Below are positions 1-60,968 of a stretch of DNA of 60,968 bases, one piece after another. A model generated the notes under the pieces. It was not told where the DNA came from. It made no database searches and worked only from the letters and a program-made list of their open reading frames with translations. The DNA comes from a virus. Its lineage: Duplodnaviria > Caudoviricetes. Position 1 is the first letter of the stretch; each line of letters opens with the position of its first letter. The stretch spans positions 1 to 60,968 of IMG/VR virus record IMGVR_UViG_3300010296_000008; one strand, 5' to 3'. Made by a program: the position numbers and the translations under genes.

Positions 1-1
1 A

Positions 2-178
2 GCTTATGATTTTGTTTCACAAGAGGTCAGAGCTGCGGAGGATCCAGAATTTGAAACGTTCTATACGAAAAACATCCTCCTCAATGAAGGACTCCGTGCC
101 TGGATGGCTCCAGTAGACCAACCACACGAGAACTTTGTGTTCCCCGAAGAAGTTCTTCCTAGAGGTAATGCTCTCTAA
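2..178 (+). CDS. psbD: Photosystem II D2 protein, 3' end (partial)
   Basis: Frame 2 reads [58 protein letters not shown], the canonical PsbD C-terminus. Confidence 0.98.
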
Positions 179-211
179 ATAGAACTGAATATCGTCGGCG
201 CACCATAGGTG

Positions 212-240
212 TTGGCAAAATCCAACTAACCTGCTATACT
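212..240 (+). promoter_or_regulatory. Sigma70-type promoter with extended -10
   Basis: TTGGCA-17 nt-TATACT with TG just upstream of the -10. Confidence 0.6.
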
Positions 241-267
241 AGGGGGGCATATATGCCCTCCTTTTTT
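241..267 (+). terminator. Intrinsic terminator after psbD
   Basis: AGGGGGGCAT-at-ATGCCCTCCT hairpin followed by a T run. Confidence 0.75.
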
Positions 268-268
268 A

Positions 269-514
269 ATGGAAGATTCAATCATCATCTATACTATGAG
301 TAACTGCAAGTATTGCAGTCTTGCAAAACAGCTTATGGATCGTGCTGGATTTTCATACATAGAGATGAAACTAGATCGAGATGTAACACGGGAACAGATC
401 AAAGAAATCTTTTCTAGAGATTCGATTACATTCCCTCAAGTTATTTTTAAAGGTGAACATCTTGGCGGTTTAGTTGAGACTGCAAAACATTTCCAAAAGG
501 AGGGATTTGTATGA
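269..514 (+). CDS. nrdC: Glutaredoxin (NrdC-like)
   Basis: CKYC active site, TFPQV and LGG motifs, 81 aa. Confidence 0.9.
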   Translation: MEDSIIIYTMSNCKYCSLAKQLMDRAGFSYIEMKLDRDVTREQIKEIFSRDSITFPQVIFKGEHLGGLVETAKHFQKEGFV

Positions 515-681
515 AATCCAAGATAAATAGGGGCATAGAGTTGATGTTAAGGAGGGCAAAAAAACCTCAGGAACCCGAGCAAAAGCGAAAGGGGTTCGCT
601 TTCAACCCCTCATTTAAACTCTTCCGCAAAAGATACTATCTGACACTTAGTCTGGAGTGGGAGGAATCAACTAAGGAGTAA
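511..681 (+). CDS. Small hypothetical protein, 56 aa (not in ORF track)
   Basis: ATGA overlap with the glutaredoxin stop; reads MKSKINRGIELMLRRAKK...EESTKE*; fills the gap exactly. Confidence 0.7.
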   Translation: MKSKINRGIELMLRRAKKPQEPEQKRKGFAFNPSFKLFRKRYYLTLSLEWEESTKE

Positions 682-687
682 TAAAAG

Positions 688-918
688 ATGCCAGTAGCAA
701 TTACACTATTCTTCAGTGCAGTATCTTGTGTAATGTTTTTCATCTTAGGAGGTATCATTGGTTGGGTAGGCAATGATGTTGTTTATTCGATGACTGGTAT
801 GGACGGTGAAGAACCATTCGATCATCCTGAAATGTATGACTCTAAAGGCAGAGCATATACTGGCGAACTTCTAAGTCTTACATTTGAAGACTACGAAGAA
901 GAAGACTACGACTCATAA
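688..918 (+). CDS. Hypothetical membrane protein
   Basis: AGGAG RBS, N-terminal hydrophobic helix, HPEMYD motif, acidic tail. Confidence 0.75.
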   Translation: MPVAITLFFSAVSCVMFFILGGIIGWVGNDVVYSMTGMDGEEPFDHPEMYDSKGRAYTGELLSLTFEDYEEEDYDS

Positions 919-921
919 ATA
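915..921 (+). promoter_or_regulatory. T4-like late promoter
   Basis: ATAAATA overlapping the upstream stop, about 20 nt before the next ATG. Confidence 0.6.
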
Positions 922-940
922 CTAGAAAATCAGATTCATT

Positions 941-1378
941 ATGGCTGAATTATTAATTTCTGAAGTGCTCCAAAAAGTGAGCAATGCTAAAACTAAAGAA
1001 CAGAAGATCAAGATCCTTCGTGATAACAATTCCGAAGCCCTAAGGAAGATTCTTATCATCAACTTCGATCCTAGCATCGTGTCGAATCTTCCTGAAGGTG
1101 ATGTGCCTTTCAAACCAAACGAAGCTCCTGCTGGCACAGAGCATACCCGTCTCAGCACCGAGCATAAGATCCTCCACTACTTCGTGAAGGGTGGTGGCGA
1201 TAGTGTGCCTGCTCTGAAGCGTGAGACGATGTTTATGGGTCTCCTGGAGGGGTTACACGAGTCGGAAGCAGAGGTCGTCTGCCTCGCTAAAGACAAGAAC
1301 CTTAAGAAGAAATACAGGATCACCGAGAATGTCGTTAGAGAGGCATTCCCTAAGGTCCAGTGGGGAAACCGTCGCTAA
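941..1378 (+). CDS. Conserved T4-like phage hypothetical protein
   Basis: 145 aa with LPEGDVPF and KRETMF...LLEGLH motifs recalled from cyanomyovirus core hypotheticals. Confidence 0.8.
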   Translation: MAELLISEVLQKVSNAKTKEQKIKILRDNNSEALRKILIINFDPSIVSNLPEGDVPFKPNEAPAGTEHTRLSTEHKILHYFVKGGGDSVPALKRETMFMGLLEGLHESEAEVVCLAKDKNLKKKYRITENVVREAFPKVQWGNRR

Positions 1379-1380
1379 TT

Positions 1381-1394
1381 GTATCGTAATATAC
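1381..1394 (+). promoter_or_regulatory. Putative NtcA-binding box
   Basis: GTA-tcgtaata-TAC (GTAN8TAC) within the extended palindrome TGTAT...ATACA. Confidence 0.6.
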
Positions 1395-1416
1395 AGTTGT
1401 CGTCGCCTACATAATA

Positions 1417-1425
1417 TGGTATAAT
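1417..1425 (+). promoter_or_regulatory. Extended -10 promoter for the riboswitch leader
   Basis: TGGTATAAT ending 7 nt before the first CGTTC of the aptamer. Confidence 0.75.
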
Positions 1426-1432
1426 AACCATA

Positions 1433-1694
1433 CGTTCATCCTCCTCCCAGAGGAGGACGCAAGTAAGTCGCGGAACGGAGCGTTCATCCTATGTTATCAC
1501 TCGCTTTAATCTTTTTTAGTCACGTCCCACCTGAGGATTTCCTCAGATGTGAAGACTATGAATGGTTGAGGCAAGGTCTTGAGGAAACTCAATTGTTCAC
1601 CAGAGCAGAGAAGTTTGATCTTCTTGTGCATTGGATGAATCATACAGATCCTCATTGTTTTGATAGCAAGGACGCACACGACTGAAGGAACGGG
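1433..1694 (+). ncRNA. Tandem glutamine riboswitch (glnA / Downstream-peptide class) interrupted by an ORF
   Basis: Two CGTTCATCC starts (1433, 1481), two GGACGCA junctions, two GGAACGG ends; AGTA/GAA loop-E with AGTCG/CGACT pairing; lies upstream of a YRG peptide gene. Confidence 0.8.
1491..1685 (+). CDS. Small hypothetical protein nested in the riboswitch
   Basis: 64-aa ORF with GGAG at 1477-1480, hydrophobic N-terminus and two Cys. Confidence 0.65.
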   Translation: MLSLALIFFSHVPPEDFLRCEDYEWLRQGLEETQLFTRAEKFDLLVHWMNHTDPHCFDSKDAHD

Positions 1695-1727
1695 AATTAA
1701 CATTCTCATTTCTTTAGGAGTAATCCA

Positions 1728-1892
1728 ATGAACACACTTCAACTTATTCGCAATCAGATCAAGAAAGCAGCTGCTCTGCACGATGCACAAATTCTCCACA
1801 CTTCTTACCGTGGAGTCAAGTACGAGTGCAAGCAGGGAGTCGATGAAGTTCACGGCACCTTCTGCTATCGCGGTCACACTTACAATAAGTGA
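1728..1892 (+). CDS. DUF4278-family Downstream peptide, 54 aa (not in ORF track)
   Basis: AGGAG RBS; MNTLQLIRNQIKKAAALHDAQILHTSYRGVKY...FCYRGHTYNK with two YRG motifs. Confidence 0.88.
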   Translation: MNTLQLIRNQIKKAAALHDAQILHTSYRGVKYECKQGVDEVHGTFCYRGHTYNK

Positions 1893-1896
1893 ATCT

Positions 1897-1923
1897 AAGG
1901 AGGGTTGACACCCTCCTTTTTTT
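1897..1923 (+). terminator. Intrinsic terminator
   Basis: AAGGAGGGT-tgac-ACCCTCCTT hairpin followed by a T run. Confidence 0.85.
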
Positions 1924-1933
1924 GTGCTACTAT
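1905..1933 (+). promoter_or_regulatory. Sigma70-type promoter overlapping the terminator
   Basis: TTGACA-17 nt-TACTAT with extended TG. Confidence 0.7.
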
Positions 1934-1954
1934 ATACTTAAACGCAGAGCTCTG

Positions 1955-2170
1955 ATGGAACCTAATAGGGAACGCCTAAAGTTAATCCTTAAGAATCTTA
2001 AGTCGTTAGTTGATGCCTTAGAGTCAGAAATTTATTCCGATCCAGACAGGTACAAATCTTCGATTGATACTCGTGGTACGCCAAGTTACTTAGACTGTGC
2101 TTACGAAGAAGTATTCAAAAACGCTTTAACTTATAGTGATGTCTCAGATGATGACGGGTATGCAGACTGA
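1955..2170 (+). CDS. Hypothetical protein
   Basis: ATG at 1955 downstream of the promoter; RLKLILKNLKSLVDALESEIYSD...DDDGYAD. Confidence 0.75.
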   Translation: MEPNRERLKLILKNLKSLVDALESEIYSDPDRYKSSIDTRGTPSYLDCAYEEVFKNALTYSDVSDDDGYAD

Positions 2171-2381
2171 TTGGCGGTATTCTGGCGAAAAGATGAAACT
2201 ACGAGAGGAGTGCCTAAAAATTCTCCTTGGTAAATTTGGATCCGTATTGAATGAAGACGGATCTCCTGCACATTCTTCGCAATCAATCTATGAATGCGCC
2301 CACGACTGGATTAGTCAGGGACATATGATTAGCAGCGGAATCGTTTCTTACTACAAAGCTTATTATAATGACAAGACTTAA
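2160..2381 (+). CDS. Hypothetical protein
   Basis: DWRYS...IYECAHDW ORF overlapping its neighbours. Confidence 0.7.
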   Translation: MQTDWRYSGEKMKLREECLKILLGKFGSVLNEDGSPAHSSQSIYECAHDWISQGHMISSGIVSYYKAYYNDKT

Positions 2382-2553
2382 AGATCAAATTCGTTTGGCA
2401 AAAGCAGCACTTAAACTTGCCGAGACTAGACCAGAACTTTATACCTTAGAAGAACTTAGGTATATGGAAATGCAACTCAAGGTTGCGAAAAGAAATCTAG
2501 AACAAAAAAAATTACGAAAGAAGCAACAGCAAGGTTTTGGGTATGAAGATTGA
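2368..2553 (+). CDS. Hypothetical basic protein
   Basis: 61 aa, overlaps both neighbours. Confidence 0.7.
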   Translation: MTRLKDQIRLAKAALKLAETRPELYTLEELRYMEMQLKVAKRNLEQKKLRKKQQQGFGYED

Positions 2554-3235
2554 CAATGAATTTCGTACAGTAGATAGAGCTCTTGTTGAAGATATCTTTC
2601 CTACTGCTATTGCTTATTATAAATTTCCAGAAGATAAACAAGAAGAACTAAAGAACGCAGTTCGTAGGGCAGTTAAAAAACCGAGACCAGGAGAAAACAA
2701 TTACCACGATAATTTGTTTCACTTCTATCAGCACGCTGGCGAACATCTTCTAGAAGATAATAAAGAGGAAAGTGTCTTCGCAGAATTTGAGTTGTTTCTA
2801 AAATCAGCTTATAAAGATTATGTGATGGGTATCTATGGGTGGAACACAAACCCCACTCCTTTTATTACAGATTGCTGGGTTAATATTACCAAGAGAGGTG
2901 GTAAGCAAGTTATTCATTCTCACGCCAATGCTTTTGTTTCTGGAACATACTATGTGAGTATGCCCGAAGGTGCTTCTCCATTGATCTTAACTAACCCTAA
3001 TCTTTCTGCCAATCGTCCTTACATCGGATTCGATCAGTCTGATGATACAGTATACAATCGTTCAGCTCACGTTGCAAATTGTGTTGACGGTTTTTTAGTT
3101 CTTTGGCCTAGTAATCTTGCCCACTATACAGAAGAGACGAAGTGTGATGAACCGAGAGTTTCTATCTCGATGAATTTTTCACCATCTGTTTTTACTGCTG
3201 GAGCATATAATTATCGTATTGAGCGTGATAAATGA
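2543..3235 (+). CDS. 2OG-Fe(II) oxygenase (TIGR02466-like)
   Basis: WVN...HSH.N..VSGTYY, WPSNLAH and RVSISMN motifs. Confidence 0.88.
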   Translation: MKIDNEFRTVDRALVEDIFPTAIAYYKFPEDKQEELKNAVRRAVKKPRPGENNYHDNLFHFYQHAGEHLLEDNKEESVFAEFELFLKSAYKDYVMGIYGWNTNPTPFITDCWVNITKRGGKQVIHSHANAFVSGTYYVSMPEGASPLILTNPNLSANRPYIGFDQSDDTVYNRSAHVANCVDGFLVLWPSNLAHYTEETKCDEPRVSISMNFSPSVFTAGAYNYRIERDK

Positions 3236-3894
3236 GAGAACAAATTTGCCCTATGTTCTCCACCCCACTTGGAGTTTATAGGTGGGATGAGGACAAGACT
3301 AATGAATTAAAAGATCTGACTCGTACTTTACTTGCGGAAAGATCGAAAGAAAATGACATCGATGGTTCTCCTGTTTCGTCAGATCTTTTTCATTTCTGGA
3401 ATACATCTGGTAGGAGTTTTCTCTATGAAGATCATCCTCTTATCAGAGAGTTTGAAAAGTTCTTGTCAGAATCTTACATTGATTTTACCCAGAATGTTTA
3501 TGAATGGGATATGACAACAGAGCATCACATCACAGAATGCTGGGTTAATGTGACTAAGAAAGGTGGGTGGCAATACAAACATAGCCATTCAAATAGCTTT
3601 GTTTCTGGCACTTTTTATCTCAACTACCCGCCAGGTTGTACTGGGTTAACGTTTACTCATTTTTCGAAAGAGAAAACTGCACCCTATCTTTCTCCTAATC
3701 CTAAGAGACCTAACAAGTACAACTCAGAAACCTTGACTATGAGACCTGATGAAGGTATACTGTTCTTATGGAGTAGTAACCTTACTCACGAGACAGAAAT
3801 CCTTACTGAAGATGTCAGGAGAGTTTCTATTTCAATGAACTTTGTACCCACAGTAATTGATACTGGGGTTTATCGCCTACGTTTATCTCAATGA
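3232..3894 (+). CDS. 2OG-Fe(II) oxygenase (TIGR02466-like), paralog of the preceding gene
   Basis: WVN...HSHSNSFVSGTFY, WSSNLTH and RVSISMN motifs. Confidence 0.88.
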   Translation: MREQICPMFSTPLGVYRWDEDKTNELKDLTRTLLAERSKENDIDGSPVSSDLFHFWNTSGRSFLYEDHPLIREFEKFLSESYIDFTQNVYEWDMTTEHHITECWVNVTKKGGWQYKHSHSNSFVSGTFYLNYPPGCTGLTFTHFSKEKTAPYLSPNPKRPNKYNSETLTMRPDEGILFLWSSNLTHETEILTEDVRRVSISMNFVPTVIDTGVYRLRLSQ

Positions 3895-4532
3895 ATACCG
3901 CACGATTAATCTCTGTCACTCCTGATGCTGAAAAGACTATGGCATATGTTGCCAGGGTCAGCAATCCTAACAACCAAGAGAATCCTAACTATGCCAAACT
4001 CCTGGGTTACTGTATCAAGCACAACCACTGGTCTGTGTTTGAACAGTCTTTTATGACTCTTGAGTTGGAGACCACCAGGGGTATCGCAGCTCAAGTGCTG
4101 CGTCACCGTTCGTTCACATATCAAGAGTTTTCTCAGCGGTATGCTGACAGTTCTATGTTGGGAGATAGCGTACCTCTGTTTGATCTTCGTCGTCAGGATG
4201 ATAAGAACAGGCAGAACTCTATCGATGATATTGATGATTTCACTAAGCAGCAGTTTGAGATCTTAATTCAGAAACATTTTGCTGAAGCTATGGATCTTTA
4301 TAAGCAGATGCTTTCTAAGGGAATCGCAAAGGAGTGTGCTCGTTTTGTCTTGCCACTGGCAACGCCCACCAAAATCTATATGTCGGGCTCGTGCCGTTCT
4401 TGGATCCACTATATAAATTTGAGAACCGCTAATGGTACTCAGAAAGAACATATGGATCTTGCTAATTCTTGTAAGCAGATCTTTGTTGAACAATTTCCCA
4501 CAGTTGCTGAAGCTTTAGAATGGACTTCCTGA
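3891..4532 (+). CDS. thyX: Flavin-dependent thymidylate synthase
   Basis: HWSVFE, RHRSFTYQEFSQRY ThyX motif, AKECARFVLP, TQKEH. Confidence 0.96.
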   Translation: MNTARLISVTPDAEKTMAYVARVSNPNNQENPNYAKLLGYCIKHNHWSVFEQSFMTLELETTRGIAAQVLRHRSFTYQEFSQRYADSSMLGDSVPLFDLRRQDDKNRQNSIDDIDDFTKQQFEILIQKHFAEAMDLYKQMLSKGIAKECARFVLPLATPTKIYMSGSCRSWIHYINLRTANGTQKEHMDLANSCKQIFVEQFPTVAEALEWTS

Positions 4533-5173
4533 ACGACATTAAAGTATACGATAATGTTTTAGATACACAGTCTAGCAAGCAGGTGTTTGAATTCCTTAGT
4601 AGGAATTTTTACACCCTTGCTCGTACTAATGATTCTGCGACATTAGAGCGTAGCAAAAATTTCCTCCGAGAAGAAAGAACGCAAGAAGAATTAGATACTT
4701 TTAAATCTAATTTTCTTGAACAGCAACTCCGCGACTCTTCTATTCGGGAGAAAGATTTGAAAGCAGATAAACTTTACTGGACACGTATCCATAAAGGTGC
4801 TCCTGAATGTACTGCAGAAGATGAAGAACTCTGTGTTGCATTGTATGATGCCTTGAAAGTCGTGTGTGATCTTCCTCCTTATCAAGTTCTTGGTAATGTC
4901 TATACTAATATGCTGCGGTGTATGGATAGACCCACAGCACACATTGACAATATCGATCCTAAGAATAGAACAATTATGTTCTACACCAATAATGAATGGT
5001 ATCGTGACTGGGGTGGAGAAACTATTTTCTATGACCTTGACGACAACATCATTAAAGCTGTGCAACCTAAACCTGGCAGGGTAGTTTCTTTTGATGGACG
5101 GATACCACACTCTGCACGTCCTCCTGTAACTTCTGCTTACACTCCTAGATACATTACAGTGATGAAGTTCTGA
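4520..5173 (+). CDS. 2OG-Fe(II) oxygenase (prolyl-hydroxylase-like)
   Basis: HID, WGGETIF, FDGRIPH and distal R motifs. Confidence 0.88.
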   Translation: MDFLNDIKVYDNVLDTQSSKQVFEFLSRNFYTLARTNDSATLERSKNFLREERTQEELDTFKSNFLEQQLRDSSIREKDLKADKLYWTRIHKGAPECTAEDEELCVALYDALKVVCDLPPYQVLGNVYTNMLRCMDRPTAHIDNIDPKNRTIMFYTNNEWYRDWGGETIFYDLDDNIIKAVQPKPGRVVSFDGRIPHSARPPVTSAYTPRYITVMKF

Positions 5174-5802
5174 TGCCTTTATACGAATTTAGTGATAAGA
5201 ATACGGGAGAATCTGTAGGCGAATTGTTCCTCAGTTTTGATGGGTTGGAAGATTTTCTGGAGATGAATCCAAACCTTTGCGTTAAACCAGGAAAACTTAG
5301 GTATTTGGCTGATAAGTCTGATGAATCATTCCCTAGTTATCCTGATATGAATACTCATACTAAAGCGAAGGAGGAGAGGGGTGCTACTTTCAAACCAGCT
5401 GATCCTGCATCTTGGAATGACACTAAAGACCCTACCGAAAACTACACCAAGTATAAAGTAACTGATCGTCGTAAAAATAAGATCAGTCACTTTGAGGAAG
5501 ATATTAAAAAGTATGGTAAAATTGTTAGTGCTCCTAGAATGCTAGGGGAAGGTAGTAAAACTGATTTCCACGTTGACAAAATCGACTGTAGCGATCCTAT
5601 CACTTATGAGGAAGAGAGACAGCAACAAGAACAACAGGAAAGAGAAGACGCATCGCTTAAACAAAAGCGATACGAGCACGAACGAGGAATGCGTGGCACA
5701 AGCTCTAAGAATGCTATCAACTTAACTGATTCGCAGGCTCTTAATCCTTGGGAAAAAGGTTATGCTGAACAAAATCAAGACAACTACACAGATTTAAAAT
5801 AA
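5173..5802 (+). CDS. Hypothetical protein with MPxYEF-type N-terminus
   Basis: 209 aa; N-terminus resembles that of the next gene. Confidence 0.7.
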   Translation: MPLYEFSDKNTGESVGELFLSFDGLEDFLEMNPNLCVKPGKLRYLADKSDESFPSYPDMNTHTKAKEERGATFKPADPASWNDTKDPTENYTKYKVTDRRKNKISHFEEDIKKYGKIVSAPRMLGEGSKTDFHVDKIDCSDPITYEEERQQQEQQEREDASLKQKRYEHERGMRGTSSKNAINLTDSQALNPWEKGYAEQNQDNYTDLK

Positions 5803-5808
5803 ATAGTT

Positions 5809-6045
5809 ATGCCGATTTATCCAGTAGTCAATCGTCACACAGGTGAAAAACAAGAACTAAACCTTTCTCTATCTTCTTACGAACAGTGGAGAAAGGACAA
5901 TCCAGATTGGGATAAGGACTGGTCCGCTGGGGTAGCAGGGTTAGGAGAGGTTGGTGACTGGAGAAATAAAACTGATGGAGGATGGAATGAAGTTCTCCAT
6001 AAAGTTTCTCAAGTCCCTGGATCAAACGTCAAACCCTACAAATAA
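5809..6045 (+). CDS. Conserved cyanophage hypothetical protein
   Basis: MPIYPV..TGE..., Trp-rich, GWNEVL.KV...PGS; ATAAATA at 5799-5805. Confidence 0.8.
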   Translation: MPIYPVVNRHTGEKQELNLSLSSYEQWRKDNPDWDKDWSAGVAGLGEVGDWRNKTDGGWNEVLHKVSQVPGSNVKPYK

Positions 6046-6056
6046 CCAATACACCT

Positions 6057-6806
6057 ATGCCAAGGAAGAAGTCGCCAACAACTCTTTCTACTAAGCAGAT
6101 GAAGAGATCTAAACCGATCAACACATCTCTTATGAGGAACATTGAACCTCTAACAGAGAATCAAGAACTCCTCTGGGATGAATACGCAAAAGGACAGAAC
6201 CTAGTTGCCTATGGTGCAGCAGGTACAGGTAAAACATTCTGTCTGCTGTACAATGCATTGAAGGAAGTTCTCTCTGAGGACTCTCCGTACGAAAAAGTTT
6301 ATCTTGTGCGTTCTCTGGTTGCCACTAGAGAGATTGGATTCCTTCCTGGCACACACGACGACAAGAGCTTCCTTTACCAGATTCCTTATAAGAATATGGT
6401 GAAGCATATGTTCTCGATGTATACTGATAAGGAGTTCGAAACCCTCTATGACGACCTCCAGCGTCAAGAAACTATCAGCTTTTGGTCTACTTCTTTTCTT
6501 AGGGGTACGACTCTTGATAATGCTATTGTGATTGTGGACGAGTTCCAGAACTTGAATTTTCACGAGCTTGATAGTATAATTACTAGGGTTGGTGAGAATA
6601 GTAAGATCCACTTTGCTGGTGATGCTACTCAGACTGACTTACAGAAAGTGACCGAGCGCACTGGCATTCTAGATTTTATGCAAATCCTTGAGGGTATGCC
6701 CGAGATGTCGAAGATTGAATTCAGCATCGAGGATATTGTGAGATCTGGTCTTGTTAGATCGTATCTGGTCAGCAAGATCAATCAAGGTTACAATGAAAAA
6801 GTTTGA
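6057..6806 (+). CDS. phoH: PhoH-family ATPase
   Basis: GAAGTGKT Walker A, IGFLPG, RGTTLD, DEFQN, GDATQTD, IVRSG. Confidence 0.96.
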   Translation: MPRKKSPTTLSTKQMKRSKPINTSLMRNIEPLTENQELLWDEYAKGQNLVAYGAAGTGKTFCLLYNALKEVLSEDSPYEKVYLVRSLVATREIGFLPGTHDDKSFLYQIPYKNMVKHMFSMYTDKEFETLYDDLQRQETISFWSTSFLRGTTLDNAIVIVDEFQNLNFHELDSIITRVGENSKIHFAGDATQTDLQKVTERTGILDFMQILEGMPEMSKIEFSIEDIVRSGLVRSYLVSKINQGYNEKV

Positions 6807-7479
6807 CCACTCCCAATTATTAGAATCAGTTACACTAAAGCGTGGTCTCATTGAGGGGCGGCGGTTGTACTCCGTAGGGGACAACCACTACCCCTCTGTT
6901 ACTACTGTTCTTTCTAATCGTAAGCAGAAGAAAGAAGCGATCAATCGCTGGCGTAAGCGTGTCGGTGAAGCTGAAGCAAACCGTACTTCTACTCGTGCAG
7001 CAACTCGCGGTACCAATTTTCACGGAATCGCAGAGGACTATATTATGAACAGGTTGAACCTGGATGATCACAAGCACAATCCTCTGCCTGTCCAGATGTT
7101 TCGCACTTCTAAAAGTGTTATAGATAGAATAGATCGACCTCGCCTTGTCGAGTCGATGCTCTGGTCAGACAAGTTAAAGATTGCTGGTCAAGTAGACCTT
7201 ATCGCAGAGTTTGATGGTGCTCTGTCTGTGATTGATTTCAAGACATCTAAGTCGCCAAAGAAGCAATACATTGTTGAAGACTATTTCACTCAGATGTGTG
7301 CTTATGGGTATATGTTCTATGAACATTACAAATTAGAGGTAGAACAATTTGTCGCCATTGTTGCTTGCGAGGATGGTGAATGTCAGGTTGTAAAAACTTC
7401 TTTGAAAGAACCCCACTTTCTTAAGCTACTTGAGGCAATCAAAGAATACGAGAATGCAAATGCCTCAACAACCCGATGA
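6793..7479 (+). CDS. PD-(D/E)XK (Cas4/RecB-like) exonuclease
   Basis: YPSVTT, RGT.FH, AGQVD, IDFKTS, Q..AY motifs; usual phoH neighbour. Confidence 0.9.
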   Translation: MKKFDHSQLLESVTLKRGLIEGRRLYSVGDNHYPSVTTVLSNRKQKKEAINRWRKRVGEAEANRTSTRAATRGTNFHGIAEDYIMNRLNLDDHKHNPLPVQMFRTSKSVIDRIDRPRLVESMLWSDKLKIAGQVDLIAEFDGALSVIDFKTSKSPKKQYIVEDYFTQMCAYGYMFYEHYKLEVEQFVAIVACEDGECQVVKTSLKEPHFLKLLEAIKEYENANASTTR

Positions 7480-7714
7480 AATAGAAAACAAATTTATGAC
7501 TGCTACAAAATTTGCTGGTGAAATTGAAAAACTAGTCGTGGACAATCACGATATGAATTACATTGATGCTGTAGTTCATTTTTGTGAGTTAAATAGTATC
7601 GAACTAGAGGGTGTGGGTAAACTTATTTCCAAACCTCTAAAAGAAAAACTGAAGTATGATGCTCAGCGTCTTAACTTCATCAAGAAAACTAGTCGTGCAA
7701 AGTTGATGTTCTAA
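7460..7714 (+). CDS. gp33: Late transcription co-activator gp33
   Basis: F..EIEKLV....NYIDAVV..CE...KLISKPLKEKL...A..LN. Confidence 0.88.
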   Translation: MPQQPDEIENKFMTATKFAGEIEKLVVDNHDMNYIDAVVHFCELNSIELEGVGKLISKPLKEKLKYDAQRLNFIKKTSRAKLMF

Positions 7715-8056
7715 ATGGCGTTCAGAGATTCCGATATCGTTCAGAAGGAAGTTAAAATTATTAACGAACTTCAAGATCAGCTCGCAGAAATGACACTTGC
7801 ATTTCCTGCTATGTCTCCTGATGAGCGAGAAGAGTACGTTGAAATCGTCGAGACTCTTCTAGAAAAGCAAAGAATTTTGTGGACACGTGTAGAATTGTCA
7901 AAGAACTCTGACGAAACTGCTGCCATTATGGCGAACGATGTTCGTAAGGTTATGGATGCTATCGGACTGCCAAAAGACGTGTCAGTAAAGGATGTCTTTG
8001 GTAATATCGATGAGATGATTGTCACTCTGAAGAGAACGATTGCAGATTTAGATTGA
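7715..8056 (+). CDS. DUF1825-like protein
   Basis: MAF.DSDIVQ.E and LLEKQRI..TR.ELS; cyanophage core position. Confidence 0.7.
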   Translation: MAFRDSDIVQKEVKIINELQDQLAEMTLAFPAMSPDEREEYVEIVETLLEKQRILWTRVELSKNSDETAAIMANDVRKVMDAIGLPKDVSVKDVFGNIDEMIVTLKRTIADLD

Positions 8057-8072
8057 ATTAAGATTGTAATAC

Positions 8073-8106
8073 TTGACAATACTGTAGCTACTCGCTACAA
8101 TAAATA
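8073..8106 (+). promoter_or_regulatory. Overlapping sigma70 and late promoters
   Basis: TTGACA-17 nt-TACAAT, overlapped by ATAAATA at 8100-8106. Confidence 0.75.
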
Positions 8107-8131
8107 GTGAGTTAAGTAACCCTATACCGAT

Positions 8132-8350
8132 ATGGACCCATCTTATATGGGATTATGGGTCGTTGTTATTACTATATCCATACTGGTAGCATATGCTGGT
8201 ATGGAAGAAACCCTGAAGCTTTTTGCATACCTTGATCTTCAGTTGCGCTATGCTTGGATCCAGTTTCGTATGAAACTGATGGCGCGTAAATTACGAAAAG
8301 AACTTGGGTTACCACCTCGTGTCAAACCTAAGAATCTTTCCGATGACTGA
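8132..8350 (+). CDS. Hypothetical membrane protein
   Basis: N-terminal TM helix, basic C-terminus. Confidence 0.7.
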   Translation: MDPSYMGLWVVVITISILVAYAGMEETLKLFAYLDLQLRYAWIQFRMKLMARKLRKELGLPPRVKPKNLSDD

Positions 8351-8579
8351 CGATCTCCTAAAATTAAATAGAACAGAGTGTCCCAAGTGTGGTGCCATTT
8401 GGTTGAATGGACAACACTACTGGTCTGGAACTGGTAAACTTGGGAACGAAGATGATCTTGCTGGTCTTGTCTGCAATAACCTTGGGGATGATACTTGTAT
8501 CAATCCCAAACGGGGATCTGAAAAAGGAACCACGTGGGCAAAAAGACTTGAAGAACTGGATCAAGATCATCCAGCTTGA
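8343..8579 (+). CDS. Small Cys-rich hypothetical protein
   Basis: CPKC...W..GQHYW...DLAGLVCN...CINP. Confidence 0.75.
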   Translation: MTDDLLKLNRTECPKCGAIWLNGQHYWSGTGKLGNEDDLAGLVCNNLGDDTCINPKRGSEKGTTWAKRLEELDQDHPA

Positions 8580-8604
8580 CAAACCAACCTGAGTGTGGTA
8601 TAAT
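8576..8604 (+). promoter_or_regulatory. Consensus sigma70 promoter for the tRNA cluster
   Basis: TTGACA-17 nt-TATAAT with extended TG. Confidence 0.9.
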
Positions 8605-8620
8605 ACTCAGGTATTCGGAA

Positions 8621-8702
8621 GGGTAGGTGTCCGAGTGGTTAATGGAGGTGGACTGTAAATCCACTGGCTCTGCCTACGGGGGTTCAAATCCCTCCCTGCC
8701 CA
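8621..8702 (+). tRNA. tRNA-Tyr(GTA)
   Basis: Acceptor GGGTAGG/CCTGCCC, anticodon arm GTGGA-CTGTAAA-TCCAC, long variable arm, TTCAAAT T-loop. Confidence 0.95.
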
Positions 8703-8705
8703 CCT

Positions 8706-8792
8706 GGAGAGTTGTCCGAGTGGTTTAAGGAGCAGCACTGGAAATGCTGTATGGGGGTAACCTCATCTAGGGTTCAAATCCCTAACTCTCCG
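8706..8792 (+). tRNA. tRNA-Ser(GGA)
   Basis: Acceptor GGAGAGT/ACTCTCC, anticodon arm CAGCA-CTGGAAA-TGCTG, long variable arm. Confidence 0.95.
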
Positions 8793-8796
8793 CTCT

Positions 8797-8870
8797 GGGA
8801 CTGTAGTTCAACAGGTTAGAGCACCGCCCTGTCACGGCGGAAGTTGCGGGTTCGAATCCCGTCAGTCCCG
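8797..8870 (+). tRNA. tRNA-Asp(GTC)
   Basis: Acceptor GGGACTG/CAGTCCC, anticodon arm CCGCC-CTGTCAC-GGCGG, TTCGAAT T-loop. Confidence 0.96.
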
Positions 8871-8873
8871 CTT

Positions 8874-8947
8874 GCCACTCTAGCTCAGCTGGATAGAGCA
8901 ACGGTTTTGTAAACCGTAGGTCGTCGGTTCAAGTCCGACGAGTGGCT
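8874..8947 (+). tRNA. tRNA-Thr(TGT)
   Basis: Acceptor GCCACTC/GAGTGGC, anticodon arm ACGGT-TTTGTAA-ACCGT. Confidence 0.95.
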
Positions 8948-8957
8948 TCAGGATCTG

Positions 8958-8966
8958 TGCTATACT
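8958..8966 (+). promoter_or_regulatory. Extended -10 promoter for gp32
   Basis: TGCTATACT about 40 nt upstream of the ATG. Confidence 0.6.
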
Positions 8967-9006
8967 GGTCCTGCAAACCAAATCCAATTCAATCCGAGGA
9001 AATCCA

Positions 9007-9927
9007 ATGTCTTTTAGCGATCTTAAGCGCCGCTCTACTTCTCAACTTCAGGCACTCGTGCAGGAAGCAGAGAAGATCAGCAAAGGTGGTAGTAAAGGTG
9101 GTGCTGATGAGCGTTTCTGGAAACCAGAACTAGATAAGTCTGGCAACGGTTACGCTGTCATCCGCTTCCTGCCTGCACCCGATGGCGAAGATCTCCCGTG
9201 GGCAAAAGTCTATTCCCACGCCTTCCAAGGTAACGGTGGTTGGTACATCGAGAACTCCCTGACCACTATCGGTGGTAAGGATCCTGTCGGTGAAGTCAAC
9301 CGCAAACTGTGGAACTCTGGTATCGACGCTGACAAGGAAGTTGCTCGTAAGCAAAAGCGTAAGCTGACTTACTACAGCAACATCTATGTTGTGCGTGATC
9401 CCGCCCATCCTGAGAACGAGGGTAAGGTGTTCCTCTACAAGTTCGGTAAGAAGATCTATGACAAGATCACTGCAGCAATGCAACCCGAGTTTGAAGACGA
9501 GACTCCTGTGAATCCTTTCGATCTGTGGGAAGGTGCTAACTTCAAACTTAAGATCTGTAAAGTCGCTGGTTACTGGAACTACGACAAGTCTGAGTTTGAT
9601 CGTCAGTCTGCTCTCAGTCAAGATGATGATGAACTGGAGCGCATCTGGAAGCAGCAGTATTCACTCTCTGCCTTCACTGCTCCCGATCAGTTCAAGACCT
9701 ATGAAGAATTGCAAGCACGCTTGAATGAGGTGCTTGGCATCAACAAGCAACCTGCTCGTCCCTCTGTCGATGATGAAGAGTTTGAGCCTGTTGTTTATGA
9801 CGAACCTGCTCGTCCTGTTCCTGCAGAAATGAAGGAAGAGTTGAATGCCCTCAGTGGTTTTTCTGATACAGGTTCTGATGATGACGATCAGCTGTCTTAC
9901 TTTGCCCGACTGGCAGAAGAAGACTGA
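9007..9927 (+). CDS. gp32: Single-stranded DNA-binding protein gp32
   Basis: DERFWK, GNGYAVIRFLPA, WYIENS, GKVFLYKFGKKI, GANFKLK, NYDKSEF, acidic tail. Confidence 0.97.
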   Translation: MSFSDLKRRSTSQLQALVQEAEKISKGGSKGGADERFWKPELDKSGNGYAVIRFLPAPDGEDLPWAKVYSHAFQGNGGWYIENSLTTIGGKDPVGEVNRKLWNSGIDADKEVARKQKRKLTYYSNIYVVRDPAHPENEGKVFLYKFGKKIYDKITAAMQPEFEDETPVNPFDLWEGANFKLKICKVAGYWNYDKSEFDRQSALSQDDDELERIWKQQYSLSAFTAPDQFKTYEELQARLNEVLGINKQPARPSVDDEEFEPVVYDEPARPVPAEMKEELNALSGFSDTGSDDDDQLSYFARLAEED

Positions 9928-11967
9928 TCAGATAGAAGACCTCTTTAAGGTCTTACTAACATAATCGGAGGACTTCTTATACGGAAGTTGCTCTTTCATT
10001 TCCTGAATAAAGCGTGAGAGATACCTCTGTTTCAAGACGTAGATCTCACGCTTTTTATCATTCTTTTCTGTTTCATAATCAAAATGAGTTAGAGGTCTAG
10101 CAATAGACTGACCCTGTAGGGTGACAATAGCACCAGAAGGATCTCTGTAACGGAAGCTATCGCGGATTAACTTCTCCCAACCACTTGTACCAGAAGGACG
10201 CTGAAGTTTGTATCTAAAATAGTTTCCGAGATCGTCAACGAAAGTAGGTTCGGATAACGTTGTCGAGACGATGTTCTTCACAACACCAGTAGGATTTGTG
10301 GTGAATGACACACCTTCAGTGATGGGATTGTTAATGTCAATCTCATCGAACTTAATTGCCATTGTATCACCAGTATATGATGTCACTGATGCCGTTGAAC
10401 CATTGCTAAACGTAATGTTATCATCAACGTTAAACGTATCTGACTGCTGAACAACGGTTGCGGAGAACACAGCAGGAGGATCGAATGTACCAGACTCCAC
10501 GTGACCACCACCAACAGTGATGTACAGCTCTTCTCCTTCCTCGTTATACGAACCTGGGTTTGTGATAGTCACACTAGCAACTGACTTATTCAGCAGAACT
10601 TCTGCAGATGCACCACCACCAGTTGTATCCAATGGGTTGTTTGCTAGGTACACATTTGCATCTGTGTAGATCTTATCGACGTTGATAAAGTTAACTGTGG
10701 TGATACCATAGTGATCGTACTGAGGACCACTCACGCCAGGTTGATACAACTGGAAGTACACGTTCTCAGTTCTTACATTCTCTGGAACTGTGAAGTCATA
10801 GTTGGTAAGAACACCACTGCCAGTACCATTGGGAACAGCTTCGATCACGATACCTAGGTTGACCCAACTATTAGCATCTGGTGCACCATCAGTAATCTGA
10901 TATCTCAGATAGAGATCTTCCACGCCATTGATATCAGGTGTTTCGCCACCGTTACTTCCGTTACCACGCACAGCATAGACACGTACTGTATCGTACTCTG
11001 TCATATCTACTGGGTTAAGGATTGCGTAACGTGTTCCGTATGAATCTCCGAATCTAAGGTGCGTACCACCAACGTCAAATCCTCCTGTGCTTCCTGTTCC
11101 AGAACCGTTCGGGGCAATGGTTGTACCAGCTCCAAATTCATAGATGTTATCTGCAACAGTAGTATCGAAAGCGGTACCATCTAATCTAATCTCGGTTACA
11201 CGTCCTTCGTCATCGATGACAGCTGTAGCAGACTCTCCTGCTAATCCACCATCGAATGTAACGATTGGAGGATATTGATAATCTTCTCCTGGACTGGTTA
11301 CTCTGATCTTTCTCAGTGTACCAGTGGTTGACAGTGTTGTAGTTGCAGTTGCTCTTACAGCAGGCAATTCTCCATTGCTACCATCTGGAGCACTGATAGT
11401 AATCGTAGGAGGTACTTGATAATCTGTACCAGCAAAGTTAATATTGATAGTTTCGACTACCAGTTTTCTTGTGATCTCTAAGATAGTCTCGTTCTCTGGT
11501 TCGGGGAAATCAACATCAGTTTTATCATACTCCAACCAGAAAGGTGCTTTGTAGAATCCTTCATCAACGATCTGATCTGCAGGCAACACAACGTTACCTT
11601 CGCTATCAGTAATTTCATTGGTGAGATAGTGCTTGATCTCATAAGGGTTGTCGTACTTGGTGTTGATATAATCCATCAACACAGACGATGACATTGGCCA
11701 ATCGAAGTACGGATTCATAATGTTATTGCACATCATAATCACCCAGTCGTAATCACTACGACCATAGACTTTCTGGGATACGATGTCTGGACGCTCGGAA
11801 TCATCAATCACATACTTCTTGAAATATGTGGCGGTGTCTAGTACACTATCAGAAAGTTTGAATCTTCTGAAGATATTTTTTGCGACCTTGTATTGCTGCT
11901 CTGACCACGGGAATCTGATGGGTCGGATAGCAAGATCAATGTTTGGTAGGTATTGAAAGTATGCCAT
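9928..11967 (-). CDS. gp53: Baseplate wedge gp53 with a large internal insertion
   Basis: YF..LPN, ERPD....VYG...YDWV...NNI.NP..DWP at the N-terminus and YE...N.KKREI at the C-terminus, separated by about 450 aa of extra beta-rich sequence. Confidence 0.85.
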   Translation of the reverse strand: MAYFQYLPNIDLAIRPIRFPWSEQQYKVAKNIFRRFKLSDSVLDTATYFKKYVIDDSERPDIVSQKVYGRSDYDWVIMMCNNIMNPYFDWPMSSSVLMDYINTKYDNPYEIKHYLTNEITDSEGNVVLPADQIVDEGFYKAPFWLEYDKTDVDFPEPENETILEITRKLVVETININFAGTDYQVPPTITISAPDGSNGELPAVRATATTTLSTTGTLRKIRVTSPGEDYQYPPIVTFDGGLAGESATAVIDDEGRVTEIRLDGTAFDTTVADNIYEFGAGTTIAPNGSGTGSTGGFDVGGTHLRFGDSYGTRYAILNPVDMTEYDTVRVYAVRGNGSNGGETPDINGVEDLYLRYQITDGAPDANSWVNLGIVIEAVPNGTGSGVLTNYDFTVPENVRTENVYFQLYQPGVSGPQYDHYGITTVNFINVDKIYTDANVYLANNPLDTTGGGASAEVLLNKSVASVTITNPGSYNEEGEELYITVGGGHVESGTFDPPAVFSATVVQQSDTFNVDDNITFSNGSTASVTSYTGDTMAIKFDEIDINNPITEGVSFTTNPTGVVKNIVSTTLSEPTFVDDLGNYFRYKLQRPSGTSGWEKLIRDSFRYRDPSGAIVTLQGQSIARPLTHFDYETEKNDKKREIYVLKQRYLSRFIQEMKEQLPYKKSSDYVSKTLKRSSI

Positions 11968-12902
11968 CAGTAGTATTGTTTAGTGTAGTCAAAGCTATCT
12001 CCGAAATCTTCGGAGATGACTTGCTTGAGTTCTTTGAATGATAAAGAGAGATTGACTGCAGTTGGGGAACCGTCTTCCATTGTGGAATAAGAACCAGCAG
12101 CAGTGTAACTGACACCGATTGACTGCAATGCACACGCTTTAATCTTATTTAACCAATGATTGTCTTTGGATCCTTGCTTGTACTGAATCTTAAAGACATA
12201 GGGTACCTTCATAAACCAACCATCAGCTTCCATAGAAGGTGCTGACGCTTTCTTGAATTGCCAAATTATTTCTTTGATGACCTTAGACTCCCTACTATTT
12301 CTAGGAACAAGAGTCCAGTTAAAATCAAATGATCTGAGACCGATGCCATCAAATAGAACTTCTAGGTTCGGGTTGATGACCTGACCTAAGAGACCACCTG
12401 TTATAATGTTTGCATCGACACCTGTAGCACCAGCAGCAGCACGAATACCCAATGCTTTTGCTAATGCTTTTCCTTGCTGTGCTGCATCTCTAGGTGCCAT
12501 TCCTTGAATTGCTGCTTTTGCATTGGCAGAATCTAGGTTGCTCAAGAGGTTGGGCATAGTATCGATTGCTTGCCCTGCAGCTCTGAGACCAGCACGTTCT
12601 ATGTTTCCGACACCTTTCTCACCCCAACCTCTAGTGTGAGCATCTCTAATATCCTCAGGCATATAGAGGATAACTTTTTTAAATTCGGATTGTTCTAGCT
12701 CACCACCACCAAATCCTGTGGTGTCATAGTCTGCGTATCTGCTACCATAAATTGATCCACCAGACTCCCCGATACACTTCGCTTTTCTAAAGGGAGGTTG
12801 ATACTTATACACAGTGAACTGCATATAGTCATCGTAATCCTCCACCTTATCGACGGGGAATCTAAGTGATGATTTGCTTGTTAAAAAATCGAATCCTGCC
12901 AT
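11967..12902 (-). CDS. gp48: Baseplate tail-tube cap gp48
   Basis: LYMP, NPNLEVLF.G..LRSF.F, L.LSFKE motifs; synteny. Confidence 0.85.
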   Translation of the reverse strand: MAGFDFLTSKSSLRFPVDKVEDYDDYMQFTVYKYQPPFRKAKCIGESGGSIYGSRYADYDTTGFGGGELEQSEFKKVILYMPEDIRDAHTRGWGEKGVGNIERAGLRAAGQAIDTMPNLLSNLDSANAKAAIQGMAPRDAAQQGKALAKALGIRAAAGATGVDANIITGGLLGQVINPNLEVLFDGIGLRSFDFNWTLVPRNSRESKVIKEIIWQFKKASAPSMEADGWFMKVPYVFKIQYKQGSKDNHWLNKIKACALQSIGVSYTAAGSYSTMEDGSPTAVNLSLSFKELKQVISEDFGDSFDYTKQYY

Positions 12903-13498
12903 TATTGGATTTTGCGTTTCGCTTTAAATCTATATTTTGCCAAAGGGTCATACTTAAACCAAACTTTTTTGGAGGCGACAGGTATCTCAATCTTACCGAC
13001 AGCAGAAACAAATTGCTCTAGGGGTAGATAGATTGCTGAGTCCCAATCATTTTCATCAATCTCAATGAAGAGACTGCCATTCTTTACATCACTTTTCTTA
13101 TATTTATGGATGATCTGTCGAGGCACGTCTATTTTATTTTTGAGAAGCGCTTCGATAGTCTTTAATCTTTTCTTTGGACTTATGTAATGTAGGTTTGCAC
13201 CGAAGAAATGATCCTGGTTTACCCTAAGCACCAGCACCATAGGTAACTGATCGTAGTAAGGTACTTTTTGTTTGGTAGTTGCAGCATCATACTCAAACAA
13301 GACTAAGGTTCCTGTACGTGGAGTGAATAGAACTTTATTCTTGTCGTCAAGATTTCTTCTCTCGTTAGTGATGACAGATTCCTTTGTGCCATCTGCTAAT
13401 GCAGAACGCATAGCAACCTTGGATGCCTGCCGCCACCAGGAGTCGGATCTATCTTTTCCGTCTTGTGCTTTTTCTAGTTTTTCAAAGACCGATTCCAA
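12902..13498 (-). CDS. gp2: DNA end-protector gp2-like protein
   Basis: F.YDA....PYYD..P, F.G.NLHY, W..A..LP.EQF; TTG start. Confidence 0.8.
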   Translation of the reverse strand: MESVFEKLEKAQDGKDRSDSWWRQASKVAMRSALADGTKESVITNERRNLDDKNKVLFTPRTGTLVLFEYDAATTKQKVPYYDQLPMVLVLRVNQDHFFGANLHYISPKKRLKTIEALLKNKIDVPRQIIHKYKKSDVKNGSLFIEIDENDWDSAIYLPLEQFVSAVGKIEIPVASKKVWFKYDPLAKYRFKAKRKIQ

Positions 13499-13922
13499 GG
13501 TGATCCTCCGTGAGAATTAGAAAGTCCATTCTTCTATCATCACAGTAATTTTTTGCTGCCTTCCACTTAGCAGCGTTCTTCATAAAAGTATTTACTTCTT
13601 GTAAGTACTTTTTTGTTTTACGTTGTGGTTGTTTGGGAGGTTGTGTTTGTTTCTTGGGCTTGATCTCTACAATATATTTCTTGAGAGATCCATCTTTATC
13701 TCGGACTTTAACGTAGAAGTCTGGATAGTATCTGTGCACCCTACCATCAGTGGGACAACGGTATGGTATAATCAGTTCTTCGCTCCCCCACTCTATTACA
13801 TTCTCTTCTCTATCACAGTACTTCATAAACATAAGCTCCCAGGATGATCTGTAGAATACTCTACGTGGATCTCCCTTGTACTTATGATAATTCACTGGTT
13901 TGTACTGTCCTGAGTACGCCAT
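13482..13922 (-). CDS. gp4: Head-completion nuclease gp4
   Basis: KYKGDP...YRSSWE, WGSEE..IPY, HRYYPDF, EIKP, KW.AA, ILTE. Confidence 0.95.
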   Translation of the reverse strand: MAYSGQYKPVNYHKYKGDPRRVFYRSSWELMFMKYCDREENVIEWGSEELIIPYRCPTDGRVHRYYPDFYVKVRDKDGSLKKYIVEIKPKKQTQPPKQPQRKTKKYLQEVNTFMKNAAKWKAAKNYCDDRRMDFLILTEDHLGIGL

Positions 13923-13952
13923 AAATAAAGTGTATCCTTCCAGCCTATTTAG
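13921..13952. promoter_or_regulatory. Divergent pair of late promoters
   Basis: ATAAATA (+, 13921-13927) and CTAAATA (-, 13946-13952) in the short gap between divergent operons. Confidence 0.7.
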
Positions 13953-14726
13953 ATGGCAAATCTATACCAAAAAGTACAGGAACAGATAGCACGTGGTGGG
14001 GGTATCGCTAAGTCGAACTCTTTCCGTGTTGTTCTGCCTGGAATTGAAAGGTTGAACCTTCGTGGTATAGATACCGACTCAAAAGAACTGTCAAAAACGC
14101 TGGAGATATTCTGCAACAACGTATCACTTCCCAGTGTTCAAGCTGCAACTAGTCAAGTTAATGGTTACTATACAGGGTCATCGTATAAGTTTCCTACAAT
14201 GAAAATGTATAATGATTTGTCTTTGCAGTTTATTTGTGATGCAAATATGACTGCTCTGAAAGTATTTAACTCCTGGTTTGATAAGATTTTTCAGGAGAAA
14301 GATATGTTTGGTCAGACAAATATTATTCCTGATGAGATGTCTTCGTATCCTCAGAGGCAACGTAATAGACACATCAGATTGTCTTACCCAGATTCATATC
14401 AAAGCACAGTAGTTGTTGACAAGTTTGAACCTGGGAAAAGATACAGTGAGCAGGGTAGAAGTATGAGATACTTCTTCACGAATGCATATCCTTATTCTAT
14501 TGATGCTGTGCCTCTGGATGCTGGCACTGCCACTTTAATGACGTGTTCTGTTAATCTTTTCTACGAAAGATTTGAGATTCAGTATGAGGATGCTAGAAAG
14601 AATTTGAAGAGTAGTAGTAATAATATTAAGTCGGGTGGTCCCCCAACTAGTTTGTCTGGAGCGATTGCGAACGTTGGCGATGCCTTCTCTGGATTCGTTA
14701 ACGATATGGGAAATCTCTTTAGTTAA
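13953..14726 (+). CDS. Baseplate-tail tube junction / tube-like protein (gp54-like)
   Basis: GG.AKSN.F.V, C..VSLP, NAYP.SI motifs; synteny before gp26. Confidence 0.7.
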   Translation: MANLYQKVQEQIARGGGIAKSNSFRVVLPGIERLNLRGIDTDSKELSKTLEIFCNNVSLPSVQAATSQVNGYYTGSSYKFPTMKMYNDLSLQFICDANMTALKVFNSWFDKIFQEKDMFGQTNIIPDEMSSYPQRQRNRHIRLSYPDSYQSTVVVDKFEPGKRYSEQGRSMRYFFTNAYPYSIDAVPLDAGTATLMTCSVNLFYERFEIQYEDARKNLKSSSNNIKSGGPPTSLSGAIANVGDAFSGFVNDMGNLFS

Positions 14727-14760
14727 CCCCTCTAAATAATAGTATTGAACTAATAACACG

Positions 14761-15474
14761 ATGCCTTTACCAAAACTTGATGTGCCCACATATTCTTGTG
14801 AGCTCCCCTCTACTGGTCAGACAATTAAGTATCGTCCCTTCCTGGTAAAGGAAGAGAAGGTTCTTCTTTTAGCATTGGAATCCGAAGACAACAAACAGAT
14901 TCAAGATGCTGTTGTCAGCTTGCTTACCAATTGTATTCAAAGCAGACTGAGTGTCAAGAAACTGGCGATGTTCGATCTCGAATATCTGTTTCTTAAGATT
15001 CGTGCAAAGTCTGTCGGTGAAGAGCTTGAACTGAAAGTAACTTGCACTGACGACAACGAAACTAAAGTCGATGTTACTATTGACCTGGAAGATGTTAGTG
15101 TAGTTAAACCAGATAATCATTCTGATACTGTGTATCTGAGTGATAACATCTGTGTGAAGATGAAGTATCCTTCTCTTGATCAGTTCATTAAAAATAACTT
15201 CGGTGAATCTGAAACTTCTTCTGAAGAAGTCTTCGAACTTATTGCCGAATGTATTGATCAGATTATTGATGGTGATGAAGTTTATGAGTCTGCAAACTGC
15301 AGCAAGAAAGAATTGGTTGAGTTCTTGGATAGTCTGACTTCAAAACAATTTGAGGCGATGCAAGAGTTCTTTGTTAATATGCCCAAACTTTCTCATAGTT
15401 TTAGTGTGGTTAACCCTAACACTAAAGAAAGATGTGATTATACTCTGGAGGGTCTTGCTTCTTTTTTCGGGTAG
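14761..15474 (+). CDS. gp26: Baseplate hub protein gp26
   Basis: MPLPK...P.Y...LPSTG..IKYRPFLVKEEK, FDLEY.FL.IRAKSVGE, LEGL.SFF; CTAAATA upstream. Confidence 0.93.
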   Translation: MPLPKLDVPTYSCELPSTGQTIKYRPFLVKEEKVLLLALESEDNKQIQDAVVSLLTNCIQSRLSVKKLAMFDLEYLFLKIRAKSVGEELELKVTCTDDNETKVDVTIDLEDVSVVKPDNHSDTVYLSDNICVKMKYPSLDQFIKNNFGESETSSEEVFELIAECIDQIIDGDEVYESANCSKKELVEFLDSLTSKQFEAMQEFFVNMPKLSHSFSVVNPNTKERCDYTLEGLASFFG

Positions 15475-15476
15475 TA

Positions 15477-15659
15477 ATGTCTTACAATAGTTTAGAAAAC
15501 TATTTTAGGACTAATTTCTCTCTGATTCAACATCACAAATATAACCTTAGTGATATTGAATCTTGGATGCCGTGGGAAAGAGAAGTCTACGTTGCCCTGC
15601 TATTACAGCATCTTGAAGAAGAGAAATTAAAACAACAGACAGCTAACGCTAACAGGTAA
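15477..15659 (+). CDS. gp51: Baseplate hub assembly chaperone gp51
   Basis: NYFRTNFSL.QHHKY.LSDIE..MPWERE.Y. Confidence 0.9.
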   Translation: MSYNSLENYFRTNFSLIQHHKYNLSDIESWMPWEREVYVALLLQHLEEEKLKQQTANANR

Positions 15660-18600
15660 TGGCACTAGACACTAACAGATACAAAAACAATCCTTTGGTT
15701 GGCGTAAAAGGCGCTGACTTTGTTAAGCTGTCTAGTGCATCTGTTAAGCAACAGATGGTTACTAATGCTCTGCTGTCAGATCTAGTAAATATTCAAACAA
15801 AGTCTCTCCAGTTACAGAAAGCGAGACTTGACTTTGATAAGAAAGCACTTGCTAGACAGAAATATTTTTCCCAAGAATCTGCTATTGAAAAGCAGTGGAA
15901 ACCTACTCGCCCTCCTAGTGGTGGACCTGGCGGCGGAGGATCTAAAAAGAAAGGTGGGTTAGATCTTGCAAGTGTTTTAAAAAATCTTAAGTTAAATCCG
16001 AAGACTATACTCCTAGGCGGAGCAGCTGTAGGTGGTGGTCTAGCTCTTGCATCACTACTTGCTAATGGTTTTGAAGGTGCTGCGGAGAAGTTAGAACAAT
16101 TTGCTGATCAGGTAGAGAACGTTGAGAAGAGAGTAAGAGCAACTCTACCTAAGATTAAAGAATTCTTCACCCCCATTAAAGGATTCTCTACATTTGATTT
16201 CGGCAACGCCGCAATGGGGTATACCTATGCCAAGAGATTTGGTACAGGTCCCAACGCAACTGGTGGTGCTGTTCGTGGTGCCATTGCACGTGGTGCAAAG
16301 GGTGCAGTAAAAGCAACTGGGAGGGGTGCATACGCTGTAGCAGATACTACTGGCGATCTTATGCGCCGTGGTGGTAGAAATATGGTGCAAATTTCTGGGC
16401 AGCGCTTCCGAGGTGCTGCTCAGGGTATGGAAGATCTTGCTACCAGGATGGGTCCTCGTGCTGGATCTAGCACACTTCCTACTAACCTCAACCTAGGTAA
16501 TATCGGTAGGGGTTTAAAGAATAGATTTGATCTTGCGATGTTTGATGCTCGCTTGTTAGCGAGAGGTGGTGACCCTGCGAAAAGTATTGCTGGCAGAATT
16601 GGAAGTCTGCGACAGGGAACGGCAAACATTGCGCAGAGTATCTCTGGTGGATTTAATAATAGAATTCTCAATCCTGCAAAGTTATTTAAAGAAGGTCTTA
16701 TCGGTGGCGGTGGTTCTAATGCTAGAGCACTGAGATTATCTGGCGCACCATTCCCCAACGTTGCTGTTGGTGGTCAGATGGATGACCTCGGTGGTGCTTT
16801 TAGACTTGGTAGAAACATAAAAGATACTGCTGCAAATATTAAATCTGGTCAAGCACTCCGAGATCTCGCATTTAATATTCGTAAAATGAATGTTAAGACC
16901 GTTACTGGTCTTAACAACACATTTAAATCTCTTCCTAATCAGCTAACAAATCTAGCCAAGTCTACAAAAAATTTATCTAATTCTACTAAGGCGTTTGCTG
17001 GTAGTGCAAAGACTGCCATTGCTAATTTTGATCTTGGCAAAGCAGCAATTCAGACTACCAAGGTAGCACAACGTGGTGCTCAGGGTACTCTCCGTGCTGG
17101 TGGAGCTCTTGTTCGCGCTACCCCTACGGTTATCAGAGGTACAGGACAAGTTGTTAGAGCTGGTGGTGGACTGATTCAGGGTGGCGCTAATTTAGCAAAG
17201 GGTACAGTCAATGCCATAAAAGGAAGTGGTGGATTACTTAAAGGTGCTGGTGCATTTGCTAAGCGTATTCCCGTTCTTGGTTCTCTGATGTCTGCTGGTT
17301 TCGGTGCCTTCGAGGCAGATCAGGAGCAGATCAAGGAGATTATGGCACGTAATCCTGGTATGACTGCTGCCGAAGCAAGACAATCACCTGAGTACGATAA
17401 ATCGAAGACGGTTGGTAGATCTGCTGGTTCTGGTCTGGGTGCTGGTGCTGGTACTGTTATTGGTGGTATTTTAGGTAGTGCTCTTGGTCCTATTGGTACT
17501 GCTCTAGGTGCTGCAGCTGGTGCTTGGTTAGGTGAGAACGTTGGTAAGTTCTTGGGTGAAGGATTTGCTAATACTTTCAAGTCTTTTAATTTTGGTGAGA
17601 CATTTGCTCCAGTGATGACCACATTCCAAAGGTTAGGATCCTCTATTACTAGTGCACTCGATACACTTGCTGGTGTGTTTGGTGTTGGTGGAGAGACAGC
17701 AGATGGTGAAGGATTTATTACAGTCCTCAAAAATGTTGGTAGAATTCTTGGCGTCATCACTAAGTTGATGATGAAAGCATTGGTTCCTATCTTCCAAATT
17801 GTTGGAGAAGGATTCAAGCTTGCCATTGATGGTCTTGCTGGTACGGTAAAAGTTTTTACTAATGTTATCAGTGGTGCCGTTGGATTTATGAACAAGCTTA
17901 TTGATGGTGTTCCTGGATGGTTAGGCGGCGATAGTCTTAGAAACTGGAGAGATAGTGCTGGGGGTATTTTTAGCGGTGATGTGATTGGCAATCTCAGCAA
18001 TATGGTTGATGGTCTTGACCTGTCTATCCCTGTTGAACCACCCAAGGGTGAAGGTGGTGGTGGAGTTAGATCTTTTGTTAGACCTTCTCAAGGCGCTGCT
18101 ACAGGCGTTGGCGGTGGTGGTACTCGTGGTCCACAACCAGTAGTTACTTCTCAACGTGGATGGCGTTGGGGTAAGATGCACCAAGGTGTCGATATTGCAT
18201 TTGCTGGTGATAAAGGTGGGCAGAGAATGTATCTGCCGATGGGTGCAAAGATTACTGATAAGAGACGTGCGGGATATGGCGATGCTGGGTATGGCAATTC
18301 GATTTATTTTACAACAGACGATGGATACACACATCTTTATGCTCATATGCGTGGTAACAGTCCACTGAAAGTTGGACAGAAATATCCAAAGGGAACTTTC
18401 GTTGGATTGCTTGGTAACACTGGTAGATCTACTGCACCTCACCTTCACTGGGAAGTTGGAAAGAATGAACAAGATGTTGGTAGAGGTGGACCATCTCTTA
18501 TTGATCCTCTTTCTAAGTATAGTAAGTATGCTCCTTTCTCTGGATCTGGATCTAGTATTCCTGCATCTGGAACAAGCACAGAACCAATGCATAATGATTC

Positions 18601-18928
18601 TATGTCTGCTCCTGTTTCTTCTACAACAGCGCCTGGTGCTGTTTCTTCTGCTGCTAATTACATTAGAAACCTGGCAGGAAAATCACAAGCTACTGCTAAT
18701 AGATTGAGATCTGCAGAGCAAGCAGTCACATCAGTGGGCACTAGTAATAAAGCAGCGGAAGCAATTACTACAGCTTTGGCACCATTAGCAGGGATTCAAC
18801 AACAGTTGTTGGATGCTGCGGGAGGTAGTGGATCAGCTTCTTCTCCTGGTGCATCTGGAACTGTTGTTATGTTCCCAACATCATCTCCTGTTAAAGATGG
18901 TGGTCATATTTTCAACTTTGATTTCTGA
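15659..18928 (+). CDS. Tape-measure-like protein with a C-terminal M23 peptidase
   Basis: Ala/Gly-rich helical repeats and glycine zipper; HQGVD, YAHM and STAPHLH M23 zinc motifs near 18170-18460. Confidence 0.8.
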   Translation: MALDTNRYKNNPLVGVKGADFVKLSSASVKQQMVTNALLSDLVNIQTKSLQLQKARLDFDKKALARQKYFSQESAIEKQWKPTRPPSGGPGGGGSKKKGGLDLASVLKNLKLNPKTILLGGAAVGGGLALASLLANGFEGAAEKLEQFADQVENVEKRVRATLPKIKEFFTPIKGFSTFDFGNAAMGYTYAKRFGTGPNATGGAVRGAIARGAKGAVKATGRGAYAVADTTGDLMRRGGRNMVQISGQRFRGAAQGMEDLATRMGPRAGSSTLPTNLNLGNIGRGLKNRFDLAMFDARLLARGGDPAKSIAGRIGSLRQGTANIAQSISGGFNNRILNPAKLFKEGLIGGGGSNARALRLSGAPFPNVAVGGQMDDLGGAFRLGRNIKDTAANIKSGQALRDLAFNIRKMNVKTVTGLNNTFKSLPNQLTNLAKSTKNLSNSTKAFAGSAKTAIANFDLGKAAIQTTKVAQRGAQGTLRAGGALVRATPTVIRGTGQVVRAGGGLIQGGANLAKGTVNAIKGSGGLLKGAGAFAKRIPVLGSLMSAGFGAFEADQEQIKEIMARNPGMTAAEARQSPEYDKSKTVGRSAGSGLGAGAGTVIGGILGSALGPIGTALGAAAGAWLGENVGKFLGEGFANTFKSFNFGETFAPVMTTFQRLGSSITSALDTLAGVFGVGGETADGEGFITVLKNVGRILGVITKLMMKALVPIFQIVGEGFKLAIDGLAGTVKVFTNVISGAVGFMNKLIDGVPGWLGGDSLRNWRDSAGGIFSGDVIGNLSNMVDGLDLSIPVEPPKGEGGGGVRSFVRPSQGAATGVGGGGTRGPQPVVTSQRGWRWGKMHQGVDIAFAGDKGGQRMYLPMGAKITDKRRAGYGDAGYGNSIYFTTDDGYTHLYAHMRGNSPLKVGQKYPKGTFVGLLGNTGRSTAPHLHWEVGKNEQDVGRGGPSLIDPLSKYSKYAPFSGSGSSIPASGTSTEPMHNDSMSAPVSSTTAPGAVSSAANYIRNLAGKSQATANRLRSAEQAVTSVGTSNKAAEAITTALAPLAGIQQQLLDAAGGSGSASSPGASGTVVMFPTSSPVKDGGHIFNFDF

Positions 18929-20268
18929 TGTCTAATAATAGCGAAGCACAACTAGGGTGGAAACTAATTGAGTGCTCTATAGAGATGAGCACAGGTGAGA
19001 GCAAGAATCTTACTAGCAGTTTGTTGCAGTTTACTTACTTCGAAGACCTGGAAAGAATTTGTCCTACTGCGACTGCTACTTTCAACGATCTTGGATCTGA
19101 AGACCTACCTTTAACAGGCGGAGAGAAGTTTAAGATTACTCTTATTACTGATCAGACTACGGATGAAGAAGTGCAGTATGAATTTGTAGTTGGTAGTGTT
19201 AAGACACCATTTATTTCTTTCAAAGGAAAGACTGCTACTCTTTCTCTGATAAAAGAAGACAGCAAATCATTCAGTAGTTTTAAAGCCATTGACACTTATA
19301 AAGGTCTTGGTTCTGAGATCTTAGTGAAGATGTTTGATGATGCTGGTATCGAGACTGCTCCTACAGTAAGAGGAGATAAACCATTCAATAAATTGTTGAT
19401 CCCAGGAGAAGGAATCTCTGTGGCAAAACTGGCACGTAGAGTGTGCACACAATCCATTCCTACTAGTGGACAGAAAGCAAACACGTGCGGGTATTTTCTT
19501 TGGGGTACCAAAGATGGATATCATTTTGCTTCTATTGACTACCTTCTTTCTACTGGTGATGATGCTTACGGTGGTACCAAACACCAGTGGGAATACTATC
19601 AGTCACCTGCTAAAGCTGGTAATGTTCCCCCGCACCTGATCGTTCAAAGTTATTATGTCGAAAGAGATGGTGACTTGAAAGAGATGGCAGACAAAGGAGT
19701 ATTTGCTGCTATACTATCTGTGACAAACACCGATAGTCAAGAACACAAGGAAGAGAAATGGAATTTAAAAGATCATTGGGACGAGTGGGGACACATCGGA
19801 ACTCAAAAAGAATTTCCTGAGTGGATGGTAAAATGGTTGGATGAATACCTGACTTCTAAGGAAGGAAAATCAGTGGTAACATTCAAGATTAATACTACCA
19901 ATGAGGCATTTTTTAATGAAGAAGAAGTAGCTTCTGAGTCTGTCGGCAGAGATGGTAGTGAAGTCAACACAGAGTATCCAGACTGGGGTCCGTACACCTA
20001 TTGCCAATATAATGCTCGACGTGCTACAATGGCAATGAATGTAAGCAACGTTGTTGTACCAGGCAATTCATTACTTCGTGCTGGAGACAAGATCAAACTT
20101 AACATTCAATCTTCCAAACCAGATAGTGCCAAAGATGCTGACGATGAAGACCTGAGGAGAGGAGGTGAATATTTGATCTTCCGCTTAGCACATAGATACT
20201 CTATGGAACCTCGTGAATGCTTCACCGCAACAACGTTGGTAAAAGATTCGATGAACAAAAACTGTTAA
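18928..20268 (+). CDS. Baseplate hub protein (gp27-like)
   Basis: YFED, GGEK, GYHF.SID, VPGN..LRAGD, YLI...H motifs; position between tape measure and gp5. Confidence 0.65.
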   Translation: MSNNSEAQLGWKLIECSIEMSTGESKNLTSSLLQFTYFEDLERICPTATATFNDLGSEDLPLTGGEKFKITLITDQTTDEEVQYEFVVGSVKTPFISFKGKTATLSLIKEDSKSFSSFKAIDTYKGLGSEILVKMFDDAGIETAPTVRGDKPFNKLLIPGEGISVAKLARRVCTQSIPTSGQKANTCGYFLWGTKDGYHFASIDYLLSTGDDAYGGTKHQWEYYQSPAKAGNVPPHLIVQSYYVERDGDLKEMADKGVFAAILSVTNTDSQEHKEEKWNLKDHWDEWGHIGTQKEFPEWMVKWLDEYLTSKEGKSVVTFKINTTNEAFFNEEEVASESVGRDGSEVNTEYPDWGPYTYCQYNARRATMAMNVSNVVVPGNSLLRAGDKIKLNIQSSKPDSAKDADDEDLRRGGEYLIFRLAHRYSMEPRECFTATTLVKDSMNKNC

Positions 20269-20270
20269 CA

Positions 20271-20486
20271 ATGGACAAAGAATTTCTCAAAAGATACCCG
20301 ACACATATGACTCAAGGTCTTTATCAAATCCTTGATAAACTTGAGACAGAAGAAAACATTGACATTCGTGCTAAACTTTTTGGGCAACTTGCACTTGGTT
20401 TAGAAGGATTGAAATCGAGACTTGAAAACTACGAGGACACAAGGACAGTAGTTGAAGCGATTGAACGTCAACCAATTTCCGAATAA
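20271..20486 (+). CDS. Hypothetical protein
   Basis: ATG at 20271, two nt after the upstream stop. Confidence 0.6.
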   Translation: MDKEFLKRYPTHMTQGLYQILDKLETEENIDIRAKLFGQLALGLEGLKSRLENYEDTRTVVEAIERQPISE

Positions 20487-20499
20487 ATACACCAGAATT

Positions 20500-20541
20500 T
20501 CGGAAAAAAAACTCCGCCAAAATTTTACCCCCTTAGGTTTT
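20500..20541 (+). repeat. Intergenic repeat, copy 1
   Basis: TCGGAAAAAAAACTCCGCCAAA plus TTAGGTTTT at offset +33, shared with 25165-25206. Confidence 0.85.
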
Positions 20542-20547
20542 TCACCA

Positions 20548-20760
20548 ATGGAAAATATCGAAGCACACATTGAGGCAGACAAGGAAGAGCTTGCTAATCC
20601 TCAACTCTCGCCTCAGCGTCGTCGCCACATCGAAGAAGAACTAGAAGAACTGCAAGCGTACGCAGAGCGCCATCCAGAAGACCATCACGATCCCACTCCT
20701 CTGGAGTTGTACTGTGACGCTAACCCATCTGCTTTAGAATGTAAAGTATACGAAGATTGA
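20548..20760 (+). CDS. cp12: CP12 Calvin-cycle inhibitor
   Basis: RRRHIEEELEEL and PTPLELYCDANPSALECKVYED C-terminal CP12 signature; ATAAATA at 20483-20489. Confidence 0.95.
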   Translation: MENIEAHIEADKEELANPQLSPQRRRHIEEELEELQAYAERHPEDHHDPTPLELYCDANPSALECKVYED

Positions 20761-20763
20761 TAT

Positions 20764-23700
20764 ATGTCCGAAGCTGTTTATAATACTGCCAATGTTTCGG
20801 ACCTTTTTGGTTATCAAAAAGGGTTTATCGAAGATATAAATGATCCCAAGGGGTCTGGACGTGTTCGCGTACGAATTATTAATAAAGAGTTTCGTACGGG
20901 AACTAACGGTGAGTACGTTCCTGTTCCAGAAACACAATACTTGCCTTGGGCTACGGTATTGATGCCAGTCAATGCGTCTGGAGGTGCGGCAACATCAGCT
21001 TCTAGTCATAATCTCAAGAGAGGAGATCTTGTTTGGGTATTCTTTATTGAAGGTGACTCAAAACAAAGAGTTGTTATTGGAACGCAGGGAGCTGTTGCAA
21101 ATGCTAGCAGCAAACCTCCAGAGACAGAATATGGACCGCTACAGAGATATATTTCTCAAGATCCAGATAGCGGTGATCAACCTAGTCCTACATCACACGT
21201 AACTAACGACCAGAAAGAAAAGAATAAGAACCTAGGTGCCAGAGTTCACGGTGCTGTAGGAGACGATAATTCTACTAGACAAACTGCAGCATTAACTCAA
21301 CCATTCAGTCCTGGAAACCCTGCAGGAAGTTTTGAGGTTACTGTTGCTGATGGTAAGTGCGCTACTAATCCTGCTACCAAAACAGAAATTATCTTAGCAG
21401 AACTTTTTGCTACCTTACAACATACCAATGGAAACATTGGATCGTATTATATTAGCAAGTATACTGGAGACCTTTTTGAACTGCAGTCTATTGCTAAAGG
21501 ATATATCACGAGAGTACAAGCTGTAATCTCTGCAGCAATCACCAGATCTTTTGGTGAGTTGATGGCACTCCTCAAGAAAGGTATTCAGGCACTGATTAAA
21601 GCATTGCTTGCTCCTCTTCCTGGGGTTTTGAAACCAGTGGTTGATTGGTTTACTCAGATGCTAGAGCGTCTGGGTTGTACTATGGAAGATATGATCGACA
21701 GGATTGCTAATTTTGTCGAGAGTACATTGATGGGTTATCTTGGTAACATTGTTAACTGGGCAGCTTGTCAGACAAAAAGATTCATTGATTCTATCTTCGG
21801 ACGTATTCTTTCGGAGATGACTGGTATCATTGACACTGTATTTGGTGGTCTATCATCTGTTCTTGGTGCCATTGGTGGTGCTGTTGACATTGTTGGTGGT
21901 GCTATCAGTGCCATTATGGACTTGCTTGGTATTTCCTGTAGTGGTAACGCTAAGTGCCAAGAGAAACCAACCAAGAAGAGTTCTAAGTCTGGAGCATTTG
22001 AAGGATTAAAGGCTGGATACAATGATCTGGATGAACTCCTTGGTGCGTTAGAGTCTGGAAATCATCTTCCTATTGATTCTTATTGTGCTGATGCTCTTAC
22101 AGAACCAGAACCAACAACAGAAGTAAATGTCTGGGGTCCTCAAGTCCCTGACAGTGGTAGTGGTACCGACACGGAAAGTAATAATAATACATTAGATCCT
22201 TTAGCTAATACTAGTGGTGTAGGTTCTGGTGTTGCTGGTCCCACTGGAGTTAATTATGATGATATTCTTAATTCTATTTGTAGTGCTAGAACAATCAAAG
22301 CTGTAGATATTCCTGAGACAGATGCTGTTACTGAAGGTAGCATTGCAACTGTTAAGATTCAAAGAACTGGTGATATTTCTACCACATCATCTGTGACATA
22401 TTACACAGTTGATGGAACTGCTAAAGCAAATGAAGACTACTGTCCTACCAGTGGATTTATGGGTTTTGGTGTAGGAGAAACTGAAAGATCTATTGATATT
22501 CAAACTATCAATGATGGTGTTGATGATGGAGCTAAGTATTTCTTTGTCAAGATCAAGCACGATGGTTGTGGAAAACTAAAGAAAGATGTTGCGAAAGTTT
22601 GGATCGGTACTGGCATCGGAACTCCTAGTATTACTGGCATTAATTTGGGTACCACACTCACCCCAGGAGCTTCTGCACCGATTGATGTAGATGTTCCTGT
22701 GTATATTTTGACTGCAGATAAATCTGTGGTATACGAAGGGCAAGAAGTAACATTTACTTTAAATACTTTTAATGTCGATGACGGAACACAAGTCAACTAC
22801 ACAATCGGAAGAGAGTCCACGGGAATTACCTTCAAAGACATTAATTATGTCGTGGAGAACGGTAGCCGTAGTTGGGTTACTATGGAGTCTGATATGGGCA
22901 GGAAGTTTGTTGTCAAAGATGGACAAGCTTCGGTCACTATCGCACTTCTAGATGATGGTGTTGTAGAGAATACAAATGAAGTTGCAGAGCAACTGTATGT
23001 TGAGCTCAATGGATTGAGTGTTGCTGCTGGTGTTGCTGTTCTTGATCCTCTTGCAGGTGGTGTGTTAGATGAGACTACCAAGTCTGTTTCTGTTGTGGCG
23101 GATAAAGTTGCGGTGGAAGAAGGTGAATCTGTTACATTTACTGTAACGACTACCAAGTTTAATGATGGTGACAAACTTGCATATACGATATTTGGTCCTA
23201 ACATCACGCAAGGTGATATCTTACAGAATCTAGAGGGTGAACTCTATATTGAGAATAACTCTGCAACATTTACTGTTGACGTTTTGGAAGATAATTTGTT
23301 AGAGGTTCAAGAAAATCTTGTGTTCTCTATCAATGAGTACGGTGCTAACGCAACGGTTATCATTCGTGCTAGCGCTGGTGATGTTGGAGACATTGCAGCT
23401 CCAGCAGATGATGACGACGACGATGGACTTCCTGTGTTGGATGTTCCTATCGTCGATGAAGATGGCGGAATTATTGACATCGATGTCATCAAATCTGGTC
23501 GTAGATTTCTGTCAATTCCTTTCATTTCGCTCGAAAGTAACACTGGATTCGGTGCCTATGTCGAACCTATTTTAAATAGTAATGGTTACTTGAGTAGAGT
23601 TCGAGTTATCAGACCTGGGCAAGGATATACTGGAAAGACAAAACCAAATAATGTGGTATGTCAGTTGGTTGGTATTACTCTAACTAACGTTGGAGGATTG

Positions 23701-23961
23701 TACACTTCTGCACCAAAAGTTTATATTGATGGGGATAGTAGTATCGCAAGAGCAACTATTTCGGAAGAAGGTTATGTCAATGGTATTAATATTGTCAAAG
23801 GTGGTATGAATTACGTTGAATTACCTCAAATAATTATTACTGGTGGCGGTGGATTTGGTGCTCAGGCAAAACCAGATCTACAATGTGTGCCTGAAGATCA
23901 GTCTGAGCTCATTCTCCAAGGTCTCGCAAGAGATCCTGCTAATTACGTGGATTGCCCCTGA
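20764..23961 (+). CDS. gp5: Baseplate hub gp5-like, N-terminal part (OB fold) with Calx-beta/Ig-like domains
   Basis: DPKGSGRVRVRI, LPWA, VWVFF N-terminus; V.Y.T.DGTA....DY Calx-beta motif; G.GY/GGGG.GA repeats. Confidence 0.8.
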   Translation: MSEAVYNTANVSDLFGYQKGFIEDINDPKGSGRVRVRIINKEFRTGTNGEYVPVPETQYLPWATVLMPVNASGGAATSASSHNLKRGDLVWVFFIEGDSKQRVVIGTQGAVANASSKPPETEYGPLQRYISQDPDSGDQPSPTSHVTNDQKEKNKNLGARVHGAVGDDNSTRQTAALTQPFSPGNPAGSFEVTVADGKCATNPATKTEIILAELFATLQHTNGNIGSYYISKYTGDLFELQSIAKGYITRVQAVISAAITRSFGELMALLKKGIQALIKALLAPLPGVLKPVVDWFTQMLERLGCTMEDMIDRIANFVESTLMGYLGNIVNWAACQTKRFIDSIFGRILSEMTGIIDTVFGGLSSVLGAIGGAVDIVGGAISAIMDLLGISCSGNAKCQEKPTKKSSKSGAFEGLKAGYNDLDELLGALESGNHLPIDSYCADALTEPEPTTEVNVWGPQVPDSGSGTDTESNNNTLDPLANTSGVGSGVAGPTGVNYDDILNSICSARTIKAVDIPETDAVTEGSIATVKIQRTGDISTTSSVTYYTVDGTAKANEDYCPTSGFMGFGVGETERSIDIQTINDGVDDGAKYFFVKIKHDGCGKLKKDVAKVWIGTGIGTPSITGINLGTTLTPGASAPIDVDVPVYILTADKSVVYEGQEVTFTLNTFNVDDGTQVNYTIGRESTGITFKDINYVVENGSRSWVTMESDMGRKFVVKDGQASVTIALLDDGVVENTNEVAEQLYVELNGLSVAAGVAVLDPLAGGVLDETTKSVSVVADKVAVEEGESVTFTVTTTKFNDGDKLAYTIFGPNITQGDILQNLEGELYIENNSATFTVDVLEDNLLEVQENLVFSINEYGANATVIIRASAGDVGDIAAPADDDDDDGLPVLDVPIVDEDGGIIDIDVIKSGRRFLSIPFISLESNTGFGAYVEPILNSNGYLSRVRVIRPGQGYTGKTKPNNVVCQLVGITLTNVGGLYTSAPKVYIDGDSSIARATISEEGYVNGINIVKGGMNYVELPQIIITGGGGFGAQAKPDLQCVPEDQSELILQGLARDPANYVDCP

Positions 23962-24872
23962 TGTCTAGTAAGAATAAAACTAACAAACCCGATACTCAGT
24001 CAACTATTAGTAGATCTGGTCACTTGTGGCAGGTCTGCGATAATCCAGACAAACCATATATGCTTATGATGCATAAGTCTGGGCATCACGTATGGTTGCG
24101 TGAAGATGGTTCTGTGCAGATTGTCGCAGTAAAATCACCTACTAGTAATCAAAACTCGGGCAAACTTGTCATTCATTGTATGGGTGATGCCTTAATTAAG
24201 GTTGATCAAGACTGTCACTTTGATGTTGGCGGTAAAATGACCTTCGAATGCGACTCTTCGATTGATTTCCACGCATATAAAGACATCAATATGAGGGCAG
24301 AGGGTAATTTCAACATTAACTGTGGAAAAAACTTTACCGTCGATGCAACTCAAGCTGCTACCATTTCTAGTAAGTCAAAAGTTACGCAATCTGCGCCTAA
24401 AGTATCGGTAAACACTGATATTCAGGAAAGTACTGTTACTGGTCCTCAGAATGATGCCATCTTTGGTGAGAGAACTATCTCTATGATTGATCCTAGAGGT
24501 ACTTTTACCTTACTCAGTCTTGGACATATGATTACGACGATTAAGGGAGACCACGAGAAGGTTGTTGGAGGCAGAGAATCGGAAAAAATTCTAGGTCTTC
24601 CTCCTGTCCCTCCTCTCCCTACAATCCCTCCTGGCGGTCCCACAAAACTCTCTATCATCGGTGCTTCTGGTGGTTTGGGTCGCGTTGAGAAGATTATGAC
24701 AGGTAACGATGTGACCACCGTGGTGGTTGGGAACAAGATCAGCAACGTGGTTGCTGGTAACAGCGTCTTGACAGCAGGCGCAGGAACCATTACAATGGCA
24801 GCAGGCGTGAACGCAACCATCACTGCCACAGCCAATGTGACAATTGCTGGAGCGTCCGTCTTCCTCAACTGA
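23961..24872 (+). CDS. gp5 C-terminal beta-helix spike-like protein
   Basis: SRSGH, H.SG, V.GN-type repeats, ending in VFLN; TGATG coupling to gp5. Confidence 0.7.
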   Translation: MSSKNKTNKPDTQSTISRSGHLWQVCDNPDKPYMLMMHKSGHHVWLREDGSVQIVAVKSPTSNQNSGKLVIHCMGDALIKVDQDCHFDVGGKMTFECDSSIDFHAYKDINMRAEGNFNINCGKNFTVDATQAATISSKSKVTQSAPKVSVNTDIQESTVTGPQNDAIFGERTISMIDPRGTFTLLSLGHMITTIKGDHEKVVGGRESEKILGLPPVPPLPTIPPGGPTKLSIIGASGGLGRVEKIMTGNDVTTVVVGNKISNVVAGNSVLTAGAGTITMAAGVNATITATANVTIAGASVFLN

Positions 24873-24916
24873 CCCCCTCCCTCCGTGCTATAATAACGGA
24901 GTACTGAAACAAACCT

Positions 24917-25135
24917 ATGTCTGACTCTGCTGTCGTCGATAAGATCATTGTTGACATCCAGACCCGCTCTATCCACCTTGTATCTGATGAAGGTGAGTTC
25001 AAGACCATTGACTGCTCTGACAACTATGAAGCTTTTCTGACGCTGATGGAACTTTGTAAGGATCAGGGCGAAGAGTATATGGTGTACTGCGATCCTACTG
25101 ACTATTTCGCAGCAGATTTGGTCGAACAAGACTGA
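24917..25135 (+). CDS. Hypothetical protein
   Basis: 72 aa acidic ORF downstream of TGCTATAAT. Confidence 0.7.
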   Translation: MSDSAVVDKIIVDIQTRSIHLVSDEGEFKTIDCSDNYEAFLTLMELCKDQGEEYMVYCDPTDYFAADLVEQD

Positions 25136-25164
25136 AGCAAATTCGACCTTTAGTTACCAAAAAG

Positions 25165-25206
25165 TCGGAAAAAAAACTCCGCCAAATTTTTGGTTCTTTA
25201 GGTTTT
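25165..25206 (+). repeat. Intergenic repeat, copy 2
   Basis: 22 nt identical to 20500-20521, with the TTAGGTTTT element at the same spacing. Confidence 0.85.
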
Positions 25207-25208
25207 CT

Positions 25209-25293
25209 GCGAGTATGGCGGAATCGGTAGACGCACCAGACTTAAAATCTGTTGGGCATTGTGCCCGTGGGAGTTCAAGTCTCCCTACTCGCA
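25209..25293 (+). tRNA. tRNA-Leu(TAA)
   Basis: Acceptor GCGAGTA/TACTCGC, CTTAAAA anticodon loop, GGGCA..TGCCC variable arm. Confidence 0.93.
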
Positions 25294-25294
25294 T

Positions 25295-25320
25295 AGGGTG
25301 GTAAAAACCGCCCTCTTATT
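25295..25320 (+). terminator. Hairpin, possible terminator, after tRNA-Leu
   Basis: AGGGTGGT-aaaa-ACCGCCCT with a weak T tail. Confidence 0.5.
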
Positions 25321-25353
25321 GTACAATAAATAAGACATCGTTATAACGTCGTT

Positions 25354-26187
25354 ATGGCACAACAAACAAACAAAAAAGACCAGTATGGTCTATTTTCTGT
25401 TTTTCCCAAGTTTGTCTATCGTGGTAGACTGCAAACTCACGAAAAGTGGAAATCTATCATTTCTCCTGTGATTCAGGATCGATGGGATAAACTTCCTTCC
25501 AACAGTAACGTTCCTGGCGGTCCCGCTTGTTGGGAATGTGATTGTTTTACAACCTTTTTTGACCCAAGTTTGATGGAGTTTGAGAAGGAGACTGAAATTG
25601 ATCTCCAAGCTCTTCTTCAAGATCTTTCTACAAATATTCAGGAAGCTGTCAAACTGGCGGAGTTCTATCCTCACGCTTTCTTGGTCTCGCAGCAATGGTT
25701 CAACGCTTATGGACCTGGACAGCACCAAGAGGCACACAACCACATCCCTTCTCACCTGTCTGGGGTGTACTACGTTCAGTTTGATCCCCGTGTCCATAAA
25801 GGTACTACTTTCCTAAACCACGAAAAGATGTATACCGAGGGACCTCGGTATAACAAGTACTTCTATGACCAAGATATGTGGGGTTATGGATGCTACAAGG
25901 AAGAGATGACTCTTGCTGTTGAAGAAGGAGACGTGATTCTCTTCCCGTCACAACTTGAGCATATGGTGCACAAGCAACCTGGAATCGAGAAGAATCCAGA
26001 TGGAACCATCCGAATCACGTTCTCGTTTAACGTTGATCTTGTCAGTGAATCAGAGGCAAAAGAGCGTCTGAATGATCAAATGGCAAAAACTCCTACTGCC
26101 CCTCAAGCTGAAGGCAACATTCCTTTAGATCAGAATATTGCTAATGCTCCTCAAGGCAATGAAGAGTGGTCCTCTGACTGGTTCTAA
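25354..26187 (+). CDS. 2OG-Fe(II) oxygenase (TIGR02466-like)
   Basis: WFN.Y...QEAHNH...LSGVYY, FPSQLEH, RITFSFN; ATAAATA at 25326. Confidence 0.88.
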   Translation: MAQQTNKKDQYGLFSVFPKFVYRGRLQTHEKWKSIISPVIQDRWDKLPSNSNVPGGPACWECDCFTTFFDPSLMEFEKETEIDLQALLQDLSTNIQEAVKLAEFYPHAFLVSQQWFNAYGPGQHQEAHNHIPSHLSGVYYVQFDPRVHKGTTFLNHEKMYTEGPRYNKYFYDQDMWGYGCYKEEMTLAVEEGDVILFPSQLEHMVHKQPGIEKNPDGTIRITFSFNVDLVSESEAKERLNDQMAKTPTAPQAEGNIPLDQNIANAPQGNEEWSSDWF

Positions 26188-26189
26188 TT

Positions 26190-26354
26190 ATGCCTAGGGG
26201 ACGTGTTTCAAAGATTGACTTAGAATCTCGTACTCTTAAGCTTAAGAATGCTCTCTATAACGGAGAGCATTCCGATAAGTCTGGGGAATGGCACGATGGT
26301 GCCCACGAGATGTTAAATCGTGTGCTGCAAATGCTCAATGAGTACTCTTTGTAA
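26190..26354 (+). CDS. Small hypothetical protein, 54 aa (not in ORF track)
   Basis: MPRGRVSKIDLESR...WHDGAHEMLNRVL...EYSL*; fills the gap. Confidence 0.7.
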   Translation: MPRGRVSKIDLESRTLKLKNALYNGEHSDKSGEWHDGAHEMLNRVLQMLNEYSL

Positions 26355-26589
26355 ATTTTGGCGTATATGGGCAAAAGCACTAGGAGAAAAGGCAGGGAAG
26401 AATGACAAAGAGGCAGATTACGTGGCTTTGCTACGCACTTTTATATTCTTCACTTATCTACTCACTAACATTGCCATTGTTGCGAACGCCATAAGGCACT
26501 GGAACGACCTTGACAGAACCGCTCCAGTGTCCTATAATAAGTACATCGACCAACAACCCAGAGACTCTGGTCGATTTTCCACCCTATAA
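26338..26589 (+). CDS. Hypothetical membrane protein
   Basis: WRIWAKALGEK...D.VA..RT, then a TM helix and IRHW. Confidence 0.75.
   Translation: MSTLCKFWRIWAKALGEKAGKNDKEADYVALLRTFIFFTYLLTNIAIVANAIRHWNDLDRTAPVSYNKYIDQQPRDSGRFSTL
26510..26538 (+). promoter_or_regulatory. Consensus sigma70 promoter
   Basis: TTGACA-17 nt-TATAAT inside the 3' end of the preceding ORF. Confidence 0.85.
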
Positions 26590-26609
26590 TCTAGAAAAAA
26601 CGAACGATT

Positions 26610-27779
26610 ATGTCTATTGCAATGTCCGAACTCCTTCGTATGGAGGAGCTTGTCCGCATCATTGATGTGTACAACGATAAAGTCGATGATACGCTGAAGG
26701 AGCTTCTCGCTTCTTTCCCGATTATCGATCGTGCACCTGCAGGACTTCCTCTGATGGAGGATGTCATCCGTGATTATGAAAACGGTGTTAATTACACCGA
26801 TGGTGACACTATTGTAGTGTCGGCACGACTTGGAGACTTGTATTCGTCTCCTTATTACAATCGCATCCTTGAGTTGCGATATGGTAACCACAAATTGCAT
26901 TTGACAAAGCGTGGTGGGTTTGCTTTCAGTTCCGCTGATACTCTTTCGGGGTATTATCGACCGAAGCAAAAGAAAACGGCGGTTACTAAGGGTAACAACC
27001 GTACTTCTATGCTGTACGCAGTGACTCTTGATCCGAATATGCGGATTGCTATGTCGCTGAAACTGCATCCTCGTGATATCTCTGCTGAGGAGATTATCCG
27101 TATTGAGTCGAATGACCATAACGTTGATGCGAACTATCGCACCAACCAATCTGGTGATCACCGATTCAAGTCGGCATATTATGCTCGCGAAGATTGGGCA
27201 CAACAGCTGTACGACTTCGCAAAACCTTTCTCTATCGGTATCGCTGGAACTTTGCCTGAAGCAAACTTCCACTGTCCTTCCAGTTCCTATCTTGCTAAGT
27301 CACGTAAGGAAGCAGGAGACGAGTATACCAAGCGTTATTTGAAGGCATTTACCGAGAATAACTGTTCTAAAGAGATCGGTGGGAGCTGCACCGTCGCTGG
27401 TGCAATGTTCCTGAAGTACTTTGCCAATTACATCGCCAAGATCGATGAGCTGAATAACTGCGATTCGTTTGCGGAGTGTTTGCGGTATTACTTCAAAGAC
27501 TGGGGTAGGATTGCATCGCAGATCTATCCTAAAGCACGTAATGTCACTCAAGAAGACATTACTGGCGCTACCACTGACTACAAGAAGTGGGAACCTGCTG
27601 TTGCTCGTTTTGTCTGCCTTTACAATAACTATTGTGAGCGACTTACGATCCCTGGCAATCAGGAAACTGCTATTCCCTTCAAGGGATCTGCTAGTAGTTC
27701 TTGGGTTCGCTTCCTCTCTGATGCTAACTCACTGATTCGTCCTCAACTGCAGAATATTGCAGAACAGAAGTTCTTCTAA
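26610..27779 (+). CDS. Hypothetical protein, divergent ParB/Srx-like fold
   Basis: YYNR...GGF...RP...VTKGNNR spacing resembles the YQR...DGQHR pattern of ParB-like (DUF6551-type) domains. Confidence 0.5.
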   Translation: MSIAMSELLRMEELVRIIDVYNDKVDDTLKELLASFPIIDRAPAGLPLMEDVIRDYENGVNYTDGDTIVVSARLGDLYSSPYYNRILELRYGNHKLHLTKRGGFAFSSADTLSGYYRPKQKKTAVTKGNNRTSMLYAVTLDPNMRIAMSLKLHPRDISAEEIIRIESNDHNVDANYRTNQSGDHRFKSAYYAREDWAQQLYDFAKPFSIGIAGTLPEANFHCPSSSYLAKSRKEAGDEYTKRYLKAFTENNCSKEIGGSCTVAGAMFLKYFANYIAKIDELNNCDSFAECLRYYFKDWGRIASQIYPKARNVTQEDITGATTDYKKWEPAVARFVCLYNNYCERLTIPGNQETAIPFKGSASSSWVRFLSDANSLIRPQLQNIAEQKFF

Positions 27780-27808
27780 ATAATGCGGGTCCGCAAGGAC
27801 CCATCCAT

Positions 27809-27881
27809 TCCTCTATAGCTCAGTCGGTAGAGCGTCTGACTGTTAATCAGAATGTCCCTGGTTCGAGCCCAGGTGGAGGAG
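27809..27881 (+). tRNA. tRNA-Asn(GTT)
   Basis: Acceptor TCCTCTA/TGGAGGA, anticodon arm TCTGA-CTGTTAA-TCAGA, TTCGAGC T-loop. Confidence 0.95.
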
Positions 27882-27898
27882 TTTCTTATTGTTTTATT

Positions 27899-28096
27899 AT
27901 GCATTACAAACCTTATTCACAAGAGTGGCATAGATACCGTTATCTCAAGGAAGCACTAGATAAATATCTAGATGATGGTATAGATCCTACCTTTATTATG
28001 GATGACATTCGTGACATCCTGCATATTCGCTCCGAAGCAGCGTACCAAGAGTTTCATAGGATTAACCAGCTAGAGCACTACCTATCGGATGAATAA
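27899..28096 (+). CDS. Hypothetical protein
   Basis: YKPYSQEWHR.RYLKEA ORF. Confidence 0.75.
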   Translation: MHYKPYSQEWHRYRYLKEALDKYLDDGIDPTFIMDDIRDILHIRSEAAYQEFHRINQLEHYLSDE

Positions 28097-28098
28097 AT

Positions 28099-28416
28099 AT
28101 GCTTTCTACTCAATACAGATTGCGATTAGAGTTTATTTGTAAGCGTATTGTAAATGGGGAAGAAGTTAAATTAGAGGATATGATTTGGTCGAATAAATTA
28201 GCGAAAGCTAATACGACCGCTAACGAAATGCTTAAAAAAGCAAGACGAATGGCTATGAATCCTGATATGCAGGAGGGTAGTATGGATGATTTTATGAATA
28301 GGATGGGACTAGGAGACCCCGACCCATCCAACCATAGAACGGGGTTCCAATCTGCAGATGAGATTGTAGATTGGTTTCAAAGAGATAAACCTGATGATTG
28401 GAGACAACGTGACTGA
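28099..28416 (+). CDS. Conserved cyanophage hypothetical protein
   Basis: MLSTQYRLRLE.IC..., GDPDPSNH, DWRQRD. Confidence 0.8.
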   Translation: MLSTQYRLRLEFICKRIVNGEEVKLEDMIWSNKLAKANTTANEMLKKARRMAMNPDMQEGSMDDFMNRMGLGDPDPSNHRTGFQSADEIVDWFQRDKPDDWRQRD

Positions 28417-28750
28417 TTACGACTACCAAGTCATTGATAAAGAAGGTAATATTACCAACTATGTCTGGTGTGACGAAATGAGAAAAATGATGGTTGTTGA
28501 AAAAACTATGGCGGAAACAGCGGTAATTTATTCGAATGGCAGTCAAGAGTGTGAGCGTATGTCTATGCTCCTTAAATCTCTTAACGGTGAATTTCACGAA
28601 TATCTTTTGGGGGTTAACTTTAGCGATAGGCAATTTCGCCAAGAATTTGGTCCTGATGCAACATATCCCCAGGTTGCTCTAGGATCTAAACATATTGGAG
28701 ATATGAAGACAACACTTCAATATATGAAAGACAAAGGATTGTTTGTCTGA
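28409..28750 (+). CDS. Glutaredoxin-like protein (single Cys)
   Basis: VIYS..SQEC and ATYPQV...HIG motifs; start uncertain (GTG 28409 or ATG 28508). Confidence 0.7.
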   Translation: MTDYDYQVIDKEGNITNYVWCDEMRKMMVVEKTMAETAVIYSNGSQECERMSMLLKSLNGEFHEYLLGVNFSDRQFRQEFGPDATYPQVALGSKHIGDMKTTLQYMKDKGLFV

Positions 28751-28791
28751 TAAATACCGAAAGGATATCCACCACTATAATATTTTAGGTA

Positions 28792-31700
28792 ATGGCACTT
28801 ACCAGACTAGAGAATTTAATTTCCAGTAAGACTGGACGTTTTGTTTACGTTTCTCCTGATGACTTTAACGCATCGGATGATGTGAACAATAGGGGTAACT
28901 CTCCTACTAGACCCTTTAAGAGTATTCAGCGAGCTTTCTTAGAAGTCGCTAGATTCTCATATAAATCTGGTCCTGATAATGACCGATTTGACGAGTTTAC
29001 AGTGGTGCTGTCTCCTGGAGATCACTATATTGATAACCGTCCTGGTGTTGTAAGTGCCTCTCAGATTCCTGATTTCAATACCAATGTGAACTTCGATCTG
29101 GGTAACTCCCAGAACGATCTGTATAAGTTCAACTCTACTAGTGGTGGTGTTATTGTTCCCAGAGGTACTTCTCTGGTGGGTATGGATCTTAGAAAGACTA
29201 AGATTCGTCCTCTGTATGTGCCAAACCCAACTGATACTAGCATCCCACACACGTCCATCTTTAACGTGACGGGTGGTTGCTATTTCTGGCAATTCTCCAT
29301 TTTTGATGGTAAGCAGAAGGTCTACTTCGATACATCTGGTAATAAAGCAGATCCGACTTTCTCACACCACAAAATTACAATCTTTGAGTTTGCAGATGCT
29401 GAAGATCTGGAGCTCTTCTACGATAAGATTGGCGATGCATATAAGAATATGGTCGTCGATATCAACGTCGATGGCGCTATTGCTGAGACAGACCTGGAAA
29501 ACCGTATTGTGGGTCCGCTGTCTGACAAGAAGGTCATCGAGTCGATCACTCCTCAGGCACTGGGTGGCAACGCAACTGAAATTAGGGTCAAGACAAAAGC
29601 GCCTCACGGTTACTTTGTGGGTCAGTTTGTTACTATTGACGATACTGGACTGACCAATGATCTGCACGGTTCATTCCTGATCACTCGTCTGGATCCCGCT
29701 GATAACACTCTCTTCTACTATCGTGTTAACAGCAGTATCACTTCTTTGATCTCTGGTACAACATATACAACAGCTTCTCTTCCTCCGAACAGACTGAACG
29801 AGAACGCTATTGTTCAGGCAGAGATTGATACTGTTGACTCTGCATCTCCTTATATCTTTAACCTGTCGATTCGTTCTACCTGGGGTCTCTGCGGTATGCA
29901 CGCAGATGGTTCTAAGGTGACTGGTTTCAAGTCGATGGTGACTGCGCAGTACACTGGTGTGTCGCTGCAGAAAGACGACCGTGCATTTACCAAGTTTAAC
30001 GAAGAGACTGCACAGTTTGAATCAGCTTGGAACGGCGTTGCTGTTACCGATCCTGAAGAACTGTCTACTGGTTCGTTTGCTACAACTCCCTACCACACTG
30101 ATGGTAGAGCATACTTTAAGAATGAGTGGCGTAATGCTCACGTTCGACTGTCTAACGATGCATTCGTTCAGGCGGTGTCGATCTTCGCTGTGGGTTTTGC
30201 AGACCACTTCTTGATTGAGTCTGGTGCTGACATCTCGATCACCAACTCTAACTCTAACTTCGGTAACACCGCTCTGGATGCTATCGGTTACAAGGGTTTT
30301 GCTTTCTTCCAAGATAAGCACGGTTTTGTTACCGATATTGTTCCTCCCGAGACAATCGATCTTGACGATACCACTCAACCTCCTTACTATGGTATCGATA
30401 TTCTAGCTTCGAAAGAACCTTCTGGTTCTACTCGTGTATATCTGTCTGGTGAAGCTGAGGAAGTTTCTGATCCTGACAACACTCCTACTTACATCCTGCA
30501 GGATTATAAGATCGGCAGTAAGCGTCTGGACAGAATTTATGCCAAACTGGATCCCGACATCACCGCTGGTGAGTCTGGTCCTCAGGAGAAGTCTGCTCAG
30601 ATGTTCCCCTCTGGTTTTGACACCTACACAGTGAGCACTCTGTCCACCGCCACACAGTCGGTGCAGAATGCCCAGGGCGAGACGATCACCTATCGTGCCA
30701 CTATCTTCACCTGTCCTGAGTCACACGGTCTCTATACAGGCACCCCAGTGCGCCTGGTGCCCATTAGAACCAATTCTAGCGTCTCTGACGAACTGGTTAG
30801 ACTGCCTAAGGGTCTGGAACCCAATACGATCTACTACATCATCGCTCCTGGTCGCCACACAGCACCAGTTCCTCCCGATCAGACCTTCCCGACAGAAGAC
30901 CTGAACACCTTCCTGCTGGCAGCATCCGAGGATGACGCTGCTGCTGGTAACGCAATTCACATTCCTGAGGCACTGAACTCTGGTGTTCAAATTGAGATGT
31001 ATCAGTACATCTTTGATGTGAACCCGACTCCTTTCAAGTACAAAGTTACTGTTGCTGATCCTGCAACTAACGAGTTTACCCTGGAGTCTGCACACGTTTT
31101 TGATAAGGGTTTTGCTACCAAGGCAGCAACTCCTGTCTTCTTCCGTGCTAAGCCTGGTTCGCAACTGCCTGGTGGTATTGATGCGAACAAGATGTATTAT
31201 GCCATCTACGATAATACTGGTGGCAACATTAATAAGTTTAAGGTTGCGGAAACTGCAGCACTTGCTATTCAGGGTGGTGGTATTCCTTATTCCTTCACTT
31301 CCAGCGGTACTGTTGGTGTGAATGGTCAGGATGAGATCTATGTATTCTCCTGCAATACTAGACATCCCCTGAGATATGACCCCGAGATGACTGCATCTCC
31401 TGGTCGTAATGGTCTGTGGTATCTGAACGTTCTTAATACTACACAGCAACCTAACACAATCTTTACTCGTGTTTCTACACTTGATGAGTATGTCAACGAA
31501 GAAGTCATCACAACTTCCAACACCTACATCAAGCGTGTCAACGATCGCCGTAGGGAAGATGATCGTATCTACAGATTCAGATACGTTGTTCCTAAGGAAA
31601 TCGACAACGTGCGAGAGCCGCTGCTCGGTTATGTCCTTAAGGTCAGAACTGACGAAAATAGAAGACTGAGACCCCAGAGAGTTGTTCTGGAAGCTGTTGA

Positions 31701-34700
31701 CGGCACTCCTGATCTTCCTGTATTCTATGGCGAAAGTCCTACTATTGACCCTAATGGGGATAACTTAGAAATTCAGAATGACTATAACTATGATCCTTAT
31801 CTGACTGGCAATAGTAAGTCTCTGGTTTCCGACTGTGGCATCAAATTTACTATTGAGTCTGCTAGAGAGAAGCAAATTAATGGTGCTAATCGTATTGAAC
31901 TGACAGTCTTCGATCACACTATTAACACTAGTGTTGCTGCTGGTACAGCTCTGTCATCTGGTACAATCCTGACTGAAGTTAGACTGAACAGTGTTGCTGG
32001 TTCTGGATTCACTCTGGGTCTGTCTGTTGCTTGGTCTGGTTTCTCTGATAGTAGTGAAATTAGCGGTAGACTGCCTGTTGTTCATAAGGTTTATGTTGAG
32101 GGTGGCGTTACCCGTCTGATTCTGCGTAGTGATTTCTCTCTGCTGCAGTATCTCAAGTTCGATTCTGGTACTGCAACTATTCTTGCTAGCGGCGGTGCAA
32201 CTGGTATCCTGGCAGAGAAACCCAATGGCGGTCGTGACGACTTTACCGATTATGCTCAGGATCTGGGTAGACAGTATGTTATTCGTAATGCCCCTGTTTA
32301 CACTCTGACCCCTGGTGATTTTGTTCGTGACGAAGCTGATGGTAACCAGAAAGATTATAAGATCGTCAGTGTCGAAGATCTCGATGAGATTGAGAACACT
32401 TTCTATGTGTATCGTGTTAAGACTCTGCGTCGCAGAATCTACAACCAGCAGGATGGTATTTACTATCTGACTTGTCTGCGTGGTGACTTCTCTCCATCTG
32501 TTTCCGAGTTCAATAGCTTCAAGTTTGGTCATCCTACCGAAAGACTGTATCCTGAACTCTTTGCTGACGATCCACTGTGGTTTGACCCCGATGGTGATGG
32601 ATCGCAAGTTAAAGACGCTCCTTCTACCATCTCCGTTGCTGACAACTATGTCCACGGTCTTGTCGTTGCAAATGACAACAAGAACAGCATTACTAGAGAA
32701 GCAGTTGCTAACTTCCTGGAGAATATTGGTAGAGATTCTATTATTACTCTGGAAGCACAAGATGGTAAAGCTGTTGCCTCTCGTGAAGATCGTTTGATCG
32801 GTATTGAAGGTAATAGCACTGCTATTGCTGATCGCCGTATCTACGTTGAGTTGCGTCGTCCTTCTCAGGCACGTTCTGGTAACCACACCTTTGAATACAC
32901 TGGTTTCGGTCCTGGTAACTATTCTACTGCATTCCCCTCTAGACAGGAGTATGTGCTCTCTGATGATGAAGTCCTGTTCTCTCAGGCGAAGCGTCAAGAC
33001 GGTGGTGTGGTCTTCTACTCTGGTCTGAACGCTAATGGTGACCTGTTTGTGGGTAACCAGCGTATCAACGCTATCTCTGGTGAAGAAACTAAGATTGATG
33101 ATTCGATCCTGAGAGTTGCTGGTGAGAACGTTGACGAAGAGTCGAACACCAATGACATCACAGTTGATACTCTGACTGTCAATAATAAAGTCAAGTTTGA
33201 CCTGATTAATGACTTCCAGATCTCTGCACCTGGCGGTACATTCTTCTCCACCCCTGTTACGATTGAGGTGGGTGATCAGTTTGCTAACAGCAGCGATGAT
33301 CCTGGTTCTCTGACAATCAAGTCTGTTGCTAACACTGGTATTTCTAGTGTTGACCCTGCACTGGTTGAGACTGATATGGTCTTCAACCCTCCCTTCAAAC
33401 CGAATACTATTCAGTTTGCTGTTTGGGAACTCAATCCTAGAAACGTTTCTTCTGGTCTTACCTATTCGATTAAAGCATCTAAGGACAAGACAGTTCCTGC
33501 TTCTGAAAGCTTTAAGCAAGAAGGTACAATTGAATTCCGTGGTACTGAAACAGTTGGTGAAGCACATAGAATTGCTAACATCAACTACAACACCACGCTG
33601 GGTTGGATCTGGTGTCAGATTGGCGGTTTCCAACAGGGTGAAACTCCTTCTTATGGATGGAGAGAGTGGGGTCTGATTGGTGCTGATGCACTGACTACAT
33701 ACACCACTGGTGCTGGTTCTACTTCGACTGCTACAGGTAGCGATATGCGCCTGGGTGTCAACCTGAAGAACACTCGCGTTACCAACGGTAGTGTGGTTCC
33801 TCAGCAAACTCTGGACGTTGAGGGTTCTGGTATCTTCCGCAACTCTCTGTGGGTTGGTGGTGATAACTTGAACCCCGCAGGTATTCACGCTTTCCGTGTC
33901 TTCGATGACGACGGCAACGGTGTGGGTCGTGTTTCTATCAACACTGGTGATACTACCGAGGTTCAAGCGAATGTCGGTCTCTGGGTTGGTGGTGATGTTG
34001 TGGTTCGTGCTGCGAATGCTGGCACTGGCGAGGTTGAGTCTGTTGGCGGTGGTCAAACTGATGGCAACTTGACAATTGACGGCACACTGACAGCTCTTAG
34101 CAATGGTTCTCACGAACTGGTTGGTGACCTGACTGTTACTAAGGATCTGTATGTCCGTGGCGGTAACGCTAAGATGTATCGTCTTGATAGCGATACTACT
34201 ACAGATAACCTGCGCATTGATATCAAGCAAGATGATCTAGATCGCGCTAACAACTATGCTACCTTCCAAGGTCAGAACTTGGTTGTTGGTGATGCAGAAT
34301 GGAGCAATGATCATTTTGATGATGCTTCTACTGCGAAGCTTGTAATCAAAGCAGATGGTTCCGCTCGTATCGGTGATGCTGATGGCGGTATCCAGATGGA
34401 TCTCAACAGTAATGTGTCTATCGGTGAGGCAACTCCTGATGCTACACAAAGACTGTGGGTTAATGGTTCTACCAAGATCGAAATCAGCTCCACTGAGCAA
34501 ATCACTGTCTTTGATGGCACAGATCTGCGTCTTAAGATGGTGCCTACTGGTCAGATTGACTTTGTTGGTGATGGTACTGAATCTGATCCTAACTCCAGAA
34601 TGCACTCTACTGGTGCTCTGACTCTGGGTGATGATTTTACTGTCCGTAAGACAGATATCAATGCAGATATCACCTTCTTGATTGATTCTGCTACAGGTAA

Positions 34701-35274
34701 TACCACCATCGGTAATGATGCTGATGATAGTGGTACTCTGAGAGTCCACAGTACTGCACAATCTAATGATAATGACAGCGGTGCTGTTGTTGTTGACGGT
34801 GGAGTTGGTATTGCTAAGAATGTCAATCTTGGCGGTAATCTCGATGCTGATGGTAACATCACTGCAAATGGCGGTGGTCTAGATATTAATAATAATGGCA
34901 CCAACAACTTCAAGGTTGCTAGCGATGGTACCATTGATGTTAACCAAGTTACTGGTTACTTTACACCTACTGCTGGTCGTCGTTGGGATGAAGTTAGCGC
35001 TAACTCCAACCTGGAAGCAAACGTTAACTACTATGTGACTACATTTGGTGGTGCTAGTATCACCCTAACACTTCCTGCTACTGCGCAGAAGGGCGATCAG
35101 ATTCGTGTTCTTGACGTGACTGATGCTCTGACTTATAATAAGTCCATCATTATTTCTGCTGGCGTTCCTGTTCAGGGCGCTTCGGACGGTCAGTTAGTGA
35201 TCCAGACTCCTGGCGCTGGTTTTGGTCTTCTTTATATCAATGCACTTATCGGTTGGCGTTTAATTGAACTCTAA
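28792..35274 (+). CDS. Large virion structural / tail-fibre scaffold protein, 2160 aa
   Basis: ATAAATA at 28750; PFKSIQRA and GPGNYSTAFP motifs; fibre-like repeats; C-terminal gp9/gp10-like LTLP...GD.I...D...GW domain. Confidence 0.8.
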   Translation: MALTRLENLISSKTGRFVYVSPDDFNASDDVNNRGNSPTRPFKSIQRAFLEVARFSYKSGPDNDRFDEFTVVLSPGDHYIDNRPGVVSASQIPDFNTNVNFDLGNSQNDLYKFNSTSGGVIVPRGTSLVGMDLRKTKIRPLYVPNPTDTSIPHTSIFNVTGGCYFWQFSIFDGKQKVYFDTSGNKADPTFSHHKITIFEFADAEDLELFYDKIGDAYKNMVVDINVDGAIAETDLENRIVGPLSDKKVIESITPQALGGNATEIRVKTKAPHGYFVGQFVTIDDTGLTNDLHGSFLITRLDPADNTLFYYRVNSSITSLISGTTYTTASLPPNRLNENAIVQAEIDTVDSASPYIFNLSIRSTWGLCGMHADGSKVTGFKSMVTAQYTGVSLQKDDRAFTKFNEETAQFESAWNGVAVTDPEELSTGSFATTPYHTDGRAYFKNEWRNAHVRLSNDAFVQAVSIFAVGFADHFLIESGADISITNSNSNFGNTALDAIGYKGFAFFQDKHGFVTDIVPPETIDLDDTTQPPYYGIDILASKEPSGSTRVYLSGEAEEVSDPDNTPTYILQDYKIGSKRLDRIYAKLDPDITAGESGPQEKSAQMFPSGFDTYTVSTLSTATQSVQNAQGETITYRATIFTCPESHGLYTGTPVRLVPIRTNSSVSDELVRLPKGLEPNTIYYIIAPGRHTAPVPPDQTFPTEDLNTFLLAASEDDAAAGNAIHIPEALNSGVQIEMYQYIFDVNPTPFKYKVTVADPATNEFTLESAHVFDKGFATKAATPVFFRAKPGSQLPGGIDANKMYYAIYDNTGGNINKFKVAETAALAIQGGGIPYSFTSSGTVGVNGQDEIYVFSCNTRHPLRYDPEMTASPGRNGLWYLNVLNTTQQPNTIFTRVSTLDEYVNEEVITTSNTYIKRVNDRRREDDRIYRFRYVVPKEIDNVREPLLGYVLKVRTDENRRLRPQRVVLEAVDGTPDLPVFYGESPTIDPNGDNLEIQNDYNYDPYLTGNSKSLVSDCGIKFTIESAREKQINGANRIELTVFDHTINTSVAAGTALSSGTILTEVRLNSVAGSGFTLGLSVAWSGFSDSSEISGRLPVVHKVYVEGGVTRLILRSDFSLLQYLKFDSGTATILASGGATGILAEKPNGGRDDFTDYAQDLGRQYVIRNAPVYTLTPGDFVRDEADGNQKDYKIVSVEDLDEIENTFYVYRVKTLRRRIYNQQDGIYYLTCLRGDFSPSVSEFNSFKFGHPTERLYPELFADDPLWFDPDGDGSQVKDAPSTISVADNYVHGLVVANDNKNSITREAVANFLENIGRDSIITLEAQDGKAVASREDRLIGIEGNSTAIADRRIYVELRRPSQARSGNHTFEYTGFGPGNYSTAFPSRQEYVLSDDEVLFSQAKRQDGGVVFYSGLNANGDLFVGNQRINAISGEETKIDDSILRVAGENVDEESNTNDITVDTLTVNNKVKFDLINDFQISAPGGTFFSTPVTIEVGDQFANSSDDPGSLTIKSVANTGISSVDPALVETDMVFNPPFKPNTIQFAVWELNPRNVSSGLTYSIKASKDKTVPASESFKQEGTIEFRGTETVGEAHRIANINYNTTLGWIWCQIGGFQQGETPSYGWREWGLIGADALTTYTTGAGSTSTATGSDMRLGVNLKNTRVTNGSVVPQQTLDVEGSGIFRNSLWVGGDNLNPAGIHAFRVFDDDGNGVGRVSINTGDTTEVQANVGLWVGGDVVVRAANAGTGEVESVGGGQTDGNLTIDGTLTALSNGSHELVGDLTVTKDLYVRGGNAKMYRLDSDTTTDNLRIDIKQDDLDRANNYATFQGQNLVVGDAEWSNDHFDDASTAKLVIKADGSARIGDADGGIQMDLNSNVSIGEATPDATQRLWVNGSTKIEISSTEQITVFDGTDLRLKMVPTGQIDFVGDGTESDPNSRMHSTGALTLGDDFTVRKTDINADITFLIDSATGNTTIGNDADDSGTLRVHSTAQSNDNDSGAVVVDGGVGIAKNVNLGGNLDADGNITANGGGLDINNNGTNNFKVASDGTIDVNQVTGYFTPTAGRRWDEVSANSNLEANVNYYVTTFGGASITLTLPATAQKGDQIRVLDVTDALTYNKSIIISAGVPVQGASDGQLVIQTPGAGFGLLYINALIGWRLIEL

Positions 35275-36065
35275 TGGGAAAAAATCTAGCAGAAGTTCGC
35301 GGATTTAAAAATGCCGCGATTGGTACAATTATGGCGTGGACTGGGGGGAATGGCGACGTTCCCCACGGATGGATAGAATGTGATGGTGGTACGTATAGTA
35401 ATGATCAATATCCTCTGTTAAAAGAGGTTATTGGATACACGTATGGTGGATCTGATGCATCTAGTACATTTTCAGTTCCTAGCTTGAATAATGGTAAGGT
35501 GCCTTTTCATAAAGGAGGAACCTATAGCGGAACTGGTGGTACCAATAGTGGTAATGTTGGTTTGTATGCTGCCTGGAACGTAGACGGTAAACCAAACAAA
35601 ACAATCACATACGGTCAGTCGGCGTTCAGCAGCAGCTCTATGTGGTCTAAAACTGCATATGTGCAACCTAGGGTTATGTCCTTGGAGAATATGCCAGCAC
35701 ACGGACATAACGTTATCGTTAATAATGTTAATTCCCAGCACGGTGGTACTCCTAGTGCTGAAGAAGGTGGTACAAAATTTCAAACTGCTCGTACTGGTTT
35801 GAATACTGATGGTTTTCTAAGATATACTCCTAGAGTTGGTTGTCCTAACGATGATCAAAACAATCGATTTAGCGTTCCTTCTGGTGCACATAACCACAGC
35901 TCTATCTCATACTCTATGTCTGCTGGATCTTTAGGAGTTCCTCAATATTCTAACAATTATAATAGCGACAATATCTCCCTAAATAATAATCCAGGCTTAG
36001 GAAGTGCTGGTTTGGACTTTACTCCTCCTTATCAAACTGCGATATACATCATCAAAGCATTCTAA
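35274..36065 (+). CDS. Tail-collar short fibre protein
   Basis: IGTIMAW...P.GWIECDG...YPLL..VIG.TYGG...F.VP; HxH motifs; YIIKA end. Confidence 0.88.
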   Translation: MGKNLAEVRGFKNAAIGTIMAWTGGNGDVPHGWIECDGGTYSNDQYPLLKEVIGYTYGGSDASSTFSVPSLNNGKVPFHKGGTYSGTGGTNSGNVGLYAAWNVDGKPNKTITYGQSAFSSSSMWSKTAYVQPRVMSLENMPAHGHNVIVNNVNSQHGGTPSAEEGGTKFQTARTGLNTDGFLRYTPRVGCPNDDQNNRFSVPSGAHNHSSISYSMSAGSLGVPQYSNNYNSDNISLNNNPGLGSAGLDFTPPYQTAIYIIKAF

Positions 36066-36949
36066 TGGCAAAAGTATATTCTAAAGTTAAAGGTGCTCAA
36101 GGTGTTGCCCCAGGGGTTATTGTCCCTTTTTCTAGAGAATGTCAGACTGATAATGAGCGAGAGGAAAGAGTTCCTGGTGGTTATTTGAGATGTGACGGTA
36201 GAGTTTACCAAGCAAGAGATTATCCTTCTCTCGCGAGAGTTATTGGCGTTGGTTCTACTGGTGGTGGATCTGTTGGTGGATGTAAATTTCCTCCTGGTCT
36301 TTCTGGTACTACATTATTAAATCCTTCTTTTGATGCCGATGGTAATTTTACTGGAGGTACATTTGCAGTCCCTAATTTAGGATGTAAAGTTTTAGTTCCC
36401 AGTAGTATTGCTGGTCAACAGTTTGTTGGCAACACGAGGATGTCTGGATCTGGAATTTATGAGAGAGCTGGTATTGGATATCGTGCAATTATTCAATCAG
36501 TAGCGAATAGTTCTTTTAATGGTTCAATTAATGAATCATCATACACCTCATCTATGAGTGGTACTCCATCGTTATCTGTTAGCGGTCAAACATTGAGTAC
36601 AGCATCATTATCTCAATCTAATATTGCTGCTCACGACCACAATTTTTCGTGGAGAGAATCTGATGTTAGAGAAGTTGGTGTTGATACAAATCTCCAAGAT
36701 AATGTAAAAATCGATCTTAGTGGTGTTTTGGTTGAAACTTTTCCTATTGAACACAATGGAGCAGACGTTGTTCATAACCACACGCTTTCAGGATCTGGAA
36801 TTTCCCAAAATCTGAGTTTTACTAGAGATCCTGTAACGATTTCTTTTGCTGGATCTACTGCACAAGCAAACGTGCTTGCGGATTCTAGAGAAAGTCTAGA
36901 TCACGTAACAACACCCTATATGATCGTCGAGTATATTATTAAATTCTAA
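36065..36949 (+). CDS. Tail-collar short fibre protein
   Basis: PG.IVPF, GYLRCDG...YP.LA.VIG, F.VPNL; HxH motifs; EYIIKF end. Confidence 0.88.
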   Translation: MAKVYSKVKGAQGVAPGVIVPFSRECQTDNEREERVPGGYLRCDGRVYQARDYPSLARVIGVGSTGGGSVGGCKFPPGLSGTTLLNPSFDADGNFTGGTFAVPNLGCKVLVPSSIAGQQFVGNTRMSGSGIYERAGIGYRAIIQSVANSSFNGSINESSYTSSMSGTPSLSVSGQTLSTASLSQSNIAAHDHNFSWRESDVREVGVDTNLQDNVKIDLSGVLVETFPIEHNGADVVHNHTLSGSGISQNLSFTRDPVTISFAGSTAQANVLADSRESLDHVTTPYMIVEYIIKF

Positions 36950-39771
36950 TGTCTAAGTATTACTCACAAACTAATCCCCAGTGGACGGGAGTTCAGGTCG
37001 GCACCATTGCTATGATGCCGAAAGATTCTGGTGGAAACTATTATGCTCCTCCTGGTTGGCAAGAATGTAACGGCAGAAGCTTGAATCCTAACGAATTTCT
37101 TGCACTGTATCAAATTATTGGTAATACTTACGGGGGTAATGCTGGAACAGAGAGTGCATACCCAAATATTACAGGAGCATTTAATGTTCCTGATTTAAGA
37201 GATAGAAGAGCTATTGGTACTGGTAGACTCAGACCAGAAGATGCATCTTCTCCTGATTTATCTACAGCACACGATTCTGGAGATTCTGACACTTGTGGCA
37301 CAAAAGGTGGTCAGAATGTCTTGAGAATTCCTGACGTTCAATCAAGAGTTCAAGTTGTTGGCAATCCTACAATTAACTATAACACTAGTAGAACAGGACA
37401 ATCTTCGGTTAGATTGAGCGGTGGCAATGTCAGTGTTAATTCTGGTGCTTTGTCTAATCACACTGCTAGTCAGGCACCAAGTCATAATCACGGTCAAGCA
37501 AAAAGTACTCGTGCTAAGCCTGGTGGCAATACTGATGTTGACAGAACAGATCCTGGTTCTGGTGATACTGGATGGAAATATAATCCCAGTGGTGGTCCTT
37601 CTTATGGTCCTTGGCCAACTCAACTTGGCAATTCGCAACCTCACTCCCATTGGATTTCATTTAAAACTAGTATTACAGGTACTGTTTCGTACCATAGAGG
37701 GTGGGGTGATTCTATTGGCAATCGAGGACAGAACTCTCACTTAGGAGCACCAAGTGCTGCACTTGGTTTTAATGGTTGGTACGAACAATATTGTTTGTAT
37801 GCCAATAATCAAAATGAAGGTAATATCAGTATTAATAATGGCGCTTGTACTATTTCCCCATCGCATAATCAATTAGCAGGTAACCTACCACAACAAAGTG
37901 TTGACGCAACTCAGTGTGCTTTTCAGGTTGGTGTCACGATTGGTTTAGACAATGATCCAGAAATCAAACCTACTTATCAAGAAACCGCTTATATGATTTT
38001 CTTGGGTGTGAGCAGCACAGCTTATACTGCTCCACCTCCTCCTGTTGACACTGGTGATAACATTCCCGATGCATTTGGTCCTTTCAACGTTCAAACCGCA
38101 TCAGAATCTGGCACTCAAAGTGTAAGCTTCACGATAACTGGTTGTGATGCTGTTTATGATTTTACAGTTATCGTAGAAAAGACAGGTGGCGCAGATGTTG
38201 GATCTACACCTATCAATCTGGGCGGTACTGGAACCAATACCAAATCTGGATATAGAGTTGGTGATAATGTTTCTATGGTTCTTGAGGGACCTGCTAGCGG
38301 TGGTACCACTGCTGAGTATTCAATCAAGATGTATAATGGAGCATTACTGGTCCAAACTGGATATGCAAACGTTACTTATGCAGCAGCTCCCACTATCTCT
38401 TTCTCTGCTCAACCCGATTTCGTTGAGAGTGGAGACCCTTCGAACCTTACATTTGTCTCACTAGGAGCTACTTCTGTTGTAAGTAGCAACTTTGGTGCGA
38501 CAAATCCTACTGGGCAAACTATCGAAGTATCACCCACATCTACTACCACGTATACAATCACACTTTCTAATGCTTTTGGGTCATCTACTGCAAATACAGA
38601 AGTTGTTGTTGATGTTCCTGCGGCACCTGTTATCAATTTGAGTGTTACTCCTAGCACGATTACTGAAGGGCAAACTGCTAATGTCACATATAGTTCTTAT
38701 AACGCCACTACATTTGTGACATCTAACATCCCTGGAGTCAGTAGTCCTACATATGGAACTGCTGATGTTACTCCCACTGTAACTACAACTTATAGTGTCG
38801 AGTTGAGTAATGCTTATGGATCAACTACGGAATCTGTGGTATTGACTGTTGAACCAGTGCCTCTTCCGACTATTGACTTCTCTCTATCTGGATCTCTTAG
38901 TGTTAATGTTGGAGAGAGTACACCTCTTAAACCTCGTGTGACTGGTGCAACTAGCATTGTTTATAGTTCTTCTCCTGCAGATTCTGGATGGGATGGTTTA
39001 ACTAGTTTGACTGGTGCGGATTACTTTGTAACACCAACGGCAACTGCAGTTTATACAGTTGCAGCAACTAACAGTAGTGGTACCACTACAGAGAGTGTAA
39101 CAGTTTCTGTGACGCAGCTGCCTACAGTTACTATCACTTCTAATCCCTCTGTGTTGGAGATTGGTAGTGGTGCGACAAACCCCGTCTCTCAGTCTACAAT
39201 TACTTGGAGTAGTACAGACGCAACAACTGTTGTTTCTTCTACCTTCGGTGCAAGCGCTGTTAGTGGATCTACTACAGTTTCGCCAACAGAGACGACAGAC
39301 TATACTATAGTTGTTTCTGGTCCTGCTGGGCAGGGTCAAGGTACTACTACCGTTACTGTGAATTGTACTTCTGGTACTGGCACTACATCAGCTGGATATG
39401 CAAATACAGTTTATGGTTATCTTAAGATGAATGATGGCACATTAATATACCAAACCTACTATGTGACTAGCACAATTTCTTCCTGGCATACACAAATTGC
39501 TAAGGGAACCACAACATATCTGCAAGTCTTTAACCAAATTCTGACATCTTATGCTAATATACTAGACAGAAAACCAGAGGATTCTTCGTTTGATTATTGG
39601 GTTAACCAATTTGTTAACGATAGCATTGTGACTTTATCTGATTTGAACCAATCAATTTCTGATAACGCCAATGGTATTGGAGTTGGTGCCAGTAATGAAC
39701 TCGCTCTGAGAGCACCCTACGGTGGTCTCGAAGGCAATTATAACGAGTGTGGAGTTGCTATTTTCCCTTGA
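36949..39771 (+). CDS. Tail-collar fibre with Ig-like repeats and a DUF4214-like C-terminus
   Basis: VGTI...GWQECNG...LYQIIGNTYGG, four V.PT.TT.Y repeats, Y..ILDRKPE....YW. Confidence 0.82.
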   Translation: MSKYYSQTNPQWTGVQVGTIAMMPKDSGGNYYAPPGWQECNGRSLNPNEFLALYQIIGNTYGGNAGTESAYPNITGAFNVPDLRDRRAIGTGRLRPEDASSPDLSTAHDSGDSDTCGTKGGQNVLRIPDVQSRVQVVGNPTINYNTSRTGQSSVRLSGGNVSVNSGALSNHTASQAPSHNHGQAKSTRAKPGGNTDVDRTDPGSGDTGWKYNPSGGPSYGPWPTQLGNSQPHSHWISFKTSITGTVSYHRGWGDSIGNRGQNSHLGAPSAALGFNGWYEQYCLYANNQNEGNISINNGACTISPSHNQLAGNLPQQSVDATQCAFQVGVTIGLDNDPEIKPTYQETAYMIFLGVSSTAYTAPPPPVDTGDNIPDAFGPFNVQTASESGTQSVSFTITGCDAVYDFTVIVEKTGGADVGSTPINLGGTGTNTKSGYRVGDNVSMVLEGPASGGTTAEYSIKMYNGALLVQTGYANVTYAAAPTISFSAQPDFVESGDPSNLTFVSLGATSVVSSNFGATNPTGQTIEVSPTSTTTYTITLSNAFGSSTANTEVVVDVPAAPVINLSVTPSTITEGQTANVTYSSYNATTFVTSNIPGVSSPTYGTADVTPTVTTTYSVELSNAYGSTTESVVLTVEPVPLPTIDFSLSGSLSVNVGESTPLKPRVTGATSIVYSSSPADSGWDGLTSLTGADYFVTPTATAVYTVAATNSSGTTTESVTVSVTQLPTVTITSNPSVLEIGSGATNPVSQSTITWSSTDATTVVSSTFGASAVSGSTTVSPTETTDYTIVVSGPAGQGQGTTTVTVNCTSGTGTTSAGYANTVYGYLKMNDGTLIYQTYYVTSTISSWHTQIAKGTTTYLQVFNQILTSYANILDRKPEDSSFDYWVNQFVNDSIVTLSDLNQSISDNANGIGVGASNELALRAPYGGLEGNYNECGVAIFP

Positions 39772-39774
39772 TTT

Positions 39775-40422
39775 ATGACTGAACAATTACTTCCTATTCG
39801 TCCTCTTGAGCTAATGCTCAATGAGGACTTGACTAAAGTTGAATTTAATGACCATATTGGCATATGGGAAAACTTTATGCCAGAGAGTCAATGTAAAAAA
39901 TTCATTGACTGGTATAATACGTTTGGTGAAGTTGCTTCGGTAAAGAGTAACTTTGATGAGACTCCTGGTGATGGAAGATTTCAATTTCCAAATCGTGCAT
40001 TGGGAAGATCTGACAAGCAAATTTTGGTCAATCATAATAATCACGAATTATCCCAATCTTGCAATCAACATATTCACTCTTGCTTAGATCATTATATCTT
40101 CCAGTATGGTCAGCTTTCTGGGCAGGATATGATGAGTACTTGCATTAAGTTTCAACATACTCCTGCTGGTGGTGGATATCATCAGTGGCATTACGAAGCA
40201 ATGGGATTAGATCATTCTGCTAGAGTACTCGTCTGGGCAGTATATCTCAATGAAGATTTTGAAGGTGGAGAAACAGAATTTTTAGATCAAAAGCGTCGTA
40301 TTAAACCTACTACAGGGACTGTTATAATTTGGCCAGCTGGATATACTCATACCCACAAAGGAAACACAGTTCTTAGTGGGGATAAATATATCTTGACTGG
40401 ATGGTATCTTCTCAATAATTAA
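39775..40422 (+). CDS. 2OG-Fe(II) oxygenase
   Basis: WHYE, YLN...GGETEF, WPA..TH.H, KYILTGW. Confidence 0.9.
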   Translation: MTEQLLPIRPLELMLNEDLTKVEFNDHIGIWENFMPESQCKKFIDWYNTFGEVASVKSNFDETPGDGRFQFPNRALGRSDKQILVNHNNHELSQSCNQHIHSCLDHYIFQYGQLSGQDMMSTCIKFQHTPAGGGYHQWHYEAMGLDHSARVLVWAVYLNEDFEGGETEFLDQKRRIKPTTGTVIIWPAGYTHTHKGNTVLSGDKYILTGWYLLNN

Positions 40423-40423
40423 A

Positions 40424-41077
40424 ATGGCTGTCGATTTTAGCAAAGCGGACCTAGTTATTTGTGTTGGTAATAAAACCGTTGGTGGTTTTTTTGCTGAAGC
40501 AAATGGCATTTTGTCCAAGACACTAAGCGAAGAAGAGTGGAATAGCACCGTTATTCCTTTGATCACTGGTGTTTGGCATATTGAAGGTATAGATAATCTG
40601 GACTGGTTCTATTACTGGAAATCGGTACACGATGGCGATGGTTTGCAAACAGAAACTTTTTATCTGACCGAAAAAACAGATCTGACCGAAGATATTCCTA
40701 AGAACTACAATGAGACTCCTAAGAGCGGTGGTCCTAGTGTAGAGGAGGCAAAACTAGTTTATAATGCATTGGTACCTACGCTGAATACTGTTCTTGCAGA
40801 GTGGAGAGAACAGCAAGCAGCGTTAGCAGCAATGGTTGGTGAACAGTCGCAGTGGTTGCCTCGTACCGATATTCCTGTTAATATGTCTACATTGAAGTAT
40901 TCCAGAGACCAAAGACTCATTGCGTGTGACTGGACTCAGCTTCCAGATTCTCCGATTAGTGACGAATTAAAAGCAGCATATGCAACATATCGTCAAGAAC
41001 TAAGAGATCTTCCTTCTCTTCAAACAGATCCTTACGATCCTTCTCAATTCACTGGATGGCCAACTGAACCTAGGTAA
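40424..41077 (+). CDS. Tail fibre assembly chaperone-like protein
   Basis: RD..L..CDWTQLPDSP...YRQELRDLP...WP..P C-terminal domain. Confidence 0.85.
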   Translation: MAVDFSKADLVICVGNKTVGGFFAEANGILSKTLSEEEWNSTVIPLITGVWHIEGIDNLDWFYYWKSVHDGDGLQTETFYLTEKTDLTEDIPKNYNETPKSGGPSVEEAKLVYNALVPTLNTVLAEWREQQAALAAMVGEQSQWLPRTDIPVNMSTLKYSRDQRLIACDWTQLPDSPISDELKAAYATYRQELRDLPSLQTDPYDPSQFTGWPTEPR

Positions 41078-41079
41078 TT

Positions 41080-41766
41080 ATGTTTTATCGTTATGAATTC
41101 TTGAGCAGCGTAAAGTTAAATCATATCAATAACTTCTACGATTTCTGCGATTGGGTTGATGGATCTAGAACAGGATCTGAAAACAAAAAGTTGAAGAACA
41201 ACTGGGAGATGGATCTGCCCAATACACACAGCGCCTGGAAAATAATCGAGGAAGATTGGCGTACTAATGTGACTATTGGGCATTTCTTGACTCCTATCAA
41301 GAATACTTTACCGTTGTTTGTTAAGTATGAACCTGGATGCCTTTACGATTGGCATTGTGATAATACTTTAATGGGTGAGAATGAGGATGTCCGATCTGAT
41401 GTTAGCACCACAGTTTTCTTGAACAATCCCGATGAGTATGAGGGGGGAGAACTAGAGATAGAAATTGGCACACAAACTTTTGATGTTAAATTGCCAGCTG
41501 GTTGGGCGTTCAGTTATCCCACTGGCACCAGACACAGAGTCAGAGAGATTACATCTGGTGTTAGAAAAGCTGCTATTATATGGTCTCAGTCATTGTTTCG
41601 AAACTCAGTTGATAGAGAAGCATATGGAAGGAATCGTAAACTGTCTGCGGACCTATCAAAATGTGTTCCGAAAGAGCGTATTTCGCCTGCAGGAGATATG
41701 TGGCACATACAACAGGCAATAGATGATCAGCAAATGTACTTGTTGAGAAGTAAAGCAGAACTTTGA
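41080..41766 (+). CDS. PKHD-type (PiuC/YbiX-like) 2OG-Fe(II) hydroxylase
   Basis: DG..T, WHCD, RSDVS.T.FLN.PDEYEGGEL, H.V..IT.G.R, W.QS. Confidence 0.88.
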   Translation: MFYRYEFLSSVKLNHINNFYDFCDWVDGSRTGSENKKLKNNWEMDLPNTHSAWKIIEEDWRTNVTIGHFLTPIKNTLPLFVKYEPGCLYDWHCDNTLMGENEDVRSDVSTTVFLNNPDEYEGGELEIEIGTQTFDVKLPAGWAFSYPTGTRHRVREITSGVRKAAIIWSQSLFRNSVDREAYGRNRKLSADLSKCVPKERISPAGDMWHIQQAIDDQQMYLLRSKAEL

Positions 41767-41811
41767 TCTGATAAATAACCTTCAGGGAAAGTACTGTATT
41801 CGTTTCGGGTA

Positions 41812-44800
41812 ATGAGCAATAGAATTATTGCAAGAATTTCTAAGGAAAATCAAGCAGGCGCTGTTATCGAGAGAGCAAAGCAACGCTTTACATCTCTGAA
41901 GAAGACTCAAGATCTGTCTAGACTAAAGACAGTGTTTCTTGATTTCGATTCTAAAGATGATAACTTCATCAATATTCTGAAGGGAGATGATTTCCCTGAG
42001 GTTATTGCTGCTATCTGGGATAGAGAAACTTTTATCGGCGGAGTTGAAACTGCTGATGTTTCTCTTGCTCCAGAAGAAGACTTTGTTCTGAGTGCTAATA
42101 GTCAGACTAGAAGAGATGTTGTTTCTCCTCTGACTACTAGCACAGATGAACTTGATAATCTCGCAAGACAAATTAGACCTCAAGAATACGGCAACGTAAT
42201 TCCTTATTCTGTTGGTGCTGGTACTACGTATTCTGTTACCGCTACAGTTGTCAATACCAGTGCTGGTCCAAAGATTTATTTCAATGGCGTCTACGAAGCT
42301 CCTGACCTGACTTTCCTGTTCCCAGGAATGGAGTTGATCATCAACGTTTCTGATAATACCAACTTTGGTTATACAATTGCTTTCTCCGAAACCCCTGATG
42401 GTACACACAACGATGGAACTGAGTACGTTGTAGGTGTCTCTAGAACATCCACTCCTGGTACCATTGGTGCGGAAGTTAGACTGTCGATTAGTCAGACAAC
42501 TCCACAACAGCTTTACATTTATGCAAAAGAAACTTCAAGAGCTGGTATCCGTGGCAGTGGATTTGTTAATGCCTCTGATTCCTCTAAGGTTGCAATGTTT
42601 AGCAAGTGGTACCTTGCTCGTATCACTCAACAGCAAAATGGTCTGAACTACGGTCTGTACTCTTACACTGAGCACGGTGATGGGGTAGACGTTTACATTA
42701 TGGATACGGGCATTCGTGGAGCATCGCGTCCCAGCAGCCCTACTGGTGCCAACTTACACCCCGAATTATTCCACCCAGACTTTGCTGATGATTACAATGA
42801 TGTAGGTAATCAATCAATATACAGAGTTTATGAAGTGCCTGGATTTAATTCTGGGTATACAGTTAACGGTGAAGCAAATTCTAACGAAGATGATAATGGT
42901 CACGGTACCGAGTGTGCTATTCTCATCGGTGGTTTGCAGCACGGGATGGCGCGTAAAGTAAGATTTTATGCTCTGAAAGTTCAAGCTAGCAATGGCAGTG
43001 GATATTTGTCCGACTATGTGAATGGTCTGCTGGCAATTATTAACCACAATGATCCTTCTCATCCCAATTGGAAAGGTAATTCTCGTCCTGCAATTATTAA
43101 TGCTTCGGTTGGCGTCAATGTTCCTTCGGAAGTATATCGTTACGTTCCTCAGAACGAACCTGGATTCGATAGCGGTGCATATGAAGCAGACACCGCAATG
43201 GATGACTATGAGAACTTCTGTGTAGATAACGGTATTGTCTTTGTCCGCTCTGCTGGTAACGGTTTTGGTTATAACATTCAGTACGGTGGTTTCCAGGCTA
43301 AGTTTAACCCTGGTCCTCGTACTGCTGGTCCTCAGGATTACAGATATAATATGGAGGGGATTGGCGACAAGATTTCTGTCGGTGCCACAGCTTTCAACAA
43401 TACATTCTCTGGATTCTCAAATTATGGTACTGGCGTAACAATTAGTGCTCCTGGTGAGTCTATCTATTGCCCTCGTTACTACTGGAATACTAACAGTGCA
43501 TATAGCACAGTTACTAATGTTTACTATGGATACATCAGAGGTACTTCATTCTCTGGTCCTCTAACTGCAGGTGTTATCGCCCAGTACCTAGGCAAAAAAG
43601 GATATCAAAATAGAACGACTTACGAAGGTAAATCTGTTCCCAAACTTGCTAAAGAATGGCTTCGTAGAAATATTGACTGGGATTACGAAAGAGAGCAGTC
43701 AGCTGTTGGCGAAGAATATGGTGGCGGTAGCGTCAATGTGTATCCTACCAATGATATTGATGAAATCACTCTCGATGGTATTAACACATATGTGAGTGTT
43801 GGTGCTGGTACCAATGAAATCTCTATTACCTTAGGTAGTGAGTATTCTAGATTTAATCCTGCACTCGGAGATTATATTCAATTCCGTATTCCCGAAGCAA
43901 TTCCTGCTACTGATATTATTACTGATGTTTGGGTTAGCAGTGATGGATCTCCCACCGCAGCATATTATAAATCTGGTGGTCAACTGAATGTTGTTACAGA
44001 TAATGATCCCTCTCCTGGTCTTGCTGGAGTATTCCCCTCTGGTGGTACTACTGGTTATGTTTCTACTTTGTCTATCCAGAATCAAGGTTCTGGTTATACA
44101 TTAACACCAACAGTTTCCTTCAGTGGTGGTGGCGGTAATGGCGCTGCAGCAACCGCTGGTATTACACTGACTGGTGGTAATATCACCAGCATTAATGTCG
44201 ATCAGTCTGGTTCTGGTTATACCTCAGCACCAACTGTTGTCATTCAAGGTGATGGTCAAGATGCAACTGCAGAAGCTACTATTGCTTTGACTGGTGGTGG
44301 TGTTGAGAGCGTCACAGTTACTAATGGTGGTTCTGGTTACAACCCGTTGAATCTGCCTGCCATCACATTTACTGGTGGCGGTGGTTCTAATGCTACTGCA
44401 GTAGCTACAGTTGTTGATGGTATTATTACTGCTATTACTATTCAGAATCCTGGTTCTGGATATTCTAGTGCTCCTACAGTTGGTATTGCAGTTTCTGCTC
44501 CTCCCAACCAAGGCACCACTATTCATACTCCCGATAGCAGCTTTGTTAGTGGTGGTGGATCCACAACCTCTGCATCTCTTAACCAAACAACTAGATTGTT
44601 GACGGTTGTTGCTGACAACTTACCTCAACCTTCTCTCTACGGTTCATTCCCTAACGCAAATAATGGTAACGCGATTACGGGTCAATCTTACAACCATACT
44701 TTTGTCTACCGTGGTGGTAGAAACATTAGCGATGAGACACCTACCAATACTACAGACGCAGCTTCTGTCGGTATTGCACTGAATGGTGTTCAACTACGCC

Positions 44801-47800
44801 ATTATTCGCACGGTTTGAATGTTGATCTGCCTAATGGAACTGGTTGTCCCGATGGTTATACCTTTAACAAGGTCTTTAATTCCACTGCATTTGGTACCGA
44901 TAATGGTGGTGGAACAGTCGATAACTCTGGTGTTTACCATTATTTCACTGGCAACTTCTTTATTAATAGCTGGAAAGGATCTACGACGACATATACAGTC
45001 ACAGTTGCTAATCCTGGTACTGGTAACAAGTACTATCTGAATGGTGGATTGACACCTAATCTTATTCTTACCGAAGGCAATACGTATTACTTTGATCAGA
45101 GTGATTCTTCGAACACTGGTTTCCCGTTCAGACTTTCTGCAACACAAGATGGTGTTCATACACAGGGCGGTGTAGTTTATACTATTGGTATCAGATACCA
45201 GGGCACTCCTGGCGATGGTCAATCTGGCACTGGTTTGTATATTCAGGTTCAACCTTCCAGTCCTAACCTTTTCTACTATTGTTCTCTTTACCCTGGTTAC
45301 GGTAATGCAGCTTCTGTTACTACAGTTGCTAATAATGCTGCTCTGCCTTCTCATACAACCACTGACGTTATCAATGCAACCCATCACTCTCCGATTATCG
45401 GATATGCGTATGATGGTTATCCGATCTATGGTCCTATCGGATATGATAGTCCTGGATCTCCGACCACGCTTGCAAGAATGCAATCTTCTTATAGTCTGAA
45501 GACACAGCGTGATGGTGAGCAGTATGCTGGTTCTACCTACACTTGGAGTGTTTCAGCTGACGATAATTTAGATTTCGACTTCACTGGTGAATCTACTGGT
45601 TCTGACGTTTCGATCACTGCCAACGTTGGCGACAACCTTGTGTTTAACGTCAATGCTCAGTATACAACTGGTGGCGGTGGCGGTAGCACACCGAATACCT
45701 ATAACTTAGTTGTTACTGCATCTAGTTTCTCTGATTATACAGTCTCTGGTTCTGATAGAACTGGTAATATTAATGGACTGGATCCTGCCTTAACATTCTA
45801 CGAAGGTGATACAATTAATTTCACGGTTTCTGCTACCAATCACCCATTCTATTTGAAGACAGTTCAGGGTGCTGGTACAGGTAATCAAATCTCTGGTGTT
45901 ACCAATCAAGGTACAACTAGCGGAACTGTTTCTTGGACTCCTGGTTCTGGTACTGCTGGAACTTATTACTATCAGTGCGGTAACCACCAGGATATGTGGG
46001 GCACAATCACGATTCAATCTGCTGGTGGTGGTGGCGGAGAAACTATTACCCATCCTTTCTGGATTCAGACAGTTCCTGCTCCTTACAACCCCACTCAGGT
46101 TGTTGGTAGTGTGACAAACAACGGTACTTTCAATGGTACTATTCTTTGGAGTACAACCACTGCGTCTCCTGGAACATATTACTATGTTTGCGAAAACCAC
46201 CAGGATATGACAGGTACGATTACCTTAACAGAGCCTGTGGGTTATGCACCTTCTACAACTGCATATCCTCTTGGTTCTTTTGTTGAGGACTATGAGTATA
46301 ATGGAAGTGGTCACCTTGACCGTCGTAATGGTAGATTCTGCATTACTCCTGACTTCCCAGGTGGTACATATGCATACTTTATGACATTTGATGCATCTGC
46401 CAACCCTGCATTCCCCTATATTCTGGGTGATCGATACTATGGTGAGGCGATTGTTGAAGGAGTAAGTGCTCCTCAAAACCCACTATTTGAGCAACCCGCT
46501 TCTGCTAGTTGTTCGATTGGTACACAAATCGGTGTTGTGGATAGCATCACTGTGACTGATCCTGGTGTGGGTTATACATATGCAAATATCTCATTCACTG
46601 GTGGCGGTGGTGTCGGTGCTGCAGCATCTGCTAATATCTCCGTTCTCGATGGTTATGTTTCTAGTGTGACAATAGTTGAGCAAGGTACAGATTACGTTAC
46701 TGCTCCTGCTGTTACTATTTCACCTCCGAACGTTAGTGGTGGTGTTCAGGCAACTGCTGTTGCGTCTATTGCAATTACTGCAGGTAACCCGAACAGTATT
46801 GCGAAGCAAAGCTTCAACCAAGACTTTAACTGGAGAGGTGGTACTAACTACCGCACAACTAATCCTGTTAACAAACCTCTGCGTAGTGTGGATCCTTTTG
46901 GTCTGACTACAACAGGTGCATTTATTTACCACTATTCTTTTGAGGGTGGTCCTGTTCCTGGTTGGACTTATAACACGGTGACCAATGGTAACCTTGTGGG
47001 TGAAGATGCTTATGGTGGTTATCCCAATAGCAACAACGTTTATGGATATAACTCCAGTAAACTGTTGAATGCATATGGTTCTACTGCAATTGCAGATTCT
47101 AACTATCTGTCTAGTTCTTATTACGATCTTGGTTTCCGTACAGTTAATTACACGGTTACAGTTGCCGCTAAGTCTGTACTCAATCCTTACTATCAGGTTG
47201 GTGGCAATGAAGCTTATGTGATTCAAGGTGACGACTTTACAGTTGGTGTTGAGTCTCCTGAGCTTGCATTTACTAGAGGTAATACTTACATCTTCAATCA
47301 GACTGATTCTAGTAATGACGGTCATCCGATGTACTTCTCTTCTACAGACGATGGCATTTGGAATGGTGGTGTTCGTTATGGTGTTGGCATCACCTATCGA
47401 TTAGATGGTGCTGCAGTTGATGCTGTTACATATACAAATAACTTCAATTCTGCAACTACTCGTACTATTGCCATTGTCGTTGCTCAGACTGCACCAAATC
47501 AGTTGTATTATGTCTGTGTGAACCATCAGAGAATGGGTAATGGTATTGATGTCAACAGCAACGTTCAAGGCGATTATAAGCGCCACCCAGACGGTCACTC
47601 TAAGATCCTTGGTATGTCATTTGATGGATATCCCATCTATGGTCCTTATGGTTATTCTGATCGTGACGATGAGAATAGCACGGTCATTCGTATGAAGCCT
47701 GCATACCTGCCTAAACTGGAGAATAGAATTCCAGATATGTTTGCTTCACGTCCTGATGAAGGCACATATCCGATTGGATCTTTTGTCGAAGACTTTGAAT

Positions 47801-50800
47801 TCCAAGGTGGCGTTGATGAAGATAACATAACAGACGTTACATTCATTGTTCAGGCAGCTGCTGCTACAACATCTGGTAGTGGTGGTCGTTACTATATCTC
47901 TGGTGGTACATTAACTGGTTCTGCCGAAAAACCTGCGTTCAACTTCAAGAAAGGTAGAAAATATATCTTTAATCTTTCTGATGGTTCTAATGAAACGCAC
48001 GCTATGTTATTCTCCACCAGTGGAGATGCACAAGCACAAGGTTGGCACGTTGCTGGTTCTACAGTTGGTGATGCAAATGCTGTCTACAGCAATGGCGTTG
48101 TCTACAAACTGGAGAATGTAGAGGTCACTTATCAAGAATATGTTGATGGGTTTGATGCTGCAACTCTAAGATCCATTGAGTACACACCCACATCTAATGC
48201 TCCTCACGTTCTGTACTACTTCTGTTACAACCACCCTAATATGGGTGAGCGTATCATTATTGGTGATGTTGATAGCAGAAATGGACGTTATTGTGTGACG
48301 CCTGATTATCCGAATGGTACCTACGCTTATTTCATCACTGAAGATATCAATGGTAACCCTGCATATCCTTATGTGCTAGGTAATCAGTTCTATTCTCAAC
48401 CTGTATTCCCTGGCGATTTGGTCGCAAACAATACTGCATATGTGTATGAAATTGGTGGTATTCAGTTTAATATTCTGCAGAGATACTGGCATCAAATTAC
48501 TTCTGTTGATACTCAGAACGGCAGAATTCAGATCGAACCAGATGGTGCGGCATTTACTGGTATATTCTCCGAGCAAGGTGGTAACCTTTTGAAGGTTGCT
48601 AATCTCACTGGTACACACCAACGTGCTGATGGTATTCAGCGTTGGATTAATGAAAATCCTGTTGGTAATAAACTGTACTTCCAGACAGAAGCTCAGGAAG
48701 ATGCTGGTGAGGGTGAGGGTACCGAAATTATCTACCTCCCTGTTGATAAGGGTGTTGATGGTGGATTTGTTAAGGGTCTCTTCTCTCCTTATATCAATCT
48801 CTTGACAACTTGGTATACACCTCCTGGTGCTCTTGGCACTTACAATATTGGTGACACAGTTAATCTGCAACTGGGTGTTTCGTTCCTCAGAACATATGCA
48901 GCAGAAACAATTCTGGATAGAGATTATTCTCTGACTGGCGATTCTATTGCTGGCACTGGTCTGTCTTTTGATACTGAGACTGGTGTCCTGAGTGGTATCC
49001 TGATCAATAATACTACTCTTGACTTGACATTAACTGTCGAAGAGAATATTTCTGGTCAGACTCAAACCTACACCATTCAGCTGACAAACACCACCATCAC
49101 GGTGCAAAATGTTTCTCTGAAGACTCCTGGAACATCCAAGACTATTGACTACAACGCTGTTACTAAGAAGAGTGGTCAACCTCACGATGATGAGATTTGG
49201 AATGAAAACCAGTGGTATGCTCGTCCATTCTCCTATAAGTCTTTTAGCGTTCTTGCTTATCAGACTGGTTATGAGAATTCTCAGTTTGAATATCTGCCTC
49301 AGTGGCAAATTTTCAAGGACAAGGGTCAGGGTACACAATGGTATAACATCAACGAGTACTCTACGGGTCCTGTGGGTCCTGGTCAGTCTTGCCAACTGGA
49401 AGATGGTGACTGGTTCGAGAACAATGTTGAAGCAAGAGACGAATTCTACTCTTACGAGGAGAAATTCGAAGATGTCACTGGTCACGAGATTGGAATCTCT
49501 TATCTTGTGTGTAACAAGTGGTGGAAGTATGACCAAGATTTCTTCCGTTGCAAGCTCCGTTATCGTTTGATCTTTAATTTGGTTGCAACTGGTAATGATT
49601 ACGCTGTTGTTGTGAACCAGTCTGGTTCTACCGTGTTTGAAGTTCCCAAAGGTGCAACATATCGTTTCGATATCAGCGATTCTTCTTGGTTGGGTAAGAA
49701 TTTGGAGCTTAGAGAGAGTGCAACTGGCACTGCATACACTGGAATTAACGTTAGACGTTATGGCACTCCTGGTACTGCTGGTGCTTGGGTGGATCTCATC
49801 ATTAATGAGGGTCATACTGGCAGCGTTTTCTACTTCGGTCAATCTGGTGGTAGCACATTTGCATCTCAGCACTTAGACTTTACAAGTGTCTTCACTGCTC
49901 TTCTTTCTAACACTCTGCAACTAACAGTTCAGAATACTCCTACAGTTCCTGCACAGCCTCTGCTGACACTGCTCAGTGGTGCTACCGCTATCACTTCTAA
50001 CACATATTCTGTGGTGACTGAGTATGGTGGTCTTACACACTTCCCCAATACACTTCCTTATCAATCTAGCAATAGATCTCCTAAGGCGGGTCGTTATCCT
50101 GTGGAACTTCTCTGTACTGACCAGAATATTGAATTCAACTGGTATCGTAAGCTCTATGATTATAATACCTCTAACGGTGTGAAATCTTATAACTGGGATA
50201 CAGTTACCAACACCTACAGCACATATGTGCCTCTGGATTCTCCCCACTTTAGATCTAGAAGAGATTATGGTAATGAACTGACTAATTACCAAACTTCTTG
50301 TACTCTTGATGGTGTTAGCAACTATAGAGAAAACTATATTTCTTTCGATGAAGAGTTCCCTCTTCGTGTGAATTATGGTGGTCCGAAGATTGAGATTCCT
50401 GTTCAATCTCCTTCTTCGCTGTTACCTCCTCTTGCAAATAATGGTAGCGTGATCCGTGTTACCGATCTACCTTGTAAGGGTACACCTAAAGGTAAAAATG
50501 ATCCTTACTCTTATCAGATTACAGTTGGTAATGGCAATACCATTTCCTCTGTGTCTAATGAAATTACCGTTATTCCTAATCCTCCCGAGTTAGGTATGTG
50601 GTGGTATGAGTATGATAATGGTTGGACTGGTACTGTTTCTAACGGTTATCTGCGTCACGATCAAGGTTTCGTTGATACTACCCTGACTTGCGGTGATTAC
50701 TTCGGTAATGTCTACATTCGTTCTTTTGTTATTGACGTGGGTCCTGCACCTCTGAGTGCACTGCCTTATATCGATGTCAATACTATGAAAGTTCAGGATT

Positions 50801-51498
50801 ACTATAAGGGTGCACAGAACTTTACAGTCCAGAACAACCAGTCTCAAGATGTGATCATCTCTTACACAATCGATGCTGGTCAGTTTACCTGGAGAATGCG
50901 TTTAATCAATGAATTCCCCTATATGGAGACTGTTGATGGTGGTACTAGAACTATCTACACTTTGAATAATCCTACTCACGCGAATGGTCCTACAGTTGTT
51001 AATACTGGTGACTTTACTACTTACACAGGTCAGCTCGCAACTGCAACTGGTTTACTTCGTGAGTGTCCTTTCCGTGGCGACACAAGCATCAATATGCCTG
51101 TGGACTTCTCTGTGAAGAATGACATTCAACCTGCTGTCTTCCCCGCACGTGGTACTCAAAAGGTCTATACACTGTGGGTTGAGCTGGTCGAATCTCCCTT
51201 CGATCTGGTTGATTTGATTAACCTCGTTGCTGTTGCTGATCCTTGTCAGGATCAGACATATGATTTTGCATACACCTCTAACGGTGCTTGCATCACTCCT
51301 TCTAATGATTACTTCTGTAACTTCATCAAGCCTCTGCGTGATCGCAATCACCCAGAACAACCGATCATCGGTATGGAAGGCGTGGCACAGATCAGAGTGA
51401 CAGATGGTATTTCGCCAAGAACTCTGGATTTCCAAGTTCCTTCTCCTTGGCCGATTCTGTTCTCCTACTTGGGAGACTGTAACCCTACCTGCGCATAA
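41812..51498 (+). CDS. Giant 3228-aa protein: S8 subtilisin domain + YHYH domains + cupredoxin-like modules
   Basis: ATAAATA at 41771; triad D298 (DTG), H364 (HGT), S579 (GTS) plus SAGN; two DGYPIYGP...NGR.C.TPD.P.GTYAYF units; YYxCxxHxxM repeats. Confidence 0.85.
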   Translation: MSNRIIARISKENQAGAVIERAKQRFTSLKKTQDLSRLKTVFLDFDSKDDNFINILKGDDFPEVIAAIWDRETFIGGVETADVSLAPEEDFVLSANSQTRRDVVSPLTTSTDELDNLARQIRPQEYGNVIPYSVGAGTTYSVTATVVNTSAGPKIYFNGVYEAPDLTFLFPGMELIINVSDNTNFGYTIAFSETPDGTHNDGTEYVVGVSRTSTPGTIGAEVRLSISQTTPQQLYIYAKETSRAGIRGSGFVNASDSSKVAMFSKWYLARITQQQNGLNYGLYSYTEHGDGVDVYIMDTGIRGASRPSSPTGANLHPELFHPDFADDYNDVGNQSIYRVYEVPGFNSGYTVNGEANSNEDDNGHGTECAILIGGLQHGMARKVRFYALKVQASNGSGYLSDYVNGLLAIINHNDPSHPNWKGNSRPAIINASVGVNVPSEVYRYVPQNEPGFDSGAYEADTAMDDYENFCVDNGIVFVRSAGNGFGYNIQYGGFQAKFNPGPRTAGPQDYRYNMEGIGDKISVGATAFNNTFSGFSNYGTGVTISAPGESIYCPRYYWNTNSAYSTVTNVYYGYIRGTSFSGPLTAGVIAQYLGKKGYQNRTTYEGKSVPKLAKEWLRRNIDWDYEREQSAVGEEYGGGSVNVYPTNDIDEITLDGINTYVSVGAGTNEISITLGSEYSRFNPALGDYIQFRIPEAIPATDIITDVWVSSDGSPTAAYYKSGGQLNVVTDNDPSPGLAGVFPSGGTTGYVSTLSIQNQGSGYTLTPTVSFSGGGGNGAAATAGITLTGGNITSINVDQSGSGYTSAPTVVIQGDGQDATAEATIALTGGGVESVTVTNGGSGYNPLNLPAITFTGGGGSNATAVATVVDGIITAITIQNPGSGYSSAPTVGIAVSAPPNQGTTIHTPDSSFVSGGGSTTSASLNQTTRLLTVVADNLPQPSLYGSFPNANNGNAITGQSYNHTFVYRGGRNISDETPTNTTDAASVGIALNGVQLRHYSHGLNVDLPNGTGCPDGYTFNKVFNSTAFGTDNGGGTVDNSGVYHYFTGNFFINSWKGSTTTYTVTVANPGTGNKYYLNGGLTPNLILTEGNTYYFDQSDSSNTGFPFRLSATQDGVHTQGGVVYTIGIRYQGTPGDGQSGTGLYIQVQPSSPNLFYYCSLYPGYGNAASVTTVANNAALPSHTTTDVINATHHSPIIGYAYDGYPIYGPIGYDSPGSPTTLARMQSSYSLKTQRDGEQYAGSTYTWSVSADDNLDFDFTGESTGSDVSITANVGDNLVFNVNAQYTTGGGGGSTPNTYNLVVTASSFSDYTVSGSDRTGNINGLDPALTFYEGDTINFTVSATNHPFYLKTVQGAGTGNQISGVTNQGTTSGTVSWTPGSGTAGTYYYQCGNHQDMWGTITIQSAGGGGGETITHPFWIQTVPAPYNPTQVVGSVTNNGTFNGTILWSTTTASPGTYYYVCENHQDMTGTITLTEPVGYAPSTTAYPLGSFVEDYEYNGSGHLDRRNGRFCITPDFPGGTYAYFMTFDASANPAFPYILGDRYYGEAIVEGVSAPQNPLFEQPASASCSIGTQIGVVDSITVTDPGVGYTYANISFTGGGGVGAAASANISVLDGYVSSVTIVEQGTDYVTAPAVTISPPNVSGGVQATAVASIAITAGNPNSIAKQSFNQDFNWRGGTNYRTTNPVNKPLRSVDPFGLTTTGAFIYHYSFEGGPVPGWTYNTVTNGNLVGEDAYGGYPNSNNVYGYNSSKLLNAYGSTAIADSNYLSSSYYDLGFRTVNYTVTVAAKSVLNPYYQVGGNEAYVIQGDDFTVGVESPELAFTRGNTYIFNQTDSSNDGHPMYFSSTDDGIWNGGVRYGVGITYRLDGAAVDAVTYTNNFNSATTRTIAIVVAQTAPNQLYYVCVNHQRMGNGIDVNSNVQGDYKRHPDGHSKILGMSFDGYPIYGPYGYSDRDDENSTVIRMKPAYLPKLENRIPDMFASRPDEGTYPIGSFVEDFEFQGGVDEDNITDVTFIVQAAAATTSGSGGRYYISGGTLTGSAEKPAFNFKKGRKYIFNLSDGSNETHAMLFSTSGDAQAQGWHVAGSTVGDANAVYSNGVVYKLENVEVTYQEYVDGFDAATLRSIEYTPTSNAPHVLYYFCYNHPNMGERIIIGDVDSRNGRYCVTPDYPNGTYAYFITEDINGNPAYPYVLGNQFYSQPVFPGDLVANNTAYVYEIGGIQFNILQRYWHQITSVDTQNGRIQIEPDGAAFTGIFSEQGGNLLKVANLTGTHQRADGIQRWINENPVGNKLYFQTEAQEDAGEGEGTEIIYLPVDKGVDGGFVKGLFSPYINLLTTWYTPPGALGTYNIGDTVNLQLGVSFLRTYAAETILDRDYSLTGDSIAGTGLSFDTETGVLSGILINNTTLDLTLTVEENISGQTQTYTIQLTNTTITVQNVSLKTPGTSKTIDYNAVTKKSGQPHDDEIWNENQWYARPFSYKSFSVLAYQTGYENSQFEYLPQWQIFKDKGQGTQWYNINEYSTGPVGPGQSCQLEDGDWFENNVEARDEFYSYEEKFEDVTGHEIGISYLVCNKWWKYDQDFFRCKLRYRLIFNLVATGNDYAVVVNQSGSTVFEVPKGATYRFDISDSSWLGKNLELRESATGTAYTGINVRRYGTPGTAGAWVDLIINEGHTGSVFYFGQSGGSTFASQHLDFTSVFTALLSNTLQLTVQNTPTVPAQPLLTLLSGATAITSNTYSVVTEYGGLTHFPNTLPYQSSNRSPKAGRYPVELLCTDQNIEFNWYRKLYDYNTSNGVKSYNWDTVTNTYSTYVPLDSPHFRSRRDYGNELTNYQTSCTLDGVSNYRENYISFDEEFPLRVNYGGPKIEIPVQSPSSLLPPLANNGSVIRVTDLPCKGTPKGKNDPYSYQITVGNGNTISSVSNEITVIPNPPELGMWWYEYDNGWTGTVSNGYLRHDQGFVDTTLTCGDYFGNVYIRSFVIDVGPAPLSALPYIDVNTMKVQDYYKGAQNFTVQNNQSQDVIISYTIDAGQFTWRMRLINEFPYMETVDGGTRTIYTLNNPTHANGPTVVNTGDFTTYTGQLATATGLLRECPFRGDTSINMPVDFSVKNDIQPAVFPARGTQKVYTLWVELVESPFDLVDLINLVAVADPCQDQTYDFAYTSNGACITPSNDYFCNFIKPLRDRNHPEQPIIGMEGVAQIRVTDGISPRTLDFQVPSPWPILFSYLGDCNPTCA

Positions 51499-51522
51499 AT
51501 TATAATATAGGAAACAAGCAAA

Positions 51523-53469
51523 ATGGCACTAATTTTCCCACCCGCTCTTGGGAGTATTCCATCGCCTGCATCTCTAACCCCTAACCTCGTTACCAGTACA
51601 TTTACTGGTGAGGTTGGGGTCGGTGCTCACGATTCGACAGACTGGCAGATTGCTACGTCGAATACTTTCAGTGCAGCTTCACTAGTTTATAATCAGAATG
51701 ATACTGTTAACTTAACTTCGTTTACAGTTCCTGCTAGTACTTTAACACTCAACACGATTTACTTTCTACGTGTTAGACATCGTGATGATGCGGGTGAGAT
51801 TTCTAATTGGTCTCAAACTGCAGAATTTAACACTGGTTTACCTATTGGTACTCCTATTGTTAGCGTGTCTTCTCCGACACCACTGATTCCTATTATTACT
51901 TCATCTTCTTTCGTTGGTGCTAATACACACACAAGAACTGATTGGCAGATTGCTACCGATTTTCTATTTGAAAGTATTGTTGAAGAGTTAATTGATACTC
52001 CTAGTAGTCTCACGCAATATACTCCTCAAACACTCTCTTATAATACTCTGTATTATGTGAGAGTAAGATATAAAGATAATCTTGGCGTTTATTCTGAGTA
52101 TAGTGCTCCCGTATCGTTCTATACCGACACTCAGATTAATGTCAATCCTAGGATCGATCGTCCTAGTATTCTCAATCCTACAGATAATGTTGTAAATGTT
52201 AGCATCACGCCTACATTTACATCGAGTGGTTTCTCTGGTGCTAATGGTGCCACACACGTGGCGTCTACGTGGGAAATTGCTACAACGCCTACATTCGGCA
52301 GCAGTAGTGGATCAGCGCCTGGAGTTTCTGGTTCTCCATCTCCACAGATTAGCAACACTAGCGGTCTAATCTATCAGTCGATTGGTGATATTAACAACAA
52401 AACTAGTATTACTATCAACTCTGGTATTTTAGAAGAAGCACGTACGTATTATGTACGTGTTAGATATGAATATGTTGATCTCCAAAGCGTTACTTGGTAT
52501 TCTGAATGGTCAGAACCAATTCAATTTGGTACAGTCAATGTTCCTGGCGAAATTCAGTCTCCCTTTGTTAGCAGCGTGATTCAGTCTACTATCTATGATA
52601 GACTAGACGTAACAACATCACCGTATGTTGCTACTCAAACTGCAGCACAGACTCACGTTTATAGTGATTGGCAAGTTGCAACGGATGCTGCATTCAATAA
52701 CCTCGTGATTGTTGCTACAGAGGATACCACGAACAGAACAACGTTCCCGATTCCTCTCGATTCTATTCGCCCTTCAACAAATTATTATGTTAGAGTTCGT
52801 TATTATAATGGCAGCATTTATTCTGCTTATTCCCCTGGTTTCCTCTTCCAGTCGCCTGCAACCGCAACTGGTACGCTGCAAGACTTCACACGAGTCCAGA
52901 CAGATACGCTAGATGACCTGTCGGTGTCTACAAACAAGATCATTAACTTGTCTGTGACAACACCGAAACTAGCAGATAATGCTGTGACTGCAGCTAAGAT
53001 TGCTATAGGTGGTATTATCGCAGGAAACCTCCAAAACGGATCTGTTACTGAACCAAAGCTCTATCAAGTTCCTGGTAGCGAAGCTGTTACTACATCTACT
53101 ATTCGTAACAGTGCTGTTACTTCACCTAAAATTTCTGATGGTGCGGTGACAACTACTAAGATTGATATTAGTGGTTCTGTTGACCCTTCGACTCCTGTTG
53201 AAGGTCAAGTGTTTTATAATACATCTCAAAGCACATTTAAGACTTATAACGGTGTAAATTGGAAAGAGTCTGGTGATGCTGGTGATTATTATATTATTCG
53301 TAAACCTCAACCTGGCGATACCAATTTAACCATTGTGTATGCTGGTAGACAAACAAACATTTCTTATGATGAGTATTCTTCCCCATTAAATACTCACCAA
53401 TTCTTCGCACCAAGCGGGTTGGTATTTGATATAGATACTAATGGGCATCTTGTCGTCACTGTAAGATAA
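51523..53469 (+). CDS. Virion structural protein with four FN3-like repeats and fibre repeats
   Basis: H...(D)W(Q/E)IAT...YY.RVRY...S..S repeated four times; VT..KI repeats. Confidence 0.8.
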   Translation: MALIFPPALGSIPSPASLTPNLVTSTFTGEVGVGAHDSTDWQIATSNTFSAASLVYNQNDTVNLTSFTVPASTLTLNTIYFLRVRHRDDAGEISNWSQTAEFNTGLPIGTPIVSVSSPTPLIPIITSSSFVGANTHTRTDWQIATDFLFESIVEELIDTPSSLTQYTPQTLSYNTLYYVRVRYKDNLGVYSEYSAPVSFYTDTQINVNPRIDRPSILNPTDNVVNVSITPTFTSSGFSGANGATHVASTWEIATTPTFGSSSGSAPGVSGSPSPQISNTSGLIYQSIGDINNKTSITINSGILEEARTYYVRVRYEYVDLQSVTWYSEWSEPIQFGTVNVPGEIQSPFVSSVIQSTIYDRLDVTTSPYVATQTAAQTHVYSDWQVATDAAFNNLVIVATEDTTNRTTFPIPLDSIRPSTNYYVRVRYYNGSIYSAYSPGFLFQSPATATGTLQDFTRVQTDTLDDLSVSTNKIINLSVTTPKLADNAVTAAKIAIGGIIAGNLQNGSVTEPKLYQVPGSEAVTTSTIRNSAVTSPKISDGAVTTTKIDISGSVDPSTPVEGQVFYNTSQSTFKTYNGVNWKESGDAGDYYIIRKPQPGDTNLTIVYAGRQTNISYDEYSSPLNTHQFFAPSGLVFDIDTNGHLVVTVR

Positions 53470-54729
53470 ATGGCAGAATTTTTCATCGACGTAGGTAAGA
53501 TTAAGCTTACCTGGCAGGGAAACTGGTCAAACGCCACGGCATACGTGGTGGATGATTTAGTTTGGTATGACGACGGGAGTACCGTTAGTAGTTACATTTG
53601 TGTTGCAGATCACACAAATCAACCACCGTCTGTTACTGGTATTGTAGATACAAACTACTGGAATTTATTTGCTGGTGGTGGTCTCGCTGGTGGTCTACAA
53701 CCTGGAGGTACTGCAACAAATCAAATTCAGTATAGATCTGGTTTAGCGCTAGGTGGAGAACCAGGATTTGAATATGATCCTGCAACTGACATTATGTCTG
53801 TTCCTGCTATCAGTGTAATTGGTGGCGCAGCTGGTGCACCAACGCACGACATTGACGTTGCTGGTTCTATCCACGCTAACGGATTCTATGATGGTGCCAA
53901 TCAACTGACATATAATATTAGTGGTGCTCAGATTACAACTGGCACTGTTGATAATGCTAGACTGCCTTCGACTATTACCGCAACTGCTTTATCTGCTACC
54001 ACGGGTTTTTCTGTAAAGACAAGTGGTATTTACTTTGACAATACCACCGATCGCGTCGGTATTGGTACTGCAGTTCCTGCAACACGTTTGGATGTGAGAT
54101 CTATTGCAACACCTACAGCTGATGATATTGTTGCTAGATTTAGATCTGACCATACCAATGCATTTGGTACCTTCATCGAAGTGATGCCAAACACTGCGCA
54201 GGCACAGAAGTCTGGCATTCATCTACATAAGAACTCTTTGAGAACTGAACCAGCTACCATTTCTAATGATGGTGGTGTTCTTACTATTAGCACTGCGGAT
54301 ACTTTTGCTCCTACGGTTAATATAGATCTGGGTGGCATCAATAAGTTTATGTTGACTTCTGATTTATTAGAAATCAACACACCATTTAGAATTAATGGTT
54401 GCTTCGACGAAGCTGTATCCAATCTGGCAATTAATACTGGTGTAGTTGATGTTGATGCGACTGATGCTTCCGTTTTCACAATTACGAGAAGCGAAATTAT
54501 TAGCGCTATGAATATTACACTACCCGCTAATGCTCGTTCCGTTTCTCTTACATTCGTTATGACATCAAATGGTAGTTACAGTGTTACTTGGCCCGCAAAT
54601 ACTAGGTGGGCTGGTGGTACTCCTCCTAATCTATCTTCCACTGCTGGTAGAATTGATGTAATTACATTATCAACCACTAATAATGGTATTACTTGGTTAG
54701 GTTTCGTTGGGGGGTTAGACTTTCAATGA
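53470..54729 (+). CDS. Tail fibre / adaptor protein A
   Basis: W.G......Y.VDD.V...SYIC N-domain, RVGIGT..P repeat, W.GG.PP...D....T.N.G C-domain. Confidence 0.75.
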   Translation: MAEFFIDVGKIKLTWQGNWSNATAYVVDDLVWYDDGSTVSSYICVADHTNQPPSVTGIVDTNYWNLFAGGGLAGGLQPGGTATNQIQYRSGLALGGEPGFEYDPATDIMSVPAISVIGGAAGAPTHDIDVAGSIHANGFYDGANQLTYNISGAQITTGTVDNARLPSTITATALSATTGFSVKTSGIYFDNTTDRVGIGTAVPATRLDVRSIATPTADDIVARFRSDHTNAFGTFIEVMPNTAQAQKSGIHLHKNSLRTEPATISNDGGVLTISTADTFAPTVNIDLGGINKFMLTSDLLEINTPFRINGCFDEAVSNLAINTGVVDVDATDASVFTITRSEIISAMNITLPANARSVSLTFVMTSNGSYSVTWPANTRWAGGTPPNLSSTAGRIDVITLSTTNNGITWLGFVGGLDFQ

Positions 54730-55346
54730 GTCCTATTGGATTTGCAAAAGGTACTTTCTATTCTGCTGGACAAGATGGTGGCACCGCTTTGGGTCCATTG
54801 GAGTGGAATTATGCCGATGGCGCTACATTAACTGGAGGAGCGACGGGAGATGCTATCAACATTGCTATAGCATCTAATGTTGGTACATTCCGTAGAACTG
54901 GTGATTTATTGGGTGGATTAACTCTTGCAACAGTGAATAATGTATTGTATCTCTCTGGAACTCTAGCTCAATTTGGATATGCTGCGGTGCAGGTTGATGA
55001 GGGTAATACATATACCTTAAACGCATCAGACTATGGTGTAACAAAAACATTTCAAATTAGTGTTAGTGGCGAGACGAGAGAGTATAGTATGAGGCAGGTT
55101 GGTAATCTTTTGATTGCCAAACAATTTGAATCATATGGTACTCCCAATTCAACTTGGAATGGATTAGTATCTCAACAGCAAGATGCTACCCAAAATGTTG
55201 GCGCAAGTGTGAGTGGATGTAATTCCAGCACCCAAAGACTATCTAATGGTGGCGTAGCTACTGTTAATATCAATGCTACTAACTCTAATTACGGTGATCC
55301 CTGTCAGGGTACCTTTAAGAGAGTATTCACCTATTACACAATTTAA
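54726..55346 (+). CDS. Putative fibre tip / adhesin
   Basis: ATGA overlap with the upstream gene; beta-rich; MSPIGFAKG..S.G start. Confidence 0.6.
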   Translation: MSPIGFAKGTFYSAGQDGGTALGPLEWNYADGATLTGGATGDAINIAIASNVGTFRRTGDLLGGLTLATVNNVLYLSGTLAQFGYAAVQVDEGNTYTLNASDYGVTKTFQISVSGETREYSMRQVGNLLIAKQFESYGTPNSTWNGLVSQQQDATQNVGASVSGCNSSTQRLSNGGVATVNINATNSNYGDPCQGTFKRVFTYYTI

Positions 55347-55386
55347 TAGACCATAAATAAACAAAGAGAACAAGTACCTGAGATAG

Positions 55387-56304
55387 ATGGCTCTCACAAT
55401 CGACGTTGGTAAGATTAAAATTAAGTGGAAGGGTACCTACAATCCCGTCACTTCTTATGAAGTAGATGATGCCGTAAGTTTTTACGACGGTGCCACTACC
55501 TCTGCATATATTTGTATTCAGAACAGCACTGGTAATGCACCTGCTGCAAACAATGTGCTCGATTCGCATTGGGAATATCTAGCACGTGGTACTGAATCTG
55601 CATCTGGTGGTACTGCAGATGGTCAGATCCAATATAAAGCTGGTACTGGTTTCGCTGGAGAGACAGGATTCTCTTATGACGATACTTCTAACACTCTTAC
55701 TGCTCCAAACGCTACTATCACTGGTAACCTTACGGTCCAAGGTACCACCACTACAGTAGACACCACAAATACTACGATTTCCGACAATACAATCGTTTTA
55801 AATAGTGGCGAGACAGGTGCTGGTGTTACACACTCTGATGGAGAATCTGGTATTGAGATTGAGAGAGGTAGTGAACTCAATACTAAGCTTGTTTGGAATG
55901 AAACTGCAGATTACTTTACTCACTTGCTTGGCAGTGGTCCTGCCAGAGTACACGTTTCTGCTTACTCCGAGACAGTGCAAGCAGAATCAGTTAGCGCTGG
56001 TAACGTTTCGATTGATTTAACTCAGTCTACTGTGTACACAGTTACTCTTACTGAGAATGTAAACTCCTTCAGTATTACAGGTGAGCAAGCAGGTGCATCT
56101 ACCAGCTTCATTCTTGTGCTAACTCAGGATGGTGTTGGTGGTAGAACAGTTGATCTGAGTGGATTCACTGGTCGTACTGTTAAGTGGGCAGGTGGTGTGG
56201 TTCCTACTGTGTCTACTAACCCGAACGCTACAGATATTTTCCTCTTCACCACATTTAACGGCGGTACAATTTACTACGGTTTCACATCTGGTCAGGAGTT
56301 CTGA
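55387..56304 (+). CDS. Tail fibre / adaptor protein B (paralog of 53470-54729)
   Basis: Shares the IDVGKIK..W.G N-domain and the KWAGG..P...D....T..GG C-domain; ATAAATA at 55353. Confidence 0.78.
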   Translation: MALTIDVGKIKIKWKGTYNPVTSYEVDDAVSFYDGATTSAYICIQNSTGNAPAANNVLDSHWEYLARGTESASGGTADGQIQYKAGTGFAGETGFSYDDTSNTLTAPNATITGNLTVQGTTTTVDTTNTTISDNTIVLNSGETGAGVTHSDGESGIEIERGSELNTKLVWNETADYFTHLLGSGPARVHVSAYSETVQAESVSAGNVSIDLTQSTVYTVTLTENVNSFSITGEQAGASTSFILVLTQDGVGGRTVDLSGFTGRTVKWAGGVVPTVSTNPNATDIFLFTTFNGGTIYYGFTSGQEF

Positions 56305-56307
56305 TAA

Positions 56308-59300
56308 ATGCCATTATTCGCAGCGAAAGGAATGATGTCGTCTGGTGGCGGCGGAAATTTCTACACCATTGCAGAGTCTAAGCGCACCACATTAGACAAC
56401 TCCAGTTATAGACAACCAACTGGTATGTTTGATGTCGCAACTTCATCTTCTGGTGAAGTGTATACATTAAACGGCGAGAGAAATATTCTCACTGGATTAT
56501 ACAATGCTGTTATTGCTAAGATTGGTGCTATCGGTGCTATATCTTGGCAGTACACTCTTTCTGCTGCGAAGAATGTCTATCCTTGCGCACTAGCTTGTAA
56601 CACCAACGATAATAGTATTTTCGTCTGTTTGATGGAAACTACTATTGAAAATGGTGCCAACAACTATAATATGAAGCGTTTCAACTACGCTAATACTGGT
56701 TGGAATGATTCAACAAACGATGCCGTTTACCATTTTATTAAGTTCAGTTCTTCTGGCACAAGAGTTTGGGAAAACATTTGGAACTCTTCCAATCCTATAA
56801 GTTATCCTGCAGCGATTAATAGGATTAATTCTACTGGTATTATTCAACACGCAAACGTTTTTGAAAACAGAGAAGAATCTGCTAGTAGTTTCAGAATGCA
56901 CCTGACAGGTGCACCTGACCTCAAGATTACTAAAACAGCATCGCACCGAGGGCAAACGTTTAGTGGTACTGCGCCATACTTAGCAACCAATAGTGCTGTC
57001 GAAGGACCTACTAATACTCTCAACACTGATATCCACAGAACTTTAGATACAGATTTTACTGGTGAGAATTCTGTAGAAGCATATGCATTAGATGGTCCTG
57101 CATTTGGTGGTCGCCCGCAGTCAACATCTAACATTGTTATTGATTATGATAATGAGCTGTTTTATATTTTGGTAGCAGGTAATGCTACTGCTGCAGATAT
57201 GTCACAGTCTCGCAGCACAATGCAAGCGATCCAAATTCCTTTCTCTGGAGTTTCGGTTCAAGCTAAAGAATTAGTTTACCCTGGTGGATGGGACCAGAAC
57301 GCAAAGATTTCTCTGGATAGAGCTGGTGATCTGCTTGTTCCTTGGACTGGTACAAACAAAGAAGAAAATTATCTCGGTGCAGCTTACTCCCCGACCAATT
57401 ATAATTTCTTTGATACAGGTAGTAGTGCAAACAACATCTATACTGGAAATACTGGAACATTCCTTAGAATAGATTGGAATGCTAATGATTATGACCTGAC
57501 ATATTACAGTAAAACTGATACTGCACCTTGTAAAATCTGTAAGGTTGAACCAGAACCTCTTGCAGAAGGTACACTTTATGAATATGTGACCAGCGCTGGT
57601 CTTACACCTACTCCTGGCGCTACACTTGGCGGTAGAACAGCAGATAGACAGAATTCTTCTGCTCTTGTTCCCCCACAAATGGGTAGATATTCTAACTTTG
57701 TGCAGCTGCACAAGAAGAACATTGCCAGCAATGCATTAGATTGGGTCAGAACGTTCTTTGCAGTTCCTAGGGCAAGCACTAGGGATATGAACAACTATTT
57801 TAATAATGGTAGTGTCAGTGATAAGATCGGTGGTGTGCACACAGCTGATATCCACGTTTCGGACAGTAAAGTATTTGCAAATGGCATCTATTATATTGGT
57901 AATGTTCTTCTCCCGAACGAGGGTCCTAATGTTGATGTGAAGAACGCTGGAGTATATGATACGACGTTATCTTACATTGGTTTTATTGCTAAAGTTAAGT
58001 TTGACGGTACAGTTGATTACATTCGTGAGATCAGAGCTCTGAAAACTATTGATAACGCGAATACTCCCACCAGCAAACCAAAGTATTTGTATGAACCTCA
58101 AGATGATGGTGGTGTGCTGTTAGATAGCATTAACTTCGATGCTTTCAATAATATGATTGTTACTGCTAGAAATGTCTCGGAGCAGTATAAAGGTACAACT
58201 GGCAATTTCATTGATAACGTTATTTTCAAATTACCCCACAATGGTGATTTGATTGGTCCTATTCTTATTGAGGATGCATACAATCAAGTCACAAAGAGAT
58301 TCTCTTACACTCCTGCTTCTACCGTTAGATGTTGGGAGGAAGTGACTCGTGATACTACTATTACAAATAGTGGTAATATTGAAAGATATAAACTCTTGAG
58401 ATGTTGTGCTCTTTGGAATACAGGTAGTTCTAATGTAGATCCCACTATACTTGGTGGTGTGTCTACACAGGCTGGATATAATAATTGGATGGCAGCTGGT
58501 ACCAGAATGGTAACTCTGGACACAGGCACATACAGTGGTAGATTCCTGTGGCAAGCACCAACAACAGCTCTGCAACTTGATCCTACTACGAATAGACAAT
58601 TCGATCGTGCTAGTCGTAGAGGTTCTTCCTCTATTTTCTTACAAACATACGAGGAAACTGATTCTGCTAGCAGAATTGAAGCAATCAAGTCCTGTCCTGG
58701 TTATGTGTATGCTAATCAAGAAGTCAATACAGATAATGCTAAGATTGACTTTGATGTTGCTAGTGCTTTGGGTGTAATTCCCAAGTCTACAGCTGAGGGT
58801 GATATTCTCGATGCTCACGAAATCGAAGGGCAAGAACATCCCAATGCACTGATTACCATCTCGCAGTATTGGGATGGCGATCTTGGATTACGTCAACAAC
58901 TGTTAACACGCCATAGTCCCACTGGTGGTGTTGAAGCTCGTTTATATGATACAGGACACAATACATATCCAAAAGATGTTTGTGTTGATGAGGTTGGCAA
59001 CATTTACGCAGTTGGTTGGACTGCTGATACCTTAGGTGGCAATGCATTTGGTTGTGGTTATGTTACCTGTTACGATAAAGATCTAGTTTATCAGTGGGAT
59101 TATCAGTATGTGATTACCAATGCAGCTGCACTTGACGATGCTGCTCCAAACTTCCAAATTCATTGTTGCGCAGTTACTTGCGACACTGCAAATACCGCAA
59201 AACTATTTGTTGGCGGGCATTATACCCGCACACTTACAGGTACAAACACACAAGTTGGAGCAATTAGTTGCATTCCCCTCAGTCTTTCTGGCAGTGGAGC

Positions 59301-60507
59301 ACCAACAGTTGTTGGATCATCTGTAGTCAATTCAACTATTCAAATTGGTGGAACTCAGAGTGGTAATGCTACCGATGGTATCTTTGGACTTGATGTTGTT
59401 CAGTCTGAGTCTACAGATATCTTCGTTGGATATGCTGGCACCACATATGACACTACTGGTGCAACAGTGCGTGGTATGTATGGTGTTGTGGAATATAATG
59501 CATTGACAGTTCAAGCATCTGCTGGGGATGGTTGGGCATATATTACTGGCGACGATTTGAGATTGTCGTCATTCAGCTTCTGTAAAGGTGTTGATGGTTT
59601 CATCAAAGGTACCACTTCTGATGTTGGTATGAAGTTTGCTGTTGGTGGTGATGAAACTCAGGCTGGTGATACTAATGGTGTTGTGATTATTGCCAATGTT
59701 GAAAAAAGCGGTGGAACTAAAACAACCAGTGATGCACCAGTTTCTACTACTCAGTTTATTATCAATAATGGTAATGGTGCTGATATTGTTAGAGATCTGA
59801 GATGGGGATTTGCTGAAACTCCTGGAATTCAGAAGTATACTTGGAATTCTGGTACTTCTACACGTATCGACTACAGACCCAGCGCATCGGTTGTTGACAC
59901 TGATGCAATCAATACTTTCTACTCTCAGGGTTCTTATGAAGATAGATTGTATGTTGTCGCATCTGTGACAAACCAATTCTCTCAGATTGATAGCTATGTG
60001 ATAGAAGTCACCTCTGCATCTCTACCTGATAGAACTGGTGGTAATTTCAGAACTCCTGATGCTGCTAACCTCACACGTGCGGGTAAGATCAGCACATCTG
60101 GCATCACTCAACCAGCTGGCGTCTGTGTGCTTGGACCTAATTACGGAACGATAATGATTTCCTCCACATCTGCCAACTCTGGTTCACCTAATGATCGTCA
60201 ATTGTTGACAGCTAAAGTTCCTCTTGATATGTCTAAGAAAAATAGTGCATATACTGAGGTTGGATCGCAGTTTGTATATTGGGATGAACCCGATTTCTCC
60301 TTGAGTATCACTGCTAAATCTATATTCTCCATTGAGCTTGATCAGTTGAGTACGTTATCGTACTATGATGGATCTCGATTCTATTGGGGTATTACTGGTG
60401 CTATTCCTGGTTGGAGCACATATGCTGGCAACGCTTATTCCAATGTCGATAACGTTGGGTCTTTTGTTGTTCGTACGAAGGACTTGCAGCAGTACAAGCA
60501 GTCGTGA
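56308..60507 (+). CDS. Large beta-rich (propeller-like) putative receptor-binding protein
   Basis: 1399 aa; repeats such as VD..GNIY.VG and AK....G...W; MPLFAAKG..SSGG start. Confidence 0.65.
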   Translation: MPLFAAKGMMSSGGGGNFYTIAESKRTTLDNSSYRQPTGMFDVATSSSGEVYTLNGERNILTGLYNAVIAKIGAIGAISWQYTLSAAKNVYPCALACNTNDNSIFVCLMETTIENGANNYNMKRFNYANTGWNDSTNDAVYHFIKFSSSGTRVWENIWNSSNPISYPAAINRINSTGIIQHANVFENREESASSFRMHLTGAPDLKITKTASHRGQTFSGTAPYLATNSAVEGPTNTLNTDIHRTLDTDFTGENSVEAYALDGPAFGGRPQSTSNIVIDYDNELFYILVAGNATAADMSQSRSTMQAIQIPFSGVSVQAKELVYPGGWDQNAKISLDRAGDLLVPWTGTNKEENYLGAAYSPTNYNFFDTGSSANNIYTGNTGTFLRIDWNANDYDLTYYSKTDTAPCKICKVEPEPLAEGTLYEYVTSAGLTPTPGATLGGRTADRQNSSALVPPQMGRYSNFVQLHKKNIASNALDWVRTFFAVPRASTRDMNNYFNNGSVSDKIGGVHTADIHVSDSKVFANGIYYIGNVLLPNEGPNVDVKNAGVYDTTLSYIGFIAKVKFDGTVDYIREIRALKTIDNANTPTSKPKYLYEPQDDGGVLLDSINFDAFNNMIVTARNVSEQYKGTTGNFIDNVIFKLPHNGDLIGPILIEDAYNQVTKRFSYTPASTVRCWEEVTRDTTITNSGNIERYKLLRCCALWNTGSSNVDPTILGGVSTQAGYNNWMAAGTRMVTLDTGTYSGRFLWQAPTTALQLDPTTNRQFDRASRRGSSSIFLQTYEETDSASRIEAIKSCPGYVYANQEVNTDNAKIDFDVASALGVIPKSTAEGDILDAHEIEGQEHPNALITISQYWDGDLGLRQQLLTRHSPTGGVEARLYDTGHNTYPKDVCVDEVGNIYAVGWTADTLGGNAFGCGYVTCYDKDLVYQWDYQYVITNAAALDDAAPNFQIHCCAVTCDTANTAKLFVGGHYTRTLTGTNTQVGAISCIPLSLSGSGAPTVVGSSVVNSTIQIGGTQSGNATDGIFGLDVVQSESTDIFVGYAGTTYDTTGATVRGMYGVVEYNALTVQASAGDGWAYITGDDLRLSSFSFCKGVDGFIKGTTSDVGMKFAVGGDETQAGDTNGVVIIANVEKSGGTKTTSDAPVSTTQFIINNGNGADIVRDLRWGFAETPGIQKYTWNSGTSTRIDYRPSASVVDTDAINTFYSQGSYEDRLYVVASVTNQFSQIDSYVIEVTSASLPDRTGGNFRTPDAANLTRAGKISTSGITQPAGVCVLGPNYGTIMISSTSANSGSPNDRQLLTAKVPLDMSKKNSAYTEVGSQFVYWDEPDFSLSITAKSIFSIELDQLSTLSYYDGSRFYWGITGAIPGWSTYAGNAYSNVDNVGSFVVRTKDLQQYKQS

Positions 60508-60536
60508 TATAATGTGTCCGTTGTTGCAACGACTCA

Positions 60537-60797
60537 ATGGGCGCTCACTCGATTCCCAATTTTGACCGAGATCCAGTTTTTGAACTGAATAAACCACGTG
60601 ATGTGTCACTGACACTAGAAGAACGTGGTTATTTGAAGGAAATGATCCTAACATATAAGAATATGTTCAGTGAGCAAATGACTTCAATGAAGTTTGGTCG
60701 ATCTACTGATATGCAGAAAGCGCAAGCTTATCGTGAGAAGCAACTATTCTATGCTTCCTGCATTATGGAGAAACTGAAACTCGCTGACAGTTATTAA
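60537..60797 (+). CDS. Hypothetical protein
   Basis: 86 aa ORF downstream of TGATATAAT (60505-60513). Confidence 0.65.
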   Translation: MGAHSIPNFDRDPVFELNKPRDVSLTLEERGYLKEMILTYKNMFSEQMTSMKFGRSTDMQKAQAYREKQLFYASCIMEKLKLADSY

Positions 60798-60806
60798 ACT
60801 GTCCAC

Positions 60807-60831
60807 CACCCTCCACGAGGAGGGTGTTTTT
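60807..60831 (+). terminator. Intrinsic terminator
   Basis: CACCCTCC-acga-GGAGGGTG hairpin followed by TTTTT. Confidence 0.85.
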
Positions 60832-60840
60832 GTGTATAAT
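60831..60840 (+). promoter_or_regulatory. Early-type -10 promoter
   Basis: TGTGTATAAT directly after the terminator. Confidence 0.65.
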
Positions 60841-60861
60841 ACATTCATTCGCGATGCACCT

Positions 60862-60968
60862 GTGACCCAAGGCACTCTTCCTCCCCGCCATACGCTCAGC
60901 GTTAAGGATGCTGCAGCGCTCGAACCATTCTATCGCGCCCAGCGCCCTCACGGTGACGTTCTGACGTG
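60862..60968 (+). CDS. Hypothetical protein, 5' partial
   Basis: GTG-start frame (MTQGTLPPRHTLSVKD...) open to the window end, downstream of the promoter. Confidence 0.45.
   Translation, partial: MTQGTLPPRHTLSVKDAAALEPFYRAQRPHGDVLT

What the first reader, a model, noticed from the sequence alone, without database searches (positions are those of the whole stretch)
1433..1694. Whole protein-coding gene enclosed inside a glutamine riboswitch fold
Seen: the second aptamer is split. Its 5' half CGTTCATCCT (1481-1490) runs straight into the ATG of a 64-codon ORF. Its 3' half AGGACGCACACGACTGAAGGAACGG (1669-1693) supplies that ORF's last codons and its TGA stop (1683-1685). Three long-range pairings bracket the ORF: TCCT-a-TGTTATCA (1487-1499) with TGATAGCA-AGGA (1661-1672), 12 bp including one G-U, covering the start codon; AGTCG (1466-1470) with CGACT (1679-1683), flanked by AGTA/GAA loop-E strands; and CGTTC with GAACG (1688-1692). 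Established: glnA and Downstream-peptide RNAs bind glutamine. Inference: the ORF is the ~160-nt loop of P2, so ligand-stabilised folding and translation of the nested ORF should be mutually exclusive. That would give a switch controlling both the nested protein and the downstream peptide. I do not recall this gene-in-aptamer architecture being described.
Basis: partly seen in the sequence, partly recalled or inferred. Interest (0 to 1): 0.88.

Follow-up and report, generated by a model that had tools for sequence, protein, structure and literature searches.

The report
Phage gene nested inside glutamine riboswitch
A cyanophage carries two glutamine-sensing RNA folds nested one inside the other, with a real 64-codon gene sitting in a stem of the inner fold, a layout shared by hundreds of cyanophages and apparently not described before.

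Summary
The sequence is as described, and the element is real and conserved. Window 1397-1926 is a self-contained cassette: promoter, double glutamine aptamer, 64-aa ORF (1491-1685), DUF4278/IF17-like ORF (1728-1892), terminator.

The ORF sits in the loop of a 12-bp stem (1487-1499/1661-1672) and is under purifying selection (dN/dS 0.14; shifted frames 1.05 and 1.74).

Covariation shows a nested topology, not a tandem one:
- Outer P1 is 1433-37/1688-92.
- Shared P3 is 1466-70/1679-83.
- Inner CGUUC 1481-85 pairs with GAACG 1473-77 as a capped hairpin. Across 147 distinct modules this pair reads GC 104, CG 41, AU 2, with 0 unpaired. The tandem pairing is broken in 43 of them.

Natural ORF-less relatives score as one RF01739 aptamer (43.6 bits) with the inner unit inside P3.

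The layout is modular. All 132 long inner stems and all 29 long outer stems hold an intact ORF. All 161 ORFs have exactly two Cys. All 159 downstream genes found carry YRG motifs.

A covarying helix links the aptamer's 3' strand to the downstream ribosome-binding site. Glutamine binding and the reciprocal control of the two genes are inferred, not shown. I found no prior description in the papers I could search.

The parts
1397..1425 (+). Sigma-70-type promoter: TTGTCG, 17-nt spacer, TATAAT with TG before the -10 box. It places the transcript start a few nt before 1433.
   Evidence: 10 of 12 hexamer matches. The same TTGACx-17-TATAAT layout sits directly upstream of the first CGTTCA in related loci.
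1416..1431 (+). Inverted repeat ATGGT/ACCAT with the -10 box in its loop.
   Evidence: Read. The arms differ but stay complementary in other loci, e.g. GGTC..GACC and GTGC..GCAC. The link to promoter-early stem-loops of T4-type phages is recalled, not tested.
1433..1437 (+). Outer P1 5' strand, CGUUC. It pairs with 1688-1692.
   Evidence: CGUUU here always occurs with AAACG at the 3' end (7 rows; 6 of 6 distinct cassettes). The MFE of 1432-1700 gives this pairing.
1439..1457 (+). Outer P2 hairpin: UCCUCCUC, loop CCA, GAGGAGGA.
   Evidence: The three base pairs checked covary: UA 126/AU 16/CG 3/GC 2; CG 137/UA 10; CG 116/AU 13/UA 13/GC 5.
1457..1465 (+). ACGCAAGUA: the outer unit's conserved ligand-pocket strand (CGCA) plus the 5' strand of the E-loop (AAGUA).
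   Evidence: Aligns to aCGGAAGUA of the RF01739 consensus. The CGCAAGUA core is present in 76 of 76 parsed ORF64 cassettes, but the parse required it; within the cassettes only ACG was free to vary, and it reads ACG in 131 of 148 rows of A4, with the A covarying with the base of P2.
1466..1470 (+). P3 5' strand, AGUCG. It pairs with 1679-1683, and the helix is shared by the outer and inner units.
   Evidence: Covariation. cmscan places P3 here in the ORF-less relative L108.
1473..1485 (+). Inner P1' hairpin: GAACG (1473-77), loop GAG (1478-80), CGUUC (1481-85). GGAG at 1477-80 is the likely Shine-Dalgarno sequence of the nested ORF, 10 nt before its ATG.
   Evidence: Pair 1473:1485 reads GC 104, CG 41, AU 2, unpaired 0 in 147 distinct modules. 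One search found 0 hits with only the 5' strand (1485) changed. GGAG is present in 98 of 132 cassettes with an inner ORF and 0 of 36 without.
1487..1499 (+). P2' 5' strand, UCCU-a-UGUUAUCA. It contains the start codon 1491-93.
1491..1685 (+). Nested gene of 64 aa (phrog_13397), a small two-Cys protein of unknown function.
   Evidence: (dN/dS 0.14). It is annotated as a CDS in four phage records.
1661..1672 (+). P2' 3' strand, UGAUAGCA-AGGA. It also encodes ..FDSKD.
1672..1678 (+). ACGCACA: the inner unit's conserved CGCA strand and its junction to P3.
   Evidence: ACGCA here in 165 of 168 unique cassettes; 2 have GCGCA and 1 has ACGCG.
1679..1683 (+). P3 3' strand, CGACU. Its U1683 begins the stop codon UGA.
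1684..1693 (+). GAAG (3' strand of the E-loop), then the outer P1 3' strand GAACG (1688-92), then G1693.
   Evidence: Matches GAAGGAACG of the RF01739 consensus. Covariation.
1693..1708 (+). Small hairpin, GGGAAU-UAAC-AUUCUC, between the aptamer and the downstream ribosome-binding site.
   Evidence: MFE fold. Arms differ among loci in the listing; this was not counted formally.
1710..1721 (+). UUUCUUUAG (1710-18) is complementary to CUGAAGGAA (1682-90). It overlaps the Shine-Dalgarno sequence AGGAG (1717-21) of the downstream gene.
   Evidence: The helix ends 5-9 nt before the ATG in 153 of 164 cassettes. The covariation is G1684 with C 58 or U 42, and A1684 with U 25 or C 0.
1728..1892 (+). 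Downstream gene of 54 aa with two YRG motifs (phrog_545); DUF4278/IF17-like.
   Evidence: (DUF4278, 21.9 bits, cut-off 25.3).
1897..1926 (+). Intrinsic-terminator-like hairpin followed by a T run.

Best explanation
Window 1397-1926 is an autonomous early-type cassette of a T4-like cyanophage. Its leader RNA is a nested pair of glutamine-riboswitch aptamers.

Outer unit. This is a complete type-1 (glnA) aptamer: P1 1433-37/1688-92, P2 1439-57, ACGCAAGUA, P3 1466-70/1679-83, then GAAG.

Inner unit. Inside P3 sits a second, circularly permuted aptamer core.
- Its P1' is capped by a triloop (1473-85).
- Its P2' is the 12-bp stem 1487-99/1661-72.
- Its CGCA strand is 1673-76.
- Its third helix is the same P3, seen from the other end.
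- The 161-nt interior of P2' is almost all of a real gene. The gene encodes a 64-aa two-Cys protein.
- The gene's Shine-Dalgarno sequence lies in the P1' loop, its AUG in the P2' stem, and its stop codon at the P3/E-loop boundary.

Shown here: the sequence anatomy, the nested topology, selection on the protein, and the covarying alternative helix between the aptamer's 3' strand (1682-90) and the region overlapping the downstream Shine-Dalgarno sequence (1710-18).

Inferred:
1. Both cores bind L-glutamine. Because they share P3, they fold as one unit with a single expression platform.
2. Bound glutamine holds 1682-92 in P3, the E-loop and P1. That frees the ribosome-binding site of the DUF4278/IF17-like gene, making it an ON switch like the cellular type-1 and type-2 switches.
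3. The folded aptamer buries the nested gene's initiation region. Ribosomes translating the nested gene unwind P2', the CGCA strand, P3 and P1. The nested protein would therefore be made mainly from nascent or unfolded RNA, and the downstream protein from folded, glutamine-bound RNA.
For: Anatomy and conservation.

Nested topology:
- The inner closing pair 1473:1485 reads GC 104, CG 41, AU 2, with 0 unpaired, in 147 distinct modules. The same column paired tandem-wise (1437:1473) is unpaired in 43 of 147.
- A whole-collection scan for a change at 1485 alone gave 0 hits.
- 113 of 113 junctions that have aptamer context and a changed 1473 are compensated at 1485.
- Outer CGUUU always occurs with AAACG.
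- P3 covaries.
- The unconstrained MFE of 1432-1700 is exactly the nested fold.
- RNAalifold on 26 ORF-less relatives gives the nested fold.
- cmscan on the ORF-less relative L108 gives one RF01739 hit of 43.6 bits (cut-off 35). Its P3 holds 38 nt, which is the inner unit. 6 of 16 further ORF-less loci give such spanning hits.

The gene is real:
- dN/dS is 0.14 in frame, against 1.05 and 1.74 in the shifted frames.
- 132 of 132 long inner stems and 29 of 29 long outer stems hold intact ORFs.
- 161 of 161 ORFs have exactly two Cys, 31-40 residues apart.
- GGAG is present in the P1' loop only where an inner ORF exists (98 of 132 against 0 of 36).

Expression platform:
- The alternative helix is in the MFE fold.
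- It is positioned 5-9 nt before the ATG in 153 of 164 cassettes.
- It covaries.

Downstream gene:
- 159 of 159 have YRG.
- 10 of 10 sampled hit DUF4278, 4 of them above the cut-off.

Published behaviour:
- Both glutamine riboswitch types act as ON switches, and DUF4278 proteins are IF17-like (Klahn 2018, PMC6212724, passages; Huang 2019, PMC6698751, passages).

Weak hint of expression:
- Contigs from 4 metatranscriptome libraries cover 1444-1731.
Against: - No ligand-binding or expression data exist for this element.
- The window itself gives no glutamine hit at Rfam's gathering score. At relaxed threshold only the 5' unit scores, and it does so in a tandem-type alignment: RF01704 27.1 bits (cut-off 33) and RF01739 24.8 bits (cut-off 35).
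- 3 of the 9 loci with RF01739 hits are aligned tandem-wise (second half only). Covariance-model scores alone therefore do not choose the topology.
- The covarying positions are one pair per helix. The C:G variants may descend from few events.
- The alignment used was enriched for variants by the design.
- In thermodynamic models the P2' stem over the AUG forms whether or not the outer aptamer does. Enforcing the nested fold does not clearly free the downstream Shine-Dalgarno sequence: P(unpaired) is 0.35 against 0.43, and for the AUG 0.49 against 0.23.
- With the platform included, the alternative fold is about 11 kcal/mol more stable than the enforced nested fold.
- The GGAG association is confounded by lineage.
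- The inner unit lacks the E-loop, and its triloop geometry may not allow the long-range C-G pair.
Confidence: 0.6

Rival explanations
1. Simple tandem. Aptamer 1 closes on itself (1433-37 with 1473-77). Aptamer 2 closes on itself (1481-85 with 1688-92) with the ORF in its P2 loop. AGUCG/CGACU forms only a bridge between them.
For: - cmscan aligns the 5' unit this way in the window.
- cmscan aligns the 3' unit this way in 3 loci.
- The MFE folds of short nascent transcripts and of 1431-1732 use 1433-37/1473-77.
- Tandem glutamine riboswitches are the published description (Weinberg 2010; Sherlock 2022; passages read).
Against: - The closing pair of both tandem P1 helices is broken in every variant. 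43 of 147 distinct modules are unpaired at 1437:1473, while 1473:1485 stays paired in 147 of 147.
- CGUUU occurs only with AAACG at the far 3' end.
- With P3 formed, the tandem version would need two crossing pseudoknots.
Confidence: 0.05
2. Both topologies are used. The tandem-type fold of the 5' unit forms first on the nascent RNA and may already sense glutamine. It later exchanges strands into the nested fold, and this exchange is part of the switch.
For: - All four P1 strands have the same sequence, so either partner is possible.
- MFE folds of transcripts ending at 1500, 1560 and 1655 show the tandem-type P1. The one ending at 1700 shows the nested fold.
- The 5' unit alone scores 27.1 bits on RF01704.
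Against: - In 43 of 147 modules the tandem P1 has only 4 of its 5 pairs, so selection does not protect it.
- Nothing shows that the intermediate matters.
Confidence: 0.2
3. Only the outer aptamer senses glutamine. The inner aptamer-like unit is a structural scaffold, or a recombination module that shuffles small genes in and out. It binds no ligand.
For: - The inner unit lacks the AAGUA/GAAG E-loop.
- Its P1' is capped by only 3-5 nt.
- The units are modular. ORFs occur in the inner stem, the outer stem, both or neither: 113, 10, 19 and 26 of 168 unique cassettes. This is what recombination at the conserved flanks would give.
Against: - The inner unit keeps CGUUCA, ACGCA and GGAACGG with only the compensated P1' changes, including in the 36 cassettes that have no inner ORF.
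- These are the nucleotides that form the glutamine pocket in the solved type-2 structure (Huang 2019, passages).
Confidence: 0.2
4. The 64-codon frame is not translated. It stays open only because the RNA structure is conserved.
For: - No Pfam family.
- No structural relative: 0 Foldseek PDB hits at E <= 0.001.
- No protein-level data.
Against: - dN/dS is 0.14 in frame against 1.05 and 1.74 out of frame.
- 161 of 161 long inserts hold an intact ORF with exactly two Cys, despite very different nucleotide sequences.
- The AlphaFold model is confident in its core: pLDDT 91-95 over residues 21-50.
- GGAG lies at a Shine-Dalgarno distance from the ATG.
Confidence: 0.03

Closest known systems
Type-1 glutamine riboswitch (glnA RNA, Rfam RF01739)
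   Same: - The outer unit has every consensus element in order: CGUUC-A-P2-ACGnAAGUA-P3-GAAG-GAACG-G.
- It sits in the leader of a DUF4278 gene.
- ORF-less phage relatives reach the gathering score.
- An ON-switch platform that pairs the aptamer's 3' strand with the ribosome-binding site matches what Klahn 2018 postulates for gifB (passages).
   Different: - P3 is not a hairpin. It closes about 208 nt that hold a second aptamer core and a gene.
- The window's copy is invisible to the model at any threshold as one hit.
- It occurs in phages, whereas Klahn 2018 reports the switches as exclusive to cyanobacterial genomes (abstract).
Tandem glutamine riboswitches (157 doublets and 4 triplets; Sherlock et al. 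2022, PMC9481103)
   Same: Two aptamer cores lie in one leader. The phage doublets would probably be counted among these.
   Different: - They are described as pseudo-cooperative systems and listed under multiple expression platforms (passages).
- Here the units are nested, share P3 and have one platform.
- The words 'nested' and 'phage' have 0 occurrences in that paper.
Tandem glycine riboswitch
   Same: Two aptamers for one ligand interact physically and drive a single expression platform (recalled; title and abstract of PMC7161355 seen in the listing).
   Different: The glycine aptamers lie side by side and dock through tertiary contacts. They are not nested or permuted, and no gene lies inside them.
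Type-2 glutamine riboswitch (Downstream-peptide motif, RF01704) and yfr6
   Same: - The same ligand-pocket nucleotides.
- It precedes short DUF4278 ORFs.
- yfr6 is an RNA first thought non-coding that holds a short ORF (Weinberg 2010; Klahn 2018).
   Different: There the ORF lies downstream of the aptamer, not inside a helix. The window's units score below the cut-off (27.1 bits against 33).
Structured RNAs that house ORFs in peripheral loops (group I and II introns with homing-endonuclease or maturase genes; tmRNA)
   Same: A conserved RNA fold closes around a protein-coding insert placed in a helix loop (recalled).
   Different: Those are ribozymes or a ribosome-rescue RNA, not ligand sensors. 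Here the start and stop codons lie in the functional strands of the sensor itself.
Circularly permuted RNAs (hammerhead types I-III, twister, two-piece tmRNA)
   Same: The same core occurs with different helices left open or capped (recalled).
   Different: I do not know of permutation being reported for a riboswitch aptamer nested in a copy of itself.

Membership tests
Type-1 glutamine riboswitch (RF01739) | P1 helix CGUUC/GAACG closing a three-way junction | tested here: met
   1433-37 pairs with 1688-92. Covariation is CGUUU/AAACG. The MFE of 1432-1700 gives this helix.
Type-1 glutamine riboswitch (RF01739) | P2 hairpin after a single A, followed by ACGnA | tested here: met
   A1438, P2 at 1439-57, ACGCA at 1457-61. 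The P2 pairs covary.
Type-1 glutamine riboswitch (RF01739) | E-loop strands AAGUA and GAAG flanking P3 | tested here: met
   AAGUA at 1461-65 and GAAG at 1684-87 flank AGUCG/CGACU. P3 covaries. In the relative L108 these align to the model consensus.
Type-1 glutamine riboswitch (RF01739) | Covariance-model score at or above the gathering cut-off (35 bits) | tested here: not met
   Window: no hit at the gathering score, and 24.8 bits for the 5' unit only. A likely cause is the roughly 208-nt P3 content. The ORF-less relatives L108 (43.6 bits) and 9 of 16 further loci do meet it. A search with the loop deleted could not be run.
Type-1 glutamine riboswitch (RF01739) | Selective binding of L-glutamine | not testable with these tools
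   Needs in-line probing or ITC.
Type-1 glutamine riboswitch (RF01739) | Leader of a nitrogen-related or DUF4278 gene | tested here: met
   ORF 1728-1892: DUF4278 at 21.9 bits, below the 25.3 cut-off. 159 of 159 downstream ORFs have YRG. 10 of 10 sampled hit DUF4278, 4 of them above the cut-off.
Type-2 glutamine riboswitch (RF01704) | Two hairpins with the GGAACG pseudoknot strand in the second loop; score at or above 33 bits | tested here: not met
   27.1 bits at 1430-1484, with the second hairpin poorly aligned.
Tandem pseudo-cooperative riboswitches | Independent aptamers, each closing on itself and each with its own expression platform | tested here: not met
   The tandem P1 closing pair is unpaired in 43 of 147 modules. 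There is one covarying platform helix, downstream of the whole element.
DUF4278 / IF17-like proteins (downstream ORF) | Pfam PF14105 match; repeated YRG motif | tested here: inconclusive
   The window's ORF scores 21.9 bits against a 25.3 cut-off, E 2.4e-4. It has two YRG motifs. Inhibition of glutamine synthetase was not tested.
Promoter-early stem-loop cassettes of T4-type phages (recalled: Arbiol et al. 2010) | Early sigma-70 promoter embedded in a stem-loop that flanks small shuffled genes | not tested
   The inverted repeat around TATAAT was seen. No comparison with the published motif was made.

The most novel reading that the evidence does not exclude
Cyanophages maintain a superfamily of small two-Cys protein genes that exist only inside the helices of glutamine-riboswitch aptamers.

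The nested, P3-sharing pair of aptamers would be a cooperative two-site glutamine sensor that works as a translational toggle:
- Unfolded or ribosome-occupied RNA makes the embedded protein.
- Glutamine-locked RNA silences the embedded protein and switches on an IF17-like inhibitor of host glutamine synthetase.

Translation of the embedded gene would in turn reset the sensor by unwinding its ligand pocket. The conserved aptamer halves would also serve as recombination sites that shuffle these genes between cassettes.
Probability: 0.3. Interest if true: 0.92.

Novelty: new variant of a known kind. Interest (0 to 1): 0.8.

Why it matters
Riboswitch aptamers are treated as compact non-coding domains that sit upstream of what they control. 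Three things here depart from that.

- A ligand-sensing fold is built around a gene, so sensing and translation of that gene compete for the same nucleotides.
- Two aptamers are nested through a shared helix, with one of them circularly permuted. That is a new way to couple two binding sites to one output.
- The layout is common in marine cyanomyoviruses. 366 GenBank phage records hold the junction.

Standard Rfam scans miss the window's copy (no glutamine hit at Rfam's gathering score), so such gene-bearing copies may be under-annotated and their small genes are listed only as hypothetical proteins.

The cassette also puts an IF17-like protein, a possible inhibitor of host glutamine synthetase, under glutamine control in a virus. 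That bears on how cyanophages manage host nitrogen metabolism.

All of this is directly testable with short RNAs and reporter fusions.

Tried and rejected
1. Rfam at gathering score on the whole window found only 6 tRNAs. At relaxed threshold the 3' half alone gave only a spurious snoRNA match, sR30 at 11 bits.

2. Joined sequence may not be typed into tools, and Infernal is not in the script box. Natural ORF-less relatives served instead.

3. Function of the 64-aa protein:
- Pfam gave no family.
- PHROGs families are all of unknown function.
- 58 homologous clusters are all unnamed or 'hypothetical'.
- Foldseek against the PDB gave 0 hits at E <= 0.001.
- ESM Atlas gave best scores of 0.75-0.78, all 'hypothetical protein'.
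- A lipoprotein or signal-peptide reading was rejected. The hydrophobic stretch before the first Cys is short, and 156 of 161 ORFs have no K or R in the first 10 residues.

4. Accessibility modelling did not show clear ligand-state-dependent exposure of either ribosome-binding site.

5. The antisense ORF 1506-1877 (123 aa) was rejected. It spans the conserved RNA strands and an intergenic stretch that has 1-nt indels among relatives. Its own dN/dS was not computed.

6. The genome-contig scan gave 49 stretches.
- 12 have aptamer context. They lie on phage-sized or short contigs of MAGs, SAGs and one Nonlabens assembly.
- The other 37 look like chance matches.
- No clear case on a cyanobacterial chromosome was found. 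The exact pattern used limits this result.

7. Read laying. The stretches 1300-1371 and beyond 1900 had little or no cover in the four RNA-library runs. Contig data cannot show transcript ends, and DNA may be present in such libraries, so this is not used as evidence.

8. Other copies in the window: none. The second GAAGGAACG, at 35873 on the minus strand, has no partner motifs.

10. Papers and supplements not seen:
- Ames & Breaker 2011 was not held under the two ids tried.
- A search for Ren et al. 2015 did not return it.
- Supplements of Weinberg 2010 and Klahn 2018 could not be seen.
- Any of these might already note nesting within P3.
Full report
**What is in the sequence**

- CGTTCATCCT is at 1481-1490 and runs into ATG 1491.
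- The frame 1491-1685 has 64 codons.
- AGGACGCACACGACTGAAGGAACGG is at 1669-1693, with TGA at 1683-1685.
- An unbroken first unit lies upstream: CGUUC 1433-37, A1438, hairpin 1439-57, ACGCAAGUA 1457-65, AGUCG 1466-70, C, G, GAACG 1473-77.

A sigma-70-type promoter (TTGTCG-17-TATAAT, 1397-1425) ends a few bases before 1433. A terminator-like hairpin with a T run follows the next small ORF, at 1897-1918. The unit is therefore a self-contained cassette: promoter, structured leader with the 64-codon ORF, a 54-codon ORF (1728-1892), terminator.

The window is from a T4-like cyanomyovirus. Its nearest database relatives over this stretch are Synechococcus phages S-H9-1, S-RSM4, S-RIM8 and S-RIM50.

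**Rfam scans**

At gathering scores the window shows only six tRNAs. At relaxed threshold only the first unit scores:
- RF01704: 27.1 bits (cut-off 33), E 7.7e-5.
- RF01739: 24.8 bits (cut-off 35), E 0.003.

Nothing covers the split unit. This is expected if a helix holds about 180-210 extra bases.

**Conservation**

The same arrangement is present in four isolate genomes, in different neighbourhoods. In S-RIM8 and S-RIM50 it follows nrdB. The 195-nt and 165-nt ORFs are annotated there as hypothetical proteins.
- A tblastn-based scan of IMG/VR found 191 stretches encoding a relative of the 64-aa protein; 80 were fetched.
- In 366 GenBank phage records part of 1432-1700 is found. In 41 of them at least 80% is found. 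All are Synechococcus or Prochlorococcus phages.

**The architecture is modular**

I parsed 184 complete cassettes, 168 of them unique. Every one reads as follows: CGUUCA, P2, ACGCAAGUA, P3 5' strand, C, GGAACG, a loop of 3-5 nt, CGUUCA, P2', ACGCA(A/C)A, P3 3' strand, (G/A)AAG, GAACG, G.

Either P2, or P2', or both, or neither is long.
- 132 unique cassettes have a long inner P2'. All 132 hold an intact ORF of 49-69 aa. Its ATG starts 3-5 nt into the stem in 130, and at offset 4 in 116.
- 29 have a long outer P2. All 29 hold an ORF of 59-75 aa.
- 19 have both, and 26 have neither.

In 119 of 132 inner ORFs the stop codon is the UGA or UAA formed at the boundary of P3 and the E-loop, so the last residues (D-A-N/H-D) are encoded by the aptamer's conserved strands. 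In 10 the stop lies just before ACGCA.

It is a recurrent design.

**Topology: nested, not tandem**

All four P1 strands have the same sequence, so only variants can decide.
- Among the 184 parsed cassettes, 177 are all-consensus. Five read CGUUC/CAACG/CGUUG/GAACG, one reads CGUUU/CAACG/CGUUG/AAACG, and one reads CGUUC/AAACG/CGUUU/GAACG.
- A dedicated scan for a changed 1473 gave at least 120 stretches.
- The complementary scan, with G kept at 1473 and C changed at 1485, gave 0.
- Of 122 junction matches with a changed 1473, 113 have aptamer context. All 113 are compensated at 1485: 109 as C:G and 4 as A:U. The other 9 have no aptamer context and are chance matches.
- On an alignment of all 147 distinct 5' modules with a short P2, the pair 1473:1485 is GC 104, CG 41, AU 2, unpaired 0. 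The same column paired tandem-wise with 1437 is unpaired in 43 of 147. This set was enriched for variants, so the variant frequency in it means nothing. The compensation is what counts.
- Where the far 3' strand is AAACG, the first strand is CGUUU: 7 rows, and 6 of 6 distinct cassettes.

Hence 1473-77 pairs with 1481-85 as a capped hairpin, and 1433-37 pairs with 1688-92.

Independent support:
- The unconstrained MFE of 1432-1700 is exactly this nested fold.
- RNAalifold on 26 ORF-less natural relatives predicts it.
- cmscan on the ORF-less relative L108 returns a single RF01739 hit of 43.6 bits spanning 87 nt, with 38 nt (the inner unit) inside P3.
- Of 16 further ORF-less loci, 9 reach the RF01739 cut-off. 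Six do so with a hit spanning the whole pair, and 3 with a hit on the second half only. Model scores alone therefore do not settle the topology; covariation does.

**P3**

- Variants include AGUCA/UGACU, GGUCG/CGACU, AGUCG/CGGCU and AGUCG/CGAUU.
- There is an 8-bp form, AGCCGACU/AGCCGACU, with two A.C oppositions, and its variant AGCCGACA/UGCCGACU.
- There is GGACGG/CCGCCC, and its fully paired variant GGAAGG/CCUUCC.

**Reading of the anatomy**

The outer unit has every element of the type-1 (glnA) consensus.

The inner unit has the same order of elements if read as a circle. P1' 5' strand, A, P2', ACGCA, then P3 going out. Then P3 coming back, C-G, P1' 3' strand, a short loop, and back to the start. 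It is a circularly permuted core whose third helix is the outer unit's P3 seen from the other end. Two short junction strands stand in place of the E-loop.

Both units keep CGUUCA, CGCA and GGAACGG. These are the nucleotides that build the glutamine site in the solved type-2 structure, including the long-range C-G pair (Huang 2019, PMC6698751, passages read). Whether the inner site binds ligand is inference.

**The long stem around the ORF**

UCCU-a-UGUUAUCA (1487-99) pairs with UGAUAGCA-AGGA (1661-72). This stem is in the MFE folds.

| ORF set | n | Real insert ends (kcal/mol) | 5' end vs internal windows | 5' end vs shuffled 3' end |
|---|---|---|---|---|
| Inner ORFs, this family | 56 | -12.0 | -3.4 | -6.5 |
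| Inner ORFs, other families | 76 | -10.4 | -3.5 | -7.8 |

- Variants co-vary in part. AUGCUU mostly occurs with GAAGCA.
- One relative with an unrelated C-terminus pairs over 11 bp at -15.3 kcal/mol.

**The ORF is a gene**

Pairwise dN/dS over 47 unique sequences is 0.14 for codons 5-54, with dS 0.88. The two shifted frames give 1.05 and 1.74.

All 161 embedded ORFs share these features:
- exactly two Cys, 31-40 residues apart;
- a hydrophobic N-terminus, with 156 of 161 having no K or R in the first ten residues;
- 160 of 161 join one cluster by single-linkage BLASTP.

They fall into phrog_13397, phrog_504, phrog_6471 and unassigned groups, all of unknown function.

The AlphaFold model of the window's protein has mean pLDDT 78.9, with two confident helices at 20-32 and 38-49. 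It has no significant PDB neighbour.

GGAG, formed by the last G of GAACG plus a GAG loop, sits 10 nt before the ATG. It is present in 98 of 132 cassettes with an inner ORF and 0 of 36 without (Fisher 1.8e-17, confounded by lineage).

ORFs in the outer stem start about 10 nt after the first CGUUCA. They therefore have very short leaders without a Shine-Dalgarno sequence.

**Expression platform of the downstream gene**

CUGAAGGAA (1682-90) comprises the end of P3, the E-loop strand and the start of P1. It is complementary to UUUCUUUAG (1710-18), which overlaps the Shine-Dalgarno sequence AGGAG (1717-21).
- The helix is in the MFE of 1431-1732.
- In 164 of 168 unique cassettes with a recognisable downstream start, the best duplex between the aptamer's last 14 nt and the spacer ends 5-9 nt before the ATG in 153. 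Its mean is -7.95 kcal/mol, against -5.3 for shuffled spacers, a modest z of -1.4.
- It covaries. With GAAG, the opposing base is C (58) or U (42). With AAAG, it is U (25) and never C (0).
- Cassettes whose P3 ends in CC have UUUGGAG in place of UUUAGGAG (11).

Every downstream ORF found (159 of 168 cassettes) is 38-62 aa with a YRG motif, and 156 have two. Ten sampled all match DUF4278, 4 of them above Pfam's cut-off. The window's own scores 21.9 bits against a cut-off of 25.3.

Klahn et al. 2018 (PMC6212724; abstract and passages read) make three relevant points.
- They show that both glutamine riboswitch types raise protein synthesis when glutamine binds.
- They say that DUF4278 marks the glutamine-synthetase inactivating factor IF17 and IF17-like proteins.
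- They postulate that ligand binding melts a duplex that blocks the ribosome-binding site.

The phage platform fits that scheme.

**Limits of the mechanism**

Thermodynamic modelling gave mixed results.
- With the platform included, the alternative fold is about 11 kcal/mol more stable than the enforced nested fold.
- Enforcing the nested fold does not clearly expose the downstream Shine-Dalgarno sequence (0.35 against 0.43 unpaired). The ATG goes from 0.23 to 0.49.
- The P2' stem over the nested ATG forms in all full-length models. In a nascent transcript ending at 1560, the ATG is 0.81 unpaired.

The most defensible model for the nested gene is therefore kinetic. It is initiated on nascent or ribosome-opened RNA and shut by folding. 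Glutamine would add stability to the closed state. Ribosomes finishing the nested ORF must unwind the CGCA strand, P3, the E-loop and P1. All of this is inference.

**Expression hint**

Contigs from four metatranscriptome libraries cover 1444-1731 with very high summed word depth. Some contigs join about 1479-1499 directly to about 1670, which is the form of ORF-less relatives. These are contigs from mixed communities, and DNA can be present in such libraries. This is a weak hint only.

**Distribution outside phages**

One exact-pattern scan of 185,579 prokaryote genomes gave 49 stretches.
- 12 have aptamer context. All 12 lie on phage-sized contigs (189-194 kb, in a Prochlorococcus SAG, a Synechococcus MAG and a Nonlabens assembly) or on other MAG/SAG contigs of 1.7-31 kb.
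- I saw no clear chromosomal cyanobacterial case. The pattern was narrow.

**Literature**

| Paper | What I read | What it says |
|---|---|---|
| Sherlock 2022 (PMC9481103) | passages, | 157 doublets and 4 triplets, treated as pseudo-cooperative; 'nested' and 'phage' each occur 0 times. |
| Klahn 2018 (PMC6212724) | passages, | 'phage' occurs 0 times. |
| Two cyanophage genome papers | passages, | They only list the glutamine riboswitch among cyanophage non-coding RNAs. |
| A methylophage paper | passages, | Discusses a phage glutamine riboswitch beside a tmRNA. |

Searches turned up no description of a gene inside the aptamer or of nesting in P3.

Not seen:
- Ames & Breaker 2011 (not held under the ids tried).
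- Ren et al. 2015 (not returned by the search).
- All supplements.

**Verdict**

The interpretation needs one structural correction, nested rather than tandem. Its regulatory part remains a hypothesis.

Noticed in passing
window 1416-1431; also upstream of the cassettes in L005-L204: The -10 box TATAAT sits in the loop of a short inverted repeat (ATGGT..ACCAT here). Its arms differ between loci but stay complementary, e.g. GGTC..GACC, GTGC..GCAC, GGGTA..TACCC. This resembles the promoter-early stem-loops said to shuffle small genes in T4-type phages; that link is recalled, not checked.
   Followed up: partly
window 1905-1933: A second promoter-like site (TTGACA-17-TACTAT) overlaps the terminator hairpin of the cassette. 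One stem-loop may therefore end one unit and start the next.
   Followed up: no
window 1728-1892 and 159 related loci: Cyanophages carry small proteins with two YRG motifs (DUF4278, IF17-like) behind the riboswitch. This implies a phage-encoded candidate inhibitor of host glutamine synthetase.
   Followed up: partly
L074:350-810: One cassette holds two embedded paralogous two-Cys ORFs, one in each aptamer's stem. The second is of the window's family.
   Followed up: yes
L076:580-900 (also L078, L081, L083, L114): Here the window's ORF family sits in the outer stem instead. The inner stem is a plain hairpin (UUCGCUAUU..AAUAGCGAA) and P3 is GGACGACG/CGCCGCCC.
   Followed up: yes
L050:790-1200: The 3' end of this cassette is altered (GAACA; repeated CTGAAGGAA). 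A further CGTTCATCC unit follows, ahead of a longer Cys-rich ORF.
   Followed up: no
window 8621-8947, 25209-25293, 27809-27881: Six tRNA genes, four of them in a tight cluster.
   Followed up: no
window 941-1378: The gene just upstream of the cassette encodes a DUF6433 protein (E 6.4e-51; phrog_461).
   Followed up: no
L111:1640-1839: A manA RNA (RF01745, 160.9 bits) lies on the same viral contig as one ORF-less double aptamer.
   Followed up: no
P3 of class-2 and class-3 cassettes, e.g. L121, L109: The longer P3 variants keep A.C or C.A oppositions at fixed positions (third and sixth pair). In a few variants these become standard pairs: A-U in GGAAGG/CCUUCC and in AGCCGACU/AGUUGACU.
   Followed up: partly
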